In this document: one piece after another, positions 1 through 11,515 of the stretch | Layout of the letters: every line of letters begins with the position of its first letter | How positions within the stretch are numbered: the first letter of the stretch is position 1 | Source of the DNA: a virus | UHGV virus genome: UHGV-0113878 | Reading direction: 5' to 3' (one strand) | Length of the DNA stretch: 11,515 bases | Notes under the pieces: model-generated | Seen by the model: only the letters and a program-made list of their open reading frames with translations | Told to the model about the DNA's origin: nothing | Database searches by the model: none | Translations under genes and position numbers: made by a program

Positions 1-50
1 TCACAAAGTCACCTGTCACTCTTTCTGGCTGCCAGATAAGGATTGAGTAA
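1..50 (+). CDS. 3' end of an upstream late gene (partial; by position possibly the gp10-like tail hub/head completion gene)
   Basis: The frame ending at TAA 48-50 is open from the window edge (codons 3-5 onward, reading ...[15 protein letters not shown]). The stop overlaps the ATG of the next gene (TAATG), the same coupling used elsewhere in this operon. The product is inferred only from P22 gene order. Confidence 0.3.
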
Positions 51-1003
51 TGGCTGATTCGAATCTCAATGAGCCAGTAATCATCCAGGCTACGCGGCTC
101 GATACATCAGTCCTTCCACGCAATATCTTCTCGCAGTCGTATCTGCTTTACGTTATTGCACAGGGTGCTGATGTTGGTAACGTGGCTAACAAGGCTAACG
201 AAGCAGGGAAGGGGGCTTATGATGCACAGGTGAAGAATGATGAGCAGGATGCCACCCTTGCAGACCATGAATCCAGAATTGCTGCTGCTGAAGCAACTCT
301 CGTCAATCATGAACATAGAATCGCAACAGCGGAAAGCACTCTTGCAGATCATGAAACAAGGATTATGGCTGCCGAAACAGAGCTGGCTGATCACGAGACG
401 CGAATTGCTGCCAATGAATCTGAGTTAGCAGACCATGATGCGCGCATAACTCAGAATACAACCGATATCGACGCACTTGATACCAGGCTCGCAGCGGCAG
501 AGGGAAGTATTTCGACGCTACAAAGCACAGTTGGTGATCACTCAACAAGAATATCTGCGCTTGAGTATGCCACCACGCGCAAGAAATCAGAGGTTGTTTA
601 CTCAGGAGTATCTGTAACCATCCCGACAGCGCCGACCAACCTTGTTAGCCTGCTGAAAACGCTCACGCCGTCATCCGGAACGTTGGCACCATTCTTCGAC
701 ACCGTTAACAACAAGATTGTTGTGTTCAACGAGAACAAAACCTTGTTCTTCAAGCTGTCGATTGTCGGGACGTGGCCCAGCGGAACCGCCAACAGGTCAA
801 TGCAGCTAACATTCTCCGGTTCTGTTCCTGACACACTGGTCAGCAGTCGTAATGCGGCGACAACAACCGACAACATCCTGTTAGCTACGTTCTTCAGTGT
901 GGATAAAGACGGCTTTCTTGCCACAAATGGCAGTACGTTAACCATTCAGTCGAATGGTGCGGCGTTTACTGCCACAACCATCAAGATAATCGCGGAGCAG
1001 TAA
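50..1003 (+). CDS. Tail needle protein (P22 gp26-like) with coiled-coil shaft and C-terminal knob domain
   Basis: The N-terminus [43 protein letters not shown]...[12 protein letters not shown] closely matches the P22 gp26 tail-needle N-terminus as I recall it. It is followed by a heptad-type repeat region (aa 69-152) and a ~160-aa beta-rich C-terminal extension, as in Sf6/HK620-type knobbed needles. SD-like AAGGA sits about 6 nt upstream of the ATG. Confidence 0.85.
254..505 (+). repeat. Six tandem 42-nt (14-codon) coding repeats inside the tail needle gene
   Basis: Translated units are [14 protein letters not shown] / [14 protein letters not shown] / [14 protein letters not shown] / [14 protein letters not shown] / [14 protein letters not shown] / [14 protein letters not shown]. 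They are in frame and diverged at the nucleotide level, with an [AV][DN]HExRI core. Confidence 0.7.
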
Positions 1004-1458
1004 TGATTCAGTTCAAACCAACGCGAAACATCGACCTGATCGAAGCAGTAGGAAATCACCCTGACATTATCGCCGGGAGCAACAACGGTGATGGATACGA
1101 CTACAAACCTGATTGCCGTTACTTTGAGGTGAACGTGCACGGGCAGTTCGGCGGCATTGTTTACTATCAGGAGATTCAGCCGCTGACATTCAATTGCCAC
1201 GCCATGTACCTGCCAGAGATTCGCGGCTTCAGCAAGGAAATCGGGCTGGCGTTCTGGCGATACATTCTGACTAACACCACTGTTCAGTGTGTCACATCGT
1301 TCGCTGCGCGCAAATTCCGCCACGGGCAGATGTACTGCGCAATGATTGGCCTTAATCGTGTAGGAACCATCAAGAAATACTTCAAAGGCGTGGATGACGT
1401 GACATTTTACAGTGCTACACGCGAAGAACTAATCGAATTCCTGAATCACGGGAGATAG
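1003..1458 (+). CDS. Phage protein at the gp14 position (between tail needle and ejection proteins); function not assignable from sequence
   Basis: A 151-aa ORF whose start overlaps the needle stop (TAATG). It keeps the gene order 26-14-7-20-16 of P22-like phages. No motif is recognisable; the protein is Cys/aromatic-rich. Confidence 0.6.
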   Translation: MIQFKPTRNIDLIEAVGNHPDIIAGSNNGDGYDYKPDCRYFEVNVHGQFGGIVYYQEIQPLTFNCHAMYLPEIRGFSKEIGLAFWRYILTNTTVQCVTSFAARKFRHGQMYCAMIGLNRVGTIKKYFKGVDDVTFYSATREELIEFLNHGR

Positions 1459-1460
1459 CC

Positions 1461-2153
1461 ATGTTATATGCATTTAAGCTGGGCAGAAAACTGCGCGGCG
1501 AGGAGCCTTATTGCCCTGAAAAAGGCGGGAAAGGTGGCAGTTCTGATAAAAGCGCAAAGTATGCATCAGAAGCTCAGAAGTATGCCGCAGACCTGCAAAA
1601 TCAGCAGTGGCAGACGATCATGAAAAACCTTGCTCCGTTCACGCCTCTTGCGGAGCAGTATGTTAACCAGCTTCAGAACCTTTCCAGTTTAGAAGGTCAG
1701 GGGCAGGCACTTAATCAGTATTACAACTCTCAGCAGTATAAAGACCTTGCAGGTCAGGCTCGTTACCAGAGTCTTGCTGCTGCGGAGGCTACGGGAGGAC
1801 TTGGTTCGACAGCCACAAGCAATCAACTGGCTACGATCGCGCCGACTCTCGGTCAGTCTTGGTTATCAAACCAGATGAGCAATTACAACAATCTGGCAAA
1901 CGTTGGGCTTGGTGCGCTGCAAGGTCAGGCAAACGCCGGGCAGACGTACGCCAACAACATGAGCAGCATTGCACAGCAAAGCGCAGCTCTTGCCGCTGCT
2001 AATGCCAACAAACCATCAAGTCTTCAGACAGCAATTAGTGGCGGAACGTCTGGTGCGATTGCCGGTGCAGGTCTTGCCAGCCTTTTGGGAACATCAACAC
2101 CTTGGGGCGCTGGCATTGGTGCTGGTATCGGATTGCTTGGCTCGTTGTTTTAA
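1461..2153 (+). CDS. Ejection (DNA-transfer / internal virion) protein, gp7-position
   Basis: 230 aa, close to the ~229 aa of P22 gp7, and in the expected position. It is Gln/Ala/Gly/Ser-rich and ends in a glycine-zipper-like hydrophobic segment (GAIAGAGLASLLG...GAGIGAGIGLLGSLF). Confidence 0.75.
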   Translation: MLYAFKLGRKLRGEEPYCPEKGGKGGSSDKSAKYASEAQKYAADLQNQQWQTIMKNLAPFTPLAEQYVNQLQNLSSLEGQGQALNQYYNSQQYKDLAGQARYQSLAAAEATGGLGSTATSNQLATIAPTLGQSWLSNQMSNYNNLANVGLGALQGQANAGQTYANNMSSIAQQSAALAAANANKPSSLQTAISGGTSGAIAGAGLASLLGTSTPWGAGIGAGIGLLGSLF

Positions 2154-2162
2154 GGGGTAATC

Positions 2163-3494
2163 ATGGCTACTTGGCAAGGATCAAATGGCGGATTGTTGGC
2201 TGGTATCGGCGGCGTCAACTCAAACGCTCCGAGCGTAAATGACATCGGCAATACGCTTCAGCTTATCAGGCAGAACAATGATATTGAGCGTTCAGGTGCT
2301 AACAATGTTGGGCTGACTGCTTTGCAAGGTCTTTCAGGTATTGCGGGTGTTTTTCAGCAGGAAAAGCAGGCTCAGCGGCAGAAAGAATTTCAGCAGGCGT
2401 ACGCTAATGCTTATGCGTCTGGTGATCGCGGTGCTTTGCGTCAGTTGGCTACTCAATATCCAGACCAGATTGAATCCGTTCGTAAAGGCATGGGATTCAT
2501 TGATGAAGAGCAGCGTAATTCTATCGGCACCTTAGCGGCTGGCGCACGCCTTGCGTCATCGTCTCCAGAAGCAATGCAATCATGGCTGCAAAACAACGCC
2601 GGTGAGTTAGCTCGTGTTGGCGTTAATCCTCATGACGTCGCTCAGATGTACCAACAGAACCCGCGGCAGTTCGGCGAATTTGTCGATCACCTGGGGATGA
2701 ACAGTCTCGGGCCAGAAAAATACTTTGACCTACAGGATAAAATGCAGGGTCGCCAGGTGACCATGCGCGGTCAGGATCTGGATTCGCAAACCGCCGCCCG
2801 GAATCAGGCAATCACAATGCGTGGGCAAGATATCCAGGCAAATTTAGGTCAGCAGCGCATTAATCTGGACGCAGAAACAAACCGCATTAACAACGAAAAT
2901 AAGCACCTTGACCGGATGCTATCAGCAGAAACTAACGACCTGAAGCGCCAGGAAATACAGAGCCGCATAGCAGCCAACAACCAGAAGTTGCAGCAGAAGC
3001 AGCAAGAGCTAAATGATGGCTACAAAGACGGCATCAACACTCTCACAACCAGCATGTTCACTCTGAACGATATCGTTAATTCTCCTGCACTTAAGAGCAT
3101 TACAGGCTTGCGTGGAGCAATCCCCAACGTTCCAGGCTCACAAGCTGCAGACACTCAGGCGCGACTTGATACCTTTAAATCCCAAGCATACCTGACAGCG
3201 GTTCAGGCCATGCGAGGCATGGGCGCACTTTCTGATGCCGAGGGCAAAAAGCTCGACCAGGCTGTTGGTTCGCTGCAGAACTCACAGAGCGAGGAGTCCT
3301 TTCGTCGCAACGCTGGCGTCATCCTGAACACGCTCAACCAGAAGCGTAATGAGGCGGTTGGTAAGTACGTTCAGCAAAACGGTATCAAGCGAGTGGAAGC
3401 GCCTCAGGCTTCTATAGATTACCTGAAGCAGCACCCCGAGCTGTCAATCGACTTCATTAATCGCTACGGATATCTTCCATCTTTGGGGCAGTAA
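2163..3494 (+). CDS. Ejection (DNA-transfer / internal virion) protein, gp20-position
   Basis: A 443-aa ORF with a good SD (AAGGGG) upstream. It is Gln/Asn-rich with an internal repeat ([VI]TMRGQD[LI]) and predicted coiled-coil character. Assignment is by size and synteny. Confidence 0.7.
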   Translation: MATWQGSNGGLLAGIGGVNSNAPSVNDIGNTLQLIRQNNDIERSGANNVGLTALQGLSGIAGVFQQEKQAQRQKEFQQAYANAYASGDRGALRQLATQYPDQIESVRKGMGFIDEEQRNSIGTLAAGARLASSSPEAMQSWLQNNAGELARVGVNPHDVAQMYQQNPRQFGEFVDHLGMNSLGPEKYFDLQDKMQGRQVTMRGQDLDSQTAARNQAITMRGQDIQANLGQQRINLDAETNRINNENKHLDRMLSAETNDLKRQEIQSRIAANNQKLQQKQQELNDGYKDGINTLTTSMFTLNDIVNSPALKSITGLRGAIPNVPGSQAADTQARLDTFKSQAYLTAVQAMRGMGALSDAEGKKLDQAVGSLQNSQSEESFRRNAGVILNTLNQKRNEAVGKYVQQNGIKRVEAPQASIDYLKQHPELSIDFINRYGYLPSLGQ

Positions 3495-5888
3495 ATGGCT
3501 AATTACCGTGATTTGTTAGAGCAGGCTGGCGCACGTTACGGTGTGCCAGAAGGGTTGATGACTGCACTGGGTGCCAAGGAGTCTTCTTACAACCCTGCCG
3601 CAGTAAGCTCCGCCGGGGCTGTAGGATTGACTCAGGTCATGCCTGGGACATGGCGTGATATGGGTTATACCGATGAGCAAATGCAAAACCCCGAATATCA
3701 GGCTGACGCTGGCGCGCGCTATCTGGCAAAGATGTACCAGCAGTTTGGTAACTGGCGTGACGCTCTTCAGGCTTATCACGACGGTCCCGGCAACGTTATG
3801 AAGGCAAAGCGTGGTGAATATACGCCAGGACCTGAAGGCCGCGGTTACGTTGATGATCGCTTTGCTCAATGGGCTGGTGACCCGGTGACAGACTCAACAG
3901 TCGAACAGCGCGCCACCTCTGCAAAGGTACATCCTCAGCAAGACCCTAACAACCCGTTTGCACAACTGGAAGTACAGTCATCCGAACAAGTATCGGCATC
4001 AGGTGTGCAGTCAGACCCAAATAATCCATTTGCTCAGATTGAGCAGCAGGCAGCCAGTCAGCAGCCACCTCAACCCGTAAGTTCTGTCGCACCGAAACCT
4101 GTTCAGCAGCAAGGCGGAATAATGTCTGACCTTGGTAATGGACTTGCTGAAACCGGGCGCGGCTTACTACAGGCAGGAATCAACGTAGCGAACATACCTG
4201 CTGAACTCACTGATGCTGTAACAAGCGCGGCGGCTTGGGCTGGCGGTAAACTCGGCATTGGCGATGGTACATATCAACCAGCGCCACGAGTAACAACGCA
4301 GGGATTAGAGCAGGACTTTGGCCTTCAGCAAGGCGCGCTGACTCCACAAACGACAGAGGGAAGGGTATTTGCTGAAGCATTGCCTTACCTCACTCCTGCT
4401 GGCGTTGAGAGAGCGGCGGTACAGGCACCAACACTTGCTGGTCGAATTGCTCAGGGGGCAACTCGCCTTCTAGCAGAAAACGCAGTTGGATCACTTGCTG
4501 CAAACAGTATGAAAGATGATGCTGAAGCACTCGCTACCGATTTAGGCGTTGGTGTGCTGGCTGGCGGTGCTATTAACGCTGCCGGACGTGGATTAGGTGC
4601 TGCTTATCGTGGCGTTCGTGGTGCTATTGCGCCAGAAGCGCAGCAGGCTATCAGATTTGCAGAGCGTGAAGGAGTTCCTCTGCACACCACAGACCTGTTA
4701 CAGCCTACTTCCCGCGTCGGGAAAATGGCGCAGACGACAGCGGAAAATATCCCCCTGGCTGGCACAAGCGGAATGAGAGCAACGCAACAGGAAGCGAGAA
4801 GCCAGTTGGTGCAGAGATTTGCTGATAAATTCGGTGAGTATGATCCAGCTGTTGTTATTGACAGCCTTAAAGCGAAAACATCAGGAATTCGTCGTGCTGC
4901 AGGGAACCGTCTTGAGCAGGTTCAGAATGCAATGGCGGGAGTCAATATCCAGCCTGCTCGAGCAATTCAGCAGATTGATACAGAAATATCTAACCTGCAG
5001 AAGCTTGGTAAGGTCGCCGATAACGAGACTATTTCAAAACTTCAGTCCTATCGTGATGAGCTTGTTCGCAATGCTGGTCCTGATGGTCCGGTAAATCTGG
5101 ATTTGAAGCAATTAAGCGATCTGCGCAGCCAGTTCAGAATGGACGTGAAGGGGGAACGACCAGTGTTACCAAACCGGTCCGATGCTGCCATTCAGCGCGT
5201 TTACAAGGCAATGACAGACGATATCAATGGTGCCATTGGTCAGAATCTTGGCAACGATACTCTCCGTAAATATCAGCAGGCCAATGCCGTCTACGCTGAC
5301 GAAGCGGCGAAACTAAAGAATACCAGGCTGAAGAATGTTCTCATGAAAGGCGACCTGACGCCGGAAGTTGTCAACAACATGCTATTCAGCAAGAACAAAT
5401 CGGAAATTAAGACGCTGTATAACTCAGTTGGTCGTGTTGGCAGGGCGCAAATGCGCAATGGCATCATTGGAAAGGCGATGGAGAAATCAGGTGGTTCCCC
5501 TGACCAGTTCCTTCGACAGCTTAACATCCTGCAAAACCAGACTGGCATCACATTTAAAGGTCAGGAAGCCGCTTATCTGAAAGGATTAAAAAACTACCTG
5601 CAATCCACGCAGCAGGCTGCAAAAGCGGCAGTAACAACACCCACAGGGCAGCAAACTATCCCGTTCATTATTGGGTATGGGACGGCAATGAACCCGGCGA
5701 CAACTGGCGCAGCAGTAAGCTACGGACTTCTTGCTCGCGCCTATGAGAGCGAGCCATTCAGAAATGCAATGCTCCGAATGGCAAACACCCCACGCGGATC
5801 AACAGCGTTTGAGAAAGCCATGCAGCAGGCACAAAAGGCAATTAACGCTATGACGCAGGGGGCTAAGTCTGATGCGTTGTCAGAATAG
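3495..5888 (+). CDS. Ejection protein (gp16-position) with N-terminal family-1 lytic transglycosylase (SLT) domain
   Basis: The N-terminal ~110 aa carry the three classic SLT motifs: AKES (catalytic Glu29, nt 3579-3581), GLTQVMPGTW, and AYHDGPGN. A linker with two DPNNPFAQ[LI]E repeats and a long Ala/Gly-rich body follow. The ATG abuts the upstream stop (TAAATG). Confidence 0.85.
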   Translation: MANYRDLLEQAGARYGVPEGLMTALGAKESSYNPAAVSSAGAVGLTQVMPGTWRDMGYTDEQMQNPEYQADAGARYLAKMYQQFGNWRDALQAYHDGPGNVMKAKRGEYTPGPEGRGYVDDRFAQWAGDPVTDSTVEQRATSAKVHPQQDPNNPFAQLEVQSSEQVSASGVQSDPNNPFAQIEQQAASQQPPQPVSSVAPKPVQQQGGIMSDLGNGLAETGRGLLQAGINVANIPAELTDAVTSAAAWAGGKLGIGDGTYQPAPRVTTQGLEQDFGLQQGALTPQTTEGRVFAEALPYLTPAGVERAAVQAPTLAGRIAQGATRLLAENAVGSLAANSMKDDAEALATDLGVGVLAGGAINAAGRGLGAAYRGVRGAIAPEAQQAIRFAEREGVPLHTTDLLQPTSRVGKMAQTTAENIPLAGTSGMRATQQEARSQLVQRFADKFGEYDPAVVIDSLKAKTSGIRRAAGNRLEQVQNAMAGVNIQPARAIQQIDTEISNLQKLGKVADNETISKLQSYRDELVRNAGPDGPVNLDLKQLSDLRSQFRMDVKGERPVLPNRSDAAIQRVYKAMTDDINGAIGQNLGNDTLRKYQQANAVYADEAAKLKNTRLKNVLMKGDLTPEVVNNMLFSKNKSEIKTLYNSVGRVGRAQMRNGIIGKAMEKSGGSPDQFLRQLNILQNQTGITFKGQEAAYLKGLKNYLQSTQQAAKAAVTTPTGQQTIPFIIGYGTAMNPATTGAAVSYGLLARAYESEPFRNAMLRMANTPRGSTAFEKAMQQAQKAINAMTQGAKSDALSE

Positions 5889-6052
5889 CTTCGCAAACAC
5901 CAGGAACGTGCAAAAACCAAATATATAGAGCGCAATATTCAACAGATCTCTTTGCATAGACTCATCTCATAATTAACAAATCATAACTGACATTAGTGCA
6001 ATGCAGGGCAAGTTGCATCTTGTTCAGCATTGCTACGTCTGGAGCAAATTAA

Positions 6053-8452
6053 ATGACAGATATTACAGCCAATGTTGTAGTGAGTATGCCTTCGCAACTC
6101 TTCACTATGGCGCGTTCTTTTAAAGCGGTTGCCAATGGCAAAATTTATATCGGTAAAATTGACACTGACCCGGTAAATCCTGAAAACCAGATTCAGGTTT
6201 ATGTGGAGAACGAAGACGGTTCTCACATTCCTGTTTCTCAACCAATCATCATTAACGCTGCTGGATATCCGGTATATAACGGGCAGATTGCCAAATTCGT
6301 AACTGTTCAAGGCCATTCTATGGCTGTATATGATGCATATGGCACTCAGCAGTTCTATTTCCCTAATGTGCTGAAGTATGACCCGGATCAGCTACGGCAG
6401 CAGTTAGAAGACCCGGATGGTGCTAAAAAATATCCCGAATTGCAGATTGCACGATGGCGTGATGACAAAGATGTTCGCGGTTGGGGGGCTATCAGTGATG
6501 GAATAACTGACGCTACTGAGGCATTCTCTAACGCAGGCTATAGAATGTTTGTTCCTGATGGCGATTTTGCAGTAAATACTCTCGAAGTTGATGTATCTTC
6601 TGTTCAAGGTATTGGGAGGATTGTTGCTGATAATGGATCTCTTATTTCAGTTTCTCGTCTACTTGAAACTGACAAACTTGTGCAGAGAAAAATGATGGAA
6701 CCTTTTTTTGGTTTTCAGGGAGAAACAAACACAGAAATTTATCCTAATGCCAGAAATGCGTTACAGGGGATCGCATATTGCCGTGTTAATGGCATTGAAA
6801 AACTATTTGTCACACAACGGCCTGTTGGGCCAACCTGGTCAGATAAAGAAAGAGTTCGTATTGTTGAGTTTAATCTTTATGATGATGGAAGGGTAGTAAA
6901 CCATGTTGCGTATTCTCCAGAATTAAACCTTGGGCACGGATTTGATCTTTCTGCCATGGTGGAGAATGGTCAAGTATATTTATATACATCAAGTGTAACC
7001 AATTCAGGTGAAGATGGGGAGTCTGCAGGCAAAGGGTTTAGTAAAATAACTTGGCGAGGGGCAGGAACAACTCAGTCTGACGTAAAAAGTTATAATGTAT
7101 GGGGGATTACTGGTAGCGGTCACCCATTTCAAGATTACAATCGTGCAGGAATTGCCATTTCTTCTGACGGTCGTCTTTTAATAATGGTTAATACACCAAA
7201 GAGTGATGCCGCTAAACGAACTGTATTTATATACGATAAAATATCAATTGATAAACTTGAAGATAAAACATTAGCAAACCCCATGTTTGTTTGGGAAATG
7301 AGCGACTCACCTTCTGAAGGCGCTTACTCTGTACAAGGTATTGCGTCTGATGGAAGATATATACATATACTTAAGGGAGGCACTAATGCTTTTGGAAAGC
7401 ATCATATCTTTACATATGATTTAACAGGTAATTTACTAAGAAAATTAGATATCGATGATGCAAGGTCGCAATATGGGCGCGATGGGTTGCTTAACCATCC
7501 AACTCTTGGGAATCCAGCCAGATTCGAGCCGGAAGGTTTAACTATTCGTGGCGAAGAAATAATTATAAGCTGCATAGAAACATGGAGGGCAGGAGCTAAT
7601 ATTGTAAACTGGCGTGGAAGAAGATGGGCTGCATCATCCATTGAGACTTCTGGAATAATTGGTGTCCCTCCATCAAATGGCTCTTATTGGGTAGAAACAA
7701 CCAAGGATGCAAATTCTGGAGACTGGAGTCCTGATACAGATTATGGATGGGGAAGTAGCTATTCTCTTGAGAAAAAGACAATTTACTCTATACGACCAGC
7801 GACTGGTAACAACGATGAGCAGAACCTTAATTCTGGCATAACCAATGCTTCAAGTAATGCAGGTGTAGATGCCGGAGAAAGCGGGCGAAATATATCATTT
7901 AGATGGCGCAATGCTTTTAATATTGTTGCATTTAGCGAACGTCTTGGTGAGTACTTCAAAGCTATTATGTATGATAATAGCTCAAGATTAAGAATATACG
8001 ATCAGCAAAACGGTAGTGATAACACTGTTTATGGCTCAATCCAGGCACTATTTACGTCATCATTTAAGGGATTGATTTTAAGGGGTAGGGGGGTATCAGC
8101 ATCAAATAGTTCCTATATTAGGTTACATTCATCTGATGATCCAAACTACCCAAATTCGATCATTGAAGGAACAAGAACAGATGGAAGTTTTTCCAGGGAA
8201 ACAGATTCAAACGGAACCACTACATTTGCATCGGACTCAGAGCACGAACCGTTGCGTATCAGAAGGGCTTCAGATGGTTTGTTGTTTGCATACGAGAAAG
8301 TAAGAGGTACAACTCTCTTTGGAATTTATAGAGGCTCCGGTTCACCTGAGGGTGTTGTGACCGCACCTCAGGGGTCAATGTACATTGATTATAATGGTGA
8401 TTGGTATCAAAAGAAAACAGGAACAGGAAATACAGGATGGGTGTTAAAATAG
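6053..8452 (+). CDS. Tailspike protein: P22/Sf6/HK620-type head-binding N-terminal domain fused to a divergent receptor-binding (probable glycan-depolymerase) region
   Basis: The N-terminal ~113 aa ([50 protein letters not shown]...VLKYDPDQ) match the conserved head-binding domain of P22 gp9 and the HK620/Sf6 tailspikes as I recall them. The remaining ~690 aa are unrelated to the P22 beta-helix. GGAG sits 8 nt upstream of the ATG. The gene is markedly more AT-rich than upstream genes. Confidence 0.9.
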
Positions 8453-8532
8453 ACTATTCTATTTTAATTTTTCCCATTAATTAATGATGGGAATCCCAAA
8501 AATTGATAATACATCATCTATTTATAACTCAG

Positions 8533-8557
8533 CCACCTCATAGTGAGGTGGTCTTTT
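8533..8557 (+). terminator. Putative rho-independent terminator after the tailspike gene
   Basis: An 8-bp perfect stem CCACCTCA/TGAGGTGG with a 3-nt loop is followed by TCTTTT. A second, weaker similar hairpin (CCACC-TTG-GGTGG + GCTTTTA) lies at 8576-8595. Confidence 0.5.
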
Positions 8558-8634
8558 ACTGTTATCCCTAAATCACCACCTTGGGTGGGCTTTTACCAAT
8601 ACCAATGACAGTATTTTTGCTGTAAGAAAGTAAC

Positions 8635-8656
8635 AATAAACCATAAATGGTTTATT
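8635..8656. promoter_or_regulatory. Perfect 10-bp inverted repeat (AATAAACCAT-AA-ATGGTTTATT), candidate operator or regulatory site upstream of the lysis cassette
   Basis: The dyad symmetry is read directly from the sequence. It lies ~55 nt upstream of the first lysis-cassette start, in an AT-rich intergenic region. Function is inferred. Confidence 0.35.
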
Positions 8657-8701
8657 ATGCTTTGTGACTTACCATTTAGGAGGTTGTAATGCATATAAAC
8701 G

Positions 8702-9112
8702 GTGGAAAACATGTCAGCCCAACTAACCAGTGAAACTTTAAATCAGTGGCTTAGCATGAGTTCTCTGGCGGCGGTGATAGCAGGAGTTCCTCCTGAGGTT
8801 GCTTTGGGGGCTTTGGCTGGAGCGGTAATTTTTGTTACCTCTGCGGTAGAGTATCCCATTCGTCGTCGTGTACTCTTGTCGATGCTTAGCTTTCTCTGCG
8901 GCCTTCTTTTTTATAAACCAGCAGCATCAATTCTTATCGGCATAGCCAGCCTGATCCCTACTATCACGCAGGACTCTTTTGAAAAAGGGATTGTTTTCTC
9001 TGCTGGTGCATTCGTGTCAGCAATCGTCGCAGTTCGAATTGGCATCTGGCTCTATCACCGTTCCGATAATCCACGCGAGTTAATTCCGGGGAGAAAAGGC
9101 GATGGTAACTAA
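8702..9112 (+). CDS. Small multi-pass membrane protein, first gene of lysis cassette (putative holin/antiholin-like); likely true start at ATG 8711
   Basis: About four hydrophobic helices and a charged C-terminal tail ([18 protein letters not shown]). GTG 8702 has no SD, whereas ATG 8711 has GGTGGA 4 nt upstream. The 3' end overlaps the next gene by 11 nt. Confidence 0.55.
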   Translation: MENMSAQLTSETLNQWLSMSSLAAVIAGVPPEVALGALAGAVIFVTSAVEYPIRRRVLLSMLSFLCGLLFYKPAASILIGIASLIPTITQDSFEKGIVFSAGAFVSAIVAVRIGIWLYHRSDNPRELIPGRKGDGN

Positions 9113-9410
9113 TGAGCTTGTTTTGCTTATCACCAATGCACTTATTTGTACTGGCATAGCAATTCGTGTTGTCACATTCCGGCGTAACGGTTCACAACAT
9201 CGAAGATGGGGTGGCTGGCTTGCTTATTTTCTGATTGTTGCTGCGGCCAGTATTCCAGTTCGTGCTGTCTATGCAATCTGGCTACGCACGCCAATGGCTG
9301 TGGATTTATCTGAGGTCATTATCAACGCTGTCATGCTTGCTGCGGTTCTTAAAACTCGCGGTAACGTTGTTCAGATTTTCAAAATAACGAGGTCTAAACA
9401 TGGAGATTAA
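9102..9410 (+). CDS. Putative class-I-like holin (3 TM, N-out/C-in predicted)
   Basis: 102 aa with three hydrophobic segments, a positively charged TM1-TM2 loop (RRNGSQHRR) and a charged C-terminus ([19 protein letters not shown]). It lies immediately upstream of, and overlapping, the endolysin gene. Confidence 0.6.
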
Positions 9411-10029
9411 ACAATTCCAACGAGCTGCTGGTATTAGCGAGGTGCTGGCCGCACGCTGGTTCTCGCATATAACTTCTGCGATGAAAGAGTTTGATATCAG
9501 CAAACCAGAAGATCAGGCAATGTTTATTGCTCAGGTCGGGCATGAGTCTGGAGGCTTCACCCGGTTGCAGGAAAATTTCAACTACAGCGTCAGCGGACTG
9601 GCGAGCTTTGTCAGGACTGGACGCCTCACCCAGGGACAGGCTAATGCACTGGGGCGCCGTGCTGGTGAACCACCATTGCCACTTGAGCGCCAGCGCGCGA
9701 TCGCAAATCTGGTTTACAGCAAACGCATGGGTAACAATGCTCCCGGCGATGGCTGGAATTACCGTGGGCGCGGGCTTATCCAGATTACCGGTTTGAATAA
9801 CTATCGTGACTGCGGAAACGGTCTGAAAGTTGACCTGCTGGAGAATCCTGAACTGCTGGCGCAGGACGAATACGCGGCTCGTAGCGCGGCGTGGTTCTTT
9901 GCCAGCAAAGGATGCATGAAGTATACCGGTGATATTGCACGTGTAACTCTGATTATCAATGGTGGCCGGAACGGCATCGACGACCGGCGCGCGCGGTACG
10001 TCACTGCCAGTAAGGTGCTGGCTATATGA
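9400..10029 (+). CDS. Endolysin, glycoside hydrolase family 19-like (chitinase-class-I-type phage lysozyme)
   Basis: 209 aa with GH19-type motifs: GHESGGF...ENFNY (Glu49 at nt 9544-9546, Glu58) and [15 protein letters not shown]. There is no N-terminal signal or SAR hydrophobic segment. GAGG lies 7 nt upstream of the ATG. Size and motifs resemble the GH19 endolysins of Salmonella phages such as SPN1S, as I recall them. Confidence 0.88.
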
Positions 10030-10508
10030 TCTTAGCATTCGTAAAAGCATATCAGAAACAACTACTTATCGTGGTGATGCTTGCTGCTCTGTTCATCGTC
10101 GGAGTGGTTGCCTGGAATATACACGGCAGTCGCCAGTACGATGCCGGGTATGCGCAGGCGGAAGAAGACCGCAAAGACGAAGAAGACAAAGTTCGTCAGT
10201 ACTACGAACAGGAGAAAGTGACCAATGAACGTGAAGCGCAGCAGAGAATCGACCAGGCGCGCAATGATGCTCTTGATGCTGCCGCTCGCGCTGGCAGGTT
10301 GCAGCAACAACTCTTTGCCATCCGTGAGCAGCTCAGGCAGTATAACGCCATTGTCGGCGCTGGGACGTCAGCCGCAGACACCGGAGTTTTGCTTGCCGAC
10401 GTGCTCAGCAAATCTCTCGAGAGAAACAGACAACTGGCAGAGTATGCTGACCGGGCAGCCGAAGCCGGAAGAGTCTGCGAAAAACAGTATGACACCCTGA
10501 CAAGATAG
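10026..10508 (+). CDS. i-spanin (Rz-like): N-terminal TM anchor plus periplasmic coiled coil
   Basis: The start overlaps the endolysin stop (ATGA). An N-terminal hydrophobic helix ([18 protein letters not shown]) is followed by a charged, Gln/Arg/Glu-rich helical region. A complete lipoprotein ORF is embedded in the +1 frame. Confidence 0.8.
10225..10500 (+). CDS. o-spanin (Rz1-like outer-membrane lipoprotein), fully embedded in the i-spanin gene in the +1 frame
   Basis: Signal peptide with lipobox LALAG|C (Cys26, nt 10300-10302) and a Pro/Ser-rich mature region of ~66 aa. AGGAGA lies ~8 nt upstream of the ATG. The embedded layout matches the lambda Rz/Rz1 paradigm. Confidence 0.75.
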   Translation: MNVKRSRESTRRAMMLLMLPLALAGCSNNSLPSVSSSGSITPLSALGRQPQTPEFCLPTCSANLSRETDNWQSMLTGQPKPEESAKNSMTP

Positions 10509-10663
10509 CATGGCATTTTTCATGGTACTGATTTCCGGTGACGGTATATAAAACGGTACGGTGAAAATCATGTTGCAGGAAGTTGTTATCAGTCAATTGG
10601 TTATGGTATCCGTAAATAATTGAGTGGGAATGATTTTGATCCCTGCACTATGAATGAACAAAA

Positions 10664-10690
10664 CCCTCTGTTACTACAGAGGGTTTTTTA
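10664..10690. terminator. Bidirectional rho-independent terminator between convergent transcription units
   Basis: A 7-bp GC-rich stem CCCTCTG/CAGAGGG with loop TTACTA is flanked by an A-tract upstream (ACAAAA) and a T-tract downstream (TTTTTTA). It sits between the end of the + strand lysis cassette and the 3' end of the minus-strand gene. Confidence 0.7.
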
Positions 10691-10727
10691 TCTTCAAGAA
10701 TTATAGGCTTGAAGTTACTTACATCGA

Positions 10728-11267
10728 TTAATTAAACCAGCTGTCCGATTTGTTCTCTTCTGCTTTGCCCACGCTTTTCATCAGATCTCGACCGCCCTCA
10801 GTCATATTCCTGTTTGCGTCAGCTTCAGATTGCACCACATCGGTTTGCGCAGCTTTGTGCTTCAGTTCCTGATCGATAAATTCGTTTTCTCGCTTAACGC
10901 GGGCTTCTTCTTTCGCCAGCGCCAGTTTTTGTTTCTGAATCTCTAAGCTGCGTAGCTCATCTTGATAACTTTGATCGCGTTTTTTGTCCGCAGAGGCTTC
11001 GGCGTCCAGTTTATCCTGACGAGCTTTCTTATTTGCCGCTGCCGTTGTCGCTCTTTTGTTAGCGGCGGCCTGGGCGTTTGCGCGACGTTGCTTCTCTTGC
11101 TGGATTTCCCTGTTGCGCTCCGCGACCCATTCGTCATGCTGCCTTTGCTCTTCATTTTTACCTTGCTGTTCCGCTTCTGCGACAGCAGAGAGTTGATCCT
11201 GCAATGATGAGGCGATAGCCGGATAGCTTAAGGAAGCTAAGATGGCGCAAAGAAAAACTTTCTTCAT
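10728..11267 (-). CDS. Secreted/periplasmic highly charged coiled-coil protein of unknown function
   Basis: 179 aa with an N-terminal signal peptide (MKKVFLCAILASLSYPAIA|SS) followed by a Lys/Glu/Gln/Ala-rich predicted helical region. The SD (AGGAG) is correctly spaced. It is convergent with the phage genes. Confidence 0.7.
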   Translation of the reverse strand: MKKVFLCAILASLSYPAIASSLQDQLSAVAEAEQQGKNEEQRQHDEWVAERNREIQQEKQRRANAQAAANKRATTAAANKKARQDKLDAEASADKKRDQSYQDELRSLEIQKQKLALAKEEARVKRENEFIDQELKHKAAQTDVVQSEADANRNMTEGGRDLMKSVGKAEENKSDSWFN

Positions 11268-11282
11268 GACTCCTCCTGATTA

Positions 11283-11515
11283 TTAGCTCTTTTCAGGACA
11301 TTTGGTATTTGGCTGAATACGCGTTTCGTTATACGTCGTGGTAATAACAACGGCTAAACCTGTCGTAAACTGGCACTCTTTACCCACCTGGGTGGAGGTA
11401 TACACTTTGGTGCCTTCCTTATACGTTAGAGAAACACCTTCCACTAAGGTTTTATCATTCACCATAGAACCCGCTGCCGCGCCAACAGCTCCGCCGCCAA
11501 CTGCACCTAAGCATC
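11283..11515 (-). CDS. Glycine-zipper motif protein (partial; 5' end lies beyond the window), probable envelope protein
   Basis: The minus-strand frame is open to the window edge and translates to ...CLGAVGGGAVGAAAGSMVNDKTLVEGVSLTYKEGTKVYTSTQVGKECQFTTGLAVVITTTYNETRIQPNTKCPEKS*. A G/A-rich glycine-zipper segment precedes a beta-rich C-terminus. The ORF track's Met at 11465 is internal. The stop lies 15 nt upstream of the 179-aa gene start, so the two form an operon. Confidence 0.55.
   Translation of the reverse strand, partial: CLGAVGGGAVGAAAGSMVNDKTLVEGVSLTYKEGTKVYTSTQVGKECQFTTGLAVVITTTYNETRIQPNTKCPEKS

Follow-up and report, generated by a model that had tools for sequence, protein, structure and literature searches.

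The shaft of the tail needle encoded in the analysed stretch of DNA is very probably a coiled coil, part of a trimeric needle of a P22-like prophage, of E. coli, whose number of 14-residue repeat units changes through in-register misalignment of the encoding DNA. The stretch, referred to below as the window, is 11,515 nucleotides long, and the shaft is encoded at positions 251-565. Judging from its sequence, the window protein is the HS1 prophage needle in a near-identical allelic form, carried by another E. coli prophage, and the core finding has already been published. The additions of the present analysis are incremental. They consist of a wider quantised range of shaft lengths (6-19 heptads), clean microhomology junctions in the DNA of length variants, and the alternation of His and Ala at heptad position d.

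A needle with a plug, a shaft and a knob

The needle gene occupies positions 50..1003 of the + strand (317 aa plus stop). It is orthologous to P22 gene 26 and Sf6 gene 9 and belongs to the HS1/Sf6 type. Its product is ordered as a gp26-like N-terminal plug, a 15-heptad shaft, and a TNF-like knob. The sequence-only reading had taken this ORF for a tail needle, and the database searches agree. The PHROG 'tail needle protein' (phrog_1219) covers residues 1-111 with an E of 3.6e-57, and PHROG 1030, 'tail needle knob', covers residues 111-317. Likewise, Pfam PF16532 (Sf6-type tail needle knob) covers residues 136-317 with an E of 6.7e-107, scoring 355 bits where the gathering cut-off is 27. Matches in the PDB were 4k6b and 3rwn (knobs), 2poh and 3C9I (P22 gp26), and 5bu5 (HK620). 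A search of NCBIfam returned only weak generic coiled-coil matches and no specific model for the needle protein.

The gene is 100% identical in nucleotide sequence to a gene annotated as 'tail needle knob protein' in E. coli strain 7/2, and a match to it is present in 888 of 5426 complete E. coli genomes. In many E. coli O157:H7 and related genomes, genes carrying the same annotation match the knob part only (nt 507-952, ~95% identity). In these genes, a different N-terminal part may be joined to the knob, or the gene may be truncated.

The N-terminal tail-hub-binding (plug) domain, delimited by alignment with P22 gp26, comprises residues 1-67 and is encoded at 50..250 (+). In the PDB search, residues 1-78 aligned with P22 gp26 (domain E 1e-33), and the HK620 needle (5BU5) matched residues 1-119. 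The plug ends in the residues NDEQD (236-250, +), which form a layer with N at position a, Q at d, and D at e. The NxxQD motif in this register (N63 at a, Q66 at d) is the calcium-binding layer of P22 gp26 (PMC13580157). N63, Q66, and D67 are invariant in needle alignment A1. Together with N122 and N136, which fall at position d, they occupy the register positions of putatively ion-binding polar core layers of trimeric coiled coils.

The TNF-like knob consists of 145 residues (residues 173-317; 566..1000, +) and matches 4k6b and 3rwn with an E of about 1e-89. Residues 165-317 are ~98% identical to the HS1 knob (PDB 4K6B) and to the Sf6 knob (3RWN). The HS1 knob differs by three substitutions in 153 aligned residues (T166/S, I223/M, and A269/S). 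The residues E181, K235, S283, and D285, which contact L-glutamate (PMC3741392), are all present in the window knob. The S266-R267-N268 triad, whose role is described in the same source, is present too.

Needles of P22-like phages are 220-320 Å long and contain 11-16 heptads (PMC3741392). The HS1 prophage needle is 317 aa long and has 16 heptads, compared to 11 in Sf6 and P22 (Leavitt et al. 2013, PMC3741392), and its shaft is predicted to be 210 Å long (PMC3741392). This needle (EcHS_A0316 of E. coli HS; PDB 4K6B) has the same length and the same domain order as the window protein. Earlier work on it includes purification, modelling, and partial crystallisation. The gp9 needle of Shigella phage Sf6 (PDB 3RWN) resembles the window needle in its plug, its knob, its gene position, and the DHExRI double heptads at the start of its shaft. 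However, it is 282 aa long, 5 heptads shorter than the window needle, and its distal shaft is built from a different 28-residue unit (TRIAQNE SDIASLD TRVQSLE SQVSDHE) that is present in 0 to 3 copies among relatives. In gp26 of Salmonella phage P22 (2POH, 3C9I) and the HK620 needle (5BU5), the N-terminal domain is homologous to that of the window needle, the NDEQD layer is present, and the core is a trimeric coiled coil, but another C-terminal domain takes the place of the knob. Compared with P22 gp26, the window needle contains an insertion of three 14-residue units after residue 68. By analogy with the solved homologues (2POH and 4K6B) and with the needles described in PMC3741392, the window needle is expected to be homotrimeric.

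Repeat units and heptad register of the shaft

Five well-kept 42-nt units, each encoding 14 residues, lie at 251..460 (+) and share the consensus x-T/E-L-A-D-H-E-x-R-I-A-A-A/N-E. These are U1 (251-292), U2 (293-334), U3 (335-376), U4 (377-418), and U5 (419-460), all on the + strand. They are followed by a degenerate sixth unit, U6 (461..502, +; DALDTRL), which has no His and is 14-43% identical to the others in amino-acid sequence, with the heptad phase kept. A lone extra heptad, GSISTLQ (503..523, +), then puts what follows half a unit out of the 14-residue register, and a spacing of 147 nt corresponds to 3.5 units. The seventh unit (524..565, +; GDHSTRI) is one heptad out of step, and its two heptads complete the shaft ahead of the knob. 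The residues YATTRKK come directly after it.

The sequence-only reading had described six tandem 14-residue units at 254-505, all with a conserved [AV][DN]HExRI core. The period, the frame, and the location of the array stand, with the array placed at 251-502. The core is less uniform than described: the motif is strictly matched by U1-U4 only, U5 reads ADHDARI (that is, HDxRI), and U6 is without the motif. The seventh copy lies outside the range given for the array. The array was also said to be more regular than that of P22 gp26, and this is borne out, as the aligned gp26 has two DHExRI units compared to five plus one in the window needle.

The periodicity was measured by shuffle-tested self-similarity, and the nucleotide periodicity that had been expected of the array is significant. 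The best in-frame lags within 254-505 were 42, 84, and 126 nt. Nucleotide identity at lag 42 was 0.538, compared to 0.303 +/- 0.031 in codon-shuffled sequences (z 7.5), and this level was reached by 0 of 5000 shuffles. Across all lags, the maximum identity that 1000 shuffles produced was 0.473. At the protein level, identity at lag 14 was 0.529 compared to 0.109 in shuffles (z 11.8). A repeat search also recovered the 42-nt spacing, with copies 60-74% identical. The array was not called by Tandem Repeats Finder at a minimum score of 30. The lag-42 signal is strong between about nt 239 and nt 430, beyond which it fades.

How old are the repeats? Among same-residue codon pairs of units 1-5, the same codon was used in 30 of 81 pairs, and 29.2 were expected from codon usage. 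Conservation of the amino acids thus suffices, and it fully accounts for the nucleotide periodicity of the window. Recent duplication within the window allele was considered and rejected on the basis of this comparison, because synonymous-codon identity without an excess gives no sign of such an event. For the same reason, the window repeats are poor substrates for recombination that needs long homology; the longest exact words repeated between units are 10-11 nt. The repeat units of the window allele are old.

The assignment of the repeats to a coiled-coil shaft, made earlier from the sequence, is supported by alignment, by structure prediction, and by the heptad register. Residues 69-126 of P22 gp26, part of its solved trimeric helical core, align with residues 111-168 of the window protein. 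An AlphaFold2 model of the monomer, built on a 23-sequence alignment, consists of a single unbroken helix from residue 29 to residue 176, with a pLDDT of 94-98 across the repeats. The heptad register was anchored on N63 at a and Q66 at d of gp26 (PMC13580157) and on I133 of gp26, which is located at position a (PMC4786415). In this register, residues 70-171 read LILILILILIILIVI at position a and HAHAHAHNHNLALHL at position d. L, I, or V occupies all 15 a positions from residue 70 to residue 168 (L70 is at a). Position d has the series H A H A H A H N H N L A L H L; in other words, His alternates with Ala or Asn, giving six His layers and two Asn layers. The 14-residue unit thus appears to be a double heptad whose a layer is hydrophobic and in which one d layer would contain three His and the next would contain small Ala or polar Asn.

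In the proposed arrangement, the shaft would be a rigid spacer between the plug of ~67 residues, which sits in the channel of the tail hub, and the knob at the far end. Each 14-residue unit would add ~21 Å, given a helix rise of ~1.5 Å per residue.

Shaft lengths of relatives and the DNA junctions between them

The number of repeats had been suggested to set the length of the needle, and a survey of the best 120 database relatives points the same way. Their lengths were 254, 268, 282, 289, 296, 303, 310, 317, 331, 338, and 345 aa; fragments, one 324-aa protein, and a few odd lengths were also included. The 324-aa protein has the same 105-residue shaft length as the 317-aa alleles; its differences from them lie outside the shaft. 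For 187 sequences, the shaft itself was measured between NDEQD and YATTRKK, and 183 had shafts of 42, 56, 70, 77, 84, 91, 98, 105, 119, 126, or 133 residues, which corresponds to 6-19 whole heptads. Heptads were counted here from residue 68, one fewer than in the published count, on which the range would be ~7-20 compared to 11-16. The same N-terminus and knob are combined with shafts of 42-133 residues that differ in steps of 7, 14, or 28 residues. All length variants have an intact ORF.

Shafts out of heptad phase were found as 4 singletons among the 187 sequences. They carry a 27-residue duplication (P0054) and deletions of 5 residues, 1 residue, and 32 residues. Events of other kinds thus take place, but rarely. 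In P0054 (309 aa, on a 5.03-Mb E. coli contig), the 27-residue segment NHEERISQAESTLQEHETRIAQNESDI is present as two tandem copies, and the heptad phase is shifted by one residue. This duplication could be a tolerated coiled-coil discontinuity, or the gene could belong to a dead prophage.

To see how unit number changes, junctions were mapped in the DNA of eight length variants. In L081 (345 aa), units 1-2 (84 nt) are duplicated exactly and in tandem, with an 8-nt junction, CTTGCAGA. In the window, this word lies at 257..264 (+) and again at 341-348, 84 nt apart. L082 (331 aa) carries an exact 84-nt tandem duplication of the same units, with a 3-nt junction, CAC. The two duplications are independent events because their junctions differ. 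The reverse change, a deletion of these 84 nt, is seen in L086 (289 aa). Besides its duplication, L082 carries a 42-nt deletion at CGCGAAT. A single 42-nt deletion, at AGAATTG, is all that separates L085 (303 aa) from L012 (317 aa) across the whole gene. In L087 (268 aa), a 147-nt deletion at TGATCAC joins the DH motif of unit 4 to that of unit 7; in the window, this junction word lies at 388..394 (+) and again at 535-541, 147 nt apart. In the Sf6 lineage, 0, 1, 2, and 3 copies of an 84-nt unit give proteins of 254, 282, 310, and 338 aa, respectively. No nucleotide differs between these copies, and 11 nt of microhomology, CATGAAACGCG, lie at the junction. The copy number of the three-copy 84-nt array (L083) could be mis-assembled. 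Nucleotide similarity beyond that due to shared amino acids was found in relatives only, in the exact 84-nt copies of L081-L084. The nucleotide-identical 84-nt copies, together with the 42-nt difference between L085 and L012, indicate that duplication and loss of units are ongoing.

These junctions lie on short identities inside the repeat motif, in agreement with the earlier suggestion that the repeats are a substrate for slippage or recombination. In the window, the repeated words CTTGCAGA and TGATCAC are potential sites of the same misalignments. Among exact repeats of at least 7 nt in the shaft DNA of the window, 7 of 9 are spaced at multiples of 21 nt, and knob DNA of equal length has 0 of 5 at such spacings. 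A mechanism consistent with these observations is that the conserved motif makes short DNA identities 42, 84, or 147 nt apart, and misalignment at these identities, by replication slippage or unequal crossing-over, would change the number of units. With the identities in register, nearly all products would keep the heptad phase and would still fold. In-phase products would then be near-automatic because the motif places the microhomologies in register. As a result, the bias toward in-phase lengths could come from the mechanism alone, without selection for folding.

An alternative source of length changes is homologous exchange between the needle genes of co-resident phages, with intragenic slippage playing a lesser part. 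Mosaicism is a feature of P22-like phages, and between the HS1 and Sf6 needles, the shaft is less conserved than any other part of the gene (67% identity, with the ends at 98-99%; PMC3741392). The HS1-type and Sf6-type shafts are furthermore 5 heptads apart and differ by many substitutions. However, the copies duplicated within one gene are nucleotide-identical, and the identical flanks of the deletion that separates L085 from L012 refute mosaic exchange for this event. Junction identities of just 3-11 nt also fit misalignment within a gene, in one genome or between sister copies. Exchange as the main source of length change is therefore judged unlikely, and in-register misalignment is preferred.

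Are the variants that this misalignment would produce functional needles? The two commonest forms are 282 aa (3620 members) and 317 aa (one 90% cluster of 1430 members). Among isolated phages, vB_EcoP-720R6, JEP4, and Gally have needles of 317 aa, and Sf6, N7, and Kapi1 have needles of 282 aa. Extreme needle lengths were not found among the isolated phages of the phage collection, which had the 317- and 282-aa forms only, and nearly all alleles in IMG/VR scans were of these two lengths. For most of the non-standard lengths, just one or a few sequences are known, and most rare alleles come from draft, short-read, or read-archive assemblies. These observations, along with the four out-of-phase singletons, one of them on a 5.03-Mb contig, would fit a view of the variants as decaying defective prophages or assembly artefacts whose repeat number has no biological use. 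This view is quite unlikely, because the variants keep the N-terminus and the knob in an open frame and several of them recur. For example, the 303-aa form makes up 31 of the 120 best relatives listed, including contigs of 4.7 and 5.3 Mb, and one such protein (P0010) was found on 13 contigs. The 289-aa form is present in E. coli 536, and the 268- and 331-aa forms are present on 7 and 5 contigs, respectively.

Further evidence against this view comes from a lengthened gp26 with a duplicated helical core, whose structure was solved (PDB 4LIN). The entry, deposited as 'Tail needle protein gp26', is presumably an engineered, artificially elongated gp26 fibre. Its sequence contains an in-phase duplication of the helical core that can be likened to the natural 14- and 28-residue units, but the duplicated block is longer than in natural alleles, and the tip is of the P22 type. 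The crystallisation of this duplicated core makes the folding of lengthened needles plausible.

Possible roles of the shaft and the genome context of the needle

The needle plugs the channel of the P22-like tail and projects past the tailspikes, a position that suggests first contact with the outer membrane. Because the needle both plugs the channel and projects outward, its length and stability could influence the timing of DNA release. A tentative and rather doubtful extension is that the shaft is a tunable ruler: through the microhomologies of the DHExRI double heptad, E. coli prophage populations would go on producing needles of ~6-19 heptads (a difference in shaft length of ~130 Å), whose length would be selected for the thickness of the envelope, O-antigen, or capsule, or for the timing of ejection, and the His-core double heptad would be a general, unannotated building block of phage fibres. 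On the ruler reading, the number of His layers, instead of length, may be what is selected. Needle length was compared with tailspike length in 20-kb IMG/VR loci with no phylogenetic control. The median tailspike was 652 aa with 282-aa needles (n=53) and 690 aa with 317-aa needles (n=39). No clear coupling was found in these loci (Mann-Whitney p 0.08, or 0.11 with equal lengths collapsed), and tailspikes of ~450-900 aa were paired with both needle classes. The natural alleles form a ready-made series for testing needle length in infection. In addition, their clean in-phase gains and losses of units offer a rule, taken from nature, by which fibres of different lengths could be designed.

The His layers raise another possible role. 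His at position d could make the shaft sensitive to pH or metal and thereby aid the release or unfolding of the needle during infection. In support of this idea, the six d layers of His are flanked by Asp or Asn at c and by Glu, Asp, or Ser at e, and H73, H87, and H164 are nearly invariant in needle alignment A1. Unrelated long fibre proteins of phages also contain the DHExRI double heptad, and ions are bound in polar core layers of gp26 (PMC13580157). On the other hand, the number of His layers differs between alleles, from 3 to 8, and swaps of shaft segments are viable (PMC3741392). Literature searches found nothing on a role of core His residues in gp26. A sensor function of the His layers is, on this evidence, very doubtful.

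The distribution of the unit outside needles was seen in a search with residues 1-173 against 1.84 billion representative proteins. Two proteins combine the needle N-terminal domain and DHExRI units with other C-terminal parts: in P0127 (489 aa), the tip is a GDSL lipase/esterase domain, and in P0121 (425 aa), a long C-terminal region has no Pfam match. Five large non-needle proteins (P0181, P0191, P0225, P0236, and P0243) contain 4-10 copies of the double heptad. Their runs of x-x-L/I-x-[DN]-H-E-x-R-[ILV]-x-x-x-E are spaced by 14 residues, as in the window; however, these proteins are uncharacterised and lack the needle N-terminal domain and the knob. P0181 (1820 aa) has a C-terminal Peptidase_G2 intramolecular-chaperone domain, which is typical of phage fibres, and a region resembling a pre-neck appendage. 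Searches of Pfam and NCBIfam found no curated family for the DHExRI repeat itself. It is very unlikely that the 14-residue period is a mere by-product of coiled-coil packing and that the length differences reflect old, independent divergence: synonymous sites at random expectation between the window units, the missing call by Tandem Repeats Finder, and weak matches to generic coiled-coil families would fit, but conservation extends beyond the core to b, c, e, and g (T/E-L-A-D-H-E-x-R), and relatives contain identical tandem copies and a parent/derivative pair that differs by a 42-nt deletion alone.

The surroundings of the needle gene are those of a P22-like tail and ejection module. A Phage_stabilise (gp10-like) gene abuts it upstream in relatives and in E. 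coli annotation. Downstream are genes for a DUF2824 (gp14-like) protein, P22_gp7, Inj_translocase (gp20), a gp16-like SLT fusion, and a head-binding tailspike. The window is 99.7% identical to E. coli chromosomes over positions 1-8469, and the best chromosome matches end at ~8469, just past the tailspike. The tailspike is followed by a lysis cassette with holin-family ORFs (8702-9112 and 9102-9410), a GH19-type endolysin (9400-10029), and a DUF2514 gene (10026-10508). A DUF5384 gene (10728-11267, -) follows the cassette. For a P22-like genome, it would be unusual to have lysis genes straight after the tailspike.

Two features of the ejection genes were also observed. The protein at the gp16 position (3495-5888, +) is 797 aa long and begins with a domain of the lytic transglycosylase (SLT) type (residues 7-110); in other words, a cell-wall-cutting enzyme is fused to an ejection protein. 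P22 gp16 has ~609 aa and is not known to contain an SLT domain. Inside the gene for the gp7-like ejection protein, a 21-nt unit occurs twice at 1550-1591 (+), with 81% matches.

What the first reader, a model, noticed from the sequence alone, without database searches (positions are those of the whole stretch)
3495..5888. Ejection protein carrying an N-terminal lytic transglycosylase domain
The gp16-position protein has all three family-1 SLT motifs in its first ~110 residues (catalytic Glu in AKES, GLTQVMPGTW, AYHDGPGN). At 797 aa it is roughly 190 aa longer than the ~609-aa P22 gp16 I recall, which is not known to me for an SLT motif. This suggests a fusion that delivers a peptidoglycan-cutting enzyme with the ejected proteins to breach the wall during genome delivery.
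Basis: partly seen in the sequence, partly recalled or inferred. Interest (0 to 1): 0.6.

Follow-up and report, generated by a model that had tools for sequence, protein, structure and literature searches.

The report
Wall-cutting enzyme on P22-like ejection protein
A P22-like prophage of E. coli encodes a DNA-ejection protein with a cell-wall-cutting (lytic transglycosylase) domain fused to its front end, as in phage T7; it is real and under selection but already common and annotated in databases, so it is moderately interesting.

Summary
ORF 3495-5888 (+) encodes 797 aa. Residues 7-110 match Pfam SLT (E=2.8e-25), and E29 aligns with the 'ES' Glu of E. coli Slt70 and of T7 gp16. Residues ~108-797 are a P22-gp16/Sf6-gp13-type ejection protein (PHROG 770, E=1e-239). 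The gene follows the gp7 and gp20 homologues.

- The body is Sf6-type. Its first ~93 residues are replaced by a 205-residue SLT-plus-linker module.
- That module belongs to a ~1.4-kb mosaic cassette (window ~2700-4109) that also encodes the C-terminal ~265 residues of gp20.
- The two halves co-occur in 69-70 of 5,426 complete E. coli genomes and in the same 9 phage records.

The SLT is under strong purifying selection (dN/dS 0.02-0.06).

It is not new to databases. The identical protein sits in a 1,295-member cluster, and NCBI names it 'lytic transglycosylase domain-containing protein'. About 3% of gp16-family clusters carry an SLT. However, a 2022 review says the transglycosylase activity is absent from P22-like phages, and no paper I could search describes it. 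Catalysis and virion location are inferred, not shown. Verdict: new member of a known kind; interest about 0.35.

The parts
3495..5888 (+). Whole gene: SLT + Phage_P22_gp16 ejection protein, 797 aa. The stop codon of gp20 (TAA, ending at 3494) is followed directly by its ATG.
3495..3878 (+). N-terminal lytic transglycosylase (SLT, family-1/GH23-like) domain, residues 1-128. The Pfam match covers residues 7-110.
   Evidence: Pfam E=2.8e-25; Slt70 alignment; T7 gp16 residues 10-139 at 28% identity, E=2e-8; fold search; dN/dS 0.02-0.06
3579..3581 (+). Codon of E29, the predicted catalytic glutamate in the 'ES' motif.
   Evidence: Aligned with the Glu of Slt70 'RQES' and with T7 gp16 E37 by counting in the alignment. 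Invariant in all homologues aligned, T7 included.
3879..4109 (+). Low-complexity Q/P/S-rich linker, residues 129-205. It contains two copies of DPNNPFAQ(L/I)E at residues 150-159 (nt 3942-3971) and 174-183 (nt 4014-4043).
   Evidence: Motif positions; composition; motifs retained in Cronobacter, Klebsiella and Kosakonia homologues; low model confidence; dN/dS 0.13-0.16
4110..5885 (+). Sf6-gp13-type gp16 body, residues 206-797. Predicted all-helical; only a moderately hydrophobic Gly/Ala-rich stretch at about residues 345-370.
   Evidence: 93-95% nucleotide identity to Sf6 gene 13 from window ~4107; PHROG 770; PF26808; hydropathy; 1,120 family clusters
2163..3494 (+). gp20 homologue (443 aa), the periplasm-spanning channel protein.
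   Evidence: Pfam Inj_translocase E=1e-67 and PHROG 2534 E=6e-194
2700..4109 (+). Mosaic cassette: gp20 residues ~180-443 plus gp16 residues 1-205 (SLT + linker), inherited as one block.
   Evidence: Nucleotide similarity to Sf6/VSe13 is lost between 2699 and 4107, while Sf101 matches continuously from 1001 to 4112. Protein identity profile. Both halves are present and abutting in 69-70 E. coli genomes and the same 9 phage records. The same block stands out against Cronobacter and metagenome loci.
1461..2153 (+). gp7 homologue (230 aa), the first ejection protein of the operon.
   Evidence: Pfam P22_gp7 E=6e-134
8702..10508 (+). Separate lysis cassette (two holins, GH19 endolysin, Rz-like spanin). 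This is context showing that the SLT is not the phage's endolysin.

Best explanation
This is the third ejection (E) protein of a P22-like (Lederbergvirus-type) prophage of E. coli: a chimaera of a lytic transglycosylase and a gp16-type inner-membrane channel protein.

Proposed mechanism:
1. The protein is made in the cytoplasm without a signal peptide and packaged into the capsid with gp7 and gp20. This is inferred from P22 and Sf6.
2. At infection it is expelled through the tail into the periplasm.
3. There the N-terminal SLT domain (catalytic E29) refolds and cuts MurNAc-GlcNAc bonds locally. This widens the peptidoglycan mesh so that the gp20 tube can cross the wall and the gp16 body can reach and span the inner membrane.
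4. The ~80-residue flexible linker tethers the enzyme to the channel.

Because the SLT+linker is always co-inherited with the periplasm-spanning C-terminal part of gp20, it probably works docked on, or close to, that part of the tube. This would resemble T7 gp16-N sitting on the gp15 tunnel.

By analogy with T7 gp16 (my recollection of Moak & Molineux 2000), the activity is probably conditionally helpful, for example with cold or stationary-phase cells that have highly cross-linked wall, and not essential. That would explain why most gp16 homologues lack it.

Shown here: domain identity, motifs, fold, fusion architecture, synteny, selection, cassette linkage, distribution. Inferred: virion location, ejection, catalysis, timing, docking.
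For: Domain identity: Pfam SLT E=2.8e-25. Slt70 and T7 gp16 alignments put E29 on the 'ES' glutamate. Foldseek returns only lytic transglycosylases at the top, plus 7eyb chain I 'core proteins' at rmsd 3.4 A.

Ejection-protein identity: PHROG 770 E=1e-239. PF26808 Phage_P22_gp16. 93-95% nucleotide identity to Sf6 gene 13. The gp7-gp20-gp16-tailspike gene order is conserved in E. coli, Klebsiella, Cronobacter, a metagenome contig and Murrayvirus IME_EC2.

Not an artefact: the identical protein lies in a 1,295-member cluster, and full-length homologues of 72-86% identity occur in several enterobacterial genera.

Selected function: dN/dS of the SLT is 0.020-0.063, against 0.13-0.16 for the linker. 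E29, S30, G44, Y94, G97 and EGRxY are invariant out to T7 gp16.

Route to the wall: no signal peptide and no cysteines. A separate holin/endolysin/spanin cassette exists.

Cassette. The left breakpoint corresponds to P22 gp20 residue ~183, next to the PP1|PP2 boundary (185/186). PP2 is the barrel that crosses the peptidoglycan, and the gp16 N-terminus (1-205) is predicted to contact the gp20 C-terminus (preprint 10.64898/2026.09.03.749273). The same preprint favours gp16 entering before the gp20 channel is complete.

T7 precedent: gp16-N transglycosylase plus 'molecular tape' on the gp15 tunnel (PMC8954989). Table of virion-associated lysins (PMC5380687).
Against: There is no experimental evidence for this protein or any close relative. 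No zymogram, virion proteomics or mutant was found.

Most gp16-family proteins, including the well-studied P22 and Sf6 ones, manage without an SLT. The activity therefore cannot be generally required.

The docking idea rests only on co-inheritance of adjacent DNA, which physical linkage alone could partly explain.

The full-length structure model was too poor to say anything about domain arrangement.

Foldseek E-values for the small domain are modest (about 5e-3) although probability is 1.00.
Confidence: 0.8

Rival explanations
1. The SLT domain is retained as a non-catalytic peptidoglycan-binding anchor. It would position or stabilise the trans-envelope channel at the wall without cutting it.
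For: Strong purifying selection and co-inheritance with the wall-crossing part of gp20 would also fit a binding role. Most gp16 proteins need no wall cutting.
Against: The catalytic Glu-Ser pair and the other family-1 motifs are invariant across homologues down to 28% identity, including T7 gp16. The T7 gp16 domain is listed as a lytic transglycosylase in PMC5380687. Nothing in the sequence suggests loss of activity.
Confidence: 0.08
2. The SLT acts late in infection as an auxiliary lysin, helping host lysis from within instead of helping entry.
For: Lytic transglycosylases can serve as phage endolysins (general knowledge). PHROG hits include families labelled 'endolysin'.
Against: The gene is in the ejection-protein operon, translationally abutting gp20. 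It is fused to a gp16 body. A complete holin / GH19-endolysin / spanin cassette lies elsewhere in the window. The closest SLT relatives in phages are N-termini of internal virion or DNA-transfer proteins.
Confidence: 0.05
3. The fusion is a by-product of prophage decay or of gene calling (two genes run together) and has no function of its own.
For: The protein database does contain obvious deletion fusions on the same body, with needle, gp7, gp20 or NinG N-termini (P0112, P0115, P0119, P0120).
Against: The SLT form is intact and of constant length in a 1,295-member cluster. It is present in isolated phages (IME10, phiKp_30, Sf101, Huey, Dewey, APC_JM3.2). It is conserved at 72-86% identity in other genera and collinear at 29% identity in P0260. 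dN/dS is 0.02-0.06.
Confidence: 0.01

Closest known systems
Phage T7 gp16 (internal virion protein D): N-terminal lytic transglycosylase on an ejection protein
   Same: The SLT domain sits at the extreme N-terminus of the last and largest ejection protein of a podophage. Residues 2-119 align with T7 gp16 residues 10-139 (28% identity, E=2e-8), and E29 falls on T7 E37. The two share an 'EGRxY' motif beyond the Pfam core. There is a structural match to 7eyb chain I. In both, the SLT is followed by an extended non-globular segment, which in T7 is the 'molecular tape' binding gp15 (PMC8954989).
   Different: The rest of the protein shows no detectable similarity to T7 gp16. The protein is 797 aa against 1,318 aa. 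The body belongs to the P22 gp16 family, which a published survey found never to co-occur in one phage with the T7 IVP-D family (PMC4819975). Here the SLT is an optional module present in a minority of family members.
Sf6 gp13 / P22 gp16 (Phage_P22_gp16, PF26808; PHROG 770)
   Same: The body (residues ~206-797) is 93-95% identical in DNA to Sf6 gene 13 and 34% identical in protein to P22 gp16. It occupies the same position after gp7 and gp20.
   Different: P22 gp16 and Sf6 gp13 have no SLT. Here the first ~93 residues of the Sf6 protein are replaced by a 205-residue SLT+linker, and the upstream gp20 C-terminus is of a different type.
Sf101 gp13 and its relatives in Huey, Dewey and APC_JM3.2 (911 aa in Sf101; annotated 'transglycosylase' / 'lytic tail fiber protein')
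   Same: The gp20-C + SLT + linker cassette is essentially identical (98-99% DNA identity, window 1001-4112).
   Different: After residue ~205 the Sf101 protein continues with a different gp16 body, whose start aligns with the P22 type and which is longer. The same SLT cassette therefore sits on at least two body types.
Bacterial family-1 lytic transglycosylases (Slt70, MltE, MltC, MltD; GH23)
   Same: Sequence motifs, the catalytic Glu and the predicted fold all match.
   Different: There is no signal peptide or lipobox. The domain is fused to a phage ejection protein, so it would be delivered from outside by the virion and not exported by the cell.

Membership tests
SLT / family-1 lytic transglycosylase domain (Pfam PF01464, GH23) | Profile score above the curated gathering threshold over most of the model | tested here: met
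   88.6 bits against a cut-off of 21.3; model positions 2-110 of 117
SLT / family-1 lytic transglycosylase domain (Pfam PF01464, GH23) | Catalytic glutamate in an E-S motif, aligned with the Glu of known enzymes | tested here: met
   E29-S30 aligns with 'ES' of Slt70 (1qsa) and with T7 gp16 E37-S38. It is invariant in all homologues. That these are the catalytic residues of Slt70 and T7 gp16 is my own knowledge.
SLT / family-1 lytic transglycosylase domain (Pfam PF01464, GH23) | Family-1 motifs II (G-L-M-Q-like) and III (A-Y-N-x-G-like) | tested here: met
   GLTQVMPGT at residue 44 and AYHDGPGN at residue 93, aligned with GLMQIMPGT and AYNAGPG of Slt70
SLT / family-1 lytic transglycosylase domain (Pfam PF01464, GH23) | Lysozyme-like (goose-type) helical fold | tested here: met
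   A model of residues 1-135 (pLDDT 75) matches MltE, Slt, MltD, MltF and LtgA with probability 1.00 and TMq 0.5-0.77. This is model-level evidence only.
SLT / family-1 lytic transglycosylase domain (Pfam PF01464, GH23) | Cleaves MurNAc-GlcNAc bonds with formation of 1,6-anhydroMurNAc | not testable with these tools
   Needs an enzyme assay and muropeptide analysis
P22 gp16 / Sf6 gp13 ejection-protein family (PF26808, PHROG 770) | Full-length profile match of the body | tested here: met
   PHROG 770 E=1e-239, residues 108-797 on profile positions 3-666 of 668. PF26808 is precomputed for the identical protein P0001 and is named Phage_P22_gp16.
P22 gp16 / Sf6 gp13 ejection-protein family (PF26808, PHROG 770) | Position directly after the gp7 and gp20 genes and before the tailspike region | tested here: met
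   gp7 at 1461-2153, gp20 at 2163-3494, this gene at 3495-5888, tailspike at 6053-8452
P22 gp16 / Sf6 gp13 ejection-protein family (PF26808, PHROG 770) | Packaged in the virion, ejected before the DNA, and forms the channel across the cytoplasmic membrane | not testable with these tools
   Known for P22 gp16. Inferred here by homology.
T7 gp16 (internal virion protein D) family | N-terminal lytic transglycosylase domain | tested here: met
T7 gp16 (internal virion protein D) family | Homology across the large C-terminal body of gp16 | tested here: not met
   BLASTP finds only residues 2-119 significant. The PHROG 342 match is confined to profile positions 14-217 of 1235. The protein works like T7 gp16-N but is not a member of that family.
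Phage endolysin of a lysis cassette | Encoded with holin and spanin genes | tested here: not met
   The lysis cassette lies at 8702-10508 and has its own GH19 endolysin. This gene is in the ejection-protein operon.

The most novel reading that the evidence does not exclude
The gp20-C / SLT / linker cassette may be a co-adapted structural unit. The SLT domain would dock, through the paired DPNNPFAQ(I/L)E linker motifs, on the outside of the gp20 barrel exactly where it crosses the peptidoglycan. That would reproduce the 'wings plus molecular tape' arrangement of T7 gp16-N on gp15. If so, P22-like and T7-like ejectosomes share a deeper architecture than their sequences suggest. The natural SLT-plus and SLT-minus variants of one gp16 body would then offer a clean system for asking how short-tailed phages get a wide tube through the cell wall.
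Probability: 0.2. Interest if true: 0.55.

Novelty: new member of a known kind. Interest (0 to 1): 0.35.

Why it matters
How P22-like phages pass a DNA channel through the peptidoglycan is unsettled. The only wall-degrading activity listed for P22 virions is attributed to the neck protein gp4 (PMC5380687). [quoted passage not shown] The 2026 in-situ structure describes a gp20 barrel crossing the wall without mentioning any enzyme.

This locus shows that the review's generalisation is too broad. A selected, apparently intact SLT rides on a gp16-type protein in about 1.3% of complete E. coli genomes, in several isolated phages, and in other enterobacterial genera.

The same gp16 body occurs with and without the SLT. 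The SLT also travels with the wall-crossing part of gp20. Together these give a natural experiment for testing when wall cutting matters for entry and which channel parts contact each other.

There is also a practical point. NCBI applies the 'lytic transglycosylase domain-containing' name to thousands of Sf6-type proteins that lack the domain.

Tried and rejected
- Full-length AlphaFold model on a 10-sequence alignment: mean pLDDT 46.7, pTM 0.31. It was too poor for a fold search or for judging domain arrangement. I used it only to note a helical body and a low-confidence linker.
The model was built from 5 sequences instead.
- Casjens & Thuman-Commike 2011 (PMID 21310457) and Casjens & Grose 2016 (PMC4969182) are the papers most likely to have noted SLT-bearing gp16 types. 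Neither is held, so prior description in the literature cannot be excluded.
- Eight literature searches found no paper describing an SLT on a P22-like gp16. The Sf101 genome paper does not mention it.
- The local Pfam copy has no model for the gp16 body. I relied on PHROG 770 and on precomputed PF26808 labels.
- The idea that Sf6 gp13 or VSe13_013 also carry an SLT, suggested by the VSe13 product name, was rejected: no Pfam hit and no counterpart in the alignment.
- The idea that the window is simply the strain 7/2 prophage was rejected for the right-hand end, where the context differs after the tailspike.
- The ~95-aa insert in P0099 and P0106 has no Pfam match.
- dS was saturated for several region/locus pairs, so dN/dS is reported only where it could be computed.
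Full report
**What is there**

The window is the late-operon end of a P22-like (Lederbergvirus-type) phage genome. It encodes:
- a tail needle with an Sf6-type knob (50-1003)
- a gp14-like protein (1003-1458)
- gp7 (1461-2153)
- gp20 (2163-3494)
- the gene in question (3495-5888)
- a tailspike with a P22-type head-binding domain (6053-8452)
- a lysis cassette (8702-10508)

The gene in question starts at an ATG directly after the TAA stop of gp20 and encodes 797 aa.

**Checking the observation**

Pfam SLT matches residues 7-110 at E=2.8e-25, covering almost the whole model. A PDB sequence search aligns residues 4-102 with the catalytic domain of E. coli Slt70 and puts E29-S30 on the enzyme's E-S pair.

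A domain-only AlphaFold model (pLDDT 75, pTM 0.72) retrieves only lytic transglycosylases at the top of a Foldseek PDB search: MltE, Slt, MltD, MltF and LtgA, with query TM-score up to 0.77. It also retrieves 7eyb chain I 'core proteins' at rmsd 3.4 A, which I take to be T7 gp16.

Residues 108-797 match PHROG 770 'DNA transfer protein' at E=1e-239. Current Pfam annotation of the identical database protein is PF26808 (Phage_P22_gp16) plus PF01464.

P22 gp16 (609 aa, NC_002371) has no SLT hit even at E<=1. Sf6 gp13 and Salmonella phage VSe13_013 (both 665 aa) have none at E<=0.01. In a six-way alignment these three have nothing opposite residues 1-~123. The SLT is therefore an addition and not a conserved feature of gp16.

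**Anatomy of the fusion**

The body is Sf6-gp13-type and not P22-type: 89% protein identity to Sf6 gp13 overall, against 34% to P22 gp16.

| Compared with | Window regions with nucleotide similarity | Identity |
|---|---|---|
| Sf6 | 556-2699 and 4107-6391; none between | 96% and 93% |
| Sf101 | 1001-4112 continuous, then lost | 98% |

The variable block is thus window ~2700-4109. It encodes gp20 residues ~180-443 plus residues 1-205 of this protein (SLT 1-128, linker 129-205). At the protein level, gp20 is at least 93% identical to Sf6 gp12 up to residue 150. It falls to 10-67% from residue 181 onward.

The two halves of the block are linked wherever I could look:
- The gp20-C segment is found in 69 complete E. 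coli genomes and the SLT segment in 70 (67 each at >=80% coverage).
- In genomes listed in both searches the coordinates abut.
- The same nine phage records carry both: IME10 x3, Sf101 x2, Huey, Dewey, APC_JM3.2 and phiKp_30.

The same block stands out independently against a Cronobacter prophage. There, gp20 residues 179-443 are 96% identical and the SLT 98%, against 73% and 78% for the flanks. Nucleotide identity rises at gp20 residues ~141-180 and falls again after gp16 residue ~240. The block is less sharply visible against a metagenome contig.

Downstream of the block the body varies. It is Sf6-type here and in IME10 and phiKp_30, and a different, longer type in Sf101, Huey, Dewey and APC_JM3.2.

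**Is the domain functional?**

Nei-Gojobori dN/dS for the SLT is 0.020 (Cronobacter), 0.063 (metagenome) and 0.048 (Klebsiella aerogenes). The linker gives 0.13-0.16 and the body 0.078 where computable.

E29, S30, G44, Y94, G97 and an EGRxY motif (residues 114-118) are invariant across E. coli, Klebsiella, Cronobacter, the metagenome contig, Murrayvirus IME_EC2 and T7 gp16. This argues for a working active site.

The protein has no signal peptide, no strongly hydrophobic segment and no cysteine. The SLT could therefore reach the wall only by ejection from the virion, or after membrane damage at lysis. A separate complete lysis cassette with a GH19 endolysin is present.

**How it probably works**

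For P22, a 2026 in-situ cryo-EM preprint (10.64898/2026.09.03.749273) reports the following:
- gp7 and gp20 form the extracellular and outer-membrane parts of the channel.
- gp20 residues 186-255 form the barrel that crosses the peptidoglycan.
- gp20 residues 256-435 form a plinth on the inner membrane.
- gp16 forms the channel across that membrane.
- The gp16 N-terminal region (1-205) is predicted to contact the gp20 C-terminus.
- The authors favour gp16 entering before the gp20 channel is complete.

The left edge of the cassette maps to P22 gp20 residue ~183, which is at the start of the wall-crossing barrel.

The most economical model has three steps:
1. The protein is ejected into the periplasm.
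2. Its SLT cuts glycan strands locally, so that the gp20 tube can pass and the body can reach the inner membrane.
3. The SLT+linker works next to, perhaps docked on, the co-inherited part of gp20.

This parallels T7, where gp16 residues 1-156 (the transglycosylase) form 'wings' on the gp15 tunnel and residues 157-228 act as a 'molecular tape' (PMC8954989). The two conserved DPNNPFAQ(I/L)E motifs in the linker are candidates for such contacts, but that is speculation.

Most family members lack the domain. By analogy with what I recall of T7 gene 16 mutants, the activity is probably helpful only under some conditions.

**Comparison with known systems**

Against T7 gp16, only residues 2-119 align (28% identity, E=2e-8). 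The rest shows nothing. The protein works like T7 gp16-N but belongs to the P22 gp16 family.

The SLT's nearest relatives outside Lederbergvirus are again N-termini of podophage ejection proteins:
- the IME_EC2 'DNA transfer protein' (1,007 aa, P22-type gene order, 67% identity)
- the sortkaff protein (61%)
- then, at ~35%, 'internal virion protein D' of T7-like Klebsiella phages and 'internal core proteins' of Kuravirus-type phages

**Distribution and age**

The Sf6-type body occurs in 354 of 5,426 complete E. coli genomes, and the SLT module in 70.

A search of 1.84 billion cluster representatives with the body found 1,120 clusters at E<=1e-3. Of the best 150, 115 are at least 560 aa long. 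An N-terminal SLT is present in this protein's cluster, in P0260 (802 aa, Pfam SLT 5.5e-20) and weakly in P0238. P0183 is detected only by my own HMM.

P0260 is collinear with the window protein at 29% identity across residues 6-769, and lies on a 42.6-kb contig. The fusion is therefore rare, about 3% of clusters, but old or recurrent.

**Novelty**

The exact protein is in public databases, in a cluster of 1,295 sequences. In strain 7/2 it is WP_087503468.1, named 'lytic transglycosylase domain-containing protein'. Sf101 gp13 was deposited as 'transglycosylase'. So the domain call itself is not new.

In the literature I could search, no paper describes it. [quoted passage not shown] A 2017 review lists only gp4 as a lysin of P22. 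I could not read Casjens & Thuman-Commike 2011, which may mention it.

I classify it as a new member of a known kind: a lytic domain carried on a podophage ejection protein. The cassette linkage with gp20 is the most interesting new detail.

**Limits**

Catalysis, virion location, ejection and any infection phenotype are inferred. The full-length model was unusable. The cassette's functional coupling is suggested only by co-inheritance.

Noticed in passing
window 8453-11515: Directly after the tailspike comes a lysis cassette (two holins, GH19 endolysin, Rz-like spanin) and a DUF5384 gene on the minus strand. These are ~94% identical to phage TL-2011b and 88-93% identical to phiV10-type podophages, which I recall as epsilon15-like. 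In E. coli strain 7/2, whose prophage is 100% identical over the three segments searched (window 2700-4112 and 4170-5888), a 799-aa head-binding-domain protein at the same spacing is followed instead by an esterase, DUF1796, intS and tRNA-Arg. So there is an unusual mosaic junction near 8453-8700.
   Followed up: partly
P0116, P0117; L004:2722-4719 (VSe13_013): NCBI names 665-aa Sf6-type gp16 proteins 'lytic transglycosylase domain-containing protein' although they have no SLT domain. Pfam finds PF26808 only for the clusters and nothing for VSe13_013. The two clusters hold about 3,500 sequences, so this looks like a name carried over from the fused form.
   Followed up: yes
L001:5001-7394 (phage IME10, NC_019501): The 797-aa gene is intact in IME10 (97.7% nucleotide identity, Pfam SLT E=2.9e-25). 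However, the RefSeq and GenBank records annotate no CDS there.
   Followed up: yes
window 3942-3971 and 4014-4043 (residues 150-159 and 174-183): There are two copies of DPNNPFAQ(L/I)E in an otherwise variable Q/P/S-rich linker. Both are retained in Cronobacter, Klebsiella and Kosakonia homologues. IME_EC2 has two N(I/V)FDQF motifs instead, one before and one after its SLT. These may be short linear docking motifs.
   Followed up: partly
P0099, P0106; L010:6001-8661: Some SLT-gp16 homologues (880-886 aa) carry an extra ~95-residue insert between linker and body ('...GNIDIHNRPVVKNPDGSISTVRSMS...GREVLIPTV...'). It has no Pfam match and its function is unknown.
   Followed up: partly
P0112, P0115, P0119, P0120: Some proteins have the N-terminus of the tail needle, gp7, NinG or gp20 joined in frame to the same gp16 body near the 'QQ(Q)(S/G)G(I/F)(M/I)SDLG' junction. 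They probably reflect deletions in decaying prophages or chimeric assemblies.
   Followed up: no
P0239 and P0128: Other gp16-family members carry different extras. A Pseudomonas protein (1,043 aa) has a C-terminal InPase domain (PF18823). Pectobacterium proteins (~1,360-1,390 aa) have a ~790-residue N-terminal extension with no known domain. This suggests gp16-type ejection proteins serve as carriers for varied cargo.
   Followed up: partly
window 6053-8452: The tailspike is 799 aa with a P22-type head-binding domain (residues 1-113). Its receptor-binding part matches only a PHROG of unknown function (phrog_16355), plus a sub-threshold Pfam hit to a 5-bladed beta-propeller receptor-binding domain. 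Its specificity is unknown.
   Followed up: no
window 3495-5885: The 797-residue protein contains no cysteine and no strongly hydrophobic segment (maximum Kyte-Doolittle 19-residue mean 1.36, at residues 345-363). This fits a protein that must pass unfolded through the tail and refold in the periplasm.
   Followed up: partly

Follow-up and report, generated by a model that had tools for sequence, protein, structure and literature searches.

A mosaic tailspike combining a P22-type head-binding domain with a predicted five-bladed beta-propeller

Introduction

The body of a tailspike determines the range of strains open to a phage or prophage; such bodies are used in serotype prediction and phage-cocktail design and as diagnostic binders. 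The tailspikes P22 gp9, Sf6 gp14 and HK620 share their head-binding domain with the protein described here and are likewise encoded after the ejection-protein genes, but their bodies are right-handed parallel beta-helices with endorhamnosidase or endo-N-acetylglucosaminidase activity, whereas the body described here is a predicted propeller.

Propellers are known from receptor proteins of S. aureus phages, which belong to the baseplates of siphoviruses or the collars of picoviruses with Gram-positive hosts and recognise GlcNAc on wall teichoic acid, a polymer absent from E. coli. The propeller family to which the present protein belongs comprises hundreds of clusters at 50% identity, which annotation pipelines leave unnamed, and in Klebsiella propeller-type receptor proteins have been reported as poor predictors of capsule type. 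A known ligand for the present protein, together with an answer to the question of binding versus cleavage, would give the whole family a function.

Here we analyse a tailspike gene in the window, which is the whole stretch of 11,515 nucleotides of the virus genome UHGV-0113878. Close relatives of the protein are found in Gally, a cultivable phage of strain LF82, which is associated with Crohn's disease, and in prophages of ST405, a multidrug-resistant clone.

Results

Gene organization and module boundaries

The open reading frame at 6053..8452 on the plus strand encodes 799 amino acids. It lies 3' of P22-type needle and ejection-protein genes (gp26, gp14, gp7, gp20, gp16); the upstream reading frames at 50-5888 have Pfam matches to Phage_tail_NK, DUF2824, P22_gp7, Inj_translocase and SLT. 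The gene can be divided as follows.

6041..6044, plus strand: ribosome-binding site GGAG, 8 nt upstream of the ATG, read directly from the sequence
6053..6391, plus strand: P22/Sf6-type head-binding domain, residues 1-113 (PF09008; limit of DNA identity)
6392..6496, plus strand: predicted alpha-helical neck or linker, residues 114-148 (AF2 helices; second exchangeable segment)
6497..6676, plus strand: short beta-helix-like stub, residues 149-208, with the GAxxDGxTD motif (short AF2 strands)
6677..7825, plus strand: predicted five-bladed beta-propeller, residues 209-591 (20 blade strands at residues 236-526, nt 6758-7630)
7892..8452, plus strand: predicted C-terminal beta-rich domains, residues 614-799, and stop codon (AF2 strands)
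8243..8449, plus strand: GSPEG...GNTGW module, the last ~70 residues, which recurs, also in tandem, in other proteins

A preliminary description made from the letters alone had confined the head-binding domain to about the first 113 residues, and the searches agree. Pfam Head_binding (PF09008) matches with 222.5 bits (cut-off 24; E 1.2e-66) over profile positions 1-113 of 113, and in a PDB sequence search the matches to P22 and Sf6 tailspikes, including Sf6 gp14 in the virion structure 7sg7 (E 9e-65), are confined to residues 1-118. By a count made by eye on the printed alignment, residues 1-102 are ~95% identical to Sf6 gp14. Megablast identity to Sf6, IME10, Sf101, Dewey, Huey, APC_JM3.2 and N7 stops at nt 6391, which is the first of two module breakpoints. 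The second is at about nt 6497: DNA shared with vB_EcoP-720R6 reaches nt 6501, and that shared with E. coli A0 34/86 starts at nt 6497. The intervening neck is 74-87% identical to the matching stretch of CUS-3-like endosialidase tailspikes and others. These sequence comparisons support a mosaic gene with its junction at residue 113.

The receptor body also occurs on an epsilon15/phiV10-type N-terminus in A0 34/86, and relatives at 37-62% identity sit on T7-type, tail-collar and other adaptors, which bears out the earlier suggestion of a horizontally moving module. No characterised tailspike of known specificity aligned with residues 115-799 at high identity along their full length. The single-protein PDB sequence search gave matches only to the head-binding domain and neck, and Pfam at E 10 returned none for the stub and the C-terminal parts; the stub has weak matches to tail-spike PHROGs, and the homologues P0007 and P0009 match PF12708 at the place judged equivalent to it. 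The C-terminal domains are modelled with pLDDT mostly 75-93, with a weaker stretch (54-60) at residues ~724-754. Homologues end either in the GSPEG...GNTGW module or in a Peptidase_S74 chaperone (PF13884); the latter, found by Pfam in many of them (P0004, P0008, P0011, P0012 and P0014-P0017), is absent from the 799-residue protein.

Base composition also sets the gene apart, as the preliminary description had estimated. The body (6392-8452) has a GC content of 40.7% and a GC3 of 27.9%, against 49.5-52.0% and 45.6-61.8% in the upstream genes, so that the gene is more AT-rich than the ejection genes and the late operon is not uniform; in 400-nt windows the ranges for the body (0.37-0.44) and the upstream region (0.465-0.555) do not overlap. 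Since the head-binding segment is also low in GC (42.5%), the drop begins upstream of the domain junction.

Predicted propeller fold and family

The AF2 monomer model (pLDDT 83.4, pTM 0.73) contains 20 blade strands, arranged in five groups of four over residues 236-526 and mostly at pLDDT 80-94. All top structural matches of the model are propellers, and receptor proteins of the phi11 Gp45 / P68 gp17 type are the closest solved structures. The repetitive beta architecture anticipated from the letters therefore holds with respect to the repeats, but its form is corrected to a predicted five-bladed propeller of the phi11/P68/GA-1 lineage, not a helix. The three recurring motifs on which that expectation drew are all present (AISDGITD at 146, ISSDGRLL at 369 and IASDGRYIH at 430). 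Those at 369 and 430, in blades 3 and 4, are the only matches to the pattern [ILVAM][ASTC][ST]DG (mean of 0.05 in shuffled sequences), whereas the one at 146 falls outside the propeller repeat, in the unrelated N-terminal GAxxDGxTD stub.

Judged by sequence, the propeller is a clear relative of the neck appendage gp12 of Bacillus phage GA-1. This protein scores 354 bits against the family profile, is 26% identical to the body over 66% of its length (tblastn) and matches the model structurally with a Foldseek E of 6e-45 and a TM of 0.63. The GA-1 gp12-like family, with 761 cluster representatives at E<=1e-3 and 112 at E<=1e-30, is marked by similarity across the whole propeller, by QG...GHG...QG...ExEG motifs and by matches to PHROG 16355 and PHROG 19921. 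A profile search of genome contigs with a second family alignment matched 71 stretches, of which 0 were confirmed.

The propeller is also of the same lineage as the 'platform' of phi11 Gp45, 80alpha RBP and P68 gp17. A local hhalign comparison of the family with phi11 Gp45 is collinear but weak (E 0.0012, probability 19%), the global comparison gave no alignment, and the family-profile search of the whole PDB missed phi11 Gp45 (5efv), its sole match being the S74 chaperone of homologues; the phi11 link thus rests on correspondence of fold and motifs. The match to Pfam PF21311 is sub-threshold: against a gathering score of 23.7 bits, the whole protein reaches 16.5 and a fragment 19.7.

Conserved residues and a candidate pocket

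Five polar residues, Q238, H295, Q428, E492 and E494, are 96-100% conserved among the 122 family members (22-68% identity) in our conservation table.

6764..6766, plus strand: Q238, innermost strand of blade 1; 96% in 122 members; aligns with phi11 Gp45 M164-Q165
6935..6937, plus strand: H295 (LGHG), just N-terminal of blade 2; 98% conserved; aligns with phi11 GGH209GT211
7334..7336, plus strand: Q428 (VQGIASDG), innermost strand of blade 4; 98% conserved; aligns with phi11 M329-Q330
7526..7534, plus strand: E492-P-E494 (RFEPEG), innermost strand of blade 5; 100% and 98% conserved

Residues E492 and E494 align with E385-A-E387-G of phi11 and E410-A-E412-G of GA-1. In the phi11 structure, M164, Q165, T211, M329 and Q330 line a modelled GlcNAc cavity, although GlcNAc was never observed bound in the crystal (PMC4901313). 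The residues of this cavity are matched by conserved positions in the present protein, in a pairwise alignment that is itself weak. Strand positions in the model, taken with the phi11 alignment, suggest that the conserved residues would lie together in one central pocket.

The explanation that we favour, and consider likely, is a modular virion tailspike in which sugar binding by the propeller pocket sets adsorption. Residues 1-113 would dock the tailspike on a P22-type tail, with the neck (114-148) and stub (149-208) leading into the propeller (~209-591) and then into the C-terminal beta domains (614-799), which probably form the trimer, the role played by the Peptidase_S74 chaperone in many homologues. 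A homotrimer with three propellers arranged about its axis and a 'tower' behind them characterises the phi11 Gp45 / P68 gp17 type. The stem-platform-tower plan has been described for P68 gp17 (PMC6795507). Each subunit of the putative trimer would have one pocket at the propeller centre, lined by Q238, H295, Q428, E492 and E494, that could accommodate a surface-polysaccharide sugar residue; such binding would set adsorption. Rather than a single O-unit, the receptor may be a feature that E. coli of serogroups O83, O102 and O11 carry. Particles of Gally, whose tailspike differs from the present one at 14 of 799 residues, lysogenise LF82 that has been cured of Gally (PMC9928086).

Within this explanation, lectin-like binding without cleavage has in our estimate nearly an even chance of being what the pocket does. 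The propeller could instead be catalytic, as the preliminary description had suggested, with a Q-H-Q-ExE site, perhaps aided by a metal ion, that cleaves or modifies the receptor glycan (glycosidase, lyase, esterase or phosphodiesterase activity), while the short-tailed virion works through a polysaccharide layer in the manner of P22, Sf6, HK620 and CUS-3; we hold this to be a serious reading whose probability is somewhat below one half. Near-invariant polar residues, as seen in 122 members from Gram-negative and Gram-positive hosts, usually point to a catalytic or metal site, and the domain occurs in several short-tailed groups (Lederbergvirus, an epsilon15-like prophage, Gamaleyavirus, Kayfunavirus and GA-1). 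In GA-1 the propeller is part of the appendage whose phi29 counterpart degrades teichoic acid, which also counts for catalysis. To our knowledge every characterised P22-like tailspike is an enzyme, which counts against pure binding. Large surveys place n-bladed propellers among candidate depolymerases (PMC12491483), a further point in favour of an enzyme.

Against catalysis, the family has no demonstrated enzyme activity and PHROG 16355 is labelled 'unknown function'. An NCBIfam scan of the whole protein was empty, glycoside-hydrolase matches were absent from Pfam, there was no family-level sequence match to the five-bladed GH43, GH62, GH32 and GH68 families with their catalytic Asp/Glu set, and a GH43-type Asp/Asp/Glu triad was not identified. 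Moreover, phi11 Gp45 keeps the same residues in a protein whose structure paper contains no words starting with 'hydrolase' or 'enzymatic' (PMC4901313), and for the nearest relatives of solved structure the only described role is binding of GlcNAc-teichoic acid (PMC4901313, PMC6795507). For the propeller body we therefore treat 'depolymerase' as a hypothesis. A role of the pocket other than lectin-like binding or catalysis is improbable.

Genomic context and origin of the window

The window is a SPAdes-style metagenome contig with 4.7x coverage. Several features in and beyond the tailspike gene bear on its origin.

6557..6603, plus strand: switch zone from ST405 P22-like prophage to A0 34/86 epsilon15-like prophage (mismatch maps)
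8532..8552, plus strand: terminator-like hairpin with T-rich tail, 80 nt past the stop codon (consensus scan; such sites are no more numerous here than expected by chance)
8702..10508, plus strand: lysis cassette with two holins, a GH19 endolysin and a DUF2514 spanin, as in epsilon15/TL-2011b-like prophages (Pfam)
10728..11267, minus strand: chromosomal yfgI (DUF5384), marking the prophage end (Pfam and A0 34/86 annotation)

The lysis cassette is 94% identical to that of TL-2011b, with the gene order of A0 34/86. Matches to part of the window occur in 5421 of 5426 E. coli genomes, probably because of yfgI. Up to nt 6602 the window has 0 mismatches to the ST405 P22-like prophage; A0 34/86 shows 10 mismatches in 6511-6557 and 0 in 6558-7380. 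The switch from P22-like to epsilon15-like sequence, which falls inside the receptor domain, reflects either genuine recombination or a chimeric assembly.

A chimera would have joined two near-identical copies of the receptor domain from two prophages in one sample, and the exact 799-residue sequence with its neighbourhood would then exist in no single genome. We regard this as a real but less favoured possibility. The contig has low coverage and is the sole record of the exact protein, the joint is present in 0 of 5426 complete genomes, four complete genomes hold two copies of the domain, and the closest relative changes from ST405 to A0 34/86 after nt 6602. Natural homologous recombination through the shared 2-kb segment is, however, equally expected, and the contig has been reported from two samples. 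The conclusions about the protein stand either way, because it differs by only 5-14 residues from real ones.

Host distribution and the receptor

Among O83 genomes, 7 of 35 carry the receptor domain; for O102 the count is at least 20 of 106, and for O11 at least 5 of 66. Together the three serogroups account for 3.8% of the genomes and for at least 32 of the 44 carriers (hypergeometric P 5e-37, with clonality ignored and 12 carriers untyped), an association that is inflated by clonality (ST405). Among O83, O102 and O11 lysogens, residues 149-799 differ at 4-10 amino acids, and the near-identical domain is found on two different N-terminal adaptors, with the P22-type and epsilon15-type forms of the protein both present in O83 carriers and likewise in O102 carriers. 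The O-antigen gene clusters of these serogroups differ: that of O83 is without rml or man genes, that of O102 has rmlBDAC and that of O11 has gmd-fcl-manBC. It is therefore doubtful that the domain is specific for one O-antigen. The earlier proposal that the body sets host-glycan specificity remains plausible, but has to accommodate a near-identical domain in lysogens of three serogroups.

A published survey found that RBP1 of PGN829.1, a member of the family, matches prophage receptor-binding proteins in O11, O83, O86 and O102 strains and is probably not specific for one O-antigen (PMC10408124). PGN829.1 RBP1 is 47% identical to the body studied here. Because its type of domain occurs in only two complete genomes (93.7% identity), the O11/O83/O86/O102 list fits the present body better, a point on which the wording of the survey is unreconciled.

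A glycan other than the O-antigen that the carrier lineages share, such as a K capsule, the enterobacterial common antigen or an LPS core type, strikes us as a rather unlikely receptor. The same domain does span O83, O102 and O11 despite their differing O-antigen gene clusters, and such a receptor was proposed for PGN829.1 RBP1 and its prophage matches (PMC10408124). The concentration of at least 32 of 44 carriers in three serogroups argues against it, and the presence of both protein forms in O83 and in O102 carriers is more easily reconciled with an O-antigen-linked feature than with a universal glycan.

Discussion

Of the readings considered, a diverged right-handed beta-helix of the P22/Sf6/HK620 kind beyond sequence detection is by far the least probable: the GAxxDGxTD of stub 149-208 opens many pectate-lyase-like tailspikes and two homologues match PF12708 in the stub region, but AF2 gives five four-stranded blades with high confidence, every top structural match is a propeller, and past the stub there is no beta-helix match in Pfam or the PDB. 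The preliminary description was thus right in seeing no relation to the P22 beta-helix, and a beta-helix tailspike identity was rejected on domain content, with the ~60-residue stub alone resembling the start of a helix.

The preferred reading remains a modular tailspike whose propeller pocket binds sugar. Identification of the ligand would also show whether a single tailspike can serve several O serogroups. A broader proposal, which we offer as speculative and rather unlikely, is that the Q-H-Q-ExE pocket is an unrecognised glycan-processing or glycan-reading module common to the appendages of phi11, P68, GA-1 and Gram-negative podophages, placed here on a P22-type virion that recognises a monosaccharide-scale feature common to the O antigens O11, O83, O86 and O102. 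On that view one tailspike would serve several serogroups, departing from the rule of one O-unit and one endoglycosidase for P22-like tailspikes.

The closest described proteins are the tailspikes of Gally (prophage of E. coli LF82, OV696608), vB_EcoP-683R2 (ON470594) and the ST405 prophage (WP_087503469), which are the same 799-residue protein with 5-14 amino acid differences (14 of 799 for Gally), a body identity of 98.5-99.3% and, as here, a P22-like late-gene neighbourhood. In these three an integrase-side region comes after the gene, with a GDSL esterase and DUF1796 or with a small reading frame, whereas here the lysis cassette does; the exact 799-residue protein is on record from this contig only. 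They are annotated merely as 'tailspike' or 'head-binding domain-containing protein', and the searchable literature held no description of their fold, receptor or activity.

GA-1 gp12 (Q9FZW3) retains the QG, GH, Q and ExEG motifs seen here, but the phage has a Gram-positive host and the protein ends in a Peptidase_S74 intramolecular chaperone (solved, 3GUD) where the present one has the GSPEG...GNTGW module. The S. aureus receptor proteins phi11 Gp45 (5EFV), 80alpha RBP (6V8I), P68 gp17 (6IAB) and NF5 gp17 (9M7X), associated with PF21311, are only 10-15% identical and have a long coiled-coil stem where the present protein has the P22 head-binding domain; the beta-helix-like stub is an extra of the present protein. 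We know of no functional test of the GA-1 gp12 propeller.

Tailspikes of the CUS-3 type provide a precedent for a propeller body on a P22-type head-binding domain. Theirs is a six-bladed GH58 propeller with known enzyme activity, whereas five blades are predicted here, and they carry PF12217, PF12218, PF12195 and an S74 chaperone, none of which was found in the present protein. An endosialidase identity was rejected on this domain content, the likeness being confined to the neck, which is 74-87% identical over residues 114-~160. Compared with all of these systems, the tailspike adds an example to kinds already known, without founding a new kind of system, and is, apart from the question of its ligand, an expected case of tailspike modularity.

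Gene and mosaic structure

The open reading frame (ORF) at 6053-8452 was confirmed as real and encodes a tailspike of 799 aa. The features around it are as follows.

Upstream, in order: P22-type tail needle with Sf6-type knob, gp14 (DUF2824), gp7, gp20 and SLT-bearing gp16 (Pfam)
5889-6052: gap between the gp16-like gene and the tailspike, 164 bp, 38% GC
8 nt 5' of the tailspike start codon, plus strand: GGAG (from the sequence)
6053-8452, plus strand: tailspike
8532-8552, plus strand: terminator-like hairpin, of a kind whose frequency in the region is not above chance

In Gally, a prophage of E. coli LF82, the gap holds three additional genes, mnt among them. A minus-strand ORF at 5993-6316 overlaps the tailspike start; no family match was found for it, and it is probably spurious.

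The preliminary description judged the tailspike to be more AT-rich than the ejection genes, and base composition bears this out. The receptor-binding body (6392-8452) has 40.7% GC and 27.9% GC3, against 49.5-52.0% GC in the five genes upstream, and in 400-nt windows its range (0.37-0.44) does not overlap the upstream one (0.465-0.555). The head-binding segment is likewise rather low, at 42.5%.

The Pfam Head_binding domain spans exactly residues 1-113 (222.5 bits; cut-off 24), matches to the P22 and Sf6 tailspikes in the PDB are limited to residues 1-118, and residues 1-102 are ~95% identical to Sf6 gp14 in the PDB match. Megablast identity to Sf6, IME10, Sf101, Dewey, Huey, APC_JM3.2 and N7 stops at nt 6391, the end of the codon for residue 113. 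The P22-type domain is thus confined to about the first 113 residues, as had been proposed. A second junction lies at ~6497-6501 (residue ~149); vB_EcoP-720R6 has DNA in common with the window up to nt 6501, and the E. coli A0 34/86 prophage from nt 6497 on. Between the junctions, the neck is 74-87% identical to that of CUS-3-like endosialidase tailspikes, among others. The A0 34/86 protein (858 aa in total) carries the same body on an epsilon15/phiV10-type N-terminus, and relatives at 37-62% identity have T7-type, tail-collar or other N-termini. Given the two junctions and the occurrence of the body on other N-termini, the gene is a mosaic of three parts (head-binding domain, neck and receptor-binding body), the last of which moves from one phage group to another, in agreement with the earlier proposal of a modular tailspike with a horizontally acquired body.

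Neck and stub (residues 113-189, nt 6389-6619) also match, at E 1.6e-13, residues 213-292 of an 843-aa 'tail spike protein' in the PDB (9vvr_A), and the first ~120 body residues share 34-38% identity with the corresponding part of K1F/phi92-type endosialidases and related tail proteins. The neck is a connector common to many tail proteins.

A prophage switch within the body

The window derives from a 15.8-kb metagenome contig. The ST405 P22-like prophage matches positions 1-8451 at 99.8%, the first mismatch lying not before nt 6603, and the end of the A0 34/86 epsilon15-like prophage (also TL-2011b-like) matches 6497-11508 at 98.7%.

6497-11508, past the body: two holins, GH19 endolysin, DUF2514 spanin, then chromosomal yfgI

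The switch from P22-like to epsilon15-like sequence falls at ~6557-6603, inside the shared receptor domain, which is the only sequence the two prophage types have in common. Because the joint is absent from all 5426 complete E. coli genomes, four genomes carry two body copies each, and the contig has 4.7x coverage, the joint reflects either recombination through the receptor domain or an assembly chimera. Conclusions on the tailspike protein are the same in both cases.

Fold and family of the body

The body has no curated family name. An NCBIfam scan of the tailspike gave no match, and PHROG 16355, an exact match, is annotated 'unknown function'. The sole Pfam signal is PF21311 ('phage 5-bladed beta propeller receptor binding platform'), below threshold (16.5-19.7 bits vs 23.7).

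We modeled residues 115-799 with AlphaFold2 from a 17-sequence alignment (mean pLDDT 83.4, pTM 0.73). In the model the neck is helical, the following stub has short strands, residues 236-526 form twenty strands in five groups of four, and the C-terminal domains are beta-rich. The stub contains a GAxxDGxTD motif, of the sort with which pectate-lyase-like spikes typically begin, and PF12708 matches this region in two homologues. Foldseek ranks NF5 gp17, the 80alpha RBP, phi11 Gp45 and the P68 tail fibre at the top in the PDB; in predicted viral structures, the best hit by far is the GA-1 neck appendage protein (E 6e-45, TM 0.63). The preliminary reading of a repetitive beta architecture, with its three quoted motifs now located at residues 146, 369 and 430, was correct in kind but imprecise, the fold being a five-bladed propeller according to AlphaFold2 and Foldseek.

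In sequence, GA-1 gp12 and the body are 26% identical along two thirds of the latter, and the family profile scores GA-1 gp12 at 354 bits. Counted as 50%-identity cluster representatives, the family has 761 members with E<=1e-3, of which 112 reach E<=1e-30. Among the phages represented are PGN829.1 (Gamaleyavirus, 47%), Pollock, several Kayfunavirus phages, one Raoultella phage and one Tetragenococcus phage.

The C-terminus of the relatives at 37-62% identity is a Peptidase_S74 chaperone or a GSPEG...GNTGW module, the latter being present in the tailspike. That homologues bear one or the other suggests that the two are alternative trimerisation devices. The module (residues 731-799, nt 8243-8449) also ends other phage fibre proteins and occurs in tandem in giant proteins, e.g., in five copies in P0213, a 3821-aa protein with additional BclA_C/C1q-like and S74 domains.

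A conserved site and a probable pocket

Across 122 members covering the propeller (22-68% identity to the tailspike, median 33%), Q238, H295, Q428, E492 and E494 are kept in 96-100%, and R269, K327, W334 and T339 in 84-97%. The model places Q238, Q428 and E492/E494 on the predicted innermost strands of blades 1, 4 and 5, respectively, and H295 immediately before blade 2. A profile search and a local hhalign against phi11 Gp45 are weak in statistical terms (E 0.0012, probability 19%), yet they run collinear across 316 columns and pair Q238 with M164-Q165, H295 with G-G-H209-G-T211, Q428 with M329-Q330, and E492/E494 with E385-A-E387-G. In phi11, Gln165, Thr211, Gln330, Met164 and Met329 line a cavity into which GlcNAc was modeled; GlcNAc soaking was unsuccessful (PMC4901313). 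The stem-platform-tower plan is shared by P68 gp17, whose ligand is beta-GlcNAc teichoic acid (PMC6795507). We concluded that a functional pocket is common to the E. coli tailspike and the phi11/P68 receptor proteins, the clustering of its residues in space being inferred from strand positions and the phi11 alignment.

Hosts and neighboring genes

Among 5426 complete E. coli genomes, 44 carry the body, at 98.5-99.1% DNA identity. Serogroups were assigned from the wzx/wzy annotations of the records, which left 12 of the 44 carriers untyped; strain 631 was placed in O102 by identical Gnd, Ugd and WzzB proteins.

Carriers of the body by serogroup
O83: 7 of 35 genomes, including LF82, NRG857C and A0 34/86
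O102: at least 20 of 106 genomes, ST405 clone
O11: at least 5 of 66 genomes

Together these serogroups account for 3.8% of genomes but at least 73% of carriers (hypergeometric P 5e-37, inflated by clonality). The sugar-pathway genes in their three O-antigen clusters are not the same. Between O83 and O102 hosts, the proteins show only 4-10 differences in residues 149-799, with the pocket residues unaffected, and both adaptor forms are present in each of the two host groups. According to a published survey, PGN829.1 RBP1, a family member (47% identical), matches prophage RBPs in O11, O83, O86 and O102 strains; the survey's authors proposed a non-O-antigen receptor (PMC10408124). Gally, which has this tailspike, forms no plaques, yet it lysogenises LF82 cured of Gally (PMC9928086); the tailspike thus works on an O83 strain.

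E. coli EC19, a pig isolate (NZ_CP182182.1), carries two diverged family alleles (871486-873441 and 1634449-1636468; 47% aa identity), the body type studied here on an epsilon15-like adaptor and the PGN829.1-type on a P22-type tailspike. ST405 prophages and phage 683R2 have a 178-aa GDSL/SGNH esterase 3' of the tailspike, on the opposite strand and outside the window.

L001 (E. coli 7/2 locus), 14572-15960: esterase region
L002 (683R2 locus), 6178-7566: esterase region

Strain 7/2 also has a DUF1796 protein after the tailspike, the counterpart of which in 683R2 is annotated 'hypothetical protein'. In P22-like phages this position usually holds O-antigen conversion genes, and the esterase could have a receptor-modifying or superinfection-exclusion function.

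Binding or catalysis

The propeller pocket may bind only. Several points favor this reading: (i) phi11 Gp45 retains the pocket residues, which also align with those of P68-like proteins, and these proteins are described purely as binders (PMC4901313, PMC6795507). (ii) Beyond the fold, Pfam and structure searches found no likeness to any glycoside-hydrolase family. (iii) The host distribution of the tailspike is unusual. (iv) A Klebsiella prophage survey, in which n-bladed propellers made up 18% of candidate depolymerases, called their activity in phages unclear and found that they tracked capsule type poorly (PMC12491483). Alternatively, and about as likely, the pocket may be catalytic, as in the depolymerase hypothesis, given a polar set that is almost invariant in members from hosts with differing envelopes and carriers that are short-tailed phages. 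Also counted for catalysis are that five-bladed propellers are often enzymes and that, to our knowledge, the characterised spikes of short-tailed phages are enzymes. The body may also set the host-glycan specificity, as the preliminary description proposed.

Databases already contain the tailspike (from Gally and 683R2, and in one 262-member cluster). As an experimental target it is reasonable, not exceptional, on account of the link between P22-type and phi11-type proteins, its conserved pocket and its spread over several serogroups. It belongs to known kinds of protein, the modular tailspikes of P22 type and the propeller receptor proteins of phi11 type.

Follow-up and report, generated by a model that had tools for sequence, protein, structure and literature searches.

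Why should a stretch rich in inverted repeats separate the tailspike gene from the lysis cassette? This question is raised by positions 8453-8701 of the DNA analysed here (UHGV virus genome UHGV-0113878; the whole stretch of 11,515 nucleotides is called the window). A preliminary description, made from the letters alone, had proposed that this spacer serves independent regulation of lysis timing or marks a recombination/module junction. Our data indicate that the gap of ~250 bp is an ordinary composite phage intergenic region and that its dyads do not form one regulatory device. It seems likely that a tailspike trailer, an empty cargo slot and the control region of the lysis cassette meet here at a mosaic boundary.

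Composition and structure of the spacer

The flanking genes were found to be as the preliminary description had assigned them. The upstream ORF (6053-8452) carries the P22 Head_binding domain, and the downstream ORFs match Phage_holin_8 and Phage_holin_3_7 and are followed by a GH19 endolysin and then a DUF2514 spanin. The spacer is indeed AT-rich, with 32.5% GC compared to 48-56% across most of the remaining window; the receptor-binding part of the tailspike gene (6500-8450) is also GC-poor (38-44%). An inverted-repeat search of the window recovered all four dyads that had been described, each in its place. RNA folding, which had been suggested as a check, gave z = -4.4 for the plus strand of 8440-8720, and 0 of 200 shuffles folded as well. 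For the minus strand of the same region, z was -2.1. Within the 249 nt, three different inverted repeats reach 7 bp or more without a mismatch (P ~3e-4 in first-order Markov simulations). Both by fold z and by Markov simulation, the unusually dense structure that had been claimed exceeds chance.

Three features that the preliminary description did not include were also found, namely hairpins at 8444-8467, 8608-8623 and 8650-8700. The small hairpin ACAGTA-TTTT-TGCTGT (8608-8623, plus strand) appeared in RNA folds. Its 3′ arm TTGCTG occupies the position of TTGACG/TTGACA in relatives of the window clade, and no further copies of the hairpin were detected in the complete sister prophage EC21. An Rfam scan of 8300-8900 with E up to 10 gave nothing relevant; the top match scored 22 bits, where the gathering score is 50, and the matches were all to unrelated eukaryotic or other families. 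ORFs within the spacer were rejected as coding sequences: the longest has 39 aa, all start with non-ATG codons except two on the minus strand (23 and 39 aa), and none is credible.

Tailspike trailer, terminators and cargo slot

The tailspike gene (6053-8452, plus strand; Pfam Head_binding, E 1e-66) has a P22-type head-binding domain at the N-terminus of its product. Its receptor-binding part (6497-8452) is common to P22-like and epsilon15-like prophages. Positions 6038-8480 of the window show 97.6% identity to the tailspike region of phage Gally, and from 6497 on Uetakevirus prophages are 96-99.6% identical to the window. At the stop codon, a perfect 10-bp hairpin is formed by TTAAAATAGA / TCTATTTTAA (8444-8467, plus strand, dG -7.8). 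This hairpin is unchanged in Gally and appears to be part of the tailspike module. A lineage-specific block of 51 bp follows (8470-8520, strand not assigned), recognised as a gap in the alignment of the window with Gally; it is missing from Gally and was seen in 5 E. coli prophages only. The first of the described dyads, the imperfect palindrome TTCCCAT-N9-ATGGGAA (palindrome 1), is present at 8471-8477/8487-8493. In RNA its stem grows to 9 bp (dG -10.3), and the palindrome (8471-8493) includes an inner palindrome, CATTAATTAATG, at 8475-8486. Exact palindrome 1 gave 0 matches in IMG/VR, GTDB species representatives and JGI metagenomes. The suggestion that it might recur as part of a regulon did not hold, as the complete sister EC21 prophage has no second copy. 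A 20-mer of the 51-bp block matched only two Staphylococcus contigs, which we attribute to chance. When the block was considered as a miniature mobile element, no terminal inverted repeats, target-site duplication or multiple copies were seen.

The two terminator-like hairpins had been called related, and they share the direct repeat GGTGG(T/G)CTTTTAC at a spacing of 37 nt. The first, T1, is the hairpin CCACCTCA-TAG-TGAGGTGG at 8533-8551, whose stem grows to 9 bp at 8532-8552 (dG -14.3). Together with its tail CTTTTACTGT (8532-8562, plus strand), it was flagged as intrinsic-terminator-like by a consensus terminator scan. With 9 pairs, 5 of them G-C, and a 3-nt loop, the stem has the dimensions of an intrinsic terminator; the tail CUUUUACUGU passed the scan and has U at 5 of its first 8 nt, with no more than 4 in a row. 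T1 aligns with the tailspike terminator of Gally (CCACCTCC-ATT-GGAGGTGG-TATTTTATT) and is a probable working terminator of the tailspike transcript. The second, T2 (CCACC-TTG-GGTGG with the tail GCTTTTAC; 8576-8596, stem 8576-8588, plus strand, dG -7.1), has only 5 pairs and the tail GCUUUUAC, and was not flagged by the scan. The tailspike trailers of Gally and L046/L047 contain sequence that matches the T2 context, TGTTATCCCTAAATCACC. Judged by these alignments, T2 appears to be a decayed second copy of the T1 trailer/terminator unit, in tandem and diverged. A hairpin with a T-rich tail within 110 nt past the tailspike stop was observed in 33 of 43 distinct trailers. The exact T1 gave 0 matches in IMG/VR, and a degenerate T1 pattern matched only unrelated terminators of unrelated phages. 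A 36-nt match of 8552-8588 to 480 IncI-type plasmids (E 0.04-0.1; unannotated intergenic sequence in R64) was set aside as chance or a similar terminator. At the other end of the lysis transcription unit, the scan detected a strong terminator with a 12-bp stem (10660-10687, plus strand). It sits in the attR region ahead of the host gene yfgI, and the epsilon15 and phiV10 records annotate terminators at the equivalent position. The lysis cassette is flanked by predicted terminators, with T1/T2 upstream and 10660-10687 downstream.

The proposal of a module junction found strong support in homology breakpoints and in the varied cargo among relatives. The match to Gally/P22-like tailspike modules ends at 8469-8480. 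Among 5426 complete E. coli genomes, 5 contain positions 8481-8626, which no phage record shares, and the segment 8470-8626 is 100% identical across its 5 genomes. From 8627 on, the sequence is common to 76 E. coli genomes and to all Uetakevirus (epsilon15-like) records. Moron slots of temperate phages are fixed sites whose host-modifying cargo differs between relatives. At this locus, different genes are found between the same conserved flanks among relatives: gp21/22 in epsilon15, Oac in phiV10, an acetylase in Tyrion, gtrABC in BUCT554 and a 99-aa ORF in phiv142-3. These slot genes (O-antigen polymerase, acetylase, gtrABC) are mostly located on the opposite strand. Across 80 IMG/VR loci, the gap from the tailspike gene to gp23 ranges from 111 to 2458 bp; the slot of the window is empty. 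PMC3573123 describes the moron concept and places the acyltransferase of phiV10 at a known moron position.

Leader of the lysis cassette

The first lysis gene (8711-9112, plus strand) encodes a gp23-like putative holin with three TM segments (Pfam Phage_holin_8; PHROG 198 holin), the product of which shows 93-95% amino-acid identity to gp23 of epsilon15, phiV10 and Tyrion. The gene has its own SD, GGTGG, at 8701-8705. We asked whether the in-frame GTG at 8702 could provide a dual start like that of lambda S and rejected this, as the two added residues are not charge-conserved and the GTG lies within the SD. In folds of the individual sequences of 48 variants, the leader RNA of the cassette forms a hairpin at 8650-8700 (plus strand), which in the window has ~21 pairs, is interrupted three times and has a dG of -15.5. 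Its 3′ arm carries a strong SD, AGGAGG (8678-8683, plus strand), which is buried in the hairpin, and the start of a 14-codon uORF, MHINGGKHVSPTNQ (ATG 8689 to TGA 8733, plus strand), which overlaps the gp23-like start by 23 nt. An SD-preceded uORF was found in 43 of 52 unique leaders and overlaps the gp23 start in 42; its frame and peptide vary from clade to clade.

A covariance model of the hairpin matches the window at 8648-8705 (E 2e-6), and 93.3% of the alignment cells are paired compared to 37-56% in slid controls. Double-sided changes were observed in 9 of 24 pairs (45 cells, a count reached by 0 of 500 shuffles), counted in an alignment that was fitted to the model and among sequences that are related. 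In 39 of 40 sequences the hairpin is more stable on the plus strand than on the minus strand (-20.9 vs -9.2 kcal/mol). Hairpins of the epsilon15 clade have 22-24 pairs, one bulge and a dG of -24 to -33. The epsilon15 homologue (24755-24817, dG -33) is annotated in GenBank as 'RNaseIII', with putative mRNA processing; cleavage of the leader hairpin by RNase III is a putative event, predicted in the database for epsilon15. Of the conserved structural elements in the spacer, the leader hairpin has the best support. Its compensatory changes point to a conserved, one-strand structured RNA of Uetakevirus with a stem of ~24 bp.

Sigma70-like hexamers, GTAACA-17-TATTAT, lie at 8630-8658 on the plus strand (9 of 12 matches in the promoter scan). 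They are found in 15 of 15 leaders of the window clade, whose conserved block begins at 8627-8630, by the hexamer region. The epsilon15 clade has TTAACC/TTATCC-17-TATGAT at the equivalent place, the -10 of phiV10 is TATAAT, and almost every one of 52 leader variants has hexamers in an equivalent position. A promoter scan of the full window gave 10 sites compared to 14.6 in shuffles, so that a hexamer match alone is weak evidence.

The inverted repeat of 10 bp (AATAAACCAT/ATGGTTTATT at 8635-8644/8647-8656, dG -7.5) is perfect, as had been described. The feature as a whole (8635-8656, strand not assigned) is perfect in the sub-lineage of the window only. A search of the repeat against related phages had been proposed, and the alignments did not show it conserved there: the 5′ arm varies, and conservation is limited to the core CCATAWATGG and GGTTTAT. 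The 3′ arm also forms the base of the leader hairpin. Further copies of the repeat were not found in the EC21 prophage, and when a 25-mer and CCATWWWTGG were searched in epsilon15, the regulon test failed. At 8642-8652 (plus strand) lies a box, CATAAATGGTT, which is a copy of the recurrent Uetakevirus motif CATAWRWGGTT. This 11-nt motif was first recognised by eye and then confirmed by motif searches. In epsilon15, exact boxes occur upstream of the portal operon, the tailspike gene and the lysis cassette (3 observed vs 0.07 expected; 0 of 100 shuffles). Exact copies upstream of the same three units are also present in phiV10 and the EC21 prophage, and the window has one copy only. At the portal and tailspike units the copies lack palindromic symmetry, and the 10-bp repeat appears to be a lineage-specific extension of the box. 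A fixed sigma70-promoter role for the box was rejected, since its register to the best hexamers varies between units.

In three genomes, the box lies next to repressor operators, at five places in all. A search for the prophage repressor operator ATTACC-N5-GGTAAT with up to 3 mismatches gave no site in 8453-8701. The motif is absent from the same spacer of EC21, and ~15 such sites are found elsewhere in that prophage. In epsilon15 an operator-like dyad is located at 24703-24719, upstream of the lysis box, and 18 of 37 leaders of the epsilon15 clade have the repressor operator upstream of this box. The view of the spacer palindromes as operator-like was not upheld, given that palindrome 1 is lineage-specific, the 10-bp repeat has an unconserved 5′ arm and the repressor motif is absent.

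Readings of the spacer and related systems

In the composite reading that we favour, 8453 to ~8600 would be the 3′ trailer of a horizontally exchanged tailspike module, consisting of the stop-codon hairpin, the 51-bp insertion with palindrome 1 and the tandem of T1 (intact) and T2 (decayed). T1, perhaps with the help of T2, would end tailspike transcription and protect the lysis genes from unprogrammed read-through. The junction would be the cargo ('moron') slot of epsilon15-like phages, vacant in the lineage of the window, and 8627-8710 would be the genus-wide control region of the Uetakevirus lysis cassette. The cassette would form a separate transcription unit with a leader hairpin that acts post-transcriptionally: RNase III cleavage or opening driven by ribosomes would expose the SD, and translation of the uORF would be coupled to the start of translation of the holin-like gene. 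Another possibility is that the hairpin stabilises the 5′ end of the mRNA. At the RNA level, the 10-bp repeat and the base of the leader hairpin would be competitors for GGUUUAU. Independent regulation of lysis, as proposed at the outset, seems plausible in view of the flanking terminators, the sigma70-like hexamers and the box common to other units.

Some observations speak against the composite reading. The 5′ arm of the leader hairpin contains the sigma70-like -10 hexamers, and a transcript starting from that -10 would therefore lack part of the complete hairpin. Hairpin and promoter could thus not act together on one RNA, unless transcription starts at or before the GG of the box. In addition, the hairpin of the window is far weaker (-15.5) than that of epsilon15 (-33), T1 has a run of 4 U only and T2 5 pairs only, and the window is without the operator that about half of the epsilon15-clade leaders have upstream of the lysis box. 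As no transcript maps of Uetakevirus were found in the literature searched, we infer terminator efficiency, start sites and RNase III cleavage.

The position of the hexamers also bears on a different reading, in which the cassette is promoterless and expressed from the virion transcript past T1/T2, with the hairpin as an RNase III release site. RNase III processing between genes takes place in T7. Such read-through would agree with the -10-like hexamers within the 5′ arm and with the full hairpin requiring transcription from upstream of 8650, and the epsilon15 authors annotated the homologous hairpin, with stems of 22-24 bp in that clade, as an RNase III site. We nevertheless regard it as unlikely. 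A terminator precedes the cassette in most tailspike variants, 1-2.5 kb of opposite-strand cargo intervenes in many relatives, and both the box shared with the portal and tailspike units and the operator in 18 of 37 epsilon15-clade leaders are promoter-like. Furthermore, epsilon15 gp49 shows no antiterminator family (Pfam and PHROG give 'transcriptional regulator' only). It is still less probable that the palindromes, chiefly the 10-bp repeat between the hexamers, bind a phage regulator that times lysis. The repeat does lie exactly in the 17-bp interval of GTAACA-17-TATTAT and has a conserved core (CCATAWATGG), and the overlapping box adjoins repressor operators (five places, three genomes), which makes a DNA-binding protein a fair candidate for the box. 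However, the 5′ arm is unconserved beyond the sub-lineage of the window, the portal and tailspike copies of the box lack the palindrome, and the 3′ arm covaries with its downstream RNA partner, with use of G-U pairs, which argues for selection at the RNA level. Palindrome 1 is restricted to 5 prophages and has no second copy in EC21, and the repressor operator motif is absent from the spacer.

For the upstream part, one could argue that 8470-8626 is non-functional debris from repeated recombination, with hairpins that have no role. The segment occurs in 5 genomes only, is 100% identical among them and thus gives no sign of selection; T2 is visibly decayed, the 51-bp block has no relatives, and some relatives have just 111-153 bp from tailspike to gp23. 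Still, we find this reading rather doubtful, because T1 is an intact copy of the terminator that accompanies the same tailspike type elsewhere, and terminator-like hairpins generally follow the tailspike stop in the 43 trailers compared. Very improbable is a role of the palindrome-1 block and T1 as a small RNA derived from the 3′UTR or as a miniature insertion element. The order of hairpin, A/U-rich stretch and terminator resembles that of 3′UTR-derived sRNAs, and the block is an insertion relative to Gally. Yet there is no Rfam match at E up to 10, the U-tail is short, terminal inverted repeats and a target duplication are not visible, a credible ORF is lacking, and no other copy was found in the collections searched (E. 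coli, IMG/VR, GTDB, JGI, EC21).

A broader proposal for epsilon15-like phages, which we consider speculative and on the whole improbable, joins box-marked separate virion and lysis units with a post-transcriptional lysis timer in the form of the hairpin. CATAWRWGGTT just downstream of a repressor operator may mark each unit, the box may be the target of a phage regulator or a start-site signal, and lysis may await RNase III cleavage or ribosome-driven opening, not a transcriptional cascade. With the operator lost and a competing 10-bp stem gained in the lineage of the window, the upstream terminators and the hairpin would do most of the silencing in the lysogen.

The outcome for the window is mainly a clean annotation of the end of the tailspike module, the vacant slot and the share of the spacer that belongs to the lysis cassette. 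It describes a prophage lineage without an O-antigen-modifying gene in the slot where relatives have one. For the leader hairpin, the bare prediction of the epsilon15 record is now backed by comparative evidence, and an 11-nt box is common to the portal, tailspike and lysis units of Uetakevirus. Hairpin and box are leads to lysis control in a common E. coli/Salmonella prophage family. The results are also relevant to engineered reporter or therapeutic phages (phiV10, SPN1S), in which inserts usually go into the same slot. As to existing annotation, we count neither lead as annotated in the genome records examined, yet the epsilon15 record does mark the hairpin 'RNaseIII'.

Several known systems resemble parts of this locus. 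In lambda S, the sdi stem-loop and a dual start determine the choice between holin and antiholin, so that the lysis clock is set in translation. Lambda S and the window have in common that the RNA is structured where the first lysis gene begins. The window differs in having no second in-frame start that would add a charged extension; its alternative start belongs to a short ORF of its own, and the GTG at 8702 is probably just part of the SD. The lambda N leader and T7 intergenic sites such as R18.5 are phage mRNA leaders processed by RNase III, and cleavage at a ribosome-binding region can alter translation or stability. These leaders, with stems of about two turns, share with the window a long imperfect stem that lies just upstream of a gene and spans its ribosome-binding region. 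In the window, by contrast, the stem has three interruptions, the buried SD serves an out-of-frame uORF and not the holin-like gene, and cleavage is predicted.

Moron slots have, like this locus, a fixed position between conserved modules and are bounded by terminators, whereas the slot of the window is vacant and only the joint of its two flanks is seen. Gally (Lederbergvirus, OV696608.1) shares the tailspike (97.6%), the same stop-codon hairpin and the same terminator family. Unlike Gally, the window has the additional 51-bp block and a doubled terminator unit; downstream of the Gally trailer come a small ORF and the integrase region in place of a lysis cassette. In epsilon15 (NC_004775.2) the slot holds 1.4 kb of opposite-strand serotype conversion genes (gp21 O-antigen polymerase, gp22 inhibitor), an operator-like dyad (24703-24719) lies upstream of the box, and the hairpin is about twice as stable as that of the window, whose terminators, unlike those of epsilon15, come from a P22-type tailspike module. 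Apart from these differences, the two share the order of tailspike, rho-independent terminator and lysis cassette by attP, as well as a cassette of gp23-like gene, holin, GH19 endolysin and Rz/Rz1, and the gp23 leader of epsilon15 is homologous to that of the window in box, hairpin, SD and uORF.

Ancestry of the modules flanking the spacer

The gene content of the window, a low-coverage (4.7) metagenome contig (ENA ERZ1742584, NODE_1263), differs on the two sides of the spacer between tailspike and lysis cassette (8453-8701). Upstream, the ORF at 6053-8452 carries a P22-type Head_binding domain. Downstream, ORFs matching Phage_holin_8 and Phage_holin_3_7 precede a GH19 endolysin and an Rz-like spanin (DUF2514) in which Rz1 is embedded; beyond these lie the host genes yfgI and yfgH, encoded on the minus strand. 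Positions 1-8469 show ~96% identity to the virion genes of Gally, a P22-like Lederbergvirus. Positions 8627-10635 match the lysis cassettes of epsilon15-like phages (Uetakevirus) such as HEMP4 and phiv142-3 with 92-95% identity and those of epsilon15, phiV10 and SPN1S with ~78-80%. The two modules that the spacer separates therefore differ in ancestry.

The tailspike match of Gally and of dozens of P22-like E. coli prophages ends at 8451, 8469 or 8480, and the sequence from 8627-8630 rightward is common to 76 E. coli genomes and every Uetakevirus record retrieved. The segment between, 8478-8630, was found at 100% identity in only 5 of 5426 complete E. coli genomes and had no match in phage records. 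In these five genomes it resides within ordinary epsilon15-like prophages, which share with the window the receptor-binding part of the tailspike from 6497 onward. With flanks of different ancestry, homology breakpoints and a variable cargo position, the proposal of a module junction made in the preliminary description is strongly supported.

Around 6497-8627, the contig passes from virion genes of P22-like type to a lysis cassette of epsilon15-like type and the guaA/yfgI attachment flank, a join present in 0 of the 5426 complete E. coli genomes. The receptor-binding segment of roughly 2 kb is >99% identical between the two prophage types, so the contig could be either a chimera assembled across this repeat or a real recombinant. 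The GC content of the receptor-binding part (6500-8450) is 38-44%, compared to 48-56% in the virion and lysis genes on either side, which fits a horizontally exchanged cassette. The virion genes are tightly packed, with only one further interruption, a 165-bp gap 5′ of the tailspike (5889-6052), at the place where Gally has its Mnt repressor gene. In sister Uetakevirus prophages, a tRNA-Arg gene separates terminase from portal genes (L100 21749-21825, in the EC21 prophage; L009 26-102).

The position after the tailspike and ahead of the gp23-like gene (8711-9112 in the window) is a cargo slot, whose contents differ among relatives. It holds the O-antigen polymerase and its inhibitor in epsilon15, an O-acetyltransferase in phiV10, an acetylase in Tyrion, gtrABC in BUCT554, and small plus-strand ORFs in phiv142-3 and a Klebsiella prophage. 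The phiV10 acyltransferase has been placed at a known moron position (PMC3573123). In 80 IMG/VR relatives the gap measures 111 to 2458 bp. The window itself has no cargo in this slot.

Dyads and terminator-like hairpins of the tailspike trailer

The four dyads described earlier for the spacer were all recovered at the coordinates given there, and their density is confirmed: a first-order Markov model yields P ~3e-4 for finding three distinct perfect inverted repeats of ≥7 bp within 249 nt. RNA folding of 8440-8720 gave z = -4.4 for the plus strand, with 0 of 200 shuffles as good, and z = -2.1 for the minus strand. Besides palindrome 1 (TTCCCAT-N9-ATGGGAA, 8471-8493; -10.3 kcal/mol), the region holds the terminator-like hairpin T1 (8532-8562; -14.3 kcal/mol), its decayed second copy T2 (8576-8596; -7.1 kcal/mol), a small hairpin (8608-8623; -6.1 kcal/mol) and a perfect 10-bp inverted repeat (8635-8656; -7.5 kcal/mol). 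A perfect 10-bp hairpin across the tailspike stop codon (8444-8467, TTAAAATAGA/TCTATTTTAA; -7.8 kcal/mol), missing from the preliminary description, is identical in Gally.

Alignment of window and Gally 3′ of the stop codon showed that a 51-bp block holding palindrome 1 (8470-8520) is extra in the window. T1, the only element of the spacer that passes a terminator consensus scan, aligns to the Gally terminator CCACCTCC-ATT-GGAGGTGG-TATTTTATT, including the upstream GTTATCACTAAA context. T2, in the context TGTTATCCCTAAATCACC, is a shortened second copy of this unit and is also similar to two relatives' tailspike trailers (L046 and L047). T1 and T2 are therefore tandem copies of the terminator native to the tailspike module, which have diverged from each other. 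In a crude scan, 33 of 43 distinct trailers had a hairpin with a T-rich tail just 3′ of the tailspike stop, many of them textbook terminators; most tailspike types bring along such a hairpin of their own. A 36-nt stretch covering the T1 tail and T2 context (8552-8588) matches 480 mostly IncI-type plasmids with 86% identity (E 0.04-0.1), for example an unannotated intergenic stretch of R64 (31626-31661). The match probably reflects chance or a resemblance between terminators.

A conserved hairpin in the lysis leader

We aligned 48 distinct leaders of the gp23-like gene. The 5′ arm of the 10-bp repeat is freely variable among them. Near-invariant are CCATAWATGG, followed by GGTTTAT(T/C)(G/A)TG, and, further downstream, ATGCAyA(G)TAAACGGTGG, and a long hairpin accounts for this. 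Its epsilon15 version is formed by GGUUUAUUGUGUAUGAUGAACUC and GGGGUUCGUUAUGCACAGUAAAC (22-24 pairs, -33 kcal/mol), exactly the stretch annotated 'RNaseIII' in GenBank. Almost every leader variant folds alike with differing upper-stem sequences. A covariance model trained on ten epsilon15-clade sequences recovered the window copy (8648-8705, E 2e-6). With 40 distinct sequences aligned to the model, standard pairs fill 93.3% of cells, compared to 37-56% when the partner was slid by 1-3 columns. Two-sided changes occur at 9 of 24 pairs (45 cells), a level reached by 0 of 500 shuffles; these pair counts lean towards the structure, since fitting to the model shaped the alignment and the sequences are relatives of one another. 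Independent of this alignment, the plus strand folds with a mean energy of -20.9 kcal/mol versus -9.2 kcal/mol for the minus strand and is more stable in 39 of 40 cases, as expected for an RNA with G-U pairs and not for a DNA site. The window hairpin (8650-8700) is weaker, at -15.5 kcal/mol, and in its lineage the upstream arm of the 10-bp repeat offers GGUUUAU an alternative pairing partner.

The 3′ arm of the hairpin holds, and thereby masks, a strong Shine-Dalgarno (SD) sequence, AGGAGG (8678-8683), which is a perfect SD, and an ATG (8689). The ATG opens a uORF of 14 codons (8689-8733) ending 23 nt inside the gp23-like gene, whose own SD (GGTGG, 8701-8705) is weaker and lies just outside the stem. 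An SD-preceded uORF stands at the equivalent position in 43 of 52 unique leaders and has no counterpart in three lineages. In the epsilon15 clade it has 12 codons in a different frame, so the peptide is not conserved.

A recurrent box and control of lysis

One 11-mer is common to the lysis leader and the regions upstream of epsilon15 gp3 (portal operon) and gp20 (tailspike). In epsilon15, CATATRWGGTT occurs exactly three times, at portal, tailspike and lysis (0.07 expected; 0 of 100 shuffles reach three), and two early-region sites have one mismatch. As CATAWRWGGTT, which carries no annotation in the records, it lies at 2988, 19940, 24751, 33752 and 35953 in epsilon15 (L090), and at the same five places in phiV10 (L105: 3308, 20921, 24739, 33135, 35116) and the EC21 prophage (L100: 22204, 12441, 14410; L091: 17402, 20243). 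The P22-like nature of its virion genes explains why the window has a single copy.

Almost all copies are preceded, at a distance of 7-45 nt, by an ATTACC-N5-GGTAAT repressor operator. Between epsilon15 gp22 and gp23, an operator-like dyad with one mismatch (TTTACCATATGGGTAAT, 24703-24719) is unmarked in the record, which marks seven other repressor sites. The exception is the lysis box of the window-type spacer: the operator motif is absent from 8453-8701 and occurs in 0 of 15 window-clade leaders, compared to 18 of 37 epsilon15-clade leaders. Exact matches to palindrome 1 were absent from IMG/VR, from GTDB sampled at one genome per species and from JGI metagenomes, and the complete EC21 prophage has no second copy. 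Together with the variable arm of the 10-bp repeat, these results leave the suggested operator role of the palindromes unsupported. The advice to look for a regulon was right in principle: what repeats is the box and not the palindrome.

Our literature search found no transcript maps for Uetakevirus. The spacer has one promoter-like site, GTAACA-17-TATTAT (8630-8658). This is the window's best sigma70-like hexamer pair for the lysis unit; its counterparts are TTAACC-17-TATAAT in phiV10, TTAACC-17-TATGAT in several relatives and only the weaker ATTCCA-16-TATGAT in epsilon15. Their -10 lies within the 5′ arm of the hairpin, so a transcript from this putative promoter could form the upper stem only. 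The better hexamers of the portal unit, ATGTCA-17-AATCAT, predict a start at the GG of the box, from which the leader would open with a 10-bp hairpin beginning at that G. Transposed to the lysis unit, this geometry would place the long hairpin at the very 5′ end. Three readings are conceivable: the box could be a start-site mark followed by a 5′ hairpin; it could be a binding site for a phage regulator; or the hairpin could form only on read-through RNA, rendering that RNA untranslatable or cleavable. Independent lysis control, as proposed in the preliminary description, is plausible but unproven. A very strong terminator with a 12-bp stem (AAAACCCTCTGT/ACAGAGGGTTTT, 10660-10687) lies within the attR region, after Rz/Rz1 and immediately ahead of the host gene yfgI.

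The annotation of epsilon15 already contains this arrangement of a tailspike terminator, a cargo slot and a lysis leader that bears a putative RNase III hairpin. To this known system our analysis adds two modest leads, namely the comparative support for the hairpin and the box shared by the transcription units.

Follow-up and report, generated by a model that had tools for sequence, protein, structure and literature searches.

In this study, we asked why a complete lysis cassette directly follows the tailspike gene of a sequence that otherwise looks P22-like, in an 11,515-nt stretch of the virus genome UHGV-0113878, to which we refer as the window. The initial annotation had offered two readings, a noncanonical late-operon layout of a P22-like phage or a junction with a second phage-derived element. 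The cassette is almost certainly the end of a Uetakevirus-type prophage integrated at guaA, and we infer, with a probability of roughly 0.7, that this prophage end was joined to P22-like genes as a chimera of low-coverage metagenome assembly.

Regarding the genes themselves, open reading frames and Pfam domains confirmed the lysis cassette as first described, with two membrane proteins, an endolysin and an Rz/Rz1 pair following the tailspike, all encoded on the plus strand (Table 1). The RefSeq start of the first gene is the ATG at 8711 and not the GTG at 8702, giving a product of 133 aa for which a crude hydropathy scan returned about three to four hydrophobic stretches; epsilon15 gp23 is annotated with three TMDs. 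The epsilon15 endolysin record cites the SPN1S endolysin structure 4ok7, the epsilon15 counterpart of the DUF2514 gene is annotated as 'putative Rz-like protein', and the annotated epsilon15 Rz1 displays the identical 276-nt embedded geometry. By homology to characterised relatives, lysis would involve permeabilisation of the inner membrane by the holin, murein cleavage by the endolysin and outer-membrane disruption by the spanins. Homology to the P22-type lysis genes (13, 19, 15) was not found for the cassette, which carries GH19 and Phage_holin_8/3_7 domains instead. The leader at 8630–8710 corresponds to an epsilon15 stretch that carries the annotation of an RNase III processing site. A promoter scan of 8300–10800 gave 3 sites against 3.7 expected from shuffles, i.e. 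no excess.

Table 1. Coordinates of features in the window
Feature	Position	Strand	Domain or remark
P22-like tail needle with knob (gp26-type)	50–1003	+	PF16532 Phage_tail_NK
P22-like gp14-type (DUF2824) protein and three ejection proteins	1003–5888	+	PF11039, PF25688, PF16928, PF01464+PF26808
gp7-type ejection protein	1461–2153	+	
gp20-type ejection protein	2163–3494	+	
gp16-type ejection protein	3495–5888	+	SLT domain
Tailspike gene, P22-type head-binding domain	6053–8452	+	PF09008
Tailspike 5' part, P22/Lederbergvirus-type head-binding anchor	6053–6496	+	PF09008 Head_binding; ~148 codons
Tailspike receptor-binding segment plus 18 bp	6497–8469	+	~1.95-kb repeat; stop ends at 8452
Terminator-like hairpin after tailspike	8532–8552	+	
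Conserved Uetakevirus leader 5' of lysis cassette	8630–8710	+	Homology to phiV10, TL-2011b, ZX5 and epsilon15 begins at 8630–8641
Membrane protein, epsilon15 gp23 homologue	8711–9112	+	PF16931 Phage_holin_8
Holin	9102–9410	+	PF05449 Phage_holin_3_7; epsilon15 homologue annotated holin
GH19 endolysin	9400–10029	+	PF00182 Glyco_hydro_19
Rz-like i-spanin	10026–10508	+	PF10721 DUF2514; N-terminal hydrophobic stretch
Rz1-like o-spanin	10225–10500	+	Wholly inside Rz gene, other frame; lipobox LALAGC
attR phage arm (P arm of attP)	10509–10618	+	88–99% identity to Uetakevirus phages up to 10635/10636
att core ATTGAGTGGGAATGATT	10619–10635	+	Single exact occurrence in window; published attP/attB core
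Host terminator hairpin, guaA–yfgI spacer	10660–10687		12-bp stem; inside K-12-aligned stretch
Host gene yfgI (DUF5384)	10728–11267	-	PF17358
Host gene yfgH, 3' part	11283–11515	-	Runs off window

The origin of the cassette follows from its comparison with Uetakevirus phages. Between 8630 and 10636, the window is 82–95% identical to phiV10, TL-2011b, ZX5, YDC107_2 and epsilon15; over about 2.0 kb, the values are 82% for epsilon15, 88% for phiV10 and 93–95% for TL-2011b, EC.W1-9 and YDC107_2. Open reading frames, Pfam domains and the Rz1 translation match the epsilon15 annotation feature by feature, the annotated order there being tailspike, conversion genes, gp23, holin, endolysin, Rz/Rz1, Int/IHF sites and int. 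Since tailspike, lysis cassette, attP and int is the canonical Uetakevirus order, the cassette constitutes, in a lysogen, the last phage operon before attR. Downstream of it, 10509–10618 corresponds to an epsilon15 stretch with annotated binding sites for integrase and IHF, and the adjoining 17-bp core attgagtgggaatgatt is the published attP/attB core of phiV10, epsilon15 and ZX5 (PMC9782041). This core spans the last codons and the stop of guaA (I-E-W-E-stop) and is present in the empty guaA site. Mapping against the uninterrupted host locus, as the initial annotation had proposed, located the boundary: alignment to K-12 guaA–yfgI begins at 10619, and that to epsilon15 extends to 10636. With the core followed by host DNA of the guaA–yfgI spacer, we therefore assign this position to the attR of a guaA-integrated Uetakevirus-type prophage. 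A terminator and convergent host-like genes had been thought to bound the cassette; yfgI and yfgH are indeed convergent to it and the hairpin exists, but this terminator is host DNA past the att core and lies outside the phage cassette. The suspected junction with a second phage-derived element was borne out, as the leader from 8630, the cassette and the attP arm with the core to 10635 make up a Uetakevirus right end. The att boundary is that of a separate prophage, of which the cassette is part, and the gene order is common and well described.

The left part of the window is of the other type. Pfam domains gave the P22-like late order of needle, gp14, gp7, gp20, gp16 and Head_binding tailspike, so that the virion genes 5' of the cassette, and the tailspike anchor too, are P22-like instead of Uetakevirus-type. 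Positions 1–8451 are 99.8% identical to the argW prophage of E. coli 7/2, where RefSeq names the needle 'tail needle knob protein', with zero differences over 1–6602 and none from the needle through the three ejection genes. The phages vB_EcoP-683R2 and Gally match the gp16 and tailspike of the window at 97%, and Sf6 is another related phage. In P22-like prophages at argW (E. coli 7/2, 222), a GDSL esterase, DUF1796, intS and argW come after the tailspike, and the lysis genes (lambda-family holin, GH24 lysozyme, lysis protein) occupy the interval from Q to the terminase; a GH19 cassette behind the tailspike is absent from all of these prophages. The same continuation, tailspike, GDSL esterase, DUF1796, intS, (where annotated) argW and yfdC, was found without exception when the 24 longest contigs encoding exactly this gp16 were inspected. 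In the window, a tRNA search found none, and nothing argW-like lies 3' of the tailspike. The idea of a noncanonical P22-like late operon found no support: in the 7/2 prophage, the interval from Q to the terminase holds a holin, a GH24 lysozyme and a lysis protein of its own, and the linked order occurs in no sequenced phage or complete E. coli genome searched.

The initial annotation implied a junction behind the tailspike, but it does not lie in the 250-bp spacer there. Judged from the alignments, the switch from P22-like to Uetakevirus-type sequence is instead inside the tailspike gene, in the segment from 6497 to about 8469 that both prophage types share. The anchor at 6053–6496 matches P22-like prophages only, Uetakevirus-type homology starts at 6497, and 6497–8469 is common to P22-like (argW) and Uetakevirus-type (guaA) prophages at 98.8–99.6% identity. 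The alignments consequently overlap, that of 7/2 covering 1–8451 and that of strain UID2309220007 covering 6497–11508, with 6497–8451 in common; over 8089–11508, the window shows zero differences from the guaA Uetakevirus-type prophage of the latter. The receptor-binding segment, across which GC drops to 39–41%, occurs at 48 places in 44 complete genomes, and the same domain follows either the 148-codon P22-type or an approximately 207-codon Uetakevirus-type anchor. The spacer at 8470–8629 was found only in Uetakevirus-type prophages carrying this tailspike, and 8200–9100 is matched in full by five complete genomes, of which all three examined upstream carry Uetakevirus-type virion genes. A site-specific insertion of a P22-like element beside the cassette was rejected, because the switch lies inside homologous coding sequence.

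We searched for the linked layout in several collections. An exact-protein look-up returned a single contig with this tailspike protein, ERZ1742584 NODE_1263_length_15760_cov_4.68, a metagenome NODE contig of 4.7x coverage which ends in the scaffold gene and is listed in two samples. No place covering at least 80% of the whole window was found in 5,426 complete E. coli genomes, nor of window 4500–9800 in 50,697 phage records. Of 48 long contigs, 24 were the longest encoding exactly this gp16 and 24 the longest encoding exactly this holin; the linked layout was found in none of them, and all showed the unlinked parental contexts; the exact-holin contigs carry Uetakevirus-type genes upstream and an 858-aa tailspike wherever that gene was called. 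Complete genomes for which enough upstream sequence was inspected likewise have Uetakevirus virion genes and a Uetakevirus-type tailspike ahead of the cassette, in the order portal, capsid, tail, 858-aa tailspike, same cassette and then yfgI. Both prophages are present in the complete genomes of UID2309220007 and CEA601S, where they are unlinked at a distance of about 196 kb and the P22-like ejection genes differ from those of the window. No complete genome was found that could model the source strain by being identical to the window on both flanks.

We therefore favour an assembly chimera, with the P22-like genes and the lysis genes being adjacent on account of a 2-kb tailspike receptor-binding segment that is common to both prophage types. 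The metagenome likely held E. coli carrying both prophages, and a short-read assembler may have walked through the tailspike repeat at 4.7x, entering from the P22-like side and leaving on the Uetakevirus side. The P22-like virion genes would then stem from the other prophage type, normally located at argW with its own lysis cassette ahead of the terminase, and the two types would be connected in the window only via the approximately 1.95-kb segment of about 99% identity in both. The pattern of differences within the repeat is compatible with this walk. All repeat bases are accounted for by one class or the other, and the 34 class-diagnostic sites alternate in the order P, V, P, V, P, V, which corresponds to five switches in 1.4 kb; over 6497–7720, the best identity among the 48 natural copies is at most 99.2%. 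We had considered this mosaic as proof of assembler bubble-popping, but it was demoted to suggestive: the P22-type tailspike copy of CEA601S is itself patchy, a natural (or polishing-derived) mosaic with the same V-P-V pattern as the window from 7639 onward, and since natural mosaic tailspike alleles exist, the alternation can only be suggestive. It should be noted that two switches span 42 and 46 bp, less than a 55-mer, so that an assembler origin would need carry-over from smaller k, and that the lack of any switch across short gaps does not reach significance by itself (rough estimate p ~0.4 if switches are proportional to length).

That the junction is physically real, with the tailspike receptor-binding domain acting as a portable homology region which fuses a P22-like virion module to a Uetakevirus lysis–attR end, appears doubtful to us. 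It could have arisen by homologous recombination in the shared segment, the partners being either two prophages of the same host or a resident Uetakevirus-type prophage and a P22-like genome entering the cell, and with copies co-oriented as in UID2309220007 the product would be a tandem duplication of about 196 kb, an excised circle, or the outcome of Campbell-type integration, with a circular P22-like genome inserted in the tailspike gene of the resident. Such an event would not lack opportunity, as both parents occur in single genomes on the same strand at this distance and about 1.95 kb at about 99% identity is ample RecA substrate; the Uetakevirus-class patches in the CEA601S copy indicate that exchange between tailspike classes happens, and the listing of the contig in two samples also speaks for it. 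However, the junction is absent from the 5,426 complete genomes and the 48 long contigs, a simple deletion between the repeats would yield the reciprocal junction instead, large duplications are not stable and rarely become the dominant form in a population, and the five class switches within 1.4 kb exceed what a single crossover normally leaves behind, so that we regard recombination, taken alone, as unlikely. Within a real junction, a large chromosomal duplication or insertion in a double lysogen would be the likelier outcome, and a viable cross-genus hybrid with its lysis cassette behind the tailspike the less likely one.

Such a hybrid phage, combining the P22-like virion module with the lysis, attP and int module of a Uetakevirus in a noncanonical late operon, would fit the high mosaicism of temperate enterobacterial podoviruses as well as the description of the region 3' of the tailspike as variable in both Lederbergvirus and Uetakevirus (PMC10408124), and the contig is collinear with intact reading frames throughout. 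Yet we consider it very improbable, given that the layout is in no phage record or prophage searched, that both flanks are without difference from separate extant prophages and show no sign of an independently evolving lineage, and that the P22-like parent already has a complete lysis cassette. Furthermore, the contig stops in the scaffold gene, short of any terminase-proximal lysis cassette or Uetakevirus int.

The cassette, its position after the tailspike, the att core and the guaA site are already textbook for epsilon15/phiV10-type phages, and the biological importance of the locus is consequently small. The lesson is rather one of method: two unrelated prophages in one host may share a 2-kb, about 99% identical receptor-binding segment, and short-read or metagenome assemblies can splice such prophages into apparently novel phage architectures. 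If the join were true, the receptor-binding domain would constitute a recombination bridge between phage genera, which would be of moderate interest for phage mosaicism.

Compared with the Uetakevirus phages epsilon15, phiV10, TL-2011b, vB_EcoP_ZX5 and phiv142-3, the five open reading frames of the cassette are alike in order and overlaps, the attP arm is the same, the 17-bp core is identical and integration takes place at the guaA 3' end. The window differs in its P22-type tailspike anchor, where Uetakevirus tailspikes have the Uetakevirus anchor of about 207 codons, and in having only a 250-bp spacer with hairpins between tailspike and cassette, where epsilon15 and phiV10 carry O-antigen conversion genes; the same spacer layout is found in the prophages of UID2309220007, CEA601S, A0 34/86, EC19 and EC21. 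Sharing of tailspike domains between both genera is already published, Pas et al. 2023 having described how Lederbergvirus and Uetakevirus exchange the receptor-binding domains of their tailspikes (PMC10408124). Our observations agree with theirs in that the N-terminal anchor is specific to the genus and the C-terminal receptor-binding domain attached to it is common across genera. In their case the domain itself was exchanged, whereas here the common domain is the repeat through which the ends of two otherwise unrelated prophages are connected on one contig.

The initial annotation had described a lysis cassette after the tailspike, followed by a terminator and convergent genes, and this description was accurate, as seen from the ORFs, the Pfam hits, an embedded Rz1-like ORF and the terminator hairpin (table). 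Plus-strand ORFs run continuously over 50–10508 in an ORF scan of the window, which corresponds to positions 4201–15715 of the metagenome contig ENA ERZ1742584 NODE_1263_length_15760_cov_4.68. This contig, with a coverage of only 4.7x, is the sole contig in the look-up collection with this exact tailspike protein. Gene families were taken from Pfam hits precomputed for the contig and form two blocks, a P22-type block, which also holds coat, gp4 and gp10 genes, and a lysis block. We additionally observed a near-repeat run L-A-D-H-E-T/S-R-I-x-A-A-E in the coiled-coil part of the tail needle, before the knob domain.

Features of the window and the basis of their assignment
Feature	Position	Strand	Basis
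Needle knob (tail needle, PF16532)	50–1003	+	Pfam
DUF2824	1003–1458	+	Pfam
gp7	1461–2153	+	Pfam
gp20-type	2163–3494	+	Pfam
gp16 with SLT	3495–5888	+	Pfam
Head_binding tailspike	6053–8452	+	Pfam
Phage_holin_8	8711–9112	+	Pfam
Phage_holin_3_7	9102–9410	+	Pfam
Glyco_hydro_19	9400–10029	+	Pfam
DUF2514	10026–10508	+	Pfam
Rz1-like ORF, embedded, lipobox LALAGC	10225–10500	+	Translation
Strong hairpin terminator	10660–10687		Hairpin scan
DUF5384 (yfgI), 3' of lysis genes		opposite	Pfam

In megablast searches against phage records, the hits to the cassette region 8453–10727 come from Uetakevirus and related records rather than from P22-like phages, with cassette identities of 94.9% to YDC107_2, ~93% to EC.W1-9, TL-2011b and phiv142-3, 87.9% to phiV10 and 82.3% to epsilon15. 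All phage alignments start at 8627–8723 (the closest at 8630) and most stop near 10635. Homology to epsilon15 ends at 10636, while E. coli K-12 homology, comprising the guaA–yfgI spacer, yfgI and yfgH, starts at 10619. Within this overlap lies ATTGAGTGGGAATGATT (10619–10635), the published attP/attB core of phiV10, epsilon15 and vB_EcoP_ZX5 at the guaA 3' end (PMC9782041). The core contains the last guaA codons, I-E-W-E, and the stop codon. From the homology boundary and the published core, we therefore assign the right part of the window to attR of a guaA-integrated Uetakevirus-type prophage, which bears out the earlier suggestion of a junction with a second phage-derived element. The terminator and the convergent genes yfgI and yfgH are ordinary host DNA, and an epsilon15/phiV10-type prophage at guaA almost certainly contributed the cassette as its ordinary lysis module, together with attR. 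Variation at this end was observed elsewhere: GCA_050192275.1 (L023 9121–9579) carries a Y1 transposase gene (IS200/IS605 type) between Rz and yfgI, at or beside the Uetakevirus-type attR, and in E. coli EC19 (L011 7195–7955; also L025 and L027) window homology ends at 10159 within the Rz gene, with an Rz of 165 aa in these three loci vs 160 aa in the window. In EC19, the gene 3' of the cassette is annotated as capsule biosynthesis protein, not yfgI; the three loci represent a variant cassette end, possibly in a different integration context.

The left part of the window has a different parent. The chromosome of E. coli 7/2 aligns to window 1–8451 at 99.79%, with zero differences up to 6602, through a P22-like prophage at argW in which the tailspike is followed by GDSL esterase, DUF1796, intS and tRNA-Arg. 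A second lysis cassette near the terminase, which the initial annotation had proposed to look for, is present in this prophage, where a Q antiterminator, lambda-family holin, GH24 lysozyme and lysis protein precede the terminase (small and large subunit) and portal genes; the P22-like parent has the canonical layout. Between tailspike and tRNA-Arg (L001 14572–17470), DUF1796 is a putative cysteine peptidase, and another integrase, accompanied by a torI/xis-like gene, lies at the far prophage end; the element may be composite or a carrier of O-antigen-modifying morons. E. coli UID2309220007 aligns to window 6497–11508 at 99.58%, with zero differences from 8089 on, through a guaA prophage with Uetakevirus-type portal, capsid, staple and tail genes, ending in tailspike, cassette and yfgI. 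The two alignments overlap at 6497–8451 (to 8469 for some genomes), the receptor-binding part of the tailspike; the P22-type anchor comprises ~148 codons, while the 858-aa Uetakevirus-type tailspike has an anchor of ~207. Lederbergvirus and Uetakevirus tailspikes are known to share receptor-binding domains (PMC10408124). Taking this sharing and the overlap together, the junction lies within the tailspike gene and not in the spacer behind it. GC content, which falls to 39–41% in the shared receptor-binding part, is 37–42% over 6250–8750 (receptor-binding segment and spacer) vs 49–55% in the flanking P22-like and lysis genes, as would be expected for a domain of separate origin that moves horizontally. 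At 8532–8600, 3' of the tailspike stop codon, two successive GC-rich hairpins with T-runs were observed, GCCACCTCA-TAG-TGAGGTGG by hairpin scan and CACCACC-TTG-GGTGGG by eye. Should these act as transcription terminators, expression of the lysis cassette would depend on a promoter of its own or on antitermination; a promoter scan gave no cassette promoter above shuffles.

The linked arrangement was found in neither collection searched: no place covers at least 80% of the whole window in 5,426 complete E. coli genomes, where the best matches end at 8451 or 8469, or at least 80% of window 4500–9800 in 50,697 phage records. The exact gp16 is indexed in 244 blocks, and all 24 longest contigs continue with tailspike, GDSL, DUF1796, integrase and yfdC. 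For the exact holin, indexed in 412 blocks, every one of the 24 longest contigs has Uetakevirus-type upstream genes (Bro-N, 85-aa ORF), and the tailspike is 858 aa long wherever that gene was called. Window 8200–9100, from the tailspike 3' end to the holin, is fully matched in five complete genomes, all annotated with a Uetakevirus-type tailspike and, in both of those examined far enough upstream, with Uetakevirus virion genes.

Both prophage types with the same receptor-binding segment occur in two complete genomes, UID2309220007 and CEA601S. In the former, annotation splits the guaA tailspike (L002 17679–20104) into a fragment labelled as a pseudogene and a 271-aa ORF, and single-base deletions are seen at window-equivalent 7378 and 8088, which reflect either genuine decay or indel errors of long-read sequencing. 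The guaA prophage of CEA601S (L003 4914–6980) seems degraded, with two partial pseudogenes in the capsid region and the terminase region apparently missing, yet its 858-aa tailspike and lysis cassette are intact.

We propose, with a probability of roughly 0.7, that the P22-like virion genes were joined to the cassette via the common tailspike domain as an assembly chimera. A UID2309220007-like strain holds a 1.95-kb repeat of ~99% identity, longer than a short-read insert. Comparing 8 P22-linked (P) with 15 Uetakevirus-linked (V) natural copies, we obtained 34 fixed class differences within 6497–8451, at which the window reads P 6511–6557, V 6603–6841, P 7381–7552, V 7639–7693, P 7735–7866 and V 7960–8444. 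These five switches fall in 0/23 gaps below 33 bp vs 5/10 longer gaps; each base of 5000–9500 is reproduced exactly by alternating donors of both classes, and none of 48 copies from 44 complete genomes exceeds 99.2% identity to the window over 6497–7720. Such alternation is what would result if the bubbles of a collapsed two-copy repeat were each resolved independently. It is no proof, since the P22-type copy of CEA601S is itself patchy and matches the window pattern from 7639 on, the switch-free short gaps are not significant given the small length covered, and two switches span just 42 and 46 bp. This CEA601S tailspike (L008 616–3015) carries Uetakevirus-class alleles at ~6841–7693 and 7960–8444 plus private SNPs, which could stem from gene conversion between the tailspikes of the two resident prophages or from cross-mapping when the assembly was polished.

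A real inter-prophage recombinant is unlikely. Inferring topology from UID2309220007, whose copies lie on the same strand ~196 kb apart, the Uetakevirus one coming first when read in the sense direction, an interval-deleting crossover would leave Uetakevirus-left/P22-right, opposite to the P22-left/Uetakevirus-right window. It is possible that the junction reflects a ~196-kb tandem duplication, an excised circle or the integration, by homologous recombination at the resident tailspike gene, of a circular P22-like genome, but none of these is expected to dominate a population. A viable hybrid phage, for which the searches for the linked arrangement returned no example, is highly improbable.

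There is no new biology here. The initial annotation had also considered a noncanonical P22-like layout, a reading that is not supported. In the annotated epsilon15 record, the tailspike gp20 is followed by two opposite-strand conversion genes, an RNase III site and the lysis genes (gp23 with three TMDs, holin, endolysin and Rz with embedded Rz1), ahead of integrase and IHF binding sites and the integrase. A cassette 3' of the tailspike is therefore the canonical layout of Uetakevirus, and in a lysogen it falls at the prophage end.

Follow-up and report, generated by a model that had tools for sequence, protein, structure and literature searches.

A nearly obligate pair of overlapping membrane protein genes, most likely a two-component holin, in the lysis cassette of an E. 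coli prophage

The stretch of viral DNA considered here (the window; 11,515 nt of UHGV virus genome UHGV-0113878) includes the right end of an E. coli prophage, where a lysis cassette adjoins the gene yfgI. The cassette opens with two genes for small membrane proteins, both on the plus strand: ORF1 (8711..9112, 133 aa), a homologue of epsilon15 gp23 with three to four transmembrane (TM) segments, and ORF2 (9102..9410, 102 aa), a homologue of the epsilon15 gp24 “holin” with three TM helices. The two share 11 nt (ATGGTAACTAA). They are followed on the same strand by a soluble GH19 (chitinase-like) endolysin of 209 aa (9400..10029; Pfam PF00182, PHROG 181), the start of which overlaps ORF2 by 11 nt, and then by an Rz-type i-spanin of 160 aa (DUF2514, 10026..10508; Pfam PF10721, E 1e-43; PHROG 312), which overlaps the endolysin gene by 4 nt. 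An Rz1-type o-spanin of 91 aa (10225..10500, plus strand; PHROG 11621, E 5e-41) with the lipobox LAGC is embedded in Rz in the +1 frame. These four genes (five if the embedded Rz1 is counted) overlap, and their translation is probably coupled. A strong intrinsic terminator-like hairpin (10660..10697, plus strand) closes the cassette, and the boundary between prophage and host is found immediately ahead of yfgI (10728-11267, minus strand). A sequence-only reading of the window had described two overlapping small membrane genes (136/133 aa and 102 aa, with 11 nt in common) at the head of the cassette, ahead of the endolysin. Its coordinates and overlap are correct, and the two genes do open a holin-endolysin-spanin cassette, with the GH19 endolysin and Rz/Rz1 downstream.

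Several elements precede ORF1, all on the plus strand. A consensus scan located a promoter-like site at 8630..8658 (GTAACA-17 nt-TATTAT), with a palindrome (AAACCATAAATGGTTT, 8638-8653) within its spacer. Its function would be that of a promoter, but the scan returned three promoter-like sites in total when 3.2 were expected, so that the match taken alone is weak evidence. The site marks the start of a block that is common to epsilon15-type cassettes and conserved in nine relatives; homology to epsilon15 and phiv142-3 begins at 8630-8641, and that to epsilon15 stops at 10636. Downstream from it are a strong Shine-Dalgarno (SD) sequence, AGGAGG (8678-8683), and an upstream ORF (uORF) of 14 codons (ATG at 8689 to TGA at 8733) that overlaps the ORF1 start codon. 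The SD and ATG of the uORF are invariant in all nine of the Uetakevirus-type relatives, and the uORF spans 12 codons in seven of them, whereas in the window and phiv142-3 it spans 14 and lies in a different relative frame. The shift relative to the epsilon15-type relatives results from a 1-nt deletion. The uORF, which is absent from distant members of the family, may be regulatory. A frameshift linking it to ORF1 was considered and rejected because the relative frame is not the same in the window and epsilon15. An Rfam search of the upstream region returned nothing near threshold.

If begun at GTG 8702, ORF1 would encode 136 aa. However, this codon is 18 nt from the sole strong SD, which makes the longer form unlikely, and ATG 8711 is the start chosen both by PGAP and in the epsilon15 and phiv142-3 annotations. 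The simpler reading of the conserved CGGTGG is as an SD for ATG 8711. We also considered a dual start in ORF1 (GTG 8702/ATG 8711) and rejected it, given that the residues in between show no conservation, either of sequence or of charge. In the window's clade the SD of ORF1 is weak, whereas ORF2 has an SD of its own. ORF2 has one start codon and a single N-terminal Met, kept across the family, with no dual-start motif (such a motif is not universal among class I canonical holins). Relative to epsilon15, dN/dS is 0.04 for ORF1, the most constrained gene of the cassette in this comparison, and 0.09 for ORF2, values that indicate strong purifying selection. Judging from these ratios and from the Pfam and PHROG matches described below, ORF1 and ORF2 are real genes and not chance ORFs.

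Both proteins fall in PHROG families labeled as lysis. ORF1 matches Pfam PF16931 (Phage_holin_8) with E 3e-12 (47.1 bits against a cut-off of 26.4, model positions 7-110 of 121) and PHROG 198 “holin” with E 4e-42, and PF16931 is present in 120 of 120 homologues among the ORF1 matches listed. ORF2 matches PF05449 (Phage_holin_3_7) with E 3e-27 (94.9 bits against a cut-off of 25.4, model positions 2-80 of 80) and PHROG 217 with E 2e-34. The larger protein had been regarded, from sequence alone, as “not an obvious holin homologue,” and this cannot be sustained: it is a clear member of PF16931 and PHROG 198, is named “putative holin” by PGAP, and its matches are to these families and not to a non-lysis one. 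The labels in use are far from uniform. The epsilon15 and phiV10 RefSeq records call ORF1 “membrane protein,” and the Klebsiella phage Pylas record calls the ORF1 and ORF2 homologues “antiholin/holin” and “holin,” respectively. In two GenBank records the PF16931 gene alone is annotated as holin, and in those of 118970_sal3 and MA12 one gene of the pair is called and the other left out. A literature search on PF16931 and PF05449 found no experiment on either family; all of the “holin” and “antiholin” labels are predictions. Searches of NCBIfam with both proteins gave no match, and ORF1 is named by no curated model; a PADLOC search at E ≤ 0.1 gave zero matches for either. Comparison of the ORF1 and ORF2 families using hhalign detected no homology (probability 0.7%), thus the partners are not redundant paralogues. 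The holins of Neisseria NgoPhi1 and UE-M6, considered as possible relatives, are unrelated proteins with one and two TM segments.

The architecture of ORF2 is well defined. The AF2 model (pLDDT 84.7) is a confident bundle of three TM helices (residues 2-25, 35-61, and 69-84) with an extra C-terminal helix at 89-100, and family-wide hydropathy for PF05449 agrees with three TM segments. Loop 1 (positions 22-34) is rich in K/R, the tail that follows a conserved RGN motif is basic, and the N-terminus has no positive charge. Based on the positive-inside rule and the family-wide charge distribution, an N-out/C-in orientation is predicted. Three TM domains, this predicted orientation, and a charged C-terminal tail are the features of class I canonical holins of the lambda S105 type, and the adjacent endolysin is soluble and lacks a signal sequence. 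The class-I-like holin topology signals seen initially in the 102-aa protein thus stand: it has three TM segments, its first loop is strongly basic, its C-terminus is basic as well, and the label of its family, PF05449, is that of a 3-TM holin. In ORF1 the long hydrophobic stretches number three (13-46, 54-83, and 94-115), and a Pro/Gly turn splits each of the first two; the first is rich in Gly/Ala/Ser (47% GAST). Its AF2 model is of low confidence (pLDDT 61.5), and the protein may have either three TM segments (N-out), as annotated in epsilon15 gp23 and Pylas gp75, or four (N-in). Of the original estimate of about four and three TM segments, the three of ORF2 are supported by both AF2 and hydropathy, whereas ORF1 is compatible with three or four. 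The ORF1 family has an invariant small-residue motif, G-x-x-A-G-A, of the kind involved in helix packing. No relatives were found in the PDB by sequence or by fold, with the proviso that the ORF1 model is too low in confidence for a fold search, and a BFVD fold search returned weak matches only, to other phage membrane proteins of ~100 aa, one of them named “Holin.”

The cassette DNA is 82%-95% identical over ~2 kb to 27 phage records, including isolated Uetakeviruses. Epsilon15 gp23 and gp24 and their equivalents in phiV10, SPN1S, and phiv142-3 are direct orthologues of the two proteins (protein identity 93%-99% for ORF1 and 83%-93% for ORF2), and the ORF1 protein is 99% identical in phiv142-3, HEMP4, and EC.W1-9. 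Gene order is also as here (membrane protein, holin, GH19 endolysin, Rz/Rz1), the gene tables and overlaps match, and the conserved upstream block and uORF are held in common. The surroundings differ, in that an Sf6/P22-like tail module precedes the cassette in the window and epsilon15-type virion genes do so in epsilon15. It should be noted that the pair is not in itself new: these are the standard, annotated first two genes of the epsilon15/phiV10-type (Uetakevirus) cassette, and they are ordinary in this setting. It is likely that 8711-9410 supplies the membrane component, two genes in all, of a lysis cassette of the Uetakevirus (epsilon15/phiV10/SPN1S) type.

What is new is the comparative result: a PF16931 gene and a PF05449 gene, in that order and overlapping, form a pair that is nearly obligate. 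Viewed from the PF05449 side, a PF16931 gene lies directly upstream in all ~260 loci sampled, and no PF05449 gene without it was seen among them. These include 10 of 10 diverse GenBank phages (Hafnia yong2, mEp390, Pseudomonas D3, BR313c, N4-like Pylas, P2-like RSY1, phiP27, 118970_sal3, MA12, and LMessi), 240 of 240 IMG/VR loci with intact upstream DNA, and 9 of 9 distant 50%-cluster representatives. In the eight GenBank phages with both genes annotated, the overlap is 1-14 nt. Viewed from the PF16931 side, a PF05449 gene is downstream in 167 of 176 loci (33/40 genome loci plus 54/56 and 80/80 IMG/VR loci). The nine exceptions belong to one lineage, P2-like prophages of the endosymbiont Mycoavidus and a close relative, in which no PF05449 homologue is detectable even at E ≤ 10. 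There, the lone PF16931 gene, intact in seven diverged copies, stands directly before a muramidase and Rz/Rz1, whereas PF05449 is retained in all relatives of this lineage at ~54% identity. The pair is found in phages of podo-, sipho-, and myovirus type and precedes seven cell-wall hydrolase families (GH19, GH24, PF11860 muramidase with or without PG_binding_1, GH108, M15_4, and Amidase_3). An N-terminal TM or signal-anchor-release (SAR) segment was absent from all 11 hydrolases checked, namely that of the window and 10 that follow the pair (or the lone PF16931 in Mycoavidus) in other phages. A natural in-frame ORF1-ORF2 fusion (P0057) also exists. If functional, it is hard to square with an ORF1 that is C-in and an ORF2 that is N-out, and would count against the reading of the pair that we favor below.

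Could ORF1 lie outside lysis and be merely co-located with it, for example in superinfection exclusion (as had been suggested for the larger protein), lysogenic conversion, or some other membrane function? The noncommittal RefSeq label, the lack of a curated NCBIfam name, and a prophage context rich in morons are what such a role would have in its favor. However, ORF1 homologues keep the same slot in N4-like (Schitoviridae) Pylas and in P2-like, lambdoid, and D3-like phages, abutting the PF05449 gene in almost every lineage and turning up nowhere else, and their Pfam and PHROG families are labeled as lysis proteins. Together with the empty PADLOC result, this makes a non-lysis role very improbable, superinfection exclusion included. 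The pair is very likely a holin/lysis-timing module.

The endolysin narrows the kind of holin expected. In the window it has no N-terminal hydrophobic or SAR segment (hydropathy, maximum 17-residue KD 0.72), as would be needed for a pinholin/SAR-endolysin system. With a soluble endolysin, what the pair has to provide is a holin of the canonical (large-hole) kind and not a pinholin. The pair is most likely a two-component holin, comprising a hole-former and a cognate membrane partner (antiholin or co-holin). As to which is which, we tentatively take ORF2 as the hole-former and ORF1 as its dedicated, co-evolving timing partner, an assignment that falls a little short of an even chance. Both small proteins would build up in the inner membrane during late expression and, at a set time, large, non-specific holes would form and give the folded endolysin access from the cytoplasm to the murein, after which the spanins would break the outer membrane. 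ORF1 would set or sharpen the timing as a separately encoded antiholin-like regulator, in place of the lambda-style dual start.

In outline, this resembles lambda S105/S107, where release of a soluble endolysin depends on a small protein of three TM segments, oriented N-out/C-in and basic at its C-terminus, and the timing is adjusted by a second membrane protein that differs slightly from the first. In lambda, however, the antiholin comes from the same gene by a dual start, whereas ORF2 has a single start and its partner is an unrelated, separate gene. P2, too, has a separate, non-homologous multi-TM gene (LysA, a 4-TM timing protein) in addition to a 3-TM holin (Y). The resemblance does not extend to sequence (hhalign probability 0.2% for the ORF1 family and LysA, and 0.06% for the ORF2 family and Y), Y belongs to PF04550 rather than PF05449, and lysA comes after the endolysin whereas ORF1 comes before the holin gene. 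The same arrangement as here, “putative antiholin + DUF754 holin,” was predicted for the Burkholderia P2-like phages KS5, KS14, and KL3 (Lynch et al. 2010; PMC3091744). In these phages and in Pylas, a protein of 113-124 aa with three to four TM segments is encoded immediately ahead of a 3-TM protein of the DUF754/PF05449 family and an endolysin. The likeness to KS5, KS14, and KL3 is based on the published description, whereas membership in PF16931 and PF05449 was confirmed here for Pylas and P2-like RSY1. The endolysins differ from that of the window (PG_binding_1 muramidase and GH24), the proteins are just 20%-45% identical, and the roles assigned there, which count in favor of our reading, are predictions.

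The roles within the pair may instead be reversed, with ORF1 (PF16931) the autonomous hole-forming holin and ORF2 (PF05449) a dependent regulator or antiholin. We regard this as rather unlikely, although several observations favor it. PF16931 alone fills the holin slot in the Mycoavidus-type prophages, with muramidase and Rz/Rz1 after it, and the converse, PF05449 alone, was never found. In addition, ORF1 is under the strongest constraint within the cassette and carries the invariant GxxAGA packing motif. Gene order can be read in the same direction. In P1 lydA-lydB, an experimentally studied two-gene system, the hole-former comes first. The same holin-first order is seen in N4 gp63-gp62. In the P. 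aeruginosa alp locus, which we liken by description only, alpB comes first and is called a holin, and alpC is called its anti-holin (PMC7969949). Against reversal, the lone-PF16931 exception is a single recent endosymbiont lineage in which gene loss may be tolerated, and its relatives at ~54% identity keep PF05449. Further, class-I holin anatomy is cleaner in ORF2, and the weak SD and overlapping uORF of ORF1, compared with the SD that ORF2 has to itself, would suit a lower-abundance regulator, as in the assignment that we favor.

The N4 proteins have been dissected experimentally. Gp63 (pinholin) and gp62 (lysis regulator) are adjacent small membrane proteins encoded upstream of the endolysin; the principal holin is one of them, and the other, a regulator that is not essential, can itself form holes weakly. 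The two co-occur in 60 of 65 genomes (bioRxiv 10.1101/2025.11.12.688109). The relationship to our pair is one of arrangement: hhalign probabilities against gp62 and gp63 are ≤0.2%, the Pfam families differ (gp62 is PF25612), the N4 topologies are one and two TM segments, and N4 uses pinholes with a SAR endolysin whereas the endolysin here is soluble. AlpB and AlpC have been described as the “putative holin and anti-holin” of the alpBCDE self-lysis operon, and lysis is as defective in an alpB hol double mutant as in the lys mutant (PMC7969949, PMC8131026). As here, two adjacent small prophage-derived genes open a lysis operon. Searches seeded with D3 orf89 and orf90 returned no core P. aeruginosa gene.

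Alternatively, the two proteins may form an obligate heteromeric holin, co-assembling at a fixed ratio so that neither makes holes alone. Near-universal adjacency with overlaps of 1-14 nt suggests translational coupling, and phages of different morphotypes and endolysin types inherit the two genes together as a unit. The lack of detectable homology between the partners, which sets them apart from redundant paralogues, and the natural fusion P0057 fit with such co-assembly. Yet the Mycoavidus lineage lost PF05449 and kept the rest of the cassette, and N4 gp62, although non-essential, also co-occurs strongly with its partner, showing that co-occurrence is no proof of mutual dependence. In our judgment, an obligate heteromer is quite unlikely. 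That one or other of these departures from the conventional labels is correct (PF16931 as autonomous hole-former with PF05449 as antiholin, or the pair as an obligate heteromeric canonical holin) is best treated as a tentative possibility.

PF16931 and PF05449 behave as one two-gene module across phages of Gamma- and Betaproteobacteria, whatever the virion type or endolysin, and prophages of E. coli, Salmonella, and Klebsiella very commonly carry the pair. Public records nevertheless label these genes inconsistently, and the result is of some value to phage-lysis specialists and annotators. The endolysin family of the cassette includes the structurally solved SPN1S endolysin (the record for the epsilon15 homologue annotates an HHpred match to that structure, 4ok7), and knowing the roles of the two membrane proteins could guide engineered uses of lysis. 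If the roles are reversed or the holin is heteromeric, the pair would represent a widespread two-component holin of Gram-negative phages, to which the epsilon15 clade would add a layer of control via the conserved uORF that overlaps the ORF1 start.

The window carries two overlapping small membrane-protein genes on the plus strand ahead of an endolysin gene, as the sequence-only reading had reported; the coordinates and the 11-nt overlap (ATGGTAACTAA) match, and both ORFs are real genes. ORF1, the larger, runs from GTG 8702 or ATG 8711 to 9112 (136 or 133 aa), and ORF2 from 9102 to 9410 (102 aa). ATG 8711 is the ORF1 start in the phiv142-3, epsilon15 and PGAP annotations alike, and the sole strong Shine-Dalgarno (SD) sequence lies 18 nt from the GTG. 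Pfam and PHROG identify the genes that follow on the same strand as a GH19 endolysin (9400-10029, 209 aa), an Rz-type i-spanin (DUF2514; 10026-10508, 160 aa) and, inside the latter in another frame, an Rz1-type o-spanin with a lipobox (10225-10500, 91 aa). The endolysin gene overlaps the 160-aa ORF by 4 nt, and ORF2 by 11 nt. The endolysin lacks an N-terminal hydrophobic segment and therefore requires a large-hole holin. A strong terminator-like hairpin (10660-10687) ends the cassette. Beyond it, on the minus strand, the host gene yfgI (DUF5384; 10728-11267) and the start of yfgH (11283-11465) mark the right attachment boundary of the prophage, near 10636-10700.

The window itself is a mosaic. 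Positions 1-8451 match, at 99.8% identity, a P22/Sf6-like prophage that occupies the argW site of E. coli 7/2. Positions 6497-11508 match, at 99.6% identity, the end of an epsilon15-like prophage that lies next to yfgI in a different strain, and 1.95 kb of the tailspike gene is common to both parts (junction zone 6497-8451). The whole window was found in no single complete E. coli genome. Either genuine recombination inside the tailspike gene or chimeric assembly could account for this; neither affects the cassette finding.

Two tandem terminator-like hairpins (8532-8595; GCCACCTCATAGTGAGGTGGT, then a T-run, and CCACCTTGGGTGG, then GCTTTT) lie just 3' of the tailspike stop. Downstream of these, the cassette opens with a block conserved among relatives: a plus-strand promoter-like site, GTAACA-17-TATTAT (8630-8658, in the stretch 8630-8661), has in its spacer the 16-bp palindrome AAACCATAAATGGTTT (8638-8653), the counterpart of which in relatives is ATCCATATATGGAT then TGTGTATGAT. 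Cassettes that have otherwise diverged keep this block highly conserved, and it may act as a late promoter or bind a regulator; an RNase III site is marked at the equivalent place in the epsilon15 record, and an Rfam search of the upstream region gave no match. A strong SD (AGGAGG, 8678-8683, plus strand) serves a 14-codon uORF (8689-8733, plus strand, ATG at 8689) that overlaps the ORF1 start codon at 8711. The SD and ATG of the uORF are invariant in 9/9 Uetakevirus-type relatives, seven of which have a 12-codon version (MHxKRW...); the window and phiv142-3 have a 1-nt deletion that alters its frame. The uORF, which is absent from distant members of the ORF1 family, may tune ORF1 translation.

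The larger protein had been described as not an obvious holin homologue. This description fails, because ORF1 matches Pfam PF16931 "Phage_holin_8" (E 3e-12, 47 bits, cut-off 26) and PHROG 198 "holin" (E 4e-42). ORF2 matches PF05449 "Phage_holin_3_7, putative 3TM holin" (E 3e-27, 95 bits, cut-off 25) and PHROG 217, and hhalign detected no homology between the two families (probability 0.7%). The 2-kb cassette DNA shows 82-95% identity to 27 records of Uetakevirus phages (epsilon15/phiV10/SPN1S type); in epsilon15, gp23 ("membrane protein, three transmembrane domains") is the equivalent of ORF1 and gp24 ("holin") that of ORF2. The ORF1 protein is 99.2% identical to products of the isolated phages phiv142-3, HEMP4 and EC.W1-9, and in E. 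coli chromosomes PGAP annotates ORF1 as "putative holin" and ORF2 as "phage holin family protein". Comparison of the window with epsilon15 shows strong purifying selection on both genes (dN/dS 0.04 for ORF1, 0.09 for ORF2). The feature is, then, a lysis cassette already known and annotated.

The class I topology signals attributed to the 102-aa protein hold up. AlphaFold2 predicts, confidently (pLDDT 84.7, pTM 0.69), three long helices at 2-25, 35-61 and 69-84 plus a short C-terminal helix, and in 24 nonredundant PF05449 members Lys/Arg residues are abundant in loop 1 and the C-terminal tail, with no positive charge at the N-terminus. By the positive-inside rule, this pattern fits an N-out/C-in orientation, the class I arrangement. 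ORF1 has hydrophobic stretches at 13-46, 54-83 and 94-115, the first of which (47% Gly/Ala/Ser/Thr) contains an invariant G-x-x-A-G-A motif, is broken by a conserved Gly-x-Asp/Pro turn, and is followed by a conserved basic loop at 52-53. Because its AlphaFold2 model is of low confidence (pLDDT 61.5), ORF1 may have either three predicted transmembrane domains, as others annotate, or four, as first proposed.

Pairing of the two families was sampled first from the PF05449 side and then from the PF16931 side. A PF16931 gene lies immediately 5' of PF05449 in 10/10 diverse GenBank phages (Hafnia yong2, lambdoid mEp390, Pseudomonas D3 and BR313c, N4-like Klebsiella Pylas, P2-like Ralstonia RSY1, Stx phage phiP27, Salmonella 118970_sal3, Pectobacterium MA12 and E. 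coli LMessi), with overlaps of 1-14 nt in the eight that have both genes annotated. It is also upstream in all 240 IMG/VR loci with intact upstream DNA and in 9/9 distant representatives of 50%-identity clusters, one with an intervening extra gene. Conversely, PF05449 is directly 3' of PF16931 in 33/40 genome loci and in 54/56 and 80/80 IMG/VR loci. The nine PF16931 loci without PF05449 all belong to one lineage, P2-like prophages carried by Mycoavidus, an endosymbiont of fungi, and by a close relative; in these a lone PF16931 gene abuts a PF11860 muramidase, then Rz/Rz1, with no PF05449 homologue detected even at E<=10. This is the sole lineage found with a broken pair; Mycoavidus cysteinexigens has several diverged copies of the prophage (loci L019, L023, L025, L031-L033, L044; L312, L313).

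The pair adjoins seven cell-wall hydrolase families (GH19, GH24, PF11860 muramidase with or without PG_binding_1, GH108, Peptidase_M15_4 and Amidase_3), and therefore travels as a unit, independent of the enzyme served, as expected of a holin module; 0/11 hydrolase N-termini checked had a membrane anchor. On these comparisons, PF16931 and PF05449 form a near-obligate two-gene module, very probably that of the holin. A role outside lysis is very improbable, given that PADLOC returned no match and that the pair is also present in an N4-like (Schitoviridae) phage.

Several variants deserve mention. A 232-aa protein cluster (P0057; 21 member sequences on 2 contigs) is a natural in-frame ORF1-ORF2 fusion (…RELIPGEKT-MVTHEFF…), which would constrain the relative topology of the two proteins if real and functional, and which may be a sequencing error within the overlap. 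One P2-like contig (L298) has its PF05449 domain fused to a PG_binding_1-muramidase endolysin (P0265, 358 aa) and an extra 135-aa gene, without a Pfam match, between the PF16931 and PF05449 genes. In D3-like Pseudomonas phages no endolysin follows the pair, its place being taken by a 77-aa ORF in D3 (L006) and a PhageMetallopep (PF18894) protein in BR313c (L129), and their endolysin must be encoded elsewhere. Two lambdoid prophage contigs with the pair (L304, L306) have, just 3' of the spanin genes, a gene for PF24729, an Acb2/Tad1-hairpin anti-CBASS/anti-Thoeris sponge.

No experimental work on either family was found in the literature searched. The same arrangement in Burkholderia P2-like phages was predicted to be a "putative antiholin + DUF754 holin" (Lynch et al., PMC3091744), and the Pylas record reads "antiholin/holin" and "holin". 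The nearest experimentally tested analogue is in phage N4, where the pinholin gp63 is encoded next to gp62, a nonessential regulator with weak hole-forming activity, the two co-occurring in 60/65 genomes (bioRxiv 10.1101/2025.11.12.688109); these N4 proteins serve a SAR endolysin and, like P2 Y and LysA, are unrelated to ORF1/ORF2 in sequence. In P. aeruginosa, the prophage-derived AlpB and AlpC are described as holin and anti-holin, respectively, with genetics supporting the role of AlpB (PMC7969949, PMC8131026), and are a candidate counterpart of ORF1/ORF2.

What the analysis shows directly is family membership, synteny and co-inheritance, gene overlaps, purifying selection, topology signals and a soluble endolysin. 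Both proteins would build up in the inner membrane and jointly supply canonical large-hole holin function, one partner presumably forming the hole while its companion regulates it or assembles with it. We tentatively favor ORF2 as the hole-former and ORF1 as an antiholin-like partner from a separate gene, because ORF2 has the cleaner class I anatomy, no dual start and its own SD, and because in this clade ORF1 has only a weak SD (GGTGG) and a uORF running across its start. Our confidence in this assignment stays somewhat short of even because three observations point to the opposite roles, with ORF1 making the hole and ORF2 as partner: the Mycoavidus lineage keeps PF16931 without PF05449, ORF1 comes first in the gene order, and it is the more tightly constrained of the two. 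We consider this reversed reading less likely. An obligate heteromer, in which both proteins are required, seems less probable still.

As a feature, the cassette is of low novelty; the useful residue is the comparative pairing result. In the RefSeq records of 118970_sal3 (L131) and MA12 (L132), "holin" denotes the PF16931 gene only, and the PF05449 ORF that separates this gene from the endolysin is unannotated; an HMM search detects it (E 7e-25 and 4e-29, respectively). The comparative value is that this near-obligate PF16931 and PF05449 module, very probably the holin, carries inconsistent annotation of its partners' roles.
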